Part shown: in pieces, positions 1 to 64,000 of the stretch | How positions within the stretch are numbered: position 1 is the stretch's first letter | How the letters are laid out: every line of letters starts with the position of its first letter | NCBI RefSeq assembly: GCF_006345805.1 | Contig: NC_042998.1 | Coordinates: 74,214,001-74,278,000, forward strand | Reading direction: 5' to 3' | DNA length: 64,000 nt | Source: Octopus sinensis | Taxonomy: Eukaryota | Translations under genes and position numbers: made by a program | Notes under the pieces: model-generated | The model's database searches: none | The model's input: the letters and a program-made list of their open reading frames with translations, nothing else | Told to the model about the DNA's origin: nothing

Positions 1-47
1 CGCGCATATGAAAATATATATGTATTTATGTATGTGTGTTTGTATAC

Positions 48-80
<33 letters not shown>

Positions 81-344
81 GTACGTGTGTATGATATATA
101 TGTGTATGTGAGTGTGTATGTATATATGTGCGTGTGAGTGTGTATATATATATATATATTTGTATGTGTGTGTATATATGTATGTATGTATGTAAACGTA
201 TATGTATATATAAACAAACACATACGCGTACATGTTATATTGAAATAATTTGTTATTATTGAGGATATTTGGACCAACATAGGATGGTGGTGAGTTCCAA
301 GCAAACTGAATCGGATATCCATGTTTAGCCTCTTGTGGGCAATA

Positions 345-545
345 AAGAAATAAGAAACGTTAGCACGCCGGTGAAATGCTTAGCAGTATTTCGTCTGTCT
401 TTACGTTCTGAGTTCAAATTCCGCCGAGGTCGACTTTGCCTTTCATTCTTTCGGAGTCGATAAATTAAGTACCAGTTGCATACTGAGGTCGATCTAAACG
501 ATTGGCCCCCTCCCCAAAACTTTCAGGCCATATGCTAGAGTAAAA
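345..545 (+). mobile_element. tRNA-derived SINE family A, 5'-truncated copy
   Basis: AAACGTTAGCACGCCGG..GAGTTCAAATTCCGCCGAGGTCGACTTTGCCTTTCAT..GTCGATAAATTAAGTACCAG. Homologous to the full copy at 62270. Confidence 0.85.
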
Positions 546-689
546 AAAAATATCTATTACATCTAAGATAGTTTCCTCCGCATTCGTTCTTTTCATCTAT
601 CATGTGTGTCTGTTTATATGTAAATGTGTGTGTGTGTATGCATGCATATATATTTATACACACTCATGACATAGAAAACAGCAGTTTGT

Positions 690-1830
690 TCCTGCAAGCC
701 AGCATACAGTGGGTCAACACACCGTGAGTTACAGTTCATATTCGTGGATGGAACAAACTCTTGGTTTGGTGGAAGGTAACTTGGTAGTGGACTATGGAAA
801 ACCATAAAAGCTAAGGGGCAAGTCTGGAAAGAGTCGAGGAAAGACAGAGAGCGAGGATTAGTATTAGGTTGATAGATGTGATAAGCGTCAGAGATATCTA
901 GCGAAGAGTGAGAGACGAAGCCGAAAGTAAGAAATTTTCTTATGCATGCCGTAAGTATCTGGGGCATGAGGTATTCCGGAGTGTGAAGTAATGCGTCAAG
1001 ATAAAACAAGACATCGATGGCTTCCTCCCTCTCAGCCATGCTGCGACAAGGACGTGGAACCGCTACTAGTGTCTGATAAAGAGAATATATGGGGAAAGAG
1101 GGATTAATCCAAGTAAATCCAACAGTGAGGCCAACACGTGTGACTGTTTATGGAAGAAAGAGCCATTAAGAATATGAAGGTAGGAAAAGTAGTTAGGCCA
1201 AAAGAGACAGTTGCCGAGGAGCTTGTATTATTCGGTCAAGTAGAGGATGCACAGGTAACTCGCTTAGTAAATCAGGTTATCCAGAAAAGTGTCACCCCTG
1301 CCCTCCAATAACTGGCATAGTAGTGATATCTTCAACCCTGGGCGGACAAAAAGTTATGTTTTGGCAAGAAATAACTACAGAGGCATTAAACTAATGAACC
1401 ATGTCATAAAAGTAGCAGAGAATGTTATAACAGATGTTTAAATGAAATACAAATTTGTATTGTGATAAATGAGGAACCATGAATACTTTTTCTAAGAGAA
1501 GAAGCAACAGGAGAATTTCTGAGCCAAGCACAAACCATTACGCCTAGCATTTGTTGGCTCGGGAAGCCTTCAGATACGATACGGGAAATGAATTCTGGCA
1601 GTCTTTAAGAAAACTGAGTTTAGAAGAATCGCTTCGGGAAGCTGAGTAAGCTGTATACATAGAAGATATTAGTTAAATTAGATTTGCAACGAAATGAGTT
1701 CAGTAATTTAGCATGCAAATACTTATCATAAGAGAAGCTCACACCTCACTCTCTTTATGATAATTTTCCAGGTCATAACAGAGGAACTCGAGGCTCGTTG
1801 CTCGTGAGAACTCTTGTATGAGACAAGTTA
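690..1830 (+). mobile_element. Decayed RTE-clade LINE reverse transcriptase fragment
   Basis: Broken frames give NNYRGIKLMNHVIKVAE (from 1370), QQENF*AKHKPLRLAFV and LIIFQVITEELEARCS*ELLYE, matching RTE RT motifs NYRGIKL, KPLYLAFVDLEKAF and CPWELLYADD. Many stops and frameshifts. Confidence 0.8.
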
Positions 1831-1924
1831 GCTCTCTAGTTCTATATTTAAGGGATGAGGAATTATGTACATTATTTACATTATTTATATTTGACGAATA
1901 TTTGTCCGCATCTTGTTAGTTGTT

Positions 1925-1970
1925 AACACAAAATTTCGGCTGATATACCCTCCAGCCTTCATCAAGTGTC
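1925..1970 (-). ncRNA. Degenerate hammerhead (H1), inverted partner of 2018-2063
   Basis: Minus strand GACAC-UUGAUGA-A-GGCUG..CAGCC-GAAAUUUU-GUGUU, with a C3U change and a broken helix III. Confidence 0.5.
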
Positions 1971-2017
1971 TTGATATACCCTCCAGCTTTCATCAAGTGT
2001 TGTCGAAATTTCCCCAA

Positions 2018-2063
2018 GACACCTGATGAAGGCTGGAGGGTATATCAGCCGAAATGTTGTGTT
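2018..2063 (+). ncRNA. Minimal type I hammerhead ribozyme (family H1), core intact
   Basis: GACAC-CUGAUGA-A-GGCUG(GAGGGUAUAU)CAGCC-GAAA-UGUU/GUGUU. Stem I is 5 bp, stem II is 5 bp, and there is an extra A after A9. Helix III carries a C-to-U change giving G.U pairs. Confidence 0.7.
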
Positions 2064-2730
2064 AACAACAAACAAGATGAGGACAAATATCCGTCAAATG
2101 TAAATAATGTAAATAGTGAACCAAATCAGTTCTAAACGTGGAAACAAAGACTACCAATAGCGAAATAACAATTCTTGGTCTGAGAATACGGAGTAAATAG
2201 GAACTGTATAAGTAAAGTAAACAATGGAGGTACAATATAGCTACCATAGCATAGAGAAGGAATTCATATATAATAAATGCACAGGAGCACTTAGCAATAA
2301 GAATAAACAAGAAATGAAATGTTTGAACGAAGTAGTGGATAGTTGTTTTTATCTATGAGGCTTAAACAACAGTAACGATGAAGGTTGGGAAAAATTAGTT
2401 TCTCGCAAGCAAATTAAGGAGTTTCTACCTCGGTTGACAATAAAACGCTTGTCTCCTTGAGTAAAGGGTAGGATTGCATGACGCTTGTATTACGAAGTAC
2501 GATATTAGTAGTGAAATATAGGCGCTGAACGTGAAGGACATACAAAGACAGGAAAGAAATGAGGCGAGTACAATCCGCAGAGTGTGCAATGTTAGTAAGC
2601 ATGACCATTAGAGCACAAGTATGCTGAAGGTAAAAACCAAACATCAGAGGTGTTTCCTTGATGCACTGAGAGAAGACTTTGGTAGTAATCTTTATCTGCT
2701 TTTGTCTTATTGTTTACTCGTTTCAGTTGT

Positions 2731-3060
2731 GAAGGCGCGTGGCTTAGTGGTTAGGAGCATTCATTCGGTTCATGATCGTAAGGTCGTGATTTCAAATACC
2801 CGGCGGCGCGTTGTGTCCTTGAGCAAGACACTTTATTTCACGTTGCTCCAGTCCACTCAGCTGGCAAAAATGAGTAGTACTTGTATTTCAAAGGGCCAGC
2901 CTTGTCACATTCTCTGTCACGCTGAATCTCCCCGAGAACTACGTTAAGGGTACACGTGTTTGTGGAGTGTTCACCCACTGGCATGTTAATTTCACGAGCA
3001 AGCTGTTCCGTTGATCGTATCAGCTGGGACCGTCATTGTCGTAACCGATGGAGTGCTCCT
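2731..3060 (+). mobile_element. tRNA-derived CORE-like SINE family C, near full length
   Basis: A-box GTGGCTTAGTGG, B-box-like GATTTCAAATACC, CORE-like TGTGTCCTTGAGCAAGACACTT. Homologues at 25935, 44655, 45024, 45175, 48395, 56470 and 63480. Confidence 0.8.
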
Positions 3061-3134
3061 TGTTTCGGTTATTACCTGCAGGGAGACCGTCTTGAAAGAT
3101 TTAGTCGAGCAGCTCAACCCCAGTATTTAATATT

Positions 3135-3385
3135 TTAAGTTTGGTACTTATTCTATCGGACTCTTTTGCCGAAACCACTAAGTTACGAGTACGTAAACAC
3201 ACTAACGCTTAACAACCGGTGGTTGAGGACAAAGACAAACACGCACACATAGATGTATACATATTTATACGAGGGGCTTCTTTCAGTTACTGTCTATCAC
3301 ATCCACTCACAAGTCTTTCGTCGTCTGGGGGCTAATAGTAGAAGATACGGTCGGGAAGCAAGTTTCTTACTATCTAGCCAGATGA
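3135..3385 (-). mobile_element. SINE family B, reverse partial copy
   Basis: Reverse complement of the ..GAAAGAAGCCC-(microsatellite)-..CGTAACTTAG..GATAGAATAAGTAC modules. Confidence 0.7.
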
Positions 3386-3619
3386 ATGAAAATAATCAAG
3401 CGCTGTATGTAGGACACTGCATGAGTTGAAAGTAGAAGGATGTGTGAGTATATATAGGTGATGAGGGATCAATTCGAAATGCCGATCCCGCGAAGATGAA
3501 GGGCCGGGCAACAAGTGGAGGGACGCGGTATTGAAACAGAGACGACCAGTCTATATCAGCGTGGAGAAAAGAATGAAAACTTGATACTCACGTGTATATG
3601 AATATATTCTAACAGTGTG

Positions 3620-3661
<42 letters not shown>

Positions 3662-3724
3662 AAAGAGAGAGAAAGAAAGAAATATTACTGTGTGTGTGCG
3701 AGAAAGAGAGAGAAAGAAAGAAAT

Positions 3725-3807
<83 letters not shown>

Positions 3808-4323
3808 TGTGTCTTTAAGGAAAGATATGTTATCTCTGGACTTACTTAAGTTAGAGAGCCAAAATCATTTATCAATAATTACTAAAGAAAGTAACGGCAA
3901 AACAGAGATTCTATCAATTTATATTGATATTCAGTACTCAGATGACCTCTATTCTACATCTCATAATTTCGTCGACATATAGTTTGCAAGGAAAATTAAA
4001 CTAATTCCAAGACATAAGAAATGCAGCTGAAATATATCGATACTTTCTCTCACACACTTTCGTACACACAAAGACGTACATAAGTATCTGTGCAGATATA
4101 TATATATATATAATACATCAATATATAATTATATACATATACATACACTTACTTATTCATATAAATAATTATATACATATATATATATATATACATATAT
4201 ATAAATTACATACATGTGTGTATGTATGCATATATATACATATACATACATGTATATATGTAATTTTAAACATATATATAGAATTTTATTTATATAATGT
4301 TATATATATAAAAATTATATATA

Positions 4324-4364
<41 letters not shown>

Positions 4365-5015
4365 GTATAAAATTATATGAATATATGTATATGTAAGTAT
4401 ATGTAAATATCTTTGTGTGTGTGTGTGTGTGTGTGTATGTATATATATATATTTATATATACAGAAAGAGTGCGGTAGGGGGGTATGACTAACAAAAAGA
4501 ATAGCTACTAGTAAAAATATATATTTAAGTCATGACCACATATACAGAGATATATCACTTTTTGGTTTCATTTGTTAACTTTTCTGTTAATATAGAGCCA
4601 AGTATGTTTCAGGCTATGTTAAGGAATAGGAACAAGGTGTATATCAAACGTACAGCAACTTCTTTGATCATTTCAGAGTAAATATATCCATTAAAATCAG
4701 TTACTTTTCTCATGACGAACTGTAGAGTCTCCACCGAGCGCCTACGGTACATTAAAAGTCAGAAATCACGTTTTTTTTTTCGTTTTTTCATTCGGCTATT
4801 TTCTGGTAACATACACATGTTCACGAAACAGATATACATATACACATGCCTCCTATTTGTGTGTGTGTAAGCGTGTATGTTTGTGTGTATGTATGTGTGT
4901 GTATATACACGCATGTACGTATATACATTCATACACAGAAATGCACATACACATACACACACGTACGAGCACACATAATGTAAGTCTTGATATCTGTGTT
5001 GTGTGAAAGCACACG

Positions 5016-5074
<59 letters not shown>

Positions 5075-5704
5075 ACATATATATATACATAGTACATACA
5101 TACATACATACATACATACATACATACATACATACATACATACATACATACATAAATACACACATACATACATACAGGACTCCACTTTACGTTGGGAAAT
5201 AGATTTTACTATGAAGTATTGTAACTACTTAGATCTCATTCGGAGATTTAAAACTAGCTGTTTTACTCATTACGAGATCAGTAACTGTCTGTCACTTACA
5301 TATTTATATACTGTGAGTAGTGTCGAGTAAGCTGCTGCCTCTGACCGACGGTTGGCCAGCACCGAGGACGGGAAATTATCCCAAAACCATTGGTCTGTTG
5401 GTACTGCTAGTGAATAGGAGGGAGTAGTACGCTCACAGTATATTTCAGACACAGAATAACCATCTGGAAAAGATGTTTTCTTGTGGTTAAATGGTTGTAA
5501 CATGGTCTTACGCAGGCCTGCCACCTTACGCTGGCAAATAGATTTTATTATGAAGTATCATTACTACTTAGATCTCATTCAGAGATTTAAAACTGGCTGT
5601 TTTACTCATTATATATATATTTATGTATATATGTATATGTGTGTGTGTGTGTGTGTATACGTATATATATATATACATACATATACATATATACATATAC
5701 ATAC

Positions 5705-6380
5705 ATCAGAACAACTGAATTTATCCAGCAAGTTCAACAGACCCTTGATTACAATGCCAGAAAGTCCAATTGCAAAATATCTCCATGTGTCAGAAGGAAC
5801 AGTCAGACATGTTGTCCACGAAGACATCAGATACAAGTCTTATAAGATGAAGAAAGGGCAATTTGTCAGAAATAGCAAAAGAAAGCCACTACATCAGATC
5901 TAAGAGGCTCTTAAACAAACTGGAAAATCCAGCAGAGTAAATTTGATTTGGTTTTTCTCAAACGAGAAAAACTTCGACCAAGATCAAAACGTTAACAGAA
6001 GAAATGCCGCCTACATTGAGATCCTGAAAATAATTGTTAAACCCTAGATAGACAGTGTATGCAATGGAAGGCCATGTGTGTTTCAATAAGACTCTGTACT
6101 ATCACACATGGCTCTAGTAACACAAGAATGCATGGCTGAAAATTTTCATGACCACATGACCCCTAACATTTGGCCTCCTAATTCCCAGATTGGACTATTA
6201 CATGTGGAGCGTTGTTGAGGGAGACGTCAATGAACACGCCCATAACACCAAAGATTCCTTGAGAGCTGCCATAGTCAGAGTAATGTCTAACATGAACCAG
6301 GACCACTTGATTTGGGCGTGTAGATTTAGATTTCTTATAGAAGCATTTGTTGAAGCTGAAGGTGATTTTATTGAATAACA
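5705..6380 (+). mobile_element. Tc1/mariner-superfamily (maT-like) transposase remnant
   Basis: Fragments IAKYLHVSEGTVRHVVHEDIRYKSYK, FSNEKNF, FQ*DS..SH and WPPNS..DYYMWSVVE, with stops, frameshifts and an internal deletion. Confidence 0.8.
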
Positions 6381-7734
6381 TTATAGAAAAGAATGTATGT
6401 ATGTTGTTAAACAATTTTAGGCTCAGTACTTCATCCAGAGAGGTCCCTTTAAACACGTAGAATGTTAACAGAAGCAGTATACTTTACAAAACCAGGGAAA
6501 ACGAACAACCCCGAAGGTAAGCAGGAACGACGAATATCGATAATTGTAGATATTTCTGCTCATCGAAGCTGTATACTTTTTTGTGTTTTTCTTTGTTTCT
6601 TACACTGCACGTCTTAAAAGGGCCCTCCCCTGGACGAAAAATCGCGGCCTAAAAGCATTTAACAACACACTTACTTGAAATACGTGACATTGATAATGTT
6701 TACGTTATCGAACTGCTTCTGACACAAGCGTGGAACGAAGTCATGGAAGGATCATTTGTTCTATCACACAATATGTTGAAAGCAAATCTGAAATTACCTT
6801 TTTAATCATAATTTTTGTAATTTTTAAAGTTTTCGTATCCTATATATAATTATGCCATTACAACTTCACTATAATTTTATGAAATATGTAAATTTCTTTT
6901 ATTCAACACACATCTTCCTGGTCTGAATGGACACCAGTCGTTGTTTCAGTTTCGTGTTGTCTAACGTCATTTTTCTTCATGACCAACAAATATCAAAGGT
7001 CAGGTGTGAGGAGGCTATTGCAGTTAGAATGTCTCAACAATAGCATTGTAGTCCGTGGTCTGTCTGTTGAGGTCAGCAAATGTCCTTTGAATCAAAATAG
7101 CTTTGAAATTTATTGGTCAAGCATAATTTACCGGTAGACAGCTCCAAGCTAGACGAATGGCCGATGTACATTTAAAGCAAGAAAACAAAAGACATACATA
7201 TGAATTTTGAAACTATTTTGTTTTTCCAATGAAGATAACTTTCAACAATGTTGGTGTCCAGTGAGTCAATAAATCATCCATAAAATGGTAGTCAGCCAGC
7301 TCAGGAAGTTTATGGCGGCTATCTTTGATTCAGAGAAGACATTCAGACTGCTGAAATTAACAGAGCGACACGACAAAGAGTTTTAACCTGTTGAATTTTG
7401 GATGTAGAGATAATTATGTTGTTATCTCAATTCGTCATTAATAATAATATTCTTAACTGATTTAACTATCACTAATTTCCTTAGTATTGTTATTACTGTT
7501 GTTGTTCAGCCCCAAAGCTTCGAATTTTTTTTCAGCTTACACAGGCAATAACTTCAGCCGTCACTTGCCAGCATCTATAGTTTAGTAGCATGTATTATGC
7601 TTTTACTAATTTTTAAGTGTCTATCTAATCAAGACTAGACGCAGATATTCTATGCATTTATAATACTACAATAAATAGTATTATCTGTGGTTCTGTTGAA
7701 ATTAATAAATTTTGTTTTCAATTTAGTTTTGTTT

Positions 7735-8570
7735 TACGAGGGCGGGATGAAAATTTCATAGGCTGACTAAAAAAGGAGTGTGATGCTAGAGCTGTGAAAT
7801 CTTGCAAGCATTAATTTCAACCTTTCTTATTAATAATCTGTTTTGGTTTCTGTCCAAGTAAACTAACATCTCACTCTTCAAAGACTTCAGAAGTAACTAA
7901 TTGCGACTTCTCTTGAAAATGGCCAAAATTTGGCATCGTGGTGTTATCAAGTACCTATGGAAAAAGGGTTTATCCCCCAAGGACATTGATACTGACATGG
8001 TTGTTACATTAGCGCATGACGCGCCAGCTTTATCAACTGTGCAAAAGTGAGTAACTGAATGTTGGTAGAGAACGGAGAGTACTGAAGATGATCCAAGGTT
8101 TGGACATCCTGCAACTGCCACCACCAAGGGAAATATTGATCGTGTTCACCACATGCTGATGGATGGCAGGGGATTGACCATAAATCAAATAACCATTACT
8201 ATTAGCATATTGCGTAAGAGAGTTGTCTTCAGGCACCTGATAAAAAGCGCATTATTTGAGGCAGATTCAGCTGGTTTCCTTCGACGTTTTCTACGCCAGG
8301 ATGAATTTTGGGCTCATCACTTTCAGTCTGGGACCCACGCCTCCTCAACTCTTCCAGAGAAGGCCAGCGTCGTTTCATCTGCAGGAAAGGTGATGGCCTC
8401 AGGTTTGGGGATGCAAAAGGCATTAGGCATTGTGTTTATTGACTATCTTCAAAAATATTACACAATCAACGGAGAGTACTATGCCAACTTGCTGAGGTAG
8501 ATACGGAAGGCTATTAAGACCAAAATCCCATGGAAACTGACGAAAGAATTGTCTTCAGGCACCTGGTCAA
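7735..8570 (+). mobile_element. Mariner element, internally deleted
   Basis: Begins TACGAGGG. HTH region HRGVIKYLWKKGLSPKDI..TEDDPRFGHPAT, catalytic-region QDEFWAHH, AGKVMAS and IDYLQK..TINGEYYANLL. Confidence 0.8.
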
Positions 8571-9218
8571 AAGCGCATTTGCAACCCTCTTTAACCACTG
8601 TAACCATGTTGCCTGCCTAATGAGGAGTGGTGTTTGATCGATTTCTATTGAGTTCCTAACGCTTTCTTGCTTGTTACAAACAATCAACTATGAGGAAAAA
8701 CTTTAAAATATATTTTTAAAAAAGAATGCTGGTTTAAACGAAAGTAAACTGATATATAAGAAAATAAAAAACTATAAAAATAATCTATGACAGAAAATCA
8801 GGAACATTAAATATGAAAATCCCAAATTTCCTGACATATTGTCACAATTGACAAATCGTTCTTACAAACAGAATAACGTCTTACAGATCTTCTTTCATAA
8901 AAGCTATTATGTCTTATTCAATTATTTTGAGTACAGAAAAATAGTCAAATAATATCCGCGAAAATATAATAACTAAAATTATCTAAAGCATTAAATTACA
9001 TTTTAAAATTTAGTCATATTCGGAGTCGATGTGTTTTTACCGACTTTGACTCCGAGAACCCACTAATTGCTTTCGACTCTAATCTTATCACCGACTGGAT
9101 CCCACAGATTGGATCCCACGAGTTTTAGTTAACTTCTCATTACCGATTTGGATCCCACAGACATGGAAAGAAACCGAGCCATAAACAGAGTGCGCGAGCG
9201 CAAAATAGTCCATCGACT

Positions 9219-9261
<43 letters not shown>

Positions 9262-9288
9262 ATTCATTGGCTCAATATCTTTTTGTCT

Positions 9289-9336
<48 letters not shown>

Positions 9337-9370
9337 AAATATAATATAAATACCATTTTTTCGATGGCCG

Positions 9371-9431
9371 GATAACTCAAGAGATGGCGGCGTGGGTTTC
9401 CGCCCCGACATCCGAAACTCGGAGTTTTATC
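9371..9431 (+). ncRNA. Degenerate hammerhead relic (separate family)
   Basis: GAUAA-CUCAAGA-GAUG..GCGG..CCGC..CAUC-C-GAAA-CUC(G)GAG-UU/UUAUC. Stem I is a perfect 5 bp and helix III pairs, but the core has G5C. Confidence 0.4.
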
Positions 9432-9572
9432 ATAGCTACTGAATAATTATCACATATTATATTTACAGATAAATTCCTCTATTTACATAATATCGAGGTC
9501 TCTTTCATTCTTTTGTTGTCTTACCATTTCTATCAATATATATATATACATATATACATATATATATCTACA

Positions 9573-9726
<154 letters not shown>

Positions 9727-10127
9727 ATGTATGTATGCATATATGACCTTTTATCTATTTCTGTATATCCTTTATATACACAACCATTTATCTATATCTA
9801 TTTACATCCTTATATATATATACATCCTTTTATCTATTTCTTTAAACATATTTGTGTGTATATATATGTATATGTGTGGGTGTATATAGATATTTGTATG
9901 TATGTGTGTATGCATGTATGTATGTATATATGTATGCAAATGTGTTATGTAAGTACGTATGCATATGAAAAGTTTCGAAAAAGTTATTAACAATGTTTTT
10001 TTTAAATCTTAGAAAAACGAAAGACACGAACCATTTGGAATGAAGATTTCGCATTGTGTATGTGTGTAGGCTCCTTCGTTGTTCAGTTTTTCAGACATAT
10101 GGAGTAATCCGTAGAGAAGGTATATAT

Positions 10128-10212
<85 letters not shown>

Positions 10213-10262
10213 ATACTAATATACTTATATATATATTTGTATGTGTATATATATATATATAT

Positions 10263-10376
<114 letters not shown>

Positions 10377-11314
10377 TATATATATATTATAATATATATA
10401 TATAATATATATACAAATATACTTGTGTATGTGTGTATTGCGTGATGTGTAACATGAACTTGTAGTTGACTGTATGCAAAGTCTCTTCTATGCTCTGATG
10501 CATATGTCTAGGTGTATGAGTATGTGTGTGTATGTGTGTGTGTGTGTAGAAGGTATGCTCGTGTGTGTCTAGATGGATATGTGAATGTATCTATGTATGC
10601 ATGTGTGTGTAAATGCTTGTGTGTATGCCTGTATGTATGTATGTACGTATGCATGTATGTACGTATGTATGTATGTATGTATGTATGTATGTATGTATGT
10701 ATGTATGTATGTATGTATGTATGTATGTATGTATGTATGTATGTGTTTGCTCATATCTCCATACAGGATTAGCTGCTTAAGAAATGGAAATATACATTAG
10801 ACACGCATAGTGTACACTTATGTTTTCTTAGACGATATTGAAGCAACTATCGATATAAGAGGACTTGCTGGATATAAACTTGCTTTTCTTTTTTTAACTG
10901 TTTCTTTATTTCTTCAAGTATATTCGATGGCAGTTGAATACAGTCTATAGCTGTTTTTGGTTATTTCTTCCGGAAGAATCCAAAAAGACATGCTACTTGA
11001 TATTTCAACAGATCGGTGAAGTTGTTTTAGTTAACTTATTACAGTAATAGTTTCTTGTTGACACAGAAGTAGTTTAGTGTTGAGGGACTGTAAGATTATC
11101 CTATGCTTTCGCTTCAGTGCAGTGTGAGATAAAGGTTTGCAATATCCGGGTAGATACTAGGATATAGTTAGTGACTACATTGTTTATTTTTGTTATTGTC
11201 TAATCTCAGATCCTGGGTGAAGTTGGTGCATTGATCTTTACCATTAGCATTTTTTTTTTCATTAATAGGCATTTAAAACCAACGCTGTAACTTTTGATAT
11301 CATATGTAGCTCAC

Positions 11315-11750
11315 AAGGAGGAGAGCTGACAGAATTGTTAGCGCATTTAATCCGAGTTCAAATTCTGTCGTTCTGAGACCAAATTCCGTCGATGTTCACT
11401 TTGCCTATCATCATTCAGGATCGATAAAATTAGTACCAGTCGAGGACTGGGGTCAATGTAATCGATTTGCCCACTGACTTGAAATTGCTGGCTTTGTGCC
11501 AAAAATTTCTAATCAGTATCATACAGAGCTCATAAGGCGGCGAGCTGGTAGAATCGGTAGGGTGCGGGGCAAAATGTTTAACTATTTCATCCATCTGTAC
11601 GTTCTGGGTTTAAATTCCGTCGAGGCCCACTTACCTCTCATCCATTCGGGATTGATAAGATCAGTATAAGTTGAACATTGGGGTCAGTGTAATCAACTTA
11701 CATCCTCCCCTGAAACTGCTGGTTTTGTACAAAAATTTCTAACCAATATT
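11315..11750 (+). mobile_element. Two tandem SINE family A copies
   Basis: Heads at about 11315 and 11534 (AAGGCGGCGAGCTGG), each ending ..GCTGG(C/T)TTTGT(G/A)C(C/A)AAAAATTTCTAA. Confidence 0.8.
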
Positions 11751-13069
11751 ATACGTAGCTCGAGAATAATAGCAATTTAATCATTTATAGTAATATATCA
11801 GTCTTTAGCAACCATACATGGTAACCACATACTGAATTAAATGAATAAATTAGAATCTAATTTGATAAATCACTTGCAACAATGCAACTGGATACCATGA
11901 CGTCTGAGTATTTAGCTTATAAAGAGCTGACTTATAATAAAAAGTGACTTTTAAATATATTTTAAAAACTTATAAATTAACCACAATTTACATATATCCA
12001 CATTGATTCCTATAAACAACTCTCGATATACAATAATTTTTTTGAGACAAAGAAACTATGACTATAGACCAACATGGTTAGTTTCTCTTGGGATTTGATA
12101 CTTTGATATTAAAACTGAATATCTGCTGTTTTACTTAGAACTTGCATGGGCGCCGCAATTAGGTATCAACATCTCGTCATTAACATAACGAAGTTGAACG
12201 CAAAAGAAAAGTTGTGATATTAAACTGTTAAATCAGGAACAAAGTTTTACAATCGATATAGGCAACATTTGAAGCCTATTTTCAGCGTGGAACAATATTT
12301 CTTATGATGTATGATATATTAGCAGTCATTTATAGCCGGATTTCGGCTATTTCCAGTAGCTAACTCTAGATGATCGATGTTCACAAAAATATTAGTGCAG
12401 ATTATTGCAACACAGCTTGTAAAAAGTCATAAGTTAATATAGCGTAAGATTCTCTGTCTAAAAGGTTCACCATATTATTGAACACGGCTAAAAACATCTC
12501 TTTATGCTACAAGGCACACCAATTTATTTTTAAAGAAGTGTTTTGATATATAAATAATATTTATTTTATTTATGTATATCTTTTTTATTTGAAAACAATA
12601 TTCTCGTAGCACTCCAGAAATGTAACTTGCAAAGGTTTTTCTTTCAAGTTTTTTTTAGTTTTTTTCAATAACCGAAGCCAATGGCTTCCCTTTCACTTTA
12701 TCTCAATCACCATCAAATACCATTCACTAACCAAAATGTTAAAACTTTTACATACCAACGCTTTACATCCTTCACTCAGTAACACACTCCACTTTTCATT
12801 TCCCATAATGTTACTCCATTTACTTAACAACACGCATCAACATACTATATTCCTATCACTCCCCAACTACGCTCCTTTCTCGTCACTACGTTATACCCTC
12901 CCTTCACTCATTAAAAAGACAGCATCTATAAAGCCGATCAACGCACTAAAAAGAGTAACTAAATCGACTCCAAATCACATAACTGTTTAAAAAACACCAT
13001 ATTAGAATACAAAAAGACAAGAGAATCAACCATTGATCAATAGGTCTGCTCAGTCTGAGTTACCTGTGG

Positions 13070-13082
13070 GTTACCCAGCAAC
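13070..13082. promoter_or_regulatory. Candidate RFX X-box GTTACC-C-AGCAAC
   Basis: Fits GTNRCC(N0-3)RGYAAC. The right half runs into a (CAA)n tract, so it may be a chance match. Confidence 0.25.
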
Positions 13083-13157
13083 AACAGCAACAACAACAAA
13101 TAAATCATAAGCCCTTAATTATCACCACGTTGTCTTTTCTTTGTCAATAGAATGATT

Positions 13158-13375
13158 AAGGTGGCGAGCTGGCAAAGTCGTTAGCACACTGGACAAAATC
13201 TTGAGTAACATTTCGTCCATCTTTACGTTCTGAGTTCAAATTTCACCGGTATCCATTTTCTCTTTCACCCTTTCGGGGTCGATAAAATAAATATCAGTTA
13301 AGTACTGGGGTTGATGTGATCGACTTAACCCTTCCCCAGAAATTGCTGACTTTGTGCCGAAGTCTGAAACCGTTA
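13158..13375 (+). mobile_element. SINE family A copy about 500 bp upstream of the tubulin
   Basis: GGTGGCGAGCTGGCAAAGTCGTTAGC..GAGTTCAAATT..CCTTTCGGGGTCGATAAAATAA.. Confidence 0.85.
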
Positions 13376-13696
13376 TTAATACATTTTTTATCGTTCCAAT
13401 TAGCTTACTGAACTTATATCATCTTCACCGAAACCAGTAGCATACAACCTTTACTTAAAAATAAACAGAAATTCTGTCTTCTAAATATTTATAATGCCTT
13501 ATCAGTTGCTGAAATTTTGTTGAAGACTATTAATATTCATAGGTCGTTAATAATGAACAATGACTAAATTAAAGTTGCAGGTGGACAATACTTACGAATT
13601 GAAATGGAACTGGTTAAGATAATTTTCTCACATCGAAAGAAAGAAAAAAATTTGTCGCAGAAATTAGTGTAAAGGATTTTTTTTTTTGTCTAGCAT

Positions 13697-13704
13697 TGAC
13701 GTCA
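13697..13704. promoter_or_regulatory. Palindromic CRE (TGACGTCA) about 175 bp upstream of the tubulin ATG
   Basis: Exact match to the CREB/CREM/ATF consensus in a repeat-free upstream region. Function not demonstrated. Confidence 0.35.
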
Positions 13705-13838
13705 TAATGATAACGTAAAACGTAAGAATTTTATAGGAAAATATTCTAACCATAATTTCCATCACTTCTCTCTAATTTTGTTGTCCCTTCCTTTACGGAA
13801 GAGTTTCGATAAAAATCCAGTCTAAAATAAGATACGGA

Positions 13839-13870
13839 TTTTTTCCCCTTTTTTTCCGAACCTTATACAG
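13839..13870 (+). promoter_or_regulatory. Candidate 3' splice acceptor of a 5'-UTR intron, 7 nt before the tubulin ATG
   Basis: Pyrimidine tract ttttttcccctttttttcc (13839-13857), then ttatacAG (AG at 13869-13870), then ggacaacATG. Confidence 0.45.
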
Positions 13871-13877
13871 GGACAAC

Positions 13878-15167
13878 ATGAGAGAAATTGTTCATATACA
13901 GATCGGACAATGTGGAAACCGCATTGGAGAGAGGTTCTGGGAATATATTTCGGACGAGCATGGAATTGATCCTCTAGGAAGGTTTAACGGAGATTCAGAT
14001 CTTCAGATAGAAAGAATCAACGTTTATTTCAATGAGGCACGAATGGGAAAATACGTACCAAGGGCTATTTTAGTGGATTTAGAGCCCGCAGTATTAGATT
14101 CAATAAGAGGCTCTCCTTTTGGACAATTATTTCGACCAGATAATTTTGTTTTTGGTCAAGGTAGCGCATCAAATAATTGGGCCAAAGGATATTTTACTGA
14201 AGGCGCTGAGCTATGTGATACTGTGTATGATATTGTACGAAAAGAAGCTGAAAGTTGTGATTGTATTCAAGGATTTCAACTGACTCATTCCATTGGTGGT
14301 GGCTCAGGCGGTGGTCTCGGAGCCTTGTTAATGAGTAAAATAAAAGAAGAATTTTCAGATCGTATCAATCTCAACTTCACTGTTATACCGTCACCGAAGG
14401 TCTCCGAAACTGTTGTAGAACCTTACAATGCTGTACTATCGATAAACACGCTGGTGGATAATTCTAATGAAACAATGTGCTTTGACAACGAGGCACTTTT
14501 TAATATCTGCAATCGCACATTAAAACTGTCGCACCCTAGTTTAGAAGATCTAAATCACTTAATATCTACGACAATGTCTGGGATGACGACATGTTTTCGA
14601 TTCCCAGGTCAGTTAAATGCTGACCTGCGAAAGCTAGGAGTTAACATGATCCCATTTCCTCGTCTCCATTTCTTTATTCCGGGGTTCGCTCCTTTAACCG
14701 CTCGCAGTGTACAACCATATCGTGCAATGACAGTCCCAGAACTGTCGCAACAAATATTTGACGCCAAAAATATGATGGTTGCAGCTAACCCGCTAGACGG
14801 TCGATATCTATGCGCAGCTTGTGTCTTCCGTGGAAGATTATCGATGAAGGAAGTAGATGAGCAGATGTTCAATATTCAAAATAAGAACAGTTCATATTTT
14901 GTTGAGTGGATTCCGGATAACGTGAAAACTGCTGTGTGTGACATACCACCACGAGGACTTAAGATGTCAGCAACCTTTATTGGTAACTCTACAAGTATTC
15001 AAGCCCTTTTTAGGAGAATCATGGAGCAATATGATACAATGTTACGACGACGCGCATTCTTGCATTGGTATACTGGAGAAGGAATGGAAGAAATGGAATT
15101 CACTGAAGCTGGATCCAATTTGGCTGATCTGATTTCAGAATACCAACATTATGAGACAGTTCATTAA
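13878..15167 (+). CDS. TUBB-like: Divergent beta-tubulin, 429 aa, intron-free CDS, lacking the acidic C-terminal tail
   Basis: Uninterrupted ORF starting MREIVHIQ, with GGGSGGG (canonical GGGTGSG), [20 protein letters not shown] and [10 protein letters not shown]. It is colinear without indels with canonical beta-tubulin as recalled from memory, at roughly three-quarters identity by manual count. It ends EYQHYETVH*. Confidence 0.96.
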
Positions 15168-16857
15168 ACTGTACATCCATTGAGAGATTTATCAGACAGA
15201 ATTTGGTAAATATTGTTGAAAAGAGGGATCTGATGTTAAATGGAACAGGCCAGAAAACATGGAGGTTTCTTTGTGTCAGATATTTATTGTGATAAAACCT
15301 AATTAATCATGTTAGCTTTCTTCGATATTTATTCCATTTATCGCAAATACAGAGTACCTATCAACAGGAGTTAGTAAGTACTTATTAACATGAGTTTATA
15401 TTATAATCGCTTTCTCTTTTTTCTTCTCTCCTTCTTTCTCTCCTTCACTCTTTCTCTCTGCTAGATAAGTTATTCATATATTCATGTTAAACCACCCAAC
15501 AATTTCTCCTCTCTGTGCTGACTTCTAAGAGTTTTATGTAGAATGAAATGCTCTTGTTAATTCGTACTCCAAAACTCAGTTTCCATTCCTTCTTAAATTA
15601 CTTCAAAGAAATACTAATCAATCTTCCTAACTTATTTTCTTCATTCTCTGTTATTCCTGATATTAAATCCAACGTGGACTGGTGAGAGGAAAATATTCTG
15701 GTGTATTCTCAAAGAGAAGCAGTGACAGTATAAGAATGAGCTGTAGCTAGTAGAGATTACGTATTTTTAGATGAATAGTATGAGTCTAGGAAGGTCAATA
15801 AGATCAAGGAAAGATAGAAAGATACGATGGACCAGTGTCTTGTCCATAAGGGGAATATATGAGCCATGGAAACCGGGAAACCGGACCTTTGAGTCGATGA
15901 CTCGAGAAGGAACATTACTACTTTACTAAAAACACACGCTGTTAAGTTTACCTTATATCTTTATTTAGTCTAAAGGTGTGAACATATTTTATATACATGG
16001 TATAATACGCACAAACATGTACAAAGCCACCAGACAACCGGAAACAAAAGACAATGAGAAAGACAGATACCGTCCTAAATCCCATTTCAGCCACGGAAGC
16101 AAATGCAAACCCGGATCAGGTAACCTCCACACCCAAACATTGAATCCAACAAGTCCTTGGTACTGTGGAGTCACTGGAAGTTCCTCTCTCCGATGATACC
16201 CCAGAGATAACAGTCAAGTATGATTGCGTCAGGACCGCTAGGACCAACATGATGCTGCGGCCACATGATCACAAGACATTTCTGGATCTTGTAGGCCAGG
16301 AACTATCCGCTCCTCACCAAGGAGAACTTGTACCTGATGTGTTTGTGTAGCAGTCTTCACCCCCTTGAGCTGTTCTGTGATGACCCCCGTCGATACGTTG
16401 CAGTTGTCATTGATGTTCTGGACCTGCTAGGCGGTCCAGAGCATCAACGTCTGACTTTTGAAAATGTTCCATACTCTTGGCCACGGATAACACATCTTTT
16501 ACAGAAGATTCCAGCTCTTTCCCAATCTGGAACACAAAGGGCCGGGCCCCTTTCGAGAAGCTGACAAAATTTAAGTCACTTAGGTGAGCAGCTAGAGAGG
16601 CACAAAAAATGGCGTGCGACTTCATTTCCGGTAGAAAATTGGAATTTTTTATGTTGATGTCTGTCGGTAAGCTTAAAAGACTAATGACAAAGTTAAAATT
16701 TGGTGGATGATGCGTAAGTTAGGCACTTTTCCATTTATGACCTGCTGAATCTTGCTCATAAATACTTAGCGCATTCTTTCTAGCCCCATCTCTCTTCTCT
16801 TTCTATTTCTCTCTCTCTCTCTCTCTGTTTCTCTCTGTCTGTCTGTCTGTCTCTCTC

Positions 16858-16905
<48 letters not shown>

Positions 16906-17158
16906 GTATATACATACCTAATACATACTACATACATACGTACATACATACATATAAAATGAGAACGAGAGACGCTCACACACATACATATATACTATAT
17001 CCAAAGAGAGGGCGAGGAAGAGAGGGAGGGAGAGAAAATGGGAAAGAGAGACAAATAGACATAGAGAAGAAACTTTATCAATTGATAGTGAATTCATTTG
17101 AAAACAACGTATTTTCTTTTGCTTCTGGTATATTTATATTAACATTATTTAGAAAACA

Positions 17159-17360
17159 ATTCATCATCATCATCATCATCATCTTCTTCTTCTTCCTCTT
17201 CCTCTTCCTCTTCTTCTTCCTCTTCTTCTTCCTCCTCTTCTTCTTCATTTTCTTTTTCTTCTTCTTCCTCTTATTCTTCCTCTTCTTCTTCCTCCTCTTC
17301 TTCTTCTTCTTCTTCTTCTTCTTCTTCTTCTTCTACTTCTTTTTCTTCTATATCTACTTC
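17159..17360. repeat. (CAT)n followed by a (CTT/CCT)n polypyrimidine tract
   Basis: Direct reading. This tract generates the spurious poly-Phe ORF 16959-17627. Confidence 0.95.
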
Positions 17361-18154
17361 TTCCTATTATTTTTGATGTTGCTTGCGATAGACATGTCTT
17401 TTAGGAGCTGCGTGCGATTTGAAAAAATTATCGGATTACTTTTAGAAATGTTGTTTTTTTTCTGTGTGTATTGTGAACCTGTTATAGAGAGAGGGGAGAA
17501 GTTTCTTTCGTGGTTTCTATTAATTTTTTTTAAGTCAGACTATTTGAAAAAAAAAAATGTAAGCATGGCATCCACTGTGGCAGCGGTGGGATACGCCACT
17601 GTAAGTTTAACACACATCAAAAAATAAGATAAGTAGAAGACAATTAAGCATGCTAACACAGTCATTTATACTTTGAAGAAAAATACACAGAAAAAAACAC
17701 AATTCCACAAACGAATACATTTGTAAACACAGATGTTGGTAACAGCTAAAATTTTCACAACGCAAACAGTATCAATGCAAGCTTTCTATTGTTACTAACC
17801 AGAGAATGGTATTAAAGCAAGAGCTGTACCTCCAAAAGTTAAGAATCTGGGAAAGGTGGATGATACTACCAAAGGAAAGTTAAGAGAGAAATGATGACGG
17901 ATGATGCATAAATCATTAAGTAAGGCAGTTTTCCATTTATGACTCGCTGAACCTTGCTCACTAATAAACACTTAGCGCATCCGTTTGTGTCTCGAAAATT
18001 GGGAGGTCTTTCGATATGCTCTTAAGGAAGCAATAAAAGGAAGCTGACAGATGTGATTTCCATTGACCGCAGCTGGTTTTCAAAACTGGGAATGGGAAAG
18101 AAAGCAGGCAGAGTTGTTGATGCGTCGTATGTCTCCCCAGACTAGATTTACAAT

Positions 18155-18560
18155 AATGGTTTCAAATGTTGGCACAAGGCCAGTAATTTTAGGGGAAGGA
18201 GTTCAGTCGATTACATCAACTCCAGTGCACGACTGATACTTATTTTATCGACCTCGAAATGATGAAGGGCAAACTCGACCACGGCAGAAATTGAACTCAG
18301 AACGTAACGTGAGAAGAAATGACACTATGCATTTTCTCCGGTCAGTTTGCCTCCAGTTGTATAATAATCCTTTCTACTAAAGGCACAAGGCCTGAAATTT
18401 GAGGGAAGGTGTCTAGTCGATAACATCAACCCCAGTGTTTCTCTGGTACTTAATTTGACCCCGAAAGAATGAAAGGCAAAGTCGACCTTGGTAGAACTTG
18501 AATTGAGAACGTAGCAACGGACGAAATGTCGCTAAGTATTTTGTCTGGCGTGCTGACGAC
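18155..18560 (-). mobile_element. Two tandem reverse SINE family A copies
   Basis: Both contain the reverse complement of GAGTTCAA..GTCGA..TTTCAT..GTCGATAAAATAAGTA..TTGTGCC. Confidence 0.8.
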
Positions 18561-18564
18561 CAAT

Positions 18565-18713
18565 AGCCTTGCGCCGACCAAAGCTTTGTAGGTGGATTTC
18601 GTAGACGAAAACTGAAAGAAGCCCATCGTATATATATATATATATATATATATAGATATATATATATATATATATATACTGTACACACCACACACACACA
18701 CACACCATATATA

Positions 18714-18765
<52 letters not shown>

Positions 18766-19113
18766 TCTGCGTTGTGTTTACATCCCCGTAACTTAGCGGT
18801 TCAGCAAAATAGACCTTAGCATAAGTACTAAACTTACGACGAATAAATCCTGGGGTCAATTTCGTTCGACTAAAGGCGGTGCTCCAACATAGCCGCAGTC
18901 AAATGACTGAAACAAGTAAGAGCGGGCTCTTCTTGTGAAACCAGTAACTTACGGGGATGTAAATAAACCAACAGCAGTTATCAAGCTGTGATAAAACACA
19001 AAACACACACATACACTTACATATATACATGTATAAACATATAAATATATATATATACATGTATATATATAGATATATAGATATATATATATATATATGT
19101 GTGTGTGTGTATG

Positions 19114-19155
<42 letters not shown>

Positions 19156-19250
19156 AATATATAATAAACACACACATATAAATATACATCTCTACATATG
19201 CATCTATATATACATTTCTGCAGATGTATATATATATATATATACATTAT
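18565..19250. mobile_element. SINE family B forward copy followed tail-to-tail by an inverted partial copy
   Basis: TTTACATCCCCGTAA (18777-18791) and its exact reverse complement TTACGGGGATGTAAA (18949-18963). The flanking (TA)n/(TG)n and (CA)n/(TA)n tracts are also complementary. Confidence 0.75.
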
Positions 19251-19629
19251 ATATGTATGTACGTATGTGAGATAATAGTTTCACTTTAATAGTTTTTAGT
19301 ATTAATAGTGAAACTGTTAAACTGAATGTATTTCACATTACAATAGAGAAATGTTATTGATTCACTTTTGACACGTAATACTGAAATAGAGAAGAGATTG
19401 CTTTGGGCTCGTATTAGGCAAAAAGTTGAAAATTCGAATGCAATCGGTTGTGTAGTTCTCGAGTTTTAGGGATTCACACAGACAGACACAAATTCTCATC
19501 TTTATATATATATAGATATATACAGGTGCCGTGAATAAATAGTCGTCTAAATTACACAAAAACGAAAATAACACCGACATCTCATATTAACATATATTTA
19601 CCAAAATTACATAAAAGTATCTTGAAATA

Positions 19630-20310
19630 CTAAAGAGTGAATATATTCAATAAAATCGCCATTGGCTTCAACCACGGCCTCCAGACGACTTCGGAATCTG
19701 TTGCAACTCTTCTGGACGGTCTCTTTGCTTAAGTTGGTGAATGCTGCCATAATCCTTACCCTCAGTTCATTTTTGGTGTTACAAGGAGTTTTGTTGGTCT
19801 GTCACTAGCTGCACCCCAAACATAATAATCAAGGGGATTGCAGTCTGTGGAGTTCGGTGGCCAGATTATAGGGATGAAGCGGTCGCAGAAATTGTCTGAC
19901 AGCCATCACAGGGTTCTCATGATTGTGTGGCATGTTGCAGAGTTAAGTCCTGTTGCCAGACATAGGATCTTCCTGCAGCCACCCTCTTGAACCAGGACAG
20001 CACTACTTCCTTCAGGCACTTGATGTAGGCTTCCGTGTTGAGCCTGAGGCACAACGTCACCATTACTAGTGATCACACCAGACACCATGATGTTGACTGG
20101 ATGTTTGATTGTCATCACTCTCAGTACATGTCCTCAGATTGCACTGTTCTGAGATTGACTCTCAAACACTGAAACACTGATACCCAAACATTGAGCTTCC
20201 AGAGCGAATGTCAGGCAGTACAGCATGTCGTTTCCAAATTTCTGGCAGATTGAATTGCATCATGGTGCTTTTCTTCTCACGAAAGGTGCCCAACTGACTC
20301 TACTATACTA
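19630..20310 (-). mobile_element. maT-like transposase remnant, reverse strand
   Basis: Minus strand IWPPNSTDCNPLDYYVWG and MMTIKHPVNIMVSGVITSNGDV. A candidate end TACAGGTG lies near 19522. Confidence 0.75.
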
Positions 20311-20416
20311 TACTATCAAAAAGAAACAATGCACATGCGCGAAATTAACATTATAAAATGGCGACAATTTACCCATCGCATCCTGGGTATACATACACAC
20401 ATACATACACACACAC

Positions 20417-20457
<41 letters not shown>

Positions 20458-20618
20458 ACACACACCACACACACTATATATATATATTATATATATATAT
20501 GTAGGCTCGAAACGTAAAAGACTTGTTTTATTTATATTCCTGAGCGCCATACTAATACAATTGTTTGTTTGTATTCCACCTGCCTTCGTCTTTTGTTTAT
20601 TTTCATAAAGCTTCCCGT

Positions 20619-20669
<51 letters not shown>

Positions 20670-20962
20670 TCACATATATGACGGTCTTTTTCTGTCTCCG
20701 TCTAAAAAATCCGCTCACAAGGCATTAGTGAATCGAGGCTATAGTTGCAGAAACTTGCCCAACTATACACTGAACACGGAACTATGTGGTTGAGACAGAA
20801 ACTTCTTGAAGGAGTTGGGTTCCGATTAGAGGCATGCGAAACTCGAAGTAGTACGGAACCAAATCAAACTGTTTTAATTAATGGTGCATGCACGTGTTGA
20901 GTACCCTTTTCTTTCGTTTGTCCATTCACTCGTACACGCACACACACACACACACAACACAC

Positions 20963-21034
<72 letters not shown>

Positions 21035-21081
21035 TATAATTAAAAAAGAAGATGTTTGAACACGAGTTGTGATATATAAAA

Positions 21082-21397
21082 AAAGGAAATGAAGAAAATG
21101 CTGACAAAAAAATTTAAGTAAGGGAGAGTGTATTTAATTAGGTGAAAGTTCTTTTTACCGGTTGCGCATTTGTTATGCTTATCAAAAGATATTTTTTTAA
21201 GAGAGATAGAGTTGCTTTCTGATAGATTTTTTCTCTTATCAGATAAGAGAAAAAAATCTATCAGACAGGAACTCTATCTCTCTTAAAACAAATATCTTTT
21301 GATAAGCATAACAAATGCGCAACCGGTAAAAAGAACTTTCACCTAATTAAATACATCTCCCTTACTTAAATTATTTTGTCAGCATTTCCTTCATTTC

Positions 21398-21401
<4 letters not shown>
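21082..21401. repeat. About 320-bp near-perfect palindrome (two arms of about 160 bp, 1-nt spacer at 21241) with a degenerate hammerhead in each arm
   Basis: The arms are reverse complements with about 6-7 differences. Right arm 21295-21334 reads UCUUUU-GAUAA-GCAU(AACAA)AUGC-GCAA-CCG-GUA/AAAAGA, mirrored at 21150-21189. Confidence 0.9.
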
Positions 21402-21442
<41 letters not shown>

Positions 21443-22129
21443 TGTGTTTATACATCCGTACATACATGCATATATACATACACACACACCCATAACGTAT
21501 GTGCATGCGTCCACAGTATATGTATGTACGTGTATTGTGTGTATGCTGTGTGAGTGTGTGAGTGTGTGTGTATGTGTGTGTATGTGTGTGCATGCGTGCG
21601 TGTGTGTGTATGTGTATCTGTCTGTCTGCCTGTCTGTTTGAGCCGCTGTGTCCGTGCGTTGTACCTTGAAAGGATCATTTTGCAAGACAAAAGCATTGTT
21701 TATGTTTCACTAACAGTAATATCAGTCAGCTAATTAATTAATTGAATAATTAAGGGCTTGATCAATCGTTTGACTAATCAATCGGTTGACTCGTCTAAAG
21801 AAAAATTTAGAAAGGTCATTTTGTGGCAGAACTAGAGCAGATGAGGGCACGACAGTGATAAAGTCACAGGTTGCGACGAAAGCACTTTCGCAAACCAACC
21901 GAATGATAAGATCAAACAATTGATAAAACTATTGATTAGTTAATTAGTTAGCTATTTCACTGAAGATGCTAAAAAGAAATCAAATATTACCAGCTCATCT
22001 GCTTTATTTGTTTTATTTTATTTCGCAAAATGACCCATGACCACCATAAGGTACAACAACATCATGCTTCAACATCCAATTTCTTGAATCTTGTAAAACA
22101 TACACATGTATATACATGTGCTTGTGTAC

Positions 22130-22239
<110 letters not shown>

Positions 22240-23238
22240 ATATATAGGTGTATATATTGTAATGGTTATTTTCAAGTCGAGTATATATAAAAACAGTTTA
22301 CCGTTAAACTGAACGATATATATATATACACATATATAGGTGTATATATTTATATGGTGGAGAGACTATAAGTATATTTACATATTTATTGTAAGTTGAT
22401 ATGAGCTTACAGTATATATATATATAAAACTGAAATGCGTTTTTACCGCTTGGATCGCTTTCAATGCCACTACGTCCCGTCCGATTCGCTCCAAAATTTA
22501 CAGGGACATGTAGAATGAGGTGACGATTCTCGTGGGCTACCTTAGACATCCCTATCTTAAAAGGTGTGGTTGCTAGGGGCCATCTTCCTCACTCACGCTA
22601 TTTCCTAATTTCCCTCTCTTACTCCCCTTCATTAATAACTTTGAGAATGCCACTACCGTTATTTAAAGTATCGGTCACTCTCGCTATTTCCTTTCTTTTT
22701 CACTGACTCTGTTTCCTACCTTCCCATCACTTCGGCGGCATTCTTTTAAGTATCTGTCTGTCACCAACAAAACACGAGCATGAGAACAAATATTATGAAT
22801 CAGATATTCTTGCGTTCATTTATATGTGTGTGTGTGTGTGTTCTATATATAAATATGTATATATAATGTATGTGTGTGTGTGTTCTATATATAAATATGT
22901 ATATATAATGTATGTGTGTGTTCTATATATAAATATGTATATATAATGTATATATACAAAGTGTATATATCTGTATTTATGTATATTAAACTTTTTCATA
23001 CTTTTTCATAGTTATATATATTTTTAAACAAATTATAAATATAATTTAATAATTTTTATTTTCAATTTAAGTAATTTAAATTTTTCAATTTTATATTTTA
23101 TATATTTTCTATATTATATATTTTTTTTATGTTTTTGTTTTTGGTTTTTCACTGTTTGATTTGCCTATTAGTGGTTTTATCTCTAATTTAATTTATACAG
23201 ATATATATCTCATTTGTACATTTGTATATATAATGCGT

Positions 23239-23295
<57 letters not shown>

Positions 23296-24097
23296 ATGTG
23301 TGCATTACGTAGTCGGTCGATTCTGCTGAAAATATGCACACCTATGTTAAAGTGCTGGCAAGTTTGCATGACAACTATTTTTTTCCTCAAATGAAAGGCG
23401 TCACCTCTAGGACAAAATTCCTCATCTTATAAAATGTGGCCCCAGTAGACCCGAATGAAATCGGGTTATATTAACCAAAATGTGAAAAGGGGTCTAAATG
23501 GGGCTGGAAGGGGATTCAAATTTCAAGGAGCGGTTGTTTAGGAATTCTCTATTACATCAAGCTAAAAAATTTGCGTCAATGTGTTGCCGTACATGATAGA
23601 GAAGTTTTGAATGCTTGCCATGGTGAGTCTACTGTCGTGAGAAAGAATCACTTCAAAACTTGGTGTTTACGAATTTTCTTTTACATCAAGTTCAAAATTT
23701 TACGCCAGCCGTTAAACTGTCAATACGTTGCTGTCCGTCGTTAACAAATGCCAGCCATGGTGACTCTACTATCCTCAGATTCTATCCCTTCAAACTTTGG
23801 TTTCCAATATTTTATTATTCTTATTCAGCTCGCAAGTTCGTCTGTCCCTTTTAAATGTTAGCGTTTTGCTGTCTGCCTTGAAGCAGACCTTTCCATTGCC
23901 ACTGCCTCATATTTCTGATTGATCTTTCTAAATATTTTATTTCTCAACTTACTCAAGATCTTCTGTTGTTTATAAATGGGAGAGAGATAGATAAAGATAG
24001 AGAGTAAGAGAAAGCGAGGGAGAGTCCGAGAGAAAAGAAAAGTAAGAGAGTGGGAAAGTGAGAGAGAAAGGAGAGAGAAACAAATACGGAGAATCAT

Positions 24098-24405
24098 CAT
24101 CATCATCGTTTAACGTCCGTTTTCCGTGCTAGCACGGGTTGGACAGTGTGACCGGGGTCTGGGAAGCCAGGAGGCTGCACCAGGCTCCAGTCTGATCTGG
24201 CAGTGTTTCTACAGGTAGATGACCTTCCTAACGCCAACCACTCTGTGAGTGTAGTGGGTGCTTTTTTCGTGCCGCCGGCACAGGTGCCAGGGGGGCTCGC
24301 AGCGGCAACGATCGGTTGGTGCTTTTAACGTGCCACCGGCACAGAAGCAAGTCAAGGCGGCGCTGCAATCGGCCACGTTCGGATGGTGCTTTTTACGTGC
24401 TGAAA
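24098..24405 (-). mobile_element. RTE-type 3' end element ending in (GAT)n, reverse orientation
   Basis: CATCATCATCGTTTAACGTCCGTTTTCCGTGCTAGCACGGGTTGGAC on the + strand. The same end occurs at about 37575 and 41676. Internal GGTGCTTTT..CGTGC subrepeats occur three times. Confidence 0.7.
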
Positions 24406-24467
24406 GGAAGCAACAGAAAGTAACAACCACACTCTTACCCGCGCGTAGAGTGGGTCACCTTCAGCTA

Positions 24468-24524
<57 letters not shown>

Positions 24525-24640
24525 TATATACTCTACGTTTGTGTGTGTGCGTCTGTGTGTCTTTACATGTGCTTACGTGCGTGTGCGACTGTGTGCGCAT
24601 TGCCGCGTGAGTATATATTTGCGCGCGCGATATGTGCATA

Positions 24641-25075
24641 CATGGCTGTGTAAGAAGCTTGCTTCCTAACCACATTGTTCCGGTTTCAGTCCTACTATGA
24701 GGCACCTTATGCAACTGTCTTTCAGTATAGCCTCGGGCCGACCAAAGCCTTGTGAGTGGATTTGAGAACCGGAAATTTAATGAAGCTTGTCGTATATATA
24801 AGTGTGTGTCCGTGTGTGTGTGTATGTGTGTATGTATGTGTGTCTTAGTGTCTGTGTTTATCTACCAACACTTCTTGACAACAGGTGTTGGTGTGTTTAC
24901 GTCCCCGTAATCAAGTGGTTCGGCAAAAGAAACCGATAGAATAAGTATTAGGTTTTAAAAAATAAGTCCTGAGGTCGTTTGTTGGGCTAACACCTATCAA
25001 AGCAGTGCCCCAGCATGGCCGCAGTCAAACGACTGAAACAAGTGTATAAAAGATAAAAGATAATAGATGGTATTG
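24641..25075 (+). mobile_element. SINE family B (tRNA head, CORE-like block, internal microsatellite, 3' module)
   Basis: GGCTGTGTAAGAAGCTTGCT..GGCACCTT..TAGCCTCGGGCCGACCAAAGCCTTGTGAGTGGATTT..(TG)n..TACGTCCCCGTAA..CAGCATGGCCGCAGTC..GACTGAAACAAG. Confidence 0.85.
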
Positions 25076-25150
25076 CCTATGTAATATATATGTACGTGTG
25101 TGTGCGTGTGTGTGTGTGTGCGTGCGTGTGCGTGTGTGTGTGCGTGTGTG

Positions 25151-25188
<38 letters not shown>

Positions 25189-26182
25189 ATACAAAACTGT
25201 TAAAGCTAAATCGGTGGAACATCTTCGAGCTACACATCACAAAGCTGACAGTTGTTGAAATAAAGACTCCAGGCGACATTTGTGTGACCGAGAGTGAAGT
25301 TTACATCCCAAACGACCGATTTCTAATAATAAAACTTTCAATAAAACTGTTGTCTGCAAACTAAAAGGCCAACATTGATTTCTTTTATAGATCTGGTCGT
25401 TTTGGTGATTTTATATCTTTGTTTTAATGCTACGATTGTTGTTATAGCTTAGTTGAGAATGTTGCAAACTGAAAGAAATGTAAAATAAATGAGATAGGCA
25501 GTTACGATGAAAGAAACTACGTGTGTGGATTTAGACAGACAGACATTATAAATTATTGTTTTCACAAGCCTCTCATGACTGAATACACAAGTGAAGACCT
25601 GCAGGCTTTTTGAGGTAAATATAGAGGAATTTCAGCTGTTTTTGATGGATTTGGGGATATAATTCTAGCATCAAATTCATTTCACGTCTGCTTGTTCCTA
25701 TATTGTTCTTACAAGAAACGTTAGACGTCTTCTTACCTACGATTTCAACATAATAAAATGTCTACCACAATAAAAATGCATGTGTAAATACGAATACATA
25801 TATATATATATATACATGCATACACATACACATGTTTTCATATATGTATTCGTATATACACACACACGCACACACACATACTATTAGTATGATTGCTATT
25901 TTTATATTTATAGTTATTATATTTGGTGCTCAGTCGGTTACGACCAACGGAACAGCTTTATCATGAAATTAACGTGCTGGTGGTTTAGCACTCCACAGAT
26001 ACATGTACTCTTAACGTAGTTCTTAAGGAAATTCAGTATAACACAGATATTACTCATTTTTACCAGGTGAGTGGACTGTAGCAACAATCCGCTGGCATTC
26101 AAACTCGCAACCTGAGGATTGTGATCCGAATACACTAGCTATTAAACTAAGCGCCTATATTTGCATATATATTATATATATA

Positions 26183-26228
<46 letters not shown>

Positions 26229-26328
26229 CCTCCTGATGGCCCCCATAAATTTGCTAGCATCCAATATGCGGAACTTTCAACAGCTAGCACTTGCATCTAC
26301 AAGTAGTTCGCAAAAACTCTATATATCT

Positions 26329-27137
26329 GGAGTGGCTGTGTGGTAAGTAGCTTGCATACCAATCACATGGTTCCGGTTTCAGTCCCACTGCGTGACACCT
26401 TGGGCATGTGTCTTCTACTATAGCCTCGGGCCGACCAAAGCCTTGTGAGTGGATTTGGTAGACGGAAACTGAAAGAAGCCTGTCGTATATGTGTGTGTGT
26501 GTGTTTGTGTGTCTGTGTTTGTCCCCCAGCCCCACCGCACCCAACATCCCTTGACAACCGATGCTGGTGTGCTTACGTCCCCGTAACTTAGCGGTTCGGC
26601 GAAATAGAGCGATAGAATAAGTACTAGGCTTACAGAGAATAAGTCCTGGGATCGATTTTCTCGATTTCCAGCAAGGTCGCAGTGAAATGACTGAAACAAA
26701 TAAATGAATAAAAGAAAATATATATAAAGGTACAGTTGTCGCTTTGTGGTAAGAAGCTTGCTTCCCAACTACATGGTTTGGTTCCGGGTTCCATTCCAGT
26801 ACGTGGCACCTTGGCAAGTGTCTTCTGCTATAGCCTCGGGCCGACCAAAGCCTTTTGAGTGGATTTGGCAGACGGAAACTGCAAAGAAGCCCGTCGTGTA
26901 TATATAATATATATATATATGTGTGCGTGTGTGTGCGTTTTTGTGTCTTTGTTTGTCCCCCACCATCGTTTGACAACCGATTTTGGTGTGTTTACTTCCC
27001 CGTAACATAGCGGTTCACCAATAAGAGACCAATAGAATAAGTACTAGGCTTACAAAGAATAAGTCCCGGAGTCGAATTGGTCGACTAAAGGTGTTGTTCC
27101 AGCATGACCGCAGTCAAATGACTGAAACAAGTAAATG
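26329..27137 (+). mobile_element. Two tandem full-length SINE family B copies
   Basis: Copies at about 26329-26712 and 26735-27137 share the same module order and internal microsatellite. Confidence 0.88.
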
Positions 27138-27183
27138 ATTATATGTGTATGTTTGTGTGTGTGTATAAAATACATTATACATA

Positions 27184-28299
27184 TTGGGTCATCCCATTAA
27201 TAATGTGTTGTTTTCAATTGCATGAACTAAAAGTCGGAGGGAGACGGGATAAACTACCTGCATTAACTTGCTATAAAAGCAGGTAGTAATTTAACCTTGT
27301 ACTTATTCTTAGTGCAAGTTTTGAAGAATGCAATTCGATTTTAACAGTTATTTTCTCAAAGCTATAATAGCGTTGACAAAGGAGCGTCATCGGCATATTT
27401 TGCTTTATGAGTTCAATAAAGATAAAGCGCGAGGAATGTTAATGCAGTATATGGGGATCGGGCAAATAAGCGTCAGCCAGTGTCAACGCTGCTTCCAGAA
27501 TTTCCGACCCGTAAACTACAGCCTAGAAGATGAGCCTCGTCCTGGAAGATCTGTAGAGCTCGACGAGGATGTCCTGCAAACTCTGGTAGAACAAAATCCC
27601 ATCGTAGCTGTTGAGGAACTAGTAGAGAAGCTTAGATTTGGTCATTCAACCATTCATCGACACCTGTGTGTTATCGAAAAAGTTAGCAAATTGGGTTAAT
27701 AGCTTCCTCACAAACTTTCCGAGTCTAATCGCGCGCAGAGTGAATGTGTGCTCTTTGCTGTCATGTCACGCTGTCAAGCGCTGAAGATAGTGGGTAGGGA
27801 AAGGAGAAACACCGGCACCCCAGGCTAAAGGTCTTCACCCACCAAGATGCTGTTATCTGTTTGGTGGGATATGAATGGTTTAGTCCACTTTGAACTTTTA
27901 AACTCAAACCAAACGATAACAAAGGAGATCAACTGCGAGCAGCTTGTACTGCTCATACAGCGAGGATGACATTCCAAAGGCTGGAGCAGTTTGAATGGGA
28001 AACGATACCCCACCCACCATATTCGCCGGACATTGCCCCATCTGGTTATCATTTATTCCCCAGTCTTCAAATTCATTTGAACTGAAAAAATATGAATTCT
28101 GTAGACAAGGTCAGAACAGTACCGGAGGAGTATTTTTCGTCACGGACAAGAGAATTTTGAAAGAGGGGCCTTGCAAGTCTACAGATAGGATGGAAGCACA
28201 TTGTAGAAAATGGAGAGTATACTTTAGATTAAAAAAGTGTTTATCTTAATTTTGAAAAATAAAAGTACCAAAAAACGCCTTATTTATAGGATGGCCCAA
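27184..28299 (+). mobile_element. Near full-length mariner transposon with both TIRs and TA target duplication; transposase inactivated
   Basis: Left TA-TTGGGTCATCCCATTAATAATGTG and right CGCCTTATTTATAGGATGGCCCAA-TA. Motifs RHILLYEF, SLEDEPRPGR, KLG**LPHKL (WVPHEL) and HPPYSPDIAPSGYHLF (YSPDLAP). Confidence 0.92.
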
Positions 28300-28742
28300 T
28301 ACATACGTGAGCATGTGTGTGTGTGTGTGTGTGCGCGCGCGCGCGCGTGCAGTTAATATTTTTTTATAAATATAATACAAAACTATAACTAGGTTCGGAC
28401 ATTCACCCCGTATTTTACGGCAAACAATAAATAATTACTCTTATCCACAAAAGAAGAGTAAATCGTTCCACGAGATGAAATCAGCAAGAACACGATATCT
28501 CGAGTGTTAGAAAAATTAATTTGTTAATGACACAAAAAAGGCAAACCTTATTCAGAATCAGGAATCAAAAAAAAAATCCGTTCATCGGTATTTCTGACAA
28601 TAAACACTTTTTGACTATTGCTCGGATTTGTGACCTACCCACTTGGTACAACAATTCCACTATACAACTGATGGGTTTCATCCTCATTCATTTGTATGAA
28701 GTTGCACAGTACAAAACATTTAAACGTTATTCTGCGGCGAAG

Positions 28743-28805
28743 ATCTTTATCTTTATCTTTATCTAGTTTCAGCTCACGAGCTGTGGCCATGCTGGGGCAC
28801 CGCCA
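28743..28805 (-). mobile_element. SINE/LINE-type 3' tail fused downstream of the 5S copy
   Basis: Minus strand GGCGGTGCCCCAGCATGGCCACAGCTCGTGAGCTGAAACTA(GATAAA)3, homologous to the SINE family B tail GGCGGTGCTCCAGCATGGCCGCAGTCAAATGACTGAAACAAGTAAAAGA. Confidence 0.75.
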
Positions 28806-28821
28806 TTTAAATAATGTGCTA

Positions 28822-28940
28822 TGCTTACTGCACCTAGGTTTCCCAAGCGGTCACCCATCTAAGTACTGACTAGGCTCGACGTTACTTAACTTCGGTGATC
28901 AGACGAGAACCGGTGCTTTCAACGTGATATGGCCGTAAGA
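28822..28940 (-). rRNA. 5S rRNA: 5S rRNA copy (119 nt), probably an orphon/pseudogene or the head of a SINE3-like element
   Basis: Reverse complement TCTTACGGCCATATCACGTTGAAAGCACCGGTTCTCGTCTGATCACCGAAGTTAAGTAACGTCGAGCCTAGTCAGTACTTAGATGGGTGACCGCTTGGGAAACCTAGGTGCAGTAAGCA is typical metazoan 5S. Helix I CTTAC/GTAAG pairs. G1 is changed to T and there is no oligo-T terminator. Confidence 0.92.
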
Positions 28941-29702
28941 TATCTATCTCTCGTGTGCTTTCGTCTATTTTATTGCACTTCATATACATGTGCATCTGTT
29001 ATTTATGCATAACTTTGAAAGACTTAACACTAACTTTAGTCTATTAATAATGTATTGCCCATAAGTTGTGCTGAACGAATATAAAGATATTAAAACGGGT
29101 ATTTGCCAGTCATAGAGAAGATAAAATAAATTTTTGGTAAGCGCAGATATAGCCATTTGCTTAAAATGTTCAATTCACAACCACATAGTTTGGGGTTTCA
29201 TTTTACTGTGCAATGCCTTTTACTGTGCAATGCCGAGTTTACTGTGCAATGCCGAGTTGACCAATCCCTTGTAAGAAGAACTGGTAGACGGAAACTTCAT
29301 GGAGACCCCTCGCATTCGTTTGTGTTGTGTGCGAGTGTTTAACCTTCTGTAACGTCTTCGCACGAAATCGGTCGACTAAAGCGGTGACAAGTCGCTGGCA
29401 AAACTCACTGTAGCTCAGCGCTTTTGGAGACAACTGAGGGAAAATGTCCCGTATGTGAAAAACGGTTACGGGTTAACGACAGAAAAAGCATCCGGCAATT
29501 TGTCAATACCTCAACAATATGCTTTTCGTCAAACACATGTTTGTAAGAAAACACGAACGTTAAACAAATAAACGAACTTAACTTGAACCAGATTTGAATC
29601 TTCACTCTTTATTTAACCTGGAGAATAATGATCTTTATAAAACAGTACAAAATAATAAACTTCAACTGTCTTTTCGATATATATACACACACAGACACAC
29701 AG

Positions 29703-29757
<55 letters not shown>

Positions 29758-29825
29758 CACCAGACACACATACACACACACACATATATATATATATACA
29801 CACACAGACACACAGACACACACAT

Positions 29826-29866
<41 letters not shown>

Positions 29867-29883
29867 CACACACAGACACACAG

Positions 29884-29971
<88 letters not shown>

Positions 29972-31120
29972 CCAGACACACATGGGGGATAGACATGTGC
30001 GTGCTTAAGTGTCTATCTATGTACCCATGTATGTTTATAGGTGAATGTCCTCGTGTGTGTACTTGAGTTAGTCTGTTCTGGTGGATTTGTTATTGTTACT
30101 AGTATCACATAGATATATAAAAGTGTGTTTACTTAATTCTTGTACTTGTACAGATTCAGTTATGTCTGGTTCTTTTATACGAACCTTACAATGTCTGATT
30201 CTTCTTTATGCATCAATCATTTTATCTTTCAATAAAATATTTTGTCCAAGAATTCCATGTTTCTACTTCCCCTTACAACAGTTCATCTACTTCCCGTTCT
30301 CTTCGTCAAAACTAGTTTCCGACGAATATGTTATTCAATTACTCTGGAATTATTTCCTTTTCGGTTTCTCTATAATTTTTTTTCCTTCTCAGGCATAGGC
30401 ATGGCTGTAGGATTAAGAAGCTCGCTTCACAGCTACGTGATTTCGAGTTCAGACCCACAGCATAGCATCTTAGACACGGGACAACTGATACCTAATGAAT
30501 GAATTTGGTAAATTGAAACCGCCAGAATAAGTACCGAACTTAAAAAATAAACCCTGGAGTCGGTTTGTTCCACTAAACCCTTCAGAGTAATGCCCCAGCA
30601 TGGCCGCTGATTGAAACAAGTAAGAGTTACAAAATAAAAGATAATCACATTGTAATTGTAAACCTCCCATAACTCGGTTTCAACGTACTTTTTATTATCA
30701 TTTGATATTTCAATTCTCTTCCACTTCCCCATTTTTAATTGATTACTAGACCACACACTTCTTTGATCGTTTTAAAATATTCAATCATATTTTTACCCAC
30801 AGTCTTTTCGAAGATGTACTGATACATTTAACGGGTCGATCCGCTTCTATATTCGGCATTGTAACTTTCCTCAAATTTTAAACCACATGCAAAATACATA
30901 ATGATCGTATTTTCTCCTAAATATGGACTTAAACAGCCATAATTTAAAATTCAACCACTACCACAATCAGATTTAGCATTGCCACTTCATCCACGTCTTC
31001 CTTTCCAGCTTAGCTTTTTCTTTCCTTCCTATTTTATCAAGCTGCGTTCTGATCAATATAACTGAAACACTTTTATAAACCAGTAAGCCAATATATATAA
31101 GTGACATAGGTACAGACACG

Positions 31121-31169
<49 letters not shown>

Positions 31170-32065
31170 TATATGCATACATACATACACACACAGAGAC
31201 ACACACATGCATACATACATTCACACACACAAACACATATACGTACACACGAATGTTTGCGAGTATGTGTGTGCAGATACACTATGTTAATAAAACGTCA
31301 ACCCAAGGAGTCCTACTTCTGAAGTCTGAGACTATAATATATCTCCAGTGTATCGCACTATGTTTAAATTAGTTAAAATATTAAAACAAGCCTCCTCTAT
31401 CTCTTTCTCTTTCTCTTTCTCTTTCTCTTTCTCTATGTGCAAATACTTACGATAAAATATATTTCTGGAAAGAAAAACTCATCTTATTTTATCTGGAAGC
31501 AAATAGTATTATTAGATCATTTTAATTAATAATTTAATTAGGTTTTACTATAGAAAATGATCTGGGAACGGCCGTCAGTTAATTAAATTAGAGAAGTCTT
31601 TCATTAATTGTGGAAAAGAAGAGAAATTCTCATAGATGTATCTTAACACTATCCAATTGTACAACCGAAGTGTGAGATAAAAATTAAATAAGTGAGATCA
31701 GTTATAATCAATTTTCTAAATTAGCTTTTAAACAGAATAGACAAGAACGTGTGAGAGTTGTGTAGCAATGAAGAATGACTGTGACAAGTTGTTTAGAAAT
31801 GTCTTCTAAATTGAACTACATTTCAGTAGAGTTGCACATATCTTTACTAACAGAGCTGCCTTTTATTAAATGTTTGCATATGGTGTGTAAAATTATAACA
31901 TAAAATGTATGCATAAAGATAAGAGGTTCGTATGTAAAAGTGTATTGACAGGCACTTTGTGTGTATGTATCCAAGATGTATTAAAGATATTACTATTGAA
32001 GTGGAGATAAATTATATTTTGTGCACGTACTGACGCACTTATGCCGTGAGTAGCTATCAGTGATA

Positions 32066-32141
<76 letters not shown>

Positions 32142-32143
32142 CC

Positions 32144-32192
<49 letters not shown>

Positions 32193-32650
32193 GTATATGC
32201 ATACATAGTACGTATAATTACATATACGTACACATATATACATATGTATATAGGAAAAAAGAGGGTGGTTGATAGATAGAGAGATAGAGAAATAGAGAGA
32301 GAGAAAAACATACATTCATACATAGAGATATACATATACACAAGGACGGATTTCAATCAGGTGATTGTAATAATTCATATTAAGAAACAACTCCATCCAA
32401 CATAGCAATGATACAGGATATTTATTGTTTTCTTGCAACAGGACCAAATGTTGTCATTCTCATTTCCTCACATAAGAGAGGTTATACGGCCACATAGATT
32501 TGTGTGTGTGTGCGCGCGCGCGTACGTATATATATATTCAGATGAATATGGTACTTAAGTTAAAGGCACCAGAATTTAGTATGGTATTATCCATATAACT
32601 CAAAATGGGGTGATTATAATCAAAATAAGCAACAAGGATATCCAGAGGTA

Positions 32651-32739
32651 ATGCAGTACGATCGTTTCATGCGACTCCATTTAATTTAACAATGCAAACA
32701 TTAACTCAATTTAAAATGTAGAGCAATCTTCAGCTGCAT
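32651..32739 (-). ncRNA. Type I hammerhead ribozyme with long stem II (family H2), core intact
   Basis: Minus strand AUGCAG-CUGAAGA-U-UGC-UCUA..AAUG(UUUG)CAUU..UGGA-GUC-GCA-U-GAAAC(GAUC)GUA/CUGCAU. Stem I is a perfect 6 bp, helix III is the palindrome ACGAUCGU, and a U.U closes stem II. Confidence 0.7.
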
Positions 32740-32859
32740 AAAAATATAGAATTTAGTTAAATTCGAAGGATTCATTTGTATAGTTTTCTTTTTGTGGCTT
32801 TGGATAAAAAGAAAACTATACAAATGAATCCTTCGAATTTAACCAAATTCTATATTTCT

Positions 32860-32948
32860 ATGCAGTTGAAGATTGCTCTACAGTTTAAATTGATGTAATG
32901 TTTGCATTGTTCAATTAAATAGAGTCGCATGAAACGATCGTACTGCAT
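32860..32948 (+). ncRNA. Inverted partner hammerhead (H2) with a C3U change
   Basis: AUGCAG-UUGAAGA-..-GAAAC(GAUC)GUA/CUGCAU. Confidence 0.6.
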
Positions 32949-33191
32949 TACCTCTGAATATCCTTGTTGCGTATTTTAATATATGTGTGTGTGTAGACAC
33001 ATATATGTGTATGTATATATGTATGTATTATGTATGTGTGTATACGTATGTATGTATGTACGTTGGTATGTATGTACGTTGGTATGTATGTACGTTGGTA
33101 TGTATATTTGCATGTGTGTGTTCGCAACTAACGACGATATGAGAAAGCGGTTTATTCATTTGATTCTCTAGAACGCAAGAAATTAAAGGTA

Positions 33192-33228
33192 TCTATGACG
33201 TTTCGAACTTTAGTTCTTCTTCGAAAAG
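33192..33228 (-). ncRNA. Degenerate minimal hammerhead relic (separate family)
   Basis: Minus strand CUUU-UCGAAGA-A-GAAC(UAAA)GUUC-GAAAC-GUC/AUAGA. Stem II, GAAAC and the GUC site are canonical; core positions 3-4 are swapped and stem I is imperfect. Confidence 0.4.
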
Positions 33229-33723
33229 TTTGATAATTAGAAAAAGGGAAAAATTTGAAACGAAAGAAGAATCGGAAGCAACTTGTGAGTCTGTGGTAGG
33301 TTTCATTTGAAACGGTAGAAAATGAATGGATGAATGACCAGGAGTGACAGAAAGTTCATACGTATAAGAGCAACAAAGGAAGAACTGAGAGTAAATTATG
33401 AATTTGTGTGTGTGTGTGTGTCATTAAGATGTATGTGTGCCCAAAAAAAGAAAGCATCAAGTGTGAAGATTATGGATGTAAATTATGCATGTGGTTGTGT
33501 GCGTGCATGTATGTATGTATGTATGTATGTATGTACGTATGTATGTATGTATGTATGTATGTATGTATGTATGTATGTATGCATGTATGTATGTGTTTGT
33601 GAACCATCAAAGCATGTGTGCGTGTTTCTTACCATGTTAGTGTGTGCAATGTAAGCACTCGTACATACTGATGTGAGTTTATAGCTATGGGGTGTATACC
33701 TACGTGTGTACATTAGAGTGTGT

Positions 33724-33758
<35 letters not shown>

Positions 33759-34433
33759 TGTGCATGTACGTATATGTGTTTTTTAGCGTTACAGGAATTG
33801 TGAACCAAGTGTGTATGTGTGTGTGTGTGTGTGTTGTATGTGTATTAGAGAGGGAGAGAGAGAGAGCTAATATGCACGAGCTTCGAAATTTGCGTGCAAG
33901 CGTGTGCATGTATGCGCGTGAGTGTATGCGTGCGTGTGTTATTTTTTAGTGTCAGCGTATATAATGTGAGCCCAGTGTGTGTGAGCTTTACGTGAATAGA
34001 TGTATTGTTGTGAACTATGTCTATGTCTGTGTGTGAGTATGTATTTATGCACGTTAATATGTGTGAGCGTCTGAGTGTTGCCATGTTGTTTTACTGAACC
34101 ACGTATGCATAGATGTATGATTGTATGTGTGCGTTTAATTTGTGTGCGAGTCGTTTAAGTGTGTGTGTGCGTAATTGGTTTGTAGATGTGTGGGCATCAT
34201 GATTAGTGTGCTTATAAAGAAGTGATATAATTTGTAGAAGTGATATTGGTGATATGTTTGTGTCCCTGTTTTTATTTATGCTGTGTGTATGTGTGTGGGC
34301 AGAAAAGTGGTGCTTTTGAGTGAGCTTGCATTTTATGTGTATCTGGATGCATGCGGGTATGAATGTTTATGTATTTGTGTGCCGTGTGTGCGTGTATGTG
34401 TGTGTGTATGTGTGTGTGTGTGTGCGTGCGTGC

Positions 34434-34466
<33 letters not shown>

Positions 34467-34559
34467 TGTGTGTGTGTGTGGAGTGTTGATATACAAGAAA
34501 AAAGAGTAATGGTTTAGCCCGTAAGGAGTAGGTACTTAAAAATTGAAAATGAGTCCTTG

Positions 34560-35400
34560 TTCGTGTCGAAGATGAGAGCCTGGGGAATCGTTGGAAGGGT
34601 TACGCTAAACACGGGGAGATGCCGAGTGAAGTAATCTACAGAGCAGAAGTGGCATGCAACCAAAAGTCATTACCAGGATGGCTGTCCTGAAGATGTTCTG
34701 TAAATCGATAAAATAAGCGTTGCCCCGTCTATCTGAATTGTAGAGGGAGAGCCTTATGCATTAAATAAGATTGGTAGAGGTAAAGCTGGAGAAGTTAGTT
34801 GTATGGAAAAGTTGTGGTTGAATTCAGTAAGGAAGGTGGTGTGGGAGAGAAAATGTAAATGAGGCTGAGGGGAGCAAGATGTTGCCCAGGGTGCATGCTT
34901 GGGTAGAAAAGGAACTATGCGCATGAAGATTACGCACTCAAAGAGGAGGAGTGATGAGTTGGGAAGATGTGTAAAGTGCTGAAGTCAGATAGAAGATTCG
35001 GAATGCACAGAGAACAGTGCACTGGAGAGCTAGTATTGAAAGATAGTAGGTAAAAGGGAAAGGACGGAGGTTGAAGAAGAGGTGGACGAGAGCGGAGGTG
35101 CAGTCGATGTCACAAGCGTGCGTGAGGGCGAATTTGACATGGCAAGGTTTCCGCATCAAGTGAAGAGTTCAGCTATGTATTAAGATTGTATCACAAAGCC
35201 ATGGTCGCCGCTACATAGACGATGGAAGTGGAGAAAATCAGCGTAGGAGAAGAAGTGAAGTTAAAGTAGAAATGAGTATCCGTGGGTCTGTAAAAAATTA
35301 TGATAGTGAGGATTAAGGAGGGGTTATCTGTGTGAGCAGCTAGGATACAAATTGCAGCAAAAATACTTAACACTTTGAAGAAATGAATTGTTTTCAAATG
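34560..35400 (-). mobile_element. Decayed APE-type non-LTR retrotransposon (endonuclease C-terminus and linker)
   Basis: Strong C-rich minus-strand skew. Fragments PTDTHFYFNFTSSPTLIFST, then (frameshift) LCSGDHGFV resembling the APE SDH motif, and later NDFW. Confidence 0.45.
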
Positions 35401-36003
35401 GTTAAATGGTTTTTCCACTATGTGATTGCTTCGCTTTCAACATTCAGCTGCATATCAAGTCATCTGCTGAACACATATATACATACATACATACATACAT
35501 ACATACATACATACATACATACATACATACATACATACATACATACATGCATGCATGCATCCATCCATCCATCCATCCATCCATCCATACATACATACAT
35601 ACATACATACATACATACCTACATACATACATACATACATACATACATACATACAAAAAGAAACCAGCCTACTAGCTTGCATATAAATACAATCTGTAAG
35701 TGGAACAGTAAAACTATGAAAGACTTTTCATAGTTTAAAATGTGACATTGTTTCCGTTATCTACATTCCAAAGATGGAGATTTGTATCTTTGTTAGAAAC
35801 CAGCTCCTTCCTCGGGAGGAGGATTTAAATAATTAAAAACAGAAAAAAACATGCACACACATACATACATACATACATACATACATACATACATACATAC
35901 ATACATTTATACACTATCATCATCATCTCATCTTTTAAAATCCATTTTCCAATCTAGAATAGACATGTGTGTGAGTGTATGTGCGTGTGCGTATGCGTGT
36001 GTA

Positions 36004-36036
<33 letters not shown>

Positions 36037-36728
36037 TTGTGTGTGTGTGTGTGCAGGTGTATTGTCTTATGTGTTGTACAAAATGTAGTTATCCAAAGAT
36101 AATCTTTAGCGAAGTAGCTGATGCGGACTAAATTTTCTTTTGTGTTTTTACCGTGTGTGCATATATTTTTCTCCTATGCAGTGTTTGGTTTATTTTATGG
36201 CTAAAATATCTACGCCCCCGATCATATAAGGTTATATGGTTAAAGAAATTAGATAGTTTAACTATAAGATAAAGCTACAGTATCTAAAAGAGGGCATCAA
36301 GTAATTATTATTGTAACACGATTCAACAGTTTACCAAGAGGACTGAAACCTTGCGCAGTAGGTGACCTTAGTTGAAATTGGATTCAAGCTACTTGAAGCC
36401 GATATCAATAATTCTCGTAGTGCAATACAGTATTCACCCCATATATGCATTTGATCGATATTCAATATAGCATGTCTTAGTTATTGATTGGTCGTGATAT
36501 AAGTGATGTTCTTTAGAAAATATCGTGATTTACTATAAAACAAGATATTAACAAAGTGACCTTCTATAAACACAAGTTCAAACCACTACAGTAGCGATAA
36601 TATGTTTGCTTCCAATATCTGTGGAAACATTCACTTAGCCATTTTCTCAGTTGAACAGTCATGTTTTTATATATAATTATATGGTACCTGTATCAATAAT
36701 CATATATAGAATTCCGTAGGTAACTTAC

Positions 36729-36824
36729 CTGTAAGGTTATAATAAATGAGAAGGTCGCCATCGTTGTCCTGTTCACAGACACACTACTTTGGTTACACTG
36801 AGGCCCGAACTCTTCAAACCGACA
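36729..36824 (-). CDS. Candidate 96-nt exon of an unidentified minus-strand gene (CRFEEFGPQCNQSSVSVNRTTMATFSFIITLQ)
   Basis: Minus strand reads tactttatatcttttattacAG | exon | GTAAGT with CAG before the donor. Length is a multiple of 3 and only frame 0 is open. It contains acgATGGCG at 36761, a possible start giving MATFSFIITLQ. Confidence 0.45.
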
Positions 36825-37269
36825 CTGTAATAAAAGATATAAAGTATATATCTAACTGCTATAATATTAAAACATGGGAATATTAGGATAATGGTTGTTA
36901 GAATAGTGAAGTATTGAGAAAGAAAAAGTAGTCCTTACTTAAAGGACAAAATCTCTGGTAAGGCTTAAACACCCTTAGACTCTTGTTATCTCTAGAAGAC
37001 AATGAACAAAAGATATCTAAAATACGATATCCACACAAACACAAAAACTACTATCATATAAGTGTTATAACGATTCGTAGTTGTTGCATTACATGATGAA
37101 TTCAGAACCATATAAAGTACACCAGATGCTTATCGAAGTAATATAGCATAACAGGTGTCATCACAATTTGTCATACATGACTGATATCACCTCAATGTCT
37201 TATATGTGACAGTTGTCATCTTAAGATGTTATATACAACTGATGTCACCTCAATATATTTAGTATAACA

Positions 37270-37480
37270 AGGCAGTGAGCAGGTAGAATAGTTAGCACGC
37301 CAAGCAAAATGCTTAGCGGTATTTCGTCCCTCTTTGCATTCTGAGTTCAAATTCCTCCGAGGTCCACTCTGCCTTTCATCCTTTCGGAGTCGATAAAATA
37401 AGCACCAGTTGAGTACTTGAGTTGATGTAATTGATTTACTTCTCCCTCGAAATTGCTGGCCTTGTGCTAAAATTTGAAAT
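37270..37480 (+). mobile_element. SINE family A copy
   Basis: AAGGCAGTGAGCAGGTAGAATAGTTAGCACGCC..GAGTTCAAATTCC..GCTGGCCTTGTGCTAAAATTTGAAA. Confidence 0.85.
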
Positions 37481-38989
37481 CTATATATATAGTATAACAT
37501 ATATAGTATATATAGTATATATAGTATATAGTCACCTCAGCATGTTATATAGTATTATATCTGTGAATGTAAGCATTATCATCGTTTAACGTCCACTTTT
37601 CCATCATGCATGGATCATATGGAATTTGTTGAGGCGCATTTTTTTCTACGGTTGGATGCCCTTCCTGTAGTCAAAACAAAGTTCTTCAAATGACAAACTT
37701 CCATTTTGAAAAAGGACACGTTGGATAATGAAATCTTAAGGGTGATCATCAAGTGAATCTTAGATAATGGGCTTCTTGAATAAGAGCTAACTTGGAGTGA
37801 AACAACAACAGTCAGAAACTCAAGAATATAACAGCCCAGTTTTCGGTTTCAAATTGATTCCAATTCAAACAGCAAAACTTTATGGATCTAAAGAGACGAA
37901 GTAACTTCTCGTTTATTGTCTCATAATAGAGAAGTGTCTTTAGAATTGGTTGCCAACAATTTCCTCCTTTCCAACAACGGTAAATCGATGAACATAAAGA
38001 AATATGTGTGAATATATATGTGTTTACATACATACGTATGTACAAGGGTGTGCACGTGCAGGTGCGCCAATGTATATGTGGATATATACACATATATATG
38101 CACACACAACACTCACACACACACACACACATACTCCATCCTGGTTGTAGTTCAATGACTGGAACTACCAAAGATTGTGTCTATATACATACATACGTAT
38201 ATAGATATATATTATAGATAGTATATATATATATATTATATATATATATATTATGCATTTATCTATCTATCTATATATATACACACCATATATATATATA
38301 TAAATGATAGATAGGTAGATATACATACATACATACATACATACATACATACATACATACATACAAATACATACATACATACATACATGCATACATACAT
38401 ATATACATACACACACAGAGACAAGCACACATATACATACACACGCACACAGAAAAAATACACGCACCCACCCACATATATATATATTGTATCATATCCC
38501 TATCGTATTTATATATTCATACACACACATACAAACATAATAAACGTGTGTATGAGTGTATAAATGAGAAAGAGATATTGATACAATTATAGATATATTT
38601 AGATAGACTATATATAAATATCGACGCATATAATAAATACGTTTGTCAGCATGTAAGCGTGTATGTGAGTGTGTGAGTGTGTATGTATGTATATATATAT
38701 GTATATATATATGTATATATATATATATATATACTATCTTGTTTATGTATTATGTTGTGTCTGAAGGGTGGCTAGTATGCGGGTTAAGTTGAAAGCAGAT
38801 ATTAAGAAAATCTAAAGAGATAGATAGAATGATCAAAGACTGAAAATAGAAGAGAGAAAGTAGAAACAAGACAGAAGGAAAAAAAAAGAAAAGAAAAAAA
38901 AAGCTGTGGGGGTGGGTTTTTCTATAAGTCTTCGTTTTTACGAAATTAATATATTAATGGAAAATGGGCGGCCAAAACCGATTATGTAC

Positions 38990-39400
38990 AACAACAACGA
39001 CGACGACGACGACTACTACTACTACTACAACTATTACTACTACTAACCCCACCACCACAACCACCAGAACCGCTGCCGCCACCACCAACCATTACTACTA
39101 CTACTACTACTACTAATTACTACTACTACAACTATACTACTACTAAAACCCCACCACCACAACCACCACAACCGCTGGCGCCGCCACCACCACCAGTACT
39201 ACTATACTACTACTACTACTACTACACTACGACTCTACTACTACACTACTAATACTACAACTATTACTACTACTAACCCCACCACCACAACCACCACAAC
39301 CGCTGCCGCCACCACCACCATTACTACTACTACTACTACTACTAATACTACTACTATTACTACTAGTAATGCTACTGCTGCTGCATCCATAGCGATAGCT
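38990..39400. repeat. Compound trinucleotide array with a higher-order unit of about 115-120 bp repeated three times
   Basis: The unit (CTA)n-CAACTATTACTACTACTAACCCCACCACCACAACCACC..AACCGCTGCCGCCACCACC recurs at about 39014, 39120 and 39250. Confidence 0.85.
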
Positions 39401-39719
39401 ACAGCAAATGAGAAACGGAAAGCAGCCATAACGAAAGGAATGGTAACAACAGAAACAACTACAAAGACCAGCAACTACAACAATAACAACACCAACAACA
39501 ATAACAGCCAGAATGACTACGGCATCAACAAACAACAAGTGAAAAAAACGAGAATTTGAATAATTCGGAAGAATTTTTGTGCGCACGTATATGTAAGCGT
39601 GTATGTATGTGTGCATGTGTGTGAGTGTGGGGGGGGGAGGGAGATTATGTGCGCATGTGTGTCATATCTATGTGTGTGTGTGTGCGTGTGTGTGTATAGA
39701 TATACATGTGTATGTATGT

Positions 39720-39907
39720 ATTGTTAGACAGACAGACGGACGACCGGACATATGTATACATACATACATACATACATACATACATACATACATACATACG
39801 CGCATACATATATACATACATACATATAGAGAGACAGATAGACATACAGGCAGACAGACACACAGACAGACACACAGACAGACACACAGACAGACAGACA
39901 GACAGAC

Positions 39908-39998
<91 letters not shown>

Positions 39999-40028
39999 TA
40001 GATAGATAGATAGACTGATAGATAGGCT

Positions 40029-40125
<97 letters not shown>

Positions 40126-40135
40126 GCAGACAGCT
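39720..40135. repeat. Compound (TACA)n/(CAGA)n/(GATA)n tetranucleotide array
   Basis: Direct reading. Representative of dozens of microsatellite tracts across the window. Confidence 0.95.
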
Positions 40136-40304
40136 GACGGGTAGATACTTCTGTTAATTGTAATCGAACGGTCCAGCATTCGAGGTATAGCATTTATTCA
40201 AAGCTAATGTCTATCTATATAAGTCGTTTACTCGGAGTTTTGTTGTTTCCAGGTGAGGAGCCAAAGAAAGTCTAACAAAGGAAGGTAAGGCTTTTGTATA
40301 AAAG

Positions 40305-40705
40305 GTGAGGTTGTGTGCTAAGAAGCTTGCTTCCCACCCCCATGTTTCCGGGTTCAGTCCCACTGCATGGTACCTTGGGCAAATGTCTCCTACTATAGAC
40401 TCGGGTCGACCAAAGCCTTGTGAGTAGATTTGGTAGACGAAAACTGAAAGAAGCCCGTCGTATATGTGTGTATGTATCTTTGTGTGCGTGTGTCTTTGTG
40501 TTTGTCCTTCACCACCGCTTGACAACCAGTGTTGATGTATTTACGTCCACGTAACTTAGAGGTACGGCAAAGGACACCAATAGAACAAGTGCTAGGCTTC
40601 AAAAAGAATAAGTTCTAAGGTTCGACTATAAATCCTTCAAGGTGGTGCCCTAGCATGGCCGCAGTCAAATGATTGAAACAAGTAAAAGATGAAAGATAAA
40701 AGATA
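40305..40705 (+). mobile_element. SINE family B copy
   Basis: Same modules as 26329, ending CAGTCAAATGATTGAAACAAGTAAAAGATGAAAGATAAAAGAT. Confidence 0.85.
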
Positions 40706-40738
40706 CACATAATATCGTCTGCTCGTACACATGTATAC

Positions 40739-40771
<33 letters not shown>

Positions 40772-40842
40772 TGTATGTATGTATGTATGTATGTATGTAT
40801 ATGTATGTAGTATGTATGTCCGTATGCGTGTATGCATGTATG

Positions 40843-40874
<32 letters not shown>

Positions 40875-40898
40875 GATGGATGGATGGATGGATGGATG

Positions 40899-40952
<54 letters not shown>

Positions 40953-41897
40953 TCATACTAGATAGATAGATAGATAGATAGATGCAAACTGAGAAAACGC
41001 GATATCCATGGAGACATGCATGTTTTGTATCCATGTAGAGCTTTATATGCACGTTGTGTGTGTATATGAATTTATATACATACATAGACCTGTACGTTGT
41101 ATATATATATACAGAGCTGCATACATAGACACATGTTATATTATGTATGTATTTCTACAATTCTATATATTCTTATACAAATCGCAGCAATCTTTATATG
41201 TATGTACCTTATTAAAAAACGCTTTGTTGCAACAGCTGGTTGACTATATTGATTTTGTTAGTGAACCACATATTTCTTATCGATCACTGATAAGCTTCTC
41301 AATATTTTCTTTCAGTTCCCTTCGATTATATTTGCTCCGTCGAGCTACCGTTAAATATTTATATACATAAAACGGCTCAAATATCTACACATATACGTCC
41401 ACATTGTTGAAAATGCAAACGTATACAGTTAATGTACACTCGCACACAAACACCCTCAAATAGATATCGGTATATATACATTCTCATAAATAAGAATGTC
41501 AAAGTACTCACACAAGTACATCCACTCACATCTATACACACAAAGCATACATTATATGCATACATGCACATATTCAAACATGCATGCATACATGTATATA
41601 TATATATATGCATATATACATGTATACATAAATGCATACATATACGCATGCATAAATACATATATACATACACGCATCATCATCGTTTAACGTCCGTTTT
41701 CCATGCTAGCATGGGTTGGACGAGTACATACCTACATACATACACACTACTGCAATCTGTAAGAACAGTAAAATATGCAAGATTTTTCTTAGGTTCAACG
41801 TGCGACACTTATTGTTGTATTTATTCAAATTTCAGCGATGGAGTTTTGATTCGTTGTTAGAGTACAGTTCTTTTACTTGAAGAACTTAAATAACGAA

Positions 41898-41936
<39 letters not shown>

Positions 41937-42047
41937 AGAGAAAGAAAGAAAGAAAGAAGTAAATAAATAGCTACACATGCATACTAACAAAGAAATGAAT
42001 GAGTGCGCATGCATGTATATATACATATGCATAGAGATAGATAGATT

Positions 42048-42109
<62 letters not shown>

Positions 42110-42489
42110 GATTGGAGAAGGTTACATTTGTAGCAGTGGGTACTGCAGATATCATTTGCACATATACTTGCATCTCTATATGAAGTAGTATTAAGAGGTG
42201 GAGAGGGCAACAACCCTGACCTTTCCAGTACCCCTTCAAATGCACACACACACACACATACTCACACACAAATGCAGTTATAATGGTTTGGCTAAGATGA
42301 TTGATGTTCGGTTCATGTATGTGTAGATCGATATGCGCAAGAGGAAAAGAAGGACATGAAGTGAAGGTAAGATTAATTGGGCTAAGTGTGAGGTGAGATG
42401 CGGAAGGAATGAAATAAGAAGGAGAGATATGTGTTTTGTCAGAATTATACGGCTAACTTGTTCAGAGGATTAAAGGCCCTTGTCAGTGT

Positions 42490-42639
<150 letters not shown>

Positions 42640-42845
42640 TACGTGCACACATACACACACACAGTTTCACCACCAAGAATGTGGTCATGCTAGAGCATCC
42701 TCTATACAATGAGAACTGATTCAATTTTGGTGAATAGGAGAGCCTAATGGCGTCATTCTTAGTGACGTTTCCTATCAAAAATTGACTAATTCTTTTGGAA
42801 TCGCAAGCAGTAGATTATCTAAGTACTTCTTGAATACATGTACAA

Positions 42846-42903
<58 letters not shown>

Positions 42904-43429
42904 CGCGCGTAAAAATTACTGTAAGATCATTAGAAATAGTCACCTACCATTTATAGCAATTTTCAGGGTTTTAACTGTTATTCATTTGTAGAGTGGGTTA
43001 CGGACATATTAAATCTGCTTCTTTGATATGCATTGTAGCTGTGTATTTGTGCAGTTGAGAACAATTAGATTGTCATATTCCTATAGAACTATGGTCATGA
43101 GGTTTGTTGTTCCTGAAGGTATTTCGATCACGTCTGTCGAGGTGTCTAAATTGAAGTGTGAATGACGTCTGTCTATGAACAGTTGAGAAGCGAAGAGTTA
43201 GTATTATATGTGTGTGGTGTTAGAGGTTACAGCAAGTGGTTTAGTTAATGCAAAAGAGAAGCATAACTAGATTCTGACATATACTAGAGCTTGATATGAA
43301 TACTGATCGGAGTCAGCCACCATTGTCACACGGTGGCTATGTTGTAGTCTGAACAGAATGATTGTCATACCAAAAATAAAAGAAGGTATAGAATGTAGAA
43401 AAAAAATTCCAGTATGATGTTTTCATATA

Positions 43430-43855
43430 GGCGCAGGAGTGGCTGTGTGGTAAGTAGCTTGCTTACCAACCACATGGTTCCGAGTTCAGTTCCACTGCGT
43501 GGCACCTTGGGCAAGTGTCTTCTACTATAGCCTCGAGCCGACCAAAGCCTTGTGAGTGGATTTGGTAGATGGAAACTGAAAGAAGCCCGTGTGTGTGTGT
43601 GTGTGTGTGTGTGTGTTGTGTGTGTGTGTGTGTGTGTGTGCGTGTGTGTGAGTCTGTTTGTCCCCACCAACATCGTTTGACAACCGATGCTGGTGTTTTT
43701 ACGTCCCCGTAACTTAGCGGTTCGTCAAAACAGACCGGTAGAATAAGTATTAGGCTTACAAAGAATAAGTCCTGGGGGGGCGGTCGATTTTCTCGACTAA
43801 GGGCGGTGCTCCAGCATGGCCACAGTCAAATGATTGAAACAAATAAAAAAGAATA
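43430..43855 (+). mobile_element. SINE family B, full-length copy
   Basis: GGCGCAGGAGTGGCTGTGTGGTAAG..GAGTTCAGTTCC (B-box)..GGCACCTTGGGCAAGT (CORE-like)..(GT)n..3' module. Confidence 0.9.
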
Positions 43856-44557
43856 TAATATATATATAGTGATTTTTCAGGAGTGACGACAACAGAACCA
43901 AACAAAATCAAACGAATCGCTTATTTACGTTTAATTCTAGTTTAACAATTTTACACACATAAACAAATACATAGATTATAATACACCCTCATTGTCTACA
44001 TTTGAAGGTGTGAGGCCTAAAACGGAGAATCAAACTGCTTGCGGTGAGTGATTATTGGAGAGAAGAGACAGCTAAATGGTTCAGGGCTGATATATCTACG
44101 AAATATCTCTTTGTTCTCGAGAATAAACAACATTAAATATCCTTAATACGGTTTTGATGAAAGTAAGAGCCTGAGGTTTGCAAGATAACTTAGACAGATG
44201 TGTAATGAGGTGTAGACGTGTAAACGTGTGTGGGAAAAAACGTGTCTGTTGAAGTTGTAAGTTATCAATTTGAAGTTGCTCTTTTGTAAAAATAAAGTTA
44301 CGATAATGGTTTTAAGGGTACAAAAAAAAAAGAAGAGAAAAAGAGCCATTATACCGCAGTAAAATATTGAAATCTGAGATACGTATGTGTATGCGTGTGT
44401 GTTTGTGCGTGTGTGTGTGTGTGTGTGTATGTGTGTGTGTGTGTATGCGTGCGTGCGTGCGTGTATGTATGAATGCATATATACATGTGTGTATGTATAT
44501 ATATACATGTATACAGAAAGAAAGAGAGAAAGAGAAAGACTATTCATTTATAACTAT

Positions 44558-44591
<34 letters not shown>

Positions 44592-44654
44592 GTAAATATA
44601 TGCGTATATGTGAAGATATAAATATATTTACGCACACTCACATATATATATATT

Positions 44655-45313
44655 GTGGTTAGTGGTTAGGGTGTTGCACCCATGCTCGTAACAATGCGGT
44701 TTCGATATCTGGACAGAGTAATGCGTTGTGCTCTTTTGCAAAAACACTTCATTTCCCGTTTCTCCAGTCCGCTCAGCTGGCAAATATAAGTAATCCTGTG
44801 GCGGACCGGCGTCCCATCCAGGTGAGAAATATATACGCCAAGACTTATGAGCACGGGAAGGACCTTTGATTTTTTTCATCATTTTTCGACACATATATGT
44901 ATATTGATCCCCCTTGGTGTGTGTGTGGGGGGGGAAAGATCACTGGGGCGCTGCAGTCATGCTGTATATCTAGGGCGAGGAAGCCTGGCGAAGCCCATCC
45001 CTTTTCCGGGCTAAATTCATTTCTACTGCTGAGTGGACTGGAACAATGTGAAATGAAGTGTTTTACTCAAGAGCACAACGGATAACCCGGTCCAGGGATC
45101 GAAACCACAATCTTACAATTGTGAATCCAACACTCTAACCACCAAACGACGCACCTCCTCTAGTGGTACTCATTTCTACAGCTGAGTAGACTGGAGCAAC
45201 ATGAAGTGAAGTGTTTTGCTCAAGAACACGACGCATCGCCCGGTCTAGAAATCGAAACCGCAATCTTACGATCGTGAGTCCAACACCCTAACCACTAAGC
45301 CACACGCCTCCAC
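44655..45313. mobile_element. SINE family C cluster: one forward copy facing two reverse copies
   Basis: Forward copy at about 44655-44870; reverse heads at about 45024-45160 and 45175-45313 (..CCCTAACCACTAAGCCACACGCCT). Confidence 0.8.
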
Positions 45314-45333
45314 ATATGTACGTATGTATGTAC

Positions 45334-45416
<83 letters not shown>

Positions 45417-45950
45417 ATCTATCTATCTATCTCTTCCTATAGCATGTGGTCGACGCAATACTTGCAAGTGAAACAAAGTAGGCAGAAACCGTATCGAAAC
45501 CCATATCATAGACTCTACCTGAAATTCAAAGGTCAATCTTTGTGACACTCTGTCAAGGGGATATTTTTACTTGAGAATTACATAAAAGATACACATGCCT
45601 GTGGAATACCCAGTAACTTATACGTTATTTTAGAGAAGAAGCTATTCAGTCGATCGAACAACTGATTCGACATCGTCGAAACCGACGGAGATCCATTTAA
45701 CTGCATCGGATGGATTGGCTGCACTAAAAGTATGTACATACTAAAATTAAATATTTAGAGTAATGTGTAGGTGAATATGCGTGTAAGCGAAGGCGACAAG
45801 CTGGCAGAACCGTTACCACGCCAGGTGAAATGCCTAGCAGCATTTCGTCCTCCTTTAAAGTCTGGACTCAAATTCTGCACACACACACACACACACACAC
45901 AACACACACACACAACACACACAACACACACACCACACCACATACATATA

Positions 45951-45990
<40 letters not shown>

Positions 45991-47676
45991 TATATATTAT
46001 ATATTATTATATACATATTATGTATATATATGTTTGTGTGTGTTTGTCTCTGTGTGTGTGTTCAGGAAATCTCTCCTATGTTGTATTGACACATTTTTGA
46101 CGAAAGATAGTATCATATATACCAGTCTTTTAGTAATATATGTAAATTTGTGTACATAGAACATTGCTGCAACTAATGCCCATCAGAAGTTCAAGCTGAA
46201 CTTTCAATTGTATCGATCAATTTTCTAAACAATGCTAAATCATGGTCAGACATTGTTACAGAATTATCCGATTCATTTCGGTGTAAGAAGCAGGCATTAG
46301 TCTTCTGCCTTATATCATTCATTAAGTCTCTTTTCTTAACTAAAGCCTATTTTCTTCAGAACCAATTTGATTGTGAAGACCTATGACTGCTGGGTGAGCG
46401 CCATACCTTTAAGCTAGAATTATTTTGAAACCTGAGATCATTTGAAGGATCTTTCTGATCAGTTGTTGCCATTTCGGATTTGTATCGACACTGCCTTTGG
46501 GTGTGAAGCAGTTGTGTATACTGTCCGCCATTACTTCTACGGTGAACACAGTTAAAGTTATCACCGCATTACCGAAGATCTACATTCAAGAGAATTCTAC
46601 CATAACATGAAATACTATAACGCGAAACGTATTCACCGACGACTTCCAAGTAAGGTCGAAAATAGGTTTAACGTTACAGATATTCACTTTGCGGTACGAT
46701 TTTCTAGAGCGCAACTCTTCTGTGATGCGGAGGATAGCATCAAAATTAAATTTGTTCTCAAGCCCGACATTTCAATCACTTTTAATTCGGCCCTTTATCT
46801 GGAATTCATCTCACTTCTTTCTGGTTGAATCGGATATCTTCCGCGTTAGAAATTCGGCTGAGATATTTGTTACGTCCCACACTCATCGGTTTATCGATTC
46901 ATGACGCTGATAGAAGTGTATCGTCTGAGTTGAGCTTTTGGCTCTTTGGTGATGCTTGTATTGGTAGTGAAACAGTTCAGTTATTCAACACTACTGAACT
47001 GCATATGAAGGAACTACAATAATCTCAGAATAAAGATGAAGGATGTAAAATTTCAGCTTTTCATATTGACCGCAATCTAGATCAACACAAAACGTACTAA
47101 AAATATTCAGGCGTCAAGTTCTATGGGCTGCCGTCCCTCAACAACAATACCAGTTGTTAATTGGTTTTAGCATTCCAAGGATCTCGGCAAAGATACAAAA
47201 TCTGCGTACCCTTAATACTTGTAGAATAAAGCTACATCAAACTTTTCCATTCTTAGGAACTGCCGGATGCCAAAATTGACATATCTTGTAAGTATTCCCT
47301 CTATTATGCTTGTTTGTAGTTTAACTGATTTTTGGCCTATTTACGAAAAAAAAAAAACCTAGGGAAAATACGTAATGTCGGTTTGTTAAATGTTCTTATC
47401 TGAACACAAACAACTTTTTTATCATTGTGTAATGGCAGTTTGGGATTTTGTATCACTCGAGACCTTCCATTGTCTTGCTTGTTGGCATCCTCCTATTCTG
47501 GTTAATTGAAGTTGGAAGGAAAAAGAATATAGTTAAGGTGGCAAGGATGCACCAGTAGTGTGTGTGTGTGTGTGTGTGTGTGCAATTTTTAGCACACGTA
47601 TACACACACAGCACACACACATATCTATACACACACATACACACAGACTCACATACATACACACAAACATACATAG

Positions 47677-48375
47677 AGTTCTATATTTAAGAGATGAGTA
47701 ATTATGTACATTATTAACATTTGACGGATATTTGTCCTCATCTTGTTTGTTCTTAACACGTTTCGGTTAATATACCTTCCAGCCTTCATCGGGTGTCTTG
47801 GGAAAATTTCTAACCCGGTTTCTCGTTCCTAAGTTATTTTTCGATGTTATATTAATAATAATAATAATTATCATCATCATCATCATCATTATTATTATTA
47901 TTATTATTCAAAATCACTGCCTCGAACTCAGAATCTTGGGGTTAGTAGCCCGCGCTCTTAACCACTACGCCATATGCCCGTGGGCAATTATAGAGTGAAT
48001 TTTAGGGCTTATAAATCTAATATTTTCCTATCCTTCCTTAATACCGGTTCTCATATGCTGCTCATATCTACACTCGGTCTGCTTAGGAGGTTGTTGTGTC
48101 CTAACATATGTGCTGTTTCTTTTAGTTTTCTTATTTTCCAGTAGTGTTCTCTGTCTATTATTTTAACTTCATCCCACAGGGGGAGGTGGTCTCTATTTTT
48201 CCCTACATGAACAGCTATACCCGATTTATCAATATCTCCTCGTGTCACAGTTTTGCGATGTTTGTCTACCCTTATTTTGAGGGGCGGCACATTTCACCTT
48301 TGTATAGCCTACCACAGCTGCACGGGATGGAGTACACGCAGTCTTTGGTCAAATTCTTTTCTGTTGGTTGCAATA
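47677..48375 (-). mobile_element. Penelope-like element 3' part: GIY-YIG C-terminus, tRNA-like module, (AAT/GAT)n, hammerhead pLTR
   Basis: Minus ORF 48051-48290 PLKIRVDKHRK..SGIAVHV..HLPLWDEVKIIDREHYW..RKLKE; near-identical to 59230-59955. A degenerate HHR (CCGAUGA) lies at about 47755-47797. Confidence 0.9.
47915..47979 (-). ncRNA. tRNA-like Pol III module inside the PLE 3' region
   Basis: GGGCATA-TGGCGTAGTGG (A-box)-TTAAGAGCGC-GGG-CTACTAA-CCC-CAAGATT-CTGA-GTTCGAGGC (B-box). The layout resembles tRNA-Arg(ACG) but the anticodon is ACT, and there is no downstream acceptor strand. Confidence 0.65.
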
Positions 48376-48394
48376 TGAACTTAATTTGTACTGG

Positions 48395-48590
48395 CACTCC
48401 GTCGGTTACGACGTCAAGGGTTCGAGTTGATCCGATCAACGGAACAGCCTGCTCGTGAAATTAACGTGCAAGTGGCTAAGCAATCCACAAGCACGCATAC
48501 CCTTAACGTATTTCTCAGGGTTGACTTAGCGTGACGCAGAATGTGACAAGGCTGGCCCTTTAAATTACAGATATAACATATTCTTGCCAG
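48395..48590 (-). mobile_element. SINE family C 3' part, reverse
   Basis: Reverse complement of 2880-3060. Confidence 0.8.
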
Positions 48591-48924
48591 CTCACGATCG
48601 TGAGCCGAATACCCTAAACACTAAGCTAAACATCCTTCACAACCTATTTTACCTGCAATATATTAACGACTACTTAAATATAGTCTGAAAACAGGTGAAA
48701 AATAACAAAACGCAACTCCATTGAATAAACTTTTCCTACATCTCCATACATTTTGCAGAATTATTCACCTATAAGATACGTGTAAACTCTAGATTTTGTT
48801 CATTGTTTCATTCAGCCTTGAGACAAATGAATCTTGAAAGTCAAGGACAACATATATCCGTGAGTGCCTGCGTGAGTATATAATTATCACAGTCAACCTA
48901 TATATACACACACACATACTCACA

Positions 48925-48991
<67 letters not shown>

Positions 48992-49228
48992 GAGAAAAGG
49001 TTGAGTTCTATTTCAACCTTTACTTTGGAGGGTTCCAAAGGTCGATTTCTAATAATGACTCTTCATATTTCATTGGTAGGTTACAGTTGTAAGAATTTTG
49101 CGAATATGGAAATGCTACAAGTATAAGGTGTGTTATGAGAATTTATAGAACAAGTACCCTACAGAAACTGAACAAATTTTTAAAGATGGGTAAGAGAATA
49201 TGTTAAAAATTTGAAAAGAATTTAATCC

Positions 49229-49342
49229 ATGCATACGATCGTTTCAAACGGCAATATTAATATGTAAATAACATGGTCGAAAAATTACAATTAATTTAAT
49301 TTAAATTAAATTAATTGCGTATTACTGTTCTCCTCAGTGCGA
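49229..49342 (-). ncRNA. Type I hammerhead (family H2-related) with long stem II, core intact
   Basis: Minus strand UCGCA-CUGAGGA-GAACAGUAAUA..(AT-rich loop)..UAUUGCCGUUU-GAAAC(GAUC)GUA/UGCAU. Stem II is 11 bp with one mismatch; stem I is only 3 bp. Confidence 0.6.
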
Positions 49343-49603
49343 AAATAGAATACATCAAAACTAATATTATTATTATTATTACAGAATACTTGATAGAGTA
49401 TCACATAACACATTCGGATATACATATCATCCTCATGAAAGATTAAGAGCATGCTAAGATTTTGTAAGCAGAGTTAGCCGTTGGAATAACCGTCTTAGGG
49501 ATAAGAATATCCGTTCTTACTACTGGTATCATTTACCTATATTATCTCTGGGCATGGGTATGCAAGCACACTGTGCTTATAGGGTACGGGTAATAAATTT
49601 AAA

Positions 49604-50213
<610 letters not shown>

Positions 50214-50551
50214 TATATATATATTATATATATATATATCATCTCAGTTGTAACTGCCCGAAATGGTCATGACTTCTGGGACTTGACTGATGAAAGAAAA
50301 CCAACCATGACCCGTCTTTGCTTGCCTGTCCTTCTAATTGTTGTTTCCCTTGTCCGCCTTTGTATTGTCTATCTGAACATTTTAATTCCCTCTATTGCGT
50401 TCTTTTCCATTTATATGTGTGTATATATATATCTATATACTGTGACTTGCTCACTTCTTATTTCTAACATTATAAAAACTCTACGGATACCTCTGTGTGT
50501 GTGTCTGTGTTTCAGACATTAGTATACCCCAATAAAGAGATAATAATGAAG

Positions 50552-50618
<67 letters not shown>

Positions 50619-50674
50619 TAAGTAGAAGAAGAAGAAGGAGTAGAATATACATGTGTGTGTGCGTATGTATAGGC

Positions 50675-50743
<69 letters not shown>

Positions 50744-50942
50744 CATATATATATAATATACACGGATAAGTAGAACGTTGGAATTATTTGTGAATTAAGC
50801 CTACCATTAATTTCATGTTAAGAAGAGTAGGAAAATATTCAAGTATCTTAACAATTCTTCAAGCTGATCACATGGAGAAAGGTGTTCGCCACCTTCCACA
50901 AATAAATATACATGTGTGTGTGTGTGTGTGTCTATATATATA

Positions 50943-50995
<53 letters not shown>

Positions 50996-51003
<8 letters not shown>

Positions 51004-51019
51004 CAAGAAATGGAAAGCA

Positions 51020-51083
<64 letters not shown>

Positions 51084-52064
51084 GCAAGAAATGGAAAGCA
51101 AAAAAGATCTTTGAAATACTACATAATGTGCTCAAGTTTTTCACTTGCCCCCTACTTCTTAGCCTATTCAGCCGAGTAAACACACAGTGAAATCACTAAA
51201 AGCTCTCTCTAACCGACACCATGTACTATTACTAAAACATTATCTCTGTCTCCCCTCTCTCTTTCTATCTCTTCCTTTTTTCTCCTTCTCTCTCTCTCAC
51301 ACACACACATTGTCTCTGTCTCTCTTTATCTCCCAGCCACTACGCACCATCAGAAAATCCAGCCTGTTTCTATAGCATCAAACAACCAGGTATGTCCTCC
51401 ACCACTTCCACCACTTCCAACACAACCACCACCACAACCACCACCACAACCACCGCATCAATCCTCTCTGCCTACACGAAACGATGCAAATCACACACCT
51501 GCTAACGACATTTACATTAGGACCACAACTCCACCGATCACACATTAGCTTTCATCAGTACAGTTGGGCATTATCTGCACATTAACTCAACATTAGTTGC
51601 ATATTAAGTGCACATTAGCTGCACACTGCAACAATATGTTTCATACATGTATCACAGACACATTAATCGATCTGTGAACCATCCATGTCTCAGGAGCGAT
51701 TGATTTATCGTTTTCACTACTTTCTTCCAATTCTACAGTTTAACTTTTCTTTAACTACATACTTTGCTGTTCTCCTCCAACACTGTCTCTGTCTCTCTCT
51801 CTTTCTCTCTCCCTCTCTTTCTATCTCTCTATCTATCTACCTGTCTCATTTAACATTCTACCTATCCAACAACCTATCTATTTACCTACTTACCTACCTG
51901 TCATCTAACTGTCTATTTATCTATTTTCTCATACATTTATTACATATCTGCCTGTGTCAAACCCTGTATCTACTTAACCACCTACCTACATGCTTACCTA
52001 TTTACACACACATACATATATACATACATAAATATATACATATATATATATGCATATATATATG

Positions 52065-52108
<44 letters not shown>

Positions 52109-52115
52109 ATAATAT

Positions 52116-52174
<59 letters not shown>

Positions 52175-52216
52175 CACACGCAAGAAATGGAAGCAATGTG
52201 TGTGTGTGTGTGTGTG

Positions 52217-52261
<45 letters not shown>

Positions 52262-53243
52262 GCAAGAAATGGAAAGCAAAAAAGATCTTTGAAATACTAC
52301 ATAATGTGCTCAAGTTTTTCACTTGCCCCCTACTTCTTAGCCTATTCAGCCGAGTAAACACACAGTGAAATCACTAAAAGCTCTCTCTAACCGACACCAT
52401 GTACTATTACTAAAACATTATCTCTGTCTCCCCTCTCTCTTTCTATCTCTTCCTTTTTTCTCCTTCTCTCTCTCTCACACACACACACACATTGTCTCTG
52501 TCTCTCTTTATCTCCCAGCCACTACGCACCATCAGAAAATCCAGCCTGTTTCTATAGCATCAAACAACCAGGTATGTCCTCCACCACTTCCACCACTTCC
52601 ACCACTTCCAACACAACCACCACCACAACCACCGCATCAATCCTCTCTGCCTACACGAAACGATGCAAATCACACACCTGCTAACGACATTTACATTAGG
52701 ACCACAACTCCACCGATCACACATTAGCTTTCATCAGTACAGTTGGGCATTATCTGCACATTAACTCAACATTAGTTGCATATTAAGTGCACATTAGCTG
52801 CACACTGCAACAATATGTTTCATACATGTATCACAGACACATTAATCGATCTGTGAACCATCCATGTCTCAGGAGCGATTGATTTATCGTTTTCACTACT
52901 TTCTTCCAATTCTACAGTTTAACTTTTCTTTAACTACATACTTTGCTGTTCTCCTCCAACACTGTCTCTGTCTCTCTCTCTTTCTCTCTCCCTCTCTTTC
53001 TATCTCTCTATCTATCTACCTGTCTCATTTAACATTCTACCTATCCAACAACCTATCTATTTACCTACTTACCTACCTGTCATCTAACTGTCTATTTATC
53101 TATTTTCTCATACATTTATTACATATCTGCCTGTGTCAAACCCTGTATCTACTTAACCACCTACCTACATGCTTACCTATTTACACACACATACATATAT
53201 ACATACATAAATATATACATATATATATATGCATATATATATG

Positions 53244-53290
<47 letters not shown>
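50996..53290. repeat. Near-identical tandem duplication with a period of about 1179 bp
   Basis: Copy 1 starts at 50996 and copy 2 at 52175 (CACACGCAAGAAATGGAAAGCAATG). The identical ORFs at 51685 and 52864 confirm the period. The junction lies in a (TA)n tract. Confidence 0.95.
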
Positions 53291-53298
<8 letters not shown>

Positions 53299-53532
53299 CA
53301 CGATTGTTTGATGATCGGCATTGGGAAACTCTGAGTAACAGGGGGGGGGGGTTGCTTTTTCTTTTGGTTTGTTTTGTTTTTTCAGCTTCAATAAATTGCG
53401 ATTTTACTTTCTGTTCGGTATTCGAGTGTTATTTTGTACATCTTGTTTTGTACCAATGCGGTCGCACGTGTACATGTGTGTGCCTAAATATATACATATA
53501 CATATATATACACCTATATACATACATTTATA

Positions 53533-53582
<50 letters not shown>

Positions 53583-53659
53583 TGTATATATATATATATA
53601 TATGTATCTATATATATGCATGTATATGTAGACATACAAACATACATCGTATATATATA

Positions 53660-53706
<47 letters not shown>

Positions 53707-54739
53707 CGTATGTATGTGTATATCGATTGATCGATCTGTTTAATGTCTGCCTTTCTATAAAGCTATCTATATATTCATGTCTATGCATTTCTTTCTCTTC
53801 TTCTTCCACTATCTTCTTCCTTCTTCCAGCCTTCCCCTCCACCTCATGCTATCCCCCTACCATCCCTCCCCCCTGCTGTCTCTCAAAATAGGTAAATAGA
53901 GGAATATCACTTTCCACCCTCTGAAACATATACGCACATTCACTCAGACAAAAGCGTGCGCACACACACACAAGCACGCAGAGGCACACTCATACAAGTT
54001 CTATATTCTATTCCTCGTCGTATATTTACTCATGTAATAGTGTGTATGTATGAGTATGTGTGTATATGTGTGTGTGTGTCAGTGAGTTTTAGTCTATGCA
54101 TGAGTAAGTGTATAAGAATATGTCTGTCTGCGTGCCTGAACATATGAATATGTATGAATGTGAACTGGAGTGCATGCTGGTTTTTGAAATTTTTCTCTAA
54201 AAATACTGATTTATTTCTGTTTTACATAGGTTCTACTCAGTCTATGTTGAAAATTTTCCGTGTTGTCTGGTAGTTGGTGCTTCAAACAAAATACCTTGCA
54301 ATATTTTGTTAGGGTAGGGTGGTGAGCTGGTAGAATCGTTTGTACGCCGGACAAAATGCTTAGCGGCATTTCGTCCGACTTTACGTCCTGAGTCCAAATT
54401 CCGCCGAGGTCGATTTCGCCTATCATTCTTTTGAGGTTGATAAATTGAGTACCAGTCTCATACTGGGTTGAATATAATCGATTTAACCCTCTGCTGAACT
54501 TGCTGGCCTTGTGCTAAAATGCGAAACCAATATTTTGTTAGGACTTTATATTCTAAGTTCAAAATATGCCGAGTTCATTTGATTAAACTGACCTCAGTGC
54601 TCGGCTGGTACTTTATGGACACCAGAAAGAGAAAAGACTTCAACGAAATACTTCTACAAATCGGGCACTGGTATTGGTTCACGTTCCACTCTAGCCGTGT
54701 GTATACGGTTAGCGGTGGGGAAGAGCGACAAAGTTCACG

Positions 54740-55265
54740 AGGGAGCTCTGACCATTGACGAAGACGACCAGGTTTCGGAAGACTTTCTCATCGAGAAATT
54801 CTATGGGCAACTTCCAAAAGTCCTTGTCCTCACAGTGCTGCCAGAGAGCGCTAGTGATTCGGCATAAACTCTACAGGCACGGAAGTACAATCAGACGGAC
54901 CTTCACAGTCCCCCACCAGAAAGGAAATGCAGCCGGTGGTACGTCAACCTCTGAGTGGTAGAGACGATTGGTGGTGGATACCAGGAATGTCGTTTTATGA
55001 GACTCTGAACATCGATGAAGATCGACTGAGCAGCTTACTCTGCAGGACTTCCAGCTGGGCCGCTATAGATAATATCTGAAAATAAGTAACTTGTAGTGCA
55101 ATAGGATAGTGGGGTGGGATTGGAGATTGTCGGCTCGAGATAAATTCAAAGTACGCAAGTACCGTCAGCCGGGTCTGCCAGACGTGCCAAGTTATGAAAC
55201 CGTTTTGCACATACTCGTTCAGTGTTTGCGCGTGGCTGATTTGTGGAGGTATGGCGAATAGATGC
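54740..55265 (+). mobile_element. L1/Tx1-clade LINE ORF2 C-terminal remnant
   Basis: QCCQRALVIRHKLYRHG and a frameshifted zinc knuckle VCQTC..ETVLHILVQC..VADLW (CxxC-H-C) from 55173. Confidence 0.6.
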
Positions 55266-55772
55266 TAACAGCAATTGCTAAGTTTGACGAGTAAATTGAT
55301 ATAACAAAAGAGATATATTAATAACCAACCGCTGTGATGACATTGTATCCCATGGGCTTTATAGAACAGGCCAAATGTACAACATATTTCCCCCGTCATA
55401 AATACATTTATACCTTTTTTTTAAAAGTAGTAACATGTAAATGTTATAAACATCAGGTAATCTTCATTTGTGAAATGCACGATGTAAATACTTCAGATTC
55501 ACGCGTTGGTTCGCTATGAGTATTTAGTTACCCACTGAAAACGAAACTGTCTTGGTTACGAAAACTGCTAGATACAGTAAAGAGACCATTTGTACAAATT
55601 TAACTCGTGTTTAAAATCTGCACCACCCACCAGCATGGAATGACTTTGAACTTGATACAACGTCTGAATTGAAAATTGCAGCGTGTGTAAATGTATATGC
55701 GTATGTGTGTATGGGTGGTGAAAGATACAGAAAGAGAGAGAAAAAAAAACAGTAAGAAAGAAAAAGAGAGAG

Positions 55773-55853
<81 letters not shown>

Positions 55854-56374
55854 GCAAGATAAGGTAAGTTAAATGTCAAACTCTCCTCCACCTGCTGTCT
55901 CACTTAACTTAATGGCTGCACTAATTACCATCTCAGACACTCATCTCCTTGAAAGAGAAAGCAGTTTAATTTATTGCTGAGATAAACCAGAAGCATTTAC
56001 CATACAACCAACCTCTGTTTTACCACTTCCATATCGTTATCACTTCTATTTGTCACAAATATATAAAACAATAAAAGAAACTCCACATCTATTTTTCTCC
56101 TCTTTCTCATTAAACTACTGATTGCTTACAATTTACTAACCTTCCAATGTATATTTTAGAGAGTTTAGAGAAGAGTATATATATTTTTACGACCGTCTTA
56201 CTAAATAGGTCTTTCCACCTGAAACTTGCTTTTTTTCCTCGTTTTCTTTCTTTAAAATAGTAACATACATCAACAAATTTATATACTAACAGACATATCA
56301 CTCTCTGGGAAGTTTCTGCTTCCCAGAGTGTGTGCGTGTGTGTGTGTGGACAAACGAAAGAAAAGGGTACTTAA

Positions 56375-56715
56375 CATATTTGGTAGAAAGTACAAATATT
56401 GATTTCAAGTTTTTGCTCAACTGGTACTTATTTTATCAACCTCAAGTTATGCTTCCGAGTCATACCGACTTATAAGAGCCAGTTTCCCGGTTTCGTAGCG
56501 GTCCGTTGCTAAATTTCTCATTTTTGCCAGCTGAGTGGACTGGAGCAACGTGAAATGAAGTGTTTTGCTCAAGAACACAACGCATCACCCAGTCCAGGAA
56601 TCGAAATCACAATCGTACGATCATGCGTCCAGCACCCTAACCACCAAGCCACGCTCCTCCATTTTATCGACCCCGAAAAGATGAAAAGCAAAGACGGTCT
56701 CGATGGAATTTGAGA
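56375..56715 (-). mobile_element. Reverse SINE family A copy split by a nested reverse SINE family C copy (about 56470-56661)
   Basis: TTTTATC(A/G)ACC occurs on both sides of the insertion, and the family A sequence resumes at 56662. Confidence 0.7.
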
Positions 56716-57869
56716 AGTTACATACATTGTCAGTTAAAACAGCTTGATTCGGCTCTATACGACTTCATGTTTCGCAGGCTTTTAACAGAATCCCGGCTCG
56801 TTCAGGCTCAGATTATCGTTTGGAGGAATCACAGTGGTATTTGCGTAAGAGAGGATACTTAGGGGATTATGATAGGAGGTGGAAGGAAGGACTGGAGATG
56901 ATCAATACGTACTGAACATCATTCGCTCTCTGAGGAGCACAAGGCGGCCACTACCTGCTTCCACCTGAACCGTATTTGTTGCAATTTTTATGGCAAGCTG
57001 ATATTTTACGGGATGCAGTAAATAGCTAGCTAAACGCTAATCTGGAGAGCAAGTGGCTGCTTTTCGTCTCGCCTCTTCACTGAACCTTGACAAGCTTGTT
57101 GCACCTAGTTTGTGCATAGTTCACTTCGCCACTAGGATCCCCCTTTATCATACTTTCTTCCTGTCATCAAACTCTATGGCTAGAAAACTATAACTATATA
57201 TAAATGTGTTGATCTCGTTAATGTCCAAGTCACAAGTTAACTGAAGATCATGTGTATTTGCAGGTGAAACTCAGAGTAGTAAGAGACTGACATGACCAAA
57301 TTGAAATAGCATTAATATCTACCATGGTGCTGAGTACTCTTTTTTGCGACAATTGACATACATACATACATACATACATACATACATACATACATACATA
57401 CATACATACATACATACATACACATACATAAATGATGTAGAGGCTCGAGATCAGTGCAAACAGCCTTCGAATGTCGTATAGCACTTGTTAAACAACAGCA
57501 GCAAAAATGAATACACTAACTTAGGGATGAAAAGTGAAGAGAATAATAGCTGTCATGTCAGCAGCGAGCTCATCGGGAAGCACTCTCTTCCTGATGAACG
57601 TTCCACACAATCCCAAAACAGCCAGAGTAACACACCTCAAAGAGAACCTGGATGTGAAACGCTCAGCACACCACCAAAAAAAAAAAAAAGAATATGCATG
57701 GGTACGTTTCCCGAATACTTGGAGACAGTAATATTGACATGATTCGTAACCGCTACATCACATTACACTTCAAAGGCTATGCATTTGCAATCGAAAAACA
57801 AGAGATTGCTACTAAATACCTAATAAACAAAAGAAACAGTTAACTTATTAGAGTTCCAAGATACAATCG

Positions 57870-58295
57870 AAAGTGTAGATTATGTCATATTTCTGTGCGA
57901 AACATATATGTGATTAACAGCTGCCCAAAGATGTCTTCCCTATGCGACATAACGTTGTCGCAGAAATAATATTCAATGTCATTCGGAAAAAAAGACTGCC
58001 CTGATATATATATAGAGAGAATCTCCCAGTTATTGAATATGTGCACAAAGATCAACACAAGGAATACCAGTGGAACATTCCTGTCAAAACATCTGCCAAG
58101 TGTAAACGTAAAAAGCCGGGTATTGATATTTGGAATAGACAACAAAAGTGTGTACCATCATAGAGGTCAGCGGTCCTGCTGACGTGAATATCTCTGAAAG
58201 TCAAAGAGAAAGAGGGTAAATATCGACAACTGATTCGAAACTTCCAGCTTCTATACCCAGATTACAAGTTTACGTTTATACGAACAATAATTAGA
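57870..58295 (+). mobile_element. RLE-type (R2/R4/NeSL-like) non-LTR retrotransposon remnant
   Basis: KCRLCHISVRNIYVINSCP (zinc knuckle), RHNVVAE, EYQWNIPVKTSAKCKRKKPGIDIWNR and IEVSGPADVNI, corresponding to the RHN/KPD/IEV motifs of restriction-like endonucleases. Frameshifted. Confidence 0.75.
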
Positions 58296-59611
58296 GTACA
58301 GTTCTATATTTAAGAGATGAGGAATTATGTACATTATTTACATTGTTTACATTCGGCGGATATTTGTCCAGCGACAAGGGAAACGCTATAGTGGTGATGA
58401 ACAAGTCTGACTACTCTGAAAAATTGGCAAGTCTTATAAGTGATGGTAGCTACAGCAAAGAAAAGAAAGACCCAACTCTGAAAACAGAAAGGAAGTTGTC
58501 ACAGATCTTGATCAAGAACAAGGATCACTTTACACCAATGAAGTACAGACAACTGACTCAACACCACAGTAAACTACCAAACATATACGGCCTCCCTAAG
58601 ATTCACAAGGATGGTATTCCATTAAGACATATAGTGAGCTGTAGAGGTTCAGCATATCATCCACTGAGCTGCTTTCTTGTGGATATTATCAGTCCATTGG
58701 CAGGGAAGTCAACATTGTACGTGAAGAATTCCACCCACTTCCCACAATTGATTCCAACAAAATGGTGAGTGTAGATGTGATAAGTTTGTTCACCAAAGTC
58801 CCAACTGGTGAAGCACTATTGGTGAAACAAGAAAAACTAGTGACAGACACCCATCTAAAAGAACACACTAGTTTGCCAATAAGAAACTTGATGGAAATGT
58901 TGACCTTCTGTGTAAAAACTACCTACTTCAGTATGGACACTGATATATATCGACAAGAGGAGGGTTTTATCTATGGGTTCACCATTATCACCGGTAATAT
59001 CCAATATATACATGGAATAATTTGAGAATTTGGCTTTAGGATCAACACCACGATCTGTTTAAGCAACAACTACCCCAAAATTATGAAGAAGAGAGAGAAT
59101 GAGGCCAATAAACTGTCCATAGTCTGTCTACTCTATGTGGAAGGCCTCTCCGAAAAAATATAAAGCATATGCGGCCCATATGACATCAGGACAGTATTCA
59201 AGAGTAATACAACACTTCGCAAATATCTCTTTCGAGTAAAACCACCAATAGAAGAGAATATAACCAAAGACTGCGTGTACTCCATCCCATGCAGCTGTGG
59301 TAAGTTATACAAAGGCGAAACATGTCGCCCCCTCAAAATAAGGGTAGAGGAACATCGCAAAACTGTGAAACAAGGAGATATTGATAAATCGGGTATTGCT
59401 GATCATGTATGGAAAAATGGAGACCACCTCCCCCTGTGGGATGAAGTTAAAATAATAGACAGAGAACACCACTGGAAAATAAGAAAACTAAAAGAAGCAG
59501 CACATATGCTAGGACGAAACAACCTCCGAGCAGCATATGGGAACCGGTATTAAAGAAGGATAGAAAAATATTAGATTTATAAGCCTTAAAATTTACTCCA
59601 TAATTGCCCAT

Positions 59612-59675
59612 GGGCAAATGGCGTAGTGGTTAAGAGCGCGGGCTACTAACCCCAAGATTCTGAGTCCGATTTCTG
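59612..59675 (+). ncRNA. tRNA-like module inside the PLE 3' region (second copy)
   Basis: GGGCAAATGGCGTAGTGGTTAAGAGCGCGGGCTACTAACCCCAAGATTCTGAGTCCGATTTCTG, with the B-box mutated to GTCCGA. It is preceded by the overlapping palindrome TTGCCCATGGGCAA (59604-59617). Confidence 0.6.
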
Positions 59676-59869
59676 AACAACAATAATAACAACAACAATA
59701 ATAACAACAACAATAATAACAACAACAATAATAACAACAACAACAACAACATCTGTTGAAGAAGGCTGGAGTGGATAATATACTTTTGGGGTAGTTGTTG
59801 CTTAACAGATCGTTATTGAGTGTTATCATTTCTTCGTGGTGTGTATCACGATCGCTACTTATATTCATC

Positions 59870-59910
59870 CTGAAGAAGGCTGGAGGGTATATCAGCCGAA
59901 ATGTTGTGTT
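59870..59910 (+). ncRNA. Hammerhead (H1) with intact core but stem I broken by a rearrangement
   Basis: CUGAAGA-A-GGCUG..CAGCC-GAAA-UGUU/GUGUU; the upstream stem I strand is replaced by an inverted RT fragment. Confidence 0.55.
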
Positions 59911-61329
59911 AACAAGCAAGTTGAGGACAAATATCCTTCGAATATAAATAATTGGAGTATTTGTTTTCTGAATAAATGCCTAACAGTCTGGATGAGCTTG
60001 GATTTTCAGAAAAAAAAATCAACCAACTGACACGTACATAACATATACAATCTGTAAGTGAAACAGTAAAAATATGCAAGACTTTTCTCAAGTTTAATAT
60101 GCATCATTGTTCTCGTTATCGTCATTCCGACGATGGTGTTTTATATCTTTTCTTACAAACAAGCTCCTTTCTCGGAGGAAGAATTTAAATACTAATAATG
60201 ATTATAATAATAATCCAAAGGAGAAGAAAAAACACACACACACACGTATGTATGTATTATGTTATGAAGAATCGAAGTAGTTATTTTATAATTATAACTC
60301 TTCGAATGATGAGTGAGTGAAGCATGCCACCTCAATAACATTGAAGTCGACCAGTTAAAGCAGAGCACGGGGCGGACTTATATCATTAAATTATGCACTG
60401 TAAGCAACAGCATACTACTGTGCCTAGAGTTCCCATGCCTTAAAATGATACTGACTGTCACAAAACAAACAAACAACGTAGAATTCGTGTTAAAGATCTA
60501 GGATAAAAGCTCTATGTATATAAATATATATTTAACACGAAGGCGAGTGCGTGTTGTTTTAATTTATATTCCATTGAAGCATATCTGTCTTGAAGTGTTC
60601 CATGAAATTGCTAAATACAATTTCAAAGCCCTGACACTCATCTAGAAATGAAACGGAATTGACGACAGGGGCTATTCCGCACGAAGCACTTGTGAGAAAA
60701 GCTCTTGTTAATATCGGAAACATGCAGTGTTTCAACAAGTTGTTCTCTTCTCTCATTACTCGGACTTCTAAGAGTAGGATAGGTCAGATAGCTTCATGTT
60801 ATGTAACGTGAACATAACTAGCAGTTTTCGTGTGACCTTCAACCAAATCAGAAGAGAGAACAAAACAGACGCTTAGGGACCGGCTTGAAAATATTATCCC
60901 TTTGCAGACTAATTTGAGGCCTCTAAATTGCTCAATTTGTTTAATAAGTTTATAAATTATATTACAAATAAACAATTGAGTGGAATATAACGTTTGTGCA
61001 CAGAGTCGTATTAGTCGTGAACAAACATCTTAATTCATAAAACAAAATACAAAATACACAAATGTATATGTATATTTGTACGTATTTATAAAGTGTGTTT
61101 AGTTTTTTGTGAGAAAGAAGACAAGGCCAATTTTTCTGGTAGTGGGTGGCTCGGAGCTTTTCTCCGATAAAACATCCTGCTCAAAGCATCAGATCTTTAT
61201 TTTTTTCTCACAGCAAACTGAACTGGTTGAACTTATTCCACTTTGTGAACTTTACGTAAATATGATGTAATTACACACATACACACGCCCAAGCGCACAC
61301 AGGCGCATACAGATGCACACGCATACACA

Positions 61330-61419
<90 letters not shown>

Positions 61420-62269
61420 CACATAATGGTATAATAATTGCATAACATAACACACTGAATCGTTTAGCATCAAATTTACGTAAGTTTGATTGGTTAACTG
61501 CATAAGAATTTTATATTATTTTTTTTCAATTTTCATTTTTGAACAAACAAAAAAACTGGCGAAATGTGACGCAGAACTAAACATTGATTTGATTTGATAT
61601 GAATAAAGAGAAACTGGAAGCTTCAGTTTCCATGCTGAGTTAAATGACAGTAGACAATATTATATGTTTGTTTACAAACAGTCAATGCCAAACCAGTCAA
61701 ATACATTCACGTTATTGTCGCCATTTCAATGAATTAAAGACTATTAAAGTTCAGATTCGGGCATAATTTTATCTTGTTTTTAATTTTATAATAAACTTTT
61801 TTCAGTATGTAGGTAAAAATTTGTAAACAACGTTGAATCAAGCAGAGAATGGATGCCATTTTGTTGTTTTCTTCATGGACTATATTAACATTTAAATATT
61901 TATCCGCACGATCCTAGTTCTTTTTATTACGCCATTTGGATGGTGTGAAAGCCATTGCTAGTACGTATAAAATTCACTAACCTTAAGTAATTGAAGAATA
62001 TCAAATATGATAGAAAGAAAAAAAAAACATAGCTCTATGTCAACGACGATACCATTAAATAAAAAAGAAAGGATAACTTAGGTACGGTGGAACATAAAGA
62101 GCGCGTTTACGAAACACTGTAAATTTTAAAATAATTACATCTCAAGTCTTCTTTCATCATACATATGTGTGCGTATGTATATATATGTGTGTGTGTGTGT
62201 GTATGTGTATGTGTGTGCATGGGTGCATGTGTGTGCTTGCGTGTATGTGTATATGTATGTGTATATGTA

Positions 62270-62497
62270 GGCGGCGAGCTGGCAGAAACGTTAGTACGCC
62301 GGGTGAAATGCTTAGCAGTATTTCGTCTGCCGTTACGTTCTGAGTTCAAATTCCGCCGAGGTCGACTTTGCCTTTCATCCTTTCGGGGTCGATTAAAATA
62401 AGTACCAGTTACGCACTGGGGTCGATATAATCGACTTAACCCGTTTGTCTGTCCTTGTTTGTCCTCTCTGCGTTTAGCCCCTTGTGGGTAGTAAAGA
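62270..62497 (+). mobile_element. SINE family A, best-preserved full copy
   Basis: GGCGGCGAGCTGGCAGAAACGTTAG..GAGTTCAAATTCC (B-box)..GTCGACTTTGCCTTTCATCCTTTCGGGGTCGATTAAAATAAGTACCAG..TAGTAAAGAAA. Confidence 0.9.
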
Positions 62498-62498
62498 A

Positions 62499-62535
<37 letters not shown>

Positions 62536-62732
62536 TACAACCTGAACATTGCATGAATGCACCAGACGTGTAATAAAATGGTGTCTGTGTCGTTTTCATT
62601 GCATGAAATTATTAGTTGCTTATAAAAATATATACTGTATTGATTAAAAAATATTTATCTCTCCCAGATAGAGTGCTTTTTTTGAGCTTACCGTCACAGA
62701 ACAGTATACCAAAGCATGTATGTATGTATGTC

Positions 62733-62772
<40 letters not shown>

Positions 62773-62812
62773 TACATACATACATACATACATACATACA
62801 TACATACATACA

Positions 62813-62843
<31 letters not shown>

Positions 62844-63479
62844 GTATGTATGTATGGATGGATGTGTAACATAGTTACAATACGTTACTACAAATAACTT
62901 TTTATCGCCTACTCTGCGAATTCGGTCAATTGCACACTCCAGTTCAAAGAAAAGGAGGATCAAAGCTCTTTCCCGCGGCATAGATTCATGAACCCAGTTT
63001 TTCCCGTATTCTGTGGCGTATGTATTCCCCACTGGACTAGACGCGACATTTCTTTCCTACGAGAGTTCCGGACCCCAGTTATGAATGCATTTGCATACAA
63101 CCAATCAGCGCTCAACTATCAAACTAATTTATGAGCACATAACAAGTGATGGGCGATGAAGTAATGTCACTTGGGTAAGGAATGACCATGCTTCTTTTCT
63201 CTTTTAAGGATACTTGTCTTGTTTCAACCGTGGCTGCCTCTGCGTAGTTATTTGTGTTGTTTACTGAGTAAAACAGTAAGAGGAGAGGTTTGCTAGCACT
63301 TCACCCTCTACCCACATTTTTCCCATCCACATCTTTAGTATATGGGGCCCTAACAAGATCCGATGATAGGTATAATTGCAAAGCTATCTAATTACTGCTC
63401 TCCTTCTAAAATCAGGCATAACTTGGCGATCTGTTGTAGAGCGTGTTTGCTGACAAGGTCAGGGTGAGCTTTGATTGAA

Positions 63480-63605
63480 TGGACTGAAAAAAACGTGAAA
63501 TAAAGTGTTTTGCTTAGGAATACAGCACATCGCCTGGCCCAAGAATCGAAACCACAATCTTACGATCATATGTACAACTCAACCACTAGATCAACCGCCT
63601 CCGCG
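63480..63605 (-). mobile_element. SINE family C head, reverse
   Basis: Homologous to 45175-45313. Confidence 0.7.
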
Positions 63606-63652
63606 CATATTCCAGCTCCGAAACTGTACATGTGTGTATACATCTATGTATA

Positions 63653-63693
<41 letters not shown>

Positions 63694-63728
63694 TATATAT
63701 TATATATATAATATATTATATATATATA

Positions 63729-63768
<40 letters not shown>

Positions 63769-64000
63769 TAAATTAGAGATAAATCAAACAATGAAAAACA
63801 TAAGCCAATACATAAAATTAATTAATCTCTAATTTAATATAATATAATATTTTACTATAAAATTGGATTTAATCCTAAATCTGATTTTTCCCTGTAAGTT
63901 TGGATTTATTCCCTAATATTTTATTAAATATATATATAATATATATATATATTATATATATATATACACTAAACACACACACAATAGAACTACGTTGTAC

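What the first reader, a model, noticed from the sequence alone, without database searches (positions are those of the whole stretch)
13878..15167. Intact, intron-free beta-tubulin that completely lacks the acidic C-terminal tail (E-hook)
Seen: a stop-free 429-codon ORF colinear with canonical beta-tubulin ends EYQHYETVH*, exactly where the acidic tail normally begins. No frame after the stop encodes an acidic relic (in-frame TVHPLRDLSDRIW*), so this is not a single recent nonsense mutation. The MREI autoregulation motif and H12 residues E410 and D417 are kept. Known: the beta tail carries polyglutamylation/glycylation sites, modulates kinesin, dynein and severing enzymes, and holds the EGEF-type axoneme motif. 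Inferred: a specialised isotype that builds tail-less, modification-blind microtubule surfaces, possibly germline or another cephalopod-specific structure.
Basis: partly seen in the sequence, partly recalled or inferred. Interest (0 to 1): 0.85.

Follow-up and report, generated by a model that had tools for sequence, protein, structure and literature searches.

The report
Conserved tail-less cephalopod beta-tubulin gene
This octopus gene encodes an intact, strongly conserved beta-tubulin that ends exactly where the acidic tail normally begins; cuttlefish carry a stub-tailed version, and it probably builds unusually stable microtubules that tail-dependent enzymes cannot modify.

Summary
Window 13878-15167 (+) is a single 429-codon ORF in Octopus sinensis. 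It aligns without gaps to solved beta-tubulins over residues 1-426 and ends ...EYQHYETVH*.

It is neither a pseudogene nor a recent truncation:
- O. bimaculoides, a third octopod and Argonauta hians carry the same intron-free 429-codon gene with the stop at the same codon.
- dN/dS is 0.06-0.08, at dS about 1.1-1.3 between Octopus and Argonauta.
- A sister form of 432 aa (...QYQDATVDD*) occurs in cuttlefish and other probable decapodiforms (dN/dS 0.014-0.04).
- The seven proteins form one clade (NJ bootstrap 100/100), so the gene most likely predates the octopus/cuttlefish split.

No acidic exon lies within 48.8 kb downstream, and the sequence just after the stop is conserved like a 3' UTR.

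The whole clade also has Y222L, which removes the D177-Y222 nucleotide latch, and G96S/G98S in the T3 loop. Laboratory Y222F tubulin and TUBB(1-429) are both hyper-assembling.

Best reading: a specialised isotype for stable microtubules with no beta tail and no beta-tail modification. Expression, tissue and polymerisation remain untested. I found no paper describing it, so I rate it a new variant of a known kind.

The parts
13878..15167 (+). Single-exon coding sequence of a 429-aa beta-tubulin with no acidic C-terminal tail (stop TAA at 15165-15167)
   Evidence: ORF; Pfam Tubulin plus Tubulin_C; gap-free alignment 1-426 to solved beta-tubulins; orthologues of identical length in O. bimaculoides, a third octopod and Argonauta hians; dN/dS 0.06-0.08
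13695..13708 (+). Conserved upstream block ATTGACGTCATAAT holding a full palindromic CRE (TGACGTCA), 174 nt before the ATG; candidate promoter element
   Evidence: Invariant in all four octopod sequences including Argonauta, although flanking DNA is otherwise unalignable. It is the only TGACGTCA in the 64-kb window. The 14-mer is expected 0.12 times by chance. The decapodiform loci carry (T)GACGTCAC...GA(C/T)GTCATAAA about 85 nt before their ATG. Function is inferred, not tested.
13810..13837 (+). Conserved proximal block TAAAAATCCAGTCTAAAATAAGATACGG, 41-68 nt before the ATG (5' UTR or core promoter)
   Evidence: Nearly invariant between Octopus spp. and Argonauta; lies inside the only stretch outside the CDS that blastn aligns between the two genera
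15168..15330 (+). Conserved sequence directly after the stop codon, most likely the 3' UTR; strongest block at 15242-15298 (GGAACAGGCCAGAAAACATGGAGGTTTCTTTGTGTCAGATATTTATTGTGATAAAAC)
   Evidence: The Octopus-Argonauta nucleotide alignment runs from 13803 to 15330 and stops there; block alignment. Conservation that starts at the stop codon argues for a UTR rather than an intron.
15662..15667 (+). ATTAAA, the only canonical-type polyadenylation hexamer within 1.2 kb after the stop (candidate only)
   Evidence: Pattern scan. Its conservation in Argonauta was not examined, and no transcript data are available.

Best explanation
Window 13878-15167 is a functional, single-exon gene for a specialised beta-tubulin isotype found in coleoid cephalopods. 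It was found in Octopus, Argonauta, cuttlefish and probable further decapodiforms. The octopod protein ends at residue 429, the last residue of the folded body. A microtubule lattice containing it would therefore expose no beta tail. That means no beta-tail polyglutamylation or polyglycylation, no axoneme motif, about 12 fewer negative charges per dimer, and no handle for factors that grip the beta tail, such as katanin. All clade members have also lost Tyr222, the partner of Asp177 in the hydrogen-bond latch that couples the T5 loop to GDP/GTP, and have Ser in place of two invariant T3-loop glycines. Loss of the tail and loss of the latch each make laboratory tubulins assemble more readily into more stable or non-canonical polymers. 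I therefore propose that this isotype pairs with alpha-tubulin and makes, or seeds, long-lived microtubule arrays that resist severing and beta-tail modification in some specialised cell type. Shown: gene integrity, absence of a tail, conservation, purifying selection, the residue changes, and the absence of a downstream acidic exon. Inferred: heterodimer formation, polymer properties, and the promoter role of the CRE. Unknown: tissue and expression level.
For: 1. Intact, gap-free beta-tubulin with all beta hallmarks kept: MREI, K252, N204, N226, S172, Y281, E410, D417, E421.
2. Same 429-codon intron-free gene, stop at the same codon, in O. bimaculoides (98% aa), a third octopod (96%) and Argonauta hians (84%).
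3. NG86 dN/dS is 0.06-0.08 at dS 0.10, 0.21 and 1.1-1.3; Fisher p is 7e-12 to 1e-78.
4. The sister form is 432 aa, ends QYQDAT(V/I)DD*, and is also one uninterrupted ORF. One source run, ERR12945500, is named in bioRxiv 10.1101/2025.04.22.649952 as short reads of the cuttlefish Acanthosepion esculentum. dN/dS is 0.014-0.04 across dS about 1.08.
5. The seven proteins form a clade with 100/100 NJ bootstrap. They score about 100 bits above every single-domain, full-length canonical beta-tubulin in a profile search.
6. No open acidic stretch (at least 8 D/E in 14) lies on the + strand in 48.8 kb downstream, nor in 10 kb downstream in O. bimaculoides or Argonauta.
7. The 3' flank is conserved from the stop codon onward.
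8. Clade-wide changes at sites 100% conserved in canonical sequences: G96S, G98S, Y222L, K392R. D177E occurs in all members except Argonauta. Octopods also have T143S/S145G (GGGSGGG) and Q15R/K.
9. Literature. Drosophila beta1 Y222F breaks the D177-Y222 bond, lowers the critical concentration from 4.7 to 0.19 uM, raises nucleation about 1000-fold, suppresses catastrophe and lets GDP-tubulin assemble (PMC7871348). Human TUBB(1-429) and TUBB4B(1-429), the same length as this protein, are sufficient to form highly stable incomplete-microtubule superstructures (PMC10960023). betaIII cut back to ...YQDAT (429 residues) still assembles, but one or two fewer residues lose assembly (Joe et al. 2009, as summarised in PMC9048481). 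Katanin function depends on the beta tail (10.1101/2023.02.14.528553).
Against: No transcript, protein or tissue evidence could be obtained. The only non-genome records for octopods are short Logan contigs of unknown library type. Leu is not Phe at 222: losing the aromatic ring, which from my own knowledge packs against the guanine base, and putting Ser in the T3 loop could weaken GTP binding rather than promote assembly. The octopod T4 loop (GGGSGGG) departs from the tubulin signature. The octopod branch evolves about five times faster at the protein level than the cuttlefish branch, which could reflect partial relaxation. The AlphaFold model was too poor to add anything (mean pLDDT 55.8).
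Confidence: 0.7

Rival explanations
1. The protein folds and binds alpha-tubulin but does not act as an ordinary lattice subunit. It could be a microtubule-end cap or poison, an alpha-tubulin buffer, or a dedicated template or nucleator, because its exchangeable nucleotide site is altered.
For: Three positions invariant in 30-36 canonical sequences are changed in the nucleotide pocket and its latch (G96S, G98S, Y222L). Octopods add T143S/S145G in the T4 signature loop and Q15R/K in T1. The gene is a lone, isolated single-exon copy in repeat-rich DNA, which fits a minor, specialised product.
Against: Lateral and longitudinal contact residues and the motor-binding H12 face are kept: Y281, K252, E410, D417, E421. 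Very strong purifying selection acts over the whole length. Y222F, the nearest tested change, gives tubulin that assembles faster and still forms microtubules.
Confidence: 0.17
2. The tail is encoded elsewhere. The mRNA splices from the ACA|GTTCAT site near the end of the ORF to a downstream exon that supplies an acidic tail, so 'tail-less' is an artefact of reading genomic DNA.
For: A GT lies at codons 427-428 and ACAGTT is shared by octopods and cuttlefish. No transcript data were available to exclude splicing directly.
Against: The site matches the donor consensus only at GT and +6. No open stretch with at least 8 D/E in 14 residues lies on the + strand in 48.8 kb downstream, or in 10 kb in two other species. 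With a relaxed cut-off only 4 hits appear in that 48.8 kb, against 10 on the minus strand of the whole 64-kb window. The nearest, at 17005, falls in a stretch that blastn did not align with O. bimaculoides. The stop codon keeps its exact position across dS above 1, and conservation continues straight past it. The cuttlefish form also ends in a stop after six residues.
Confidence: 0.04
3. It is a decaying processed pseudogene or a recently truncated copy with no function.
For: It is intron-free, isolated and surrounded by transposon fragments and microsatellites. It is only 72-75% identical to canonical beta-tubulins, which are on average 84% identical to one another.
Against: dN/dS is 0.06-0.08 in octopods and 0.014-0.04 in decapodiforms, with no frameshift or internal stop in nine independent sequences. 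Length and stop position are identical across families. Promoter-proximal and 3' blocks are conserved.
Confidence: 0.02
4. The stop codon is recoded (A-to-I editing of UAA to UGG, or read-through), which extends the protein.
For: From my own knowledge, coleoids edit mRNA extensively. The octopus in-frame extension is open for 13 codons.
Against: The extension is not acidic (net charge 0) in Octopus. In Argonauta it differs in sequence and length (FKHLGVHFSS*), and it is again different in the decapodiform contig L003, so it is not under protein-level constraint.
Confidence: 0.02

Closest known systems
Canonical metazoan beta-tubulin (e.g. human TUBB4B, Drosophila betaTub56D; PDB 9fvj, 7rro, 1jff)
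   Same: Same two Pfam domains. 72-75% identity, gap-free over residues 1-426. MREI start, K252, the N204/N226 guanine contacts, S172, Y281 and the H12 residues E410/D417/E421 are all kept.
   Different: No acidic tail (net charge -13 against a mean of -25). Y222L, G96S and G98S are clade-wide, D177E is in all but Argonauta, and K392R and E412G are clade-wide. Octopods also have GGGSGGG in place of GGGTGSG, and Q15R/K. Single exon.
Engineered tail-deleted beta-tubulins: human TUBB(1-429) and TUBB4B(1-429) (PMC10960023); betaIII truncated to ...YQDAT (Joe et al. 2009, cited in PMC9048481); Chlamydomonas beta-CTT deletion (bioRxiv 10.1101/2023.02.14.528553)
   Same: Ends at the same residue number, 429, which is the shortest length reported still to assemble. 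It lacks every glutamate of the tail.
   Different: It is natural, maintained by selection across octopod families (Octopus-Argonauta dS 1.1-1.3), and accompanied by changes in the body of the protein. The last three residues are TV(H/R/Q), not DAT.
Drosophila beta1 Y222F mutant tubulin (PMC7871348)
   Same: The hydroxyl that bonds D177 of the T5 loop is lost at the same, otherwise invariant, position.
   Different: The residue here is Leu, so the aromatic ring is lost too. D177 is also changed to Glu in most members. The effect on assembly is inferred, not measured.
Natural isotypes with short or unmodifiable tails: C. elegans alpha-tubulin TBA-7 and human TUBAL3 (PMC5638583); from my own memory also C. 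elegans TBB-6 and the Tetrahymena beta-like tubulins
   Same: These are isotypes that lack the usual glutamylation sites and are proposed to tune microtubule stability.
   Different: The documented cases are alpha-tubulins that keep a short tail. TBA-7 was proposed to destabilise microtubules, although a later review attributes those mutant phenotypes to linked klp-7 mutations. This one is a beta-tubulin with no tail at all, and its body changes point towards stabilisation.
Uncharacterised divergent beta-like tubulins with short non-acidic ends in other phyla (Daktulosphaira vitifoliae XP_050545309, Prorops nasuta XP_066594709, Flagelloscypha KAH8827271)
   Same: Predicted proteins of 416-437 aa that end without an acidic tail.
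   Different: Only 40-46% identical to the octopus protein, and their own conservation was not examined. The cephalopod clade is a much closer relative of canonical beta-tubulin.

Membership tests
beta-tubulin (tubulin/FtsZ superfamily) | Tubulin GTPase domain plus Tubulin C-terminal domain | tested here: met
   PF00091 204.6 bits (cut-off 33) and PF03953 128.5 bits (cut-off 26.6)
beta-tubulin (tubulin/FtsZ superfamily) | Closest to beta rather than alpha, gamma or other tubulins, and gap-free along the whole folded body | tested here: met
   All 60 best PDB sequences shown are beta chains, aligned 1-426 to 1-426 without gaps at about 775 bits. K252, where from my own knowledge alpha-tubulin has the catalytic Glu, is kept.
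beta-tubulin (tubulin/FtsZ superfamily) | N-terminal MREI tetrapeptide (autoregulation signal) | tested here: met
   MREIVH in all nine sequences
beta-tubulin (tubulin/FtsZ superfamily) | Tubulin signature G-G-G-T-G-S-G in loop T4 (PROSITE-type pattern, recalled from memory) | tested here: not met
   Octopods have GGGSGGG (T143S, S145G). The cuttlefish and other decapodiform forms keep GGGTGSG. T143 and S145 are 100% conserved in 30 canonical sequences.
beta-tubulin (tubulin/FtsZ superfamily) | Acidic, disordered C-terminal tail after helix H12 | tested here: not met
   The protein ends at residue 429 with tail charge 0. The decapodiform form has six residues (DATVDD, -3). The canonical mean is -11.7.
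beta-tubulin (tubulin/FtsZ superfamily) | Invariant nucleotide-site residues (T3 G96/G98; H7 Y222 with T5 D177) | tested here: not met
   G96S, G98S and Y222L in all seven clade members; D177E in six of seven
beta-tubulin (tubulin/FtsZ superfamily) | Forms a heterodimer with alpha-tubulin and polymerises into microtubules | not testable with these tools
   Needs expression and biochemistry
Processed retrogene | Intron-free copy of a parent gene that has introns | tested here: inconclusive
   The ORF is uninterrupted in every genomic locus. No gene structure of a canonical cephalopod beta-tubulin could be fetched for comparison.
Processed retrogene | Poly(A) remnant and target-site duplications at the insertion | not tested
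   No dedicated scan for a poly(A) remnant or target-site duplications was run. None was noticed on reading the flanks, and at this age (dS above 1 within each sub-lineage) such marks would be erased.

The most novel reading that the evidence does not exclude
Coleoid cephalopods have kept, probably since before octopuses and cuttlefish diverged, a dedicated 'hyper-assembly' beta-tubulin. It combines two lesions known so far only as laboratory constructs: deletion of the tail at exactly residue 429, and loss of the Y222-D177 nucleotide latch. Its proposed job is to nucleate or build hyperstable, severing-resistant or non-canonical (hooked, doublet-like or tightly bundled) microtubule assemblies that lie outside beta-tail tubulin-code regulation.
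Probability: 0.3. Interest if true: 0.8.

Novelty: new variant of a known kind. Interest (0 to 1): 0.6.

Why it matters
The beta-tubulin tail is treated as a near-universal regulatory handle: a site of polyglutamylation and glycylation, a grip for katanin, a tether for motors and MAPs, and an inhibitor of doublet or triplet formation. Its roles have been studied almost entirely with proteolysed or engineered tubulins. A tail-less beta-tubulin under strong selection, conserved between octopod families and, as a stub-tailed form, in cuttlefish, is a natural experiment. It marks a place where evolution preferred a microtubule surface without that handle. It also pairs that loss with a change at Y222, a residue that controls nucleation in vitro. 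Finding the cells that express it would point to a microtubule array with unusual requirements. The protein itself could serve as a reagent, a recombinant tubulin predicted to have a low critical concentration and no beta-tail modification. The finding also shows that automatic names such as 'tubulin beta-1 chain' hide a distinct isotype class.

Tried and rejected
1. AlphaFold2 on a 32-sequence alignment gave a poor model (mean pLDDT 55.8, pTM 0.59). I did not use it and ran no fold search. The 75%-identity alignments to solved structures are the better structural evidence.
All 120 listed hits were unnamed ENA proteins, so it was uninformative.
3. The 50%-identity representative library collapses beta-tubulins. 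It gave only context on other short-ended, very divergent tubulins.
4. Text searches for the protein accessions and for most run accessions found nothing. A second attempt identified only ERR12945500, as cuttlefish. The taxa behind L003 (ERR3431203), L014, L008 (ERZ21867824) and the third octopod (SRR11869390/91/94) remain unnamed. I infer them only from distances.
5. I could not tell whether the Logan contigs are RNA or DNA. Their 5' ends are staggered and many share the same 3' end, but they also include the presumed promoter. I therefore claim no expression evidence from them.
6. Apparent nucleotide matches between L008 and the window outside the gene are (CA)n(TA)n microsatellites.
7. Retrogene origin could not be tested, because no canonical cephalopod beta-tubulin locus was available.
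8. The Argonauta genome paper gave no divergence date. Ages are therefore expressed as dS, and absolute dates are from memory only.
9. Bacterial-type promoter and terminator scans were judged irrelevant to an animal gene and not run.
Full report
**What is in the sequence.** Window 13878-15167 (+) is one open reading frame of 429 codons ending in TAA. An in-frame stop lies upstream of the ATG. It carries the Pfam Tubulin and Tubulin_C domains far above threshold. Its best matches among solved structures are all beta-tubulin chains, aligned residue 1-426 to 1-426 without a gap at about 775 bits.

The protein ends ...[10 protein letters not shown]. Thirty-six full-length canonical beta-tubulins recovered in the same searches continue for 11-34 more residues, with a mean tail charge of -11.7. 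Here the tail charge is zero, and the whole protein has net charge -13 against a canonical mean of -25. The charge of the folded body is normal. After the stop, none of the three frames is acidic. MREI, E410, D417 and E421 are present.

**Where it comes from and who else has it.** The exact protein is encoded on Octopus sinensis chromosome record CM016860.1 of GCA_006345805.1. The gene has the same length, one uninterrupted ORF and a stop at the same codon in three other octopods:
- O. bimaculoides: XP_014786384, annotated only as 'tubulin beta-1 chain', 98% identical.
- A third, unnamed octopod known from short public contigs: 96% identical, ending ETVR.
- Argonauta hians: GAB1598959, 84% identical, ending ETVQ.

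O. bimaculoides is syntenic with the window over the whole 21-kb locus fetched. With Argonauta, only 13803-15330 aligns outside of repeats. tblastn finds one copy per locus and no fragments. The rest of the window is microsatellites and transposon debris, with no other long genuine ORF.

**It is under strong purifying selection.** Nei-Gojobori estimates over the 426 shared codons:

| Comparison | dS | dN/dS |
|---|---|---|
| O. sinensis vs O. bimaculoides | 0.10 | 0.081 |
| O. sinensis or O. bimaculoides vs the third octopod | 0.21 | 0.08 |
| Octopus-like species vs Argonauta | 1.14-1.33 | 0.06-0.08 |

The deficit of non-synonymous changes is overwhelming, with Fisher p from 7e-12 to 1e-78. 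A pseudogene or a recent nonsense mutation is excluded.

**A stub-tailed sister form in decapodiform cephalopods.** One further 90%-identity cluster scored with the octopod proteins. It holds 432-aa proteins ending ...EYQQYQDAT(V/I)DD*, found on short public contigs and on a 53-kb contig of an ENA assembly. One source run, ERR12945500, is named in the Sepia officinalis genome preprint as short reads of the cuttlefish Acanthosepion (Sepia) esculentum (bioRxiv 10.1101/2025.04.22.649952).

The other contigs lie at dS 0.003-0.11 from it. Those at dS 0.05-0.11 (L003, L014) are presumably other sepiids; L012, at dS 0.003, is probably the same or a very close species. The ENA contig lies at dS about 1.08, presumably a more distant decapodiform. 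These assignments are inferences from distance only. All are single uninterrupted ORFs, with dN/dS 0.014-0.04.

The seven proteins form a clade with 100/100 bootstrap support in a neighbour-joining tree against 36 canonical sequences. In a profile search of the 5.8-billion-protein collection, only these three clusters score about 100 bits above the single-domain, full-length canonical beta-tubulins. No named protein from any other mollusc joins them, with the caveat that only the 8000 best word-sharing candidates were scored.

The gene therefore most likely predates the octopodiform-decapodiform split, which from memory is of the order of 250-300 Myr. The tail was already vestigial then (six residues, charge -3). 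Octopods trimmed it by three more codons. Octopod proteins also evolve about five times faster than the cuttlefish ones.

**No hidden tail exon.**
- The only GT near the end of the ORF, ACA|GTTCAT, matches the donor consensus only at GT and +6.
- On the + strand, the 48.8 kb downstream contains no open stretch with at least 8 D/E in 14 residues. The same holds for 10 kb downstream in O. bimaculoides and Argonauta.
- A relaxed cut-off (6 D/E in 10) gives four hits in that 48.8 kb. The minus strand of the whole 64-kb window gives 10.
- The nearest hit, at 17005, lies in a stretch that blastn did not align with O. bimaculoides.
- Nucleotide conservation between Octopus and Argonauta continues straight through the stop codon for about 160 nt, with a strong block at 15242-15298. 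That pattern is expected for a 3' UTR, not an intron.
- Read-through or editing of the stop would add peptides that are not acidic and not conserved between genera.

**Conserved non-coding elements.** The block ATTGACGTCATAAT at 13695-13708 is invariant in all four octopods. It holds the only TGACGTCA in the 64-kb window, and the 14-mer is expected 0.12 times by chance. The decapodiform loci carry (T)GACGTCAC...GA(C/T)GTCATAAA about 85 nt before their ATG. A second block, 13810-13837, is nearly invariant among octopods. I read these as a CRE-containing proximal promoter and 5' UTR. That reading is an inference, and linking the CRE to any tissue would be speculation.

**What is different in the protein body.** Against 30-36 canonical sequences, the whole clade differs at positions that are 90-100% conserved: Y36F, G71A, T72V, G96S, G98S, R156K/Q, P160S/A, H190N, I202F, Y222L, G223E/D, A254G, V258I/T, R306L/T, A373S/C, E376A/V/S, K392R and E412G. 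Octopods add Q15R/K, T143S and S145G (GGGSGGG in place of the GGGTGSG signature), D197N, Y208F, D209N and D304N, among others. D177 is Glu in all members except Argonauta.

Kept are Q11, N99/N100, S172, D203/N204, N226, C239, K252, Y281 and the H12 face. The lattice contacts and the motor-binding surface therefore look ordinary. The exchangeable nucleotide site and its T5 latch do not.

**How it most likely works.** Two independent bodies of experiment bear on exactly these features.
- Length. As summarised by Luduena (PMC9048481, citing Joe et al. 2009), betaIII cut back to ...YQDAT, that is 429 residues, still assembles. One residue fewer loses about 75% of assembly, and two fewer abolish it. 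The octopod protein has exactly 429 residues.
- Tail deletion. In human cells TUBB(1-429) or TUBB4B(1-429), but not full-length TUBB and not tail-less alpha-tubulin, is sufficient to generate highly stable superstructures of incomplete microtubules. The beta tail normally inhibits this kind of assembly (PMC10960023).
- Tail loss in cilia. In Chlamydomonas, removing the glutamate-rich beta tail gives short cilia without a central apparatus. This resembles katanin mutants, and katanin depends on the beta tail (10.1101/2023.02.14.528553).
- The latch. Y222 hydrogen-bonds D177 of the T5 loop in the GDP 'in' state. Drosophila beta1 Y222F biases the loop 'out'. It lowers the critical concentration from 4.7 to 0.19 uM, raises nucleation about a thousand-fold, suppresses catastrophes and lets even GDP-tubulin assemble (PMC7871348).

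The cephalopod clade has no hydroxyl at 222 at all. Both features push in the same direction. My best-supported model is a beta-tubulin that pairs with alpha-tubulin and seeds or builds long-lived microtubule arrays, free of beta-tail modification and poorly severable, and possibly tightly packed or hooked. The integrity, conservation and residue changes are shown. The polymer behaviour is inferred. The cell type is unknown. The main rival, at about 0.17, is that the altered nucleotide site makes it a cap, buffer or template rather than a bulk lattice subunit.

**Comparison with what is known, and novelty.** By domains, best matches, gap-free alignment and the MREI start it is a beta-tubulin. 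It fails three features usually taken as universal for the family: the acidic tail, the T4 signature (in octopods), and invariant nucleotide-site residues.
- Natural isotypes lacking glutamylation sites are documented for alpha-tubulins (C. elegans TBA-7, human TUBAL3; PMC5638583).
- From memory, C. elegans TBB-6 and the Tetrahymena beta-like tubulins are partial beta precedents.
- The representative search turned up uncharacterised, very divergent (40-46% identity) short-ended beta-like predictions in an aphid relative, a wasp and a fungus.
- The one paper in the library on cephalopod beta-tubulin isotypes tabulates their C-termini but does not include this protein.
- Searches for its accessions, for tail-less isotypes, and for cephalopod tubulin tails found no description.

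I therefore rate it a new variant of a known kind. It is already present in databases under a generic name, but it is unrecognised as a distinct, ancient isotype without an acidic tail.

**Limits.** No expression or protein evidence could be reached. The library type of the short public contigs is unknown. The taxa of several contigs are inferred from distances. Retrogene origin is untested. dS between the octopod and decapodiform forms is saturated. The structure prediction failed to reach useful confidence.

Noticed in passing
window 28822-28940 (-): Full-length match to 5S ribosomal RNA (RF00001, 103 bits against a gathering score of 38, model 1-120). It stands alone in repeat-rich DNA and could be a dispersed 5S gene, a pseudogene or a 5S-derived element.
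   Followed up: no
window 51021-53380: Tandem duplication of a unit of about 1.18 kb. Segments at 51021-51309, 51255-51451 and 51398-51697 recur 1178-1182 nt downstream at 88-99% identity. Each copy holds a microsatellite-rich stretch.
   Followed up: partly
window 8153-8500 (+) and 27328-27699 (+): ORF fragments with sub-threshold matches to mariner/Mos1-type transposase parts (Transposase_1, 23 bits; HTH_48, 22 bits), i.e. decayed DNA-transposon copies.
   Followed up: partly
window 15156-15176: The three codons before the stop (ACA GTT CAT, TVH) are nearly repeated straight after it (ACT GTA CAT, TVH), so the reading is ETVH*TVH. This is shared by the three Octopus-like species but not by Argonauta. 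It may be a small duplication or chance.
   Followed up: partly
L003 196-214, and the same place in L009, L012, L014: In the cuttlefish-type contigs an out-of-frame upstream ATG lies 16 nt before the start and also begins ATG AGA GAA (M-R-E), mimicking the tubulin MREI start. It is absent from the more distant decapodiform locus L008 (CAC GAG AGA).
   Followed up: no
octopod versus decapodiform branches of the clade (window CDS, L001, L003, L008, L009): At similar synonymous depth (dS about 1.1), octopod proteins differ by dN about 0.088 and the decapodiform ones by only about 0.016. Protein evolution is thus about five times faster on the octopod side, coinciding with final loss of the tail and the T4-loop changes.
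   Followed up: partly
L008 11853-12419 (-): The neighbour of the decapodiform gene is the tail end of a LINE-type element (weak zf-RVT match). It has thousands of 75-85% identical copies in the same ENA 'metagenome' assembly, which shows that the assembly contains a large amount of host animal genome.
   Followed up: partly
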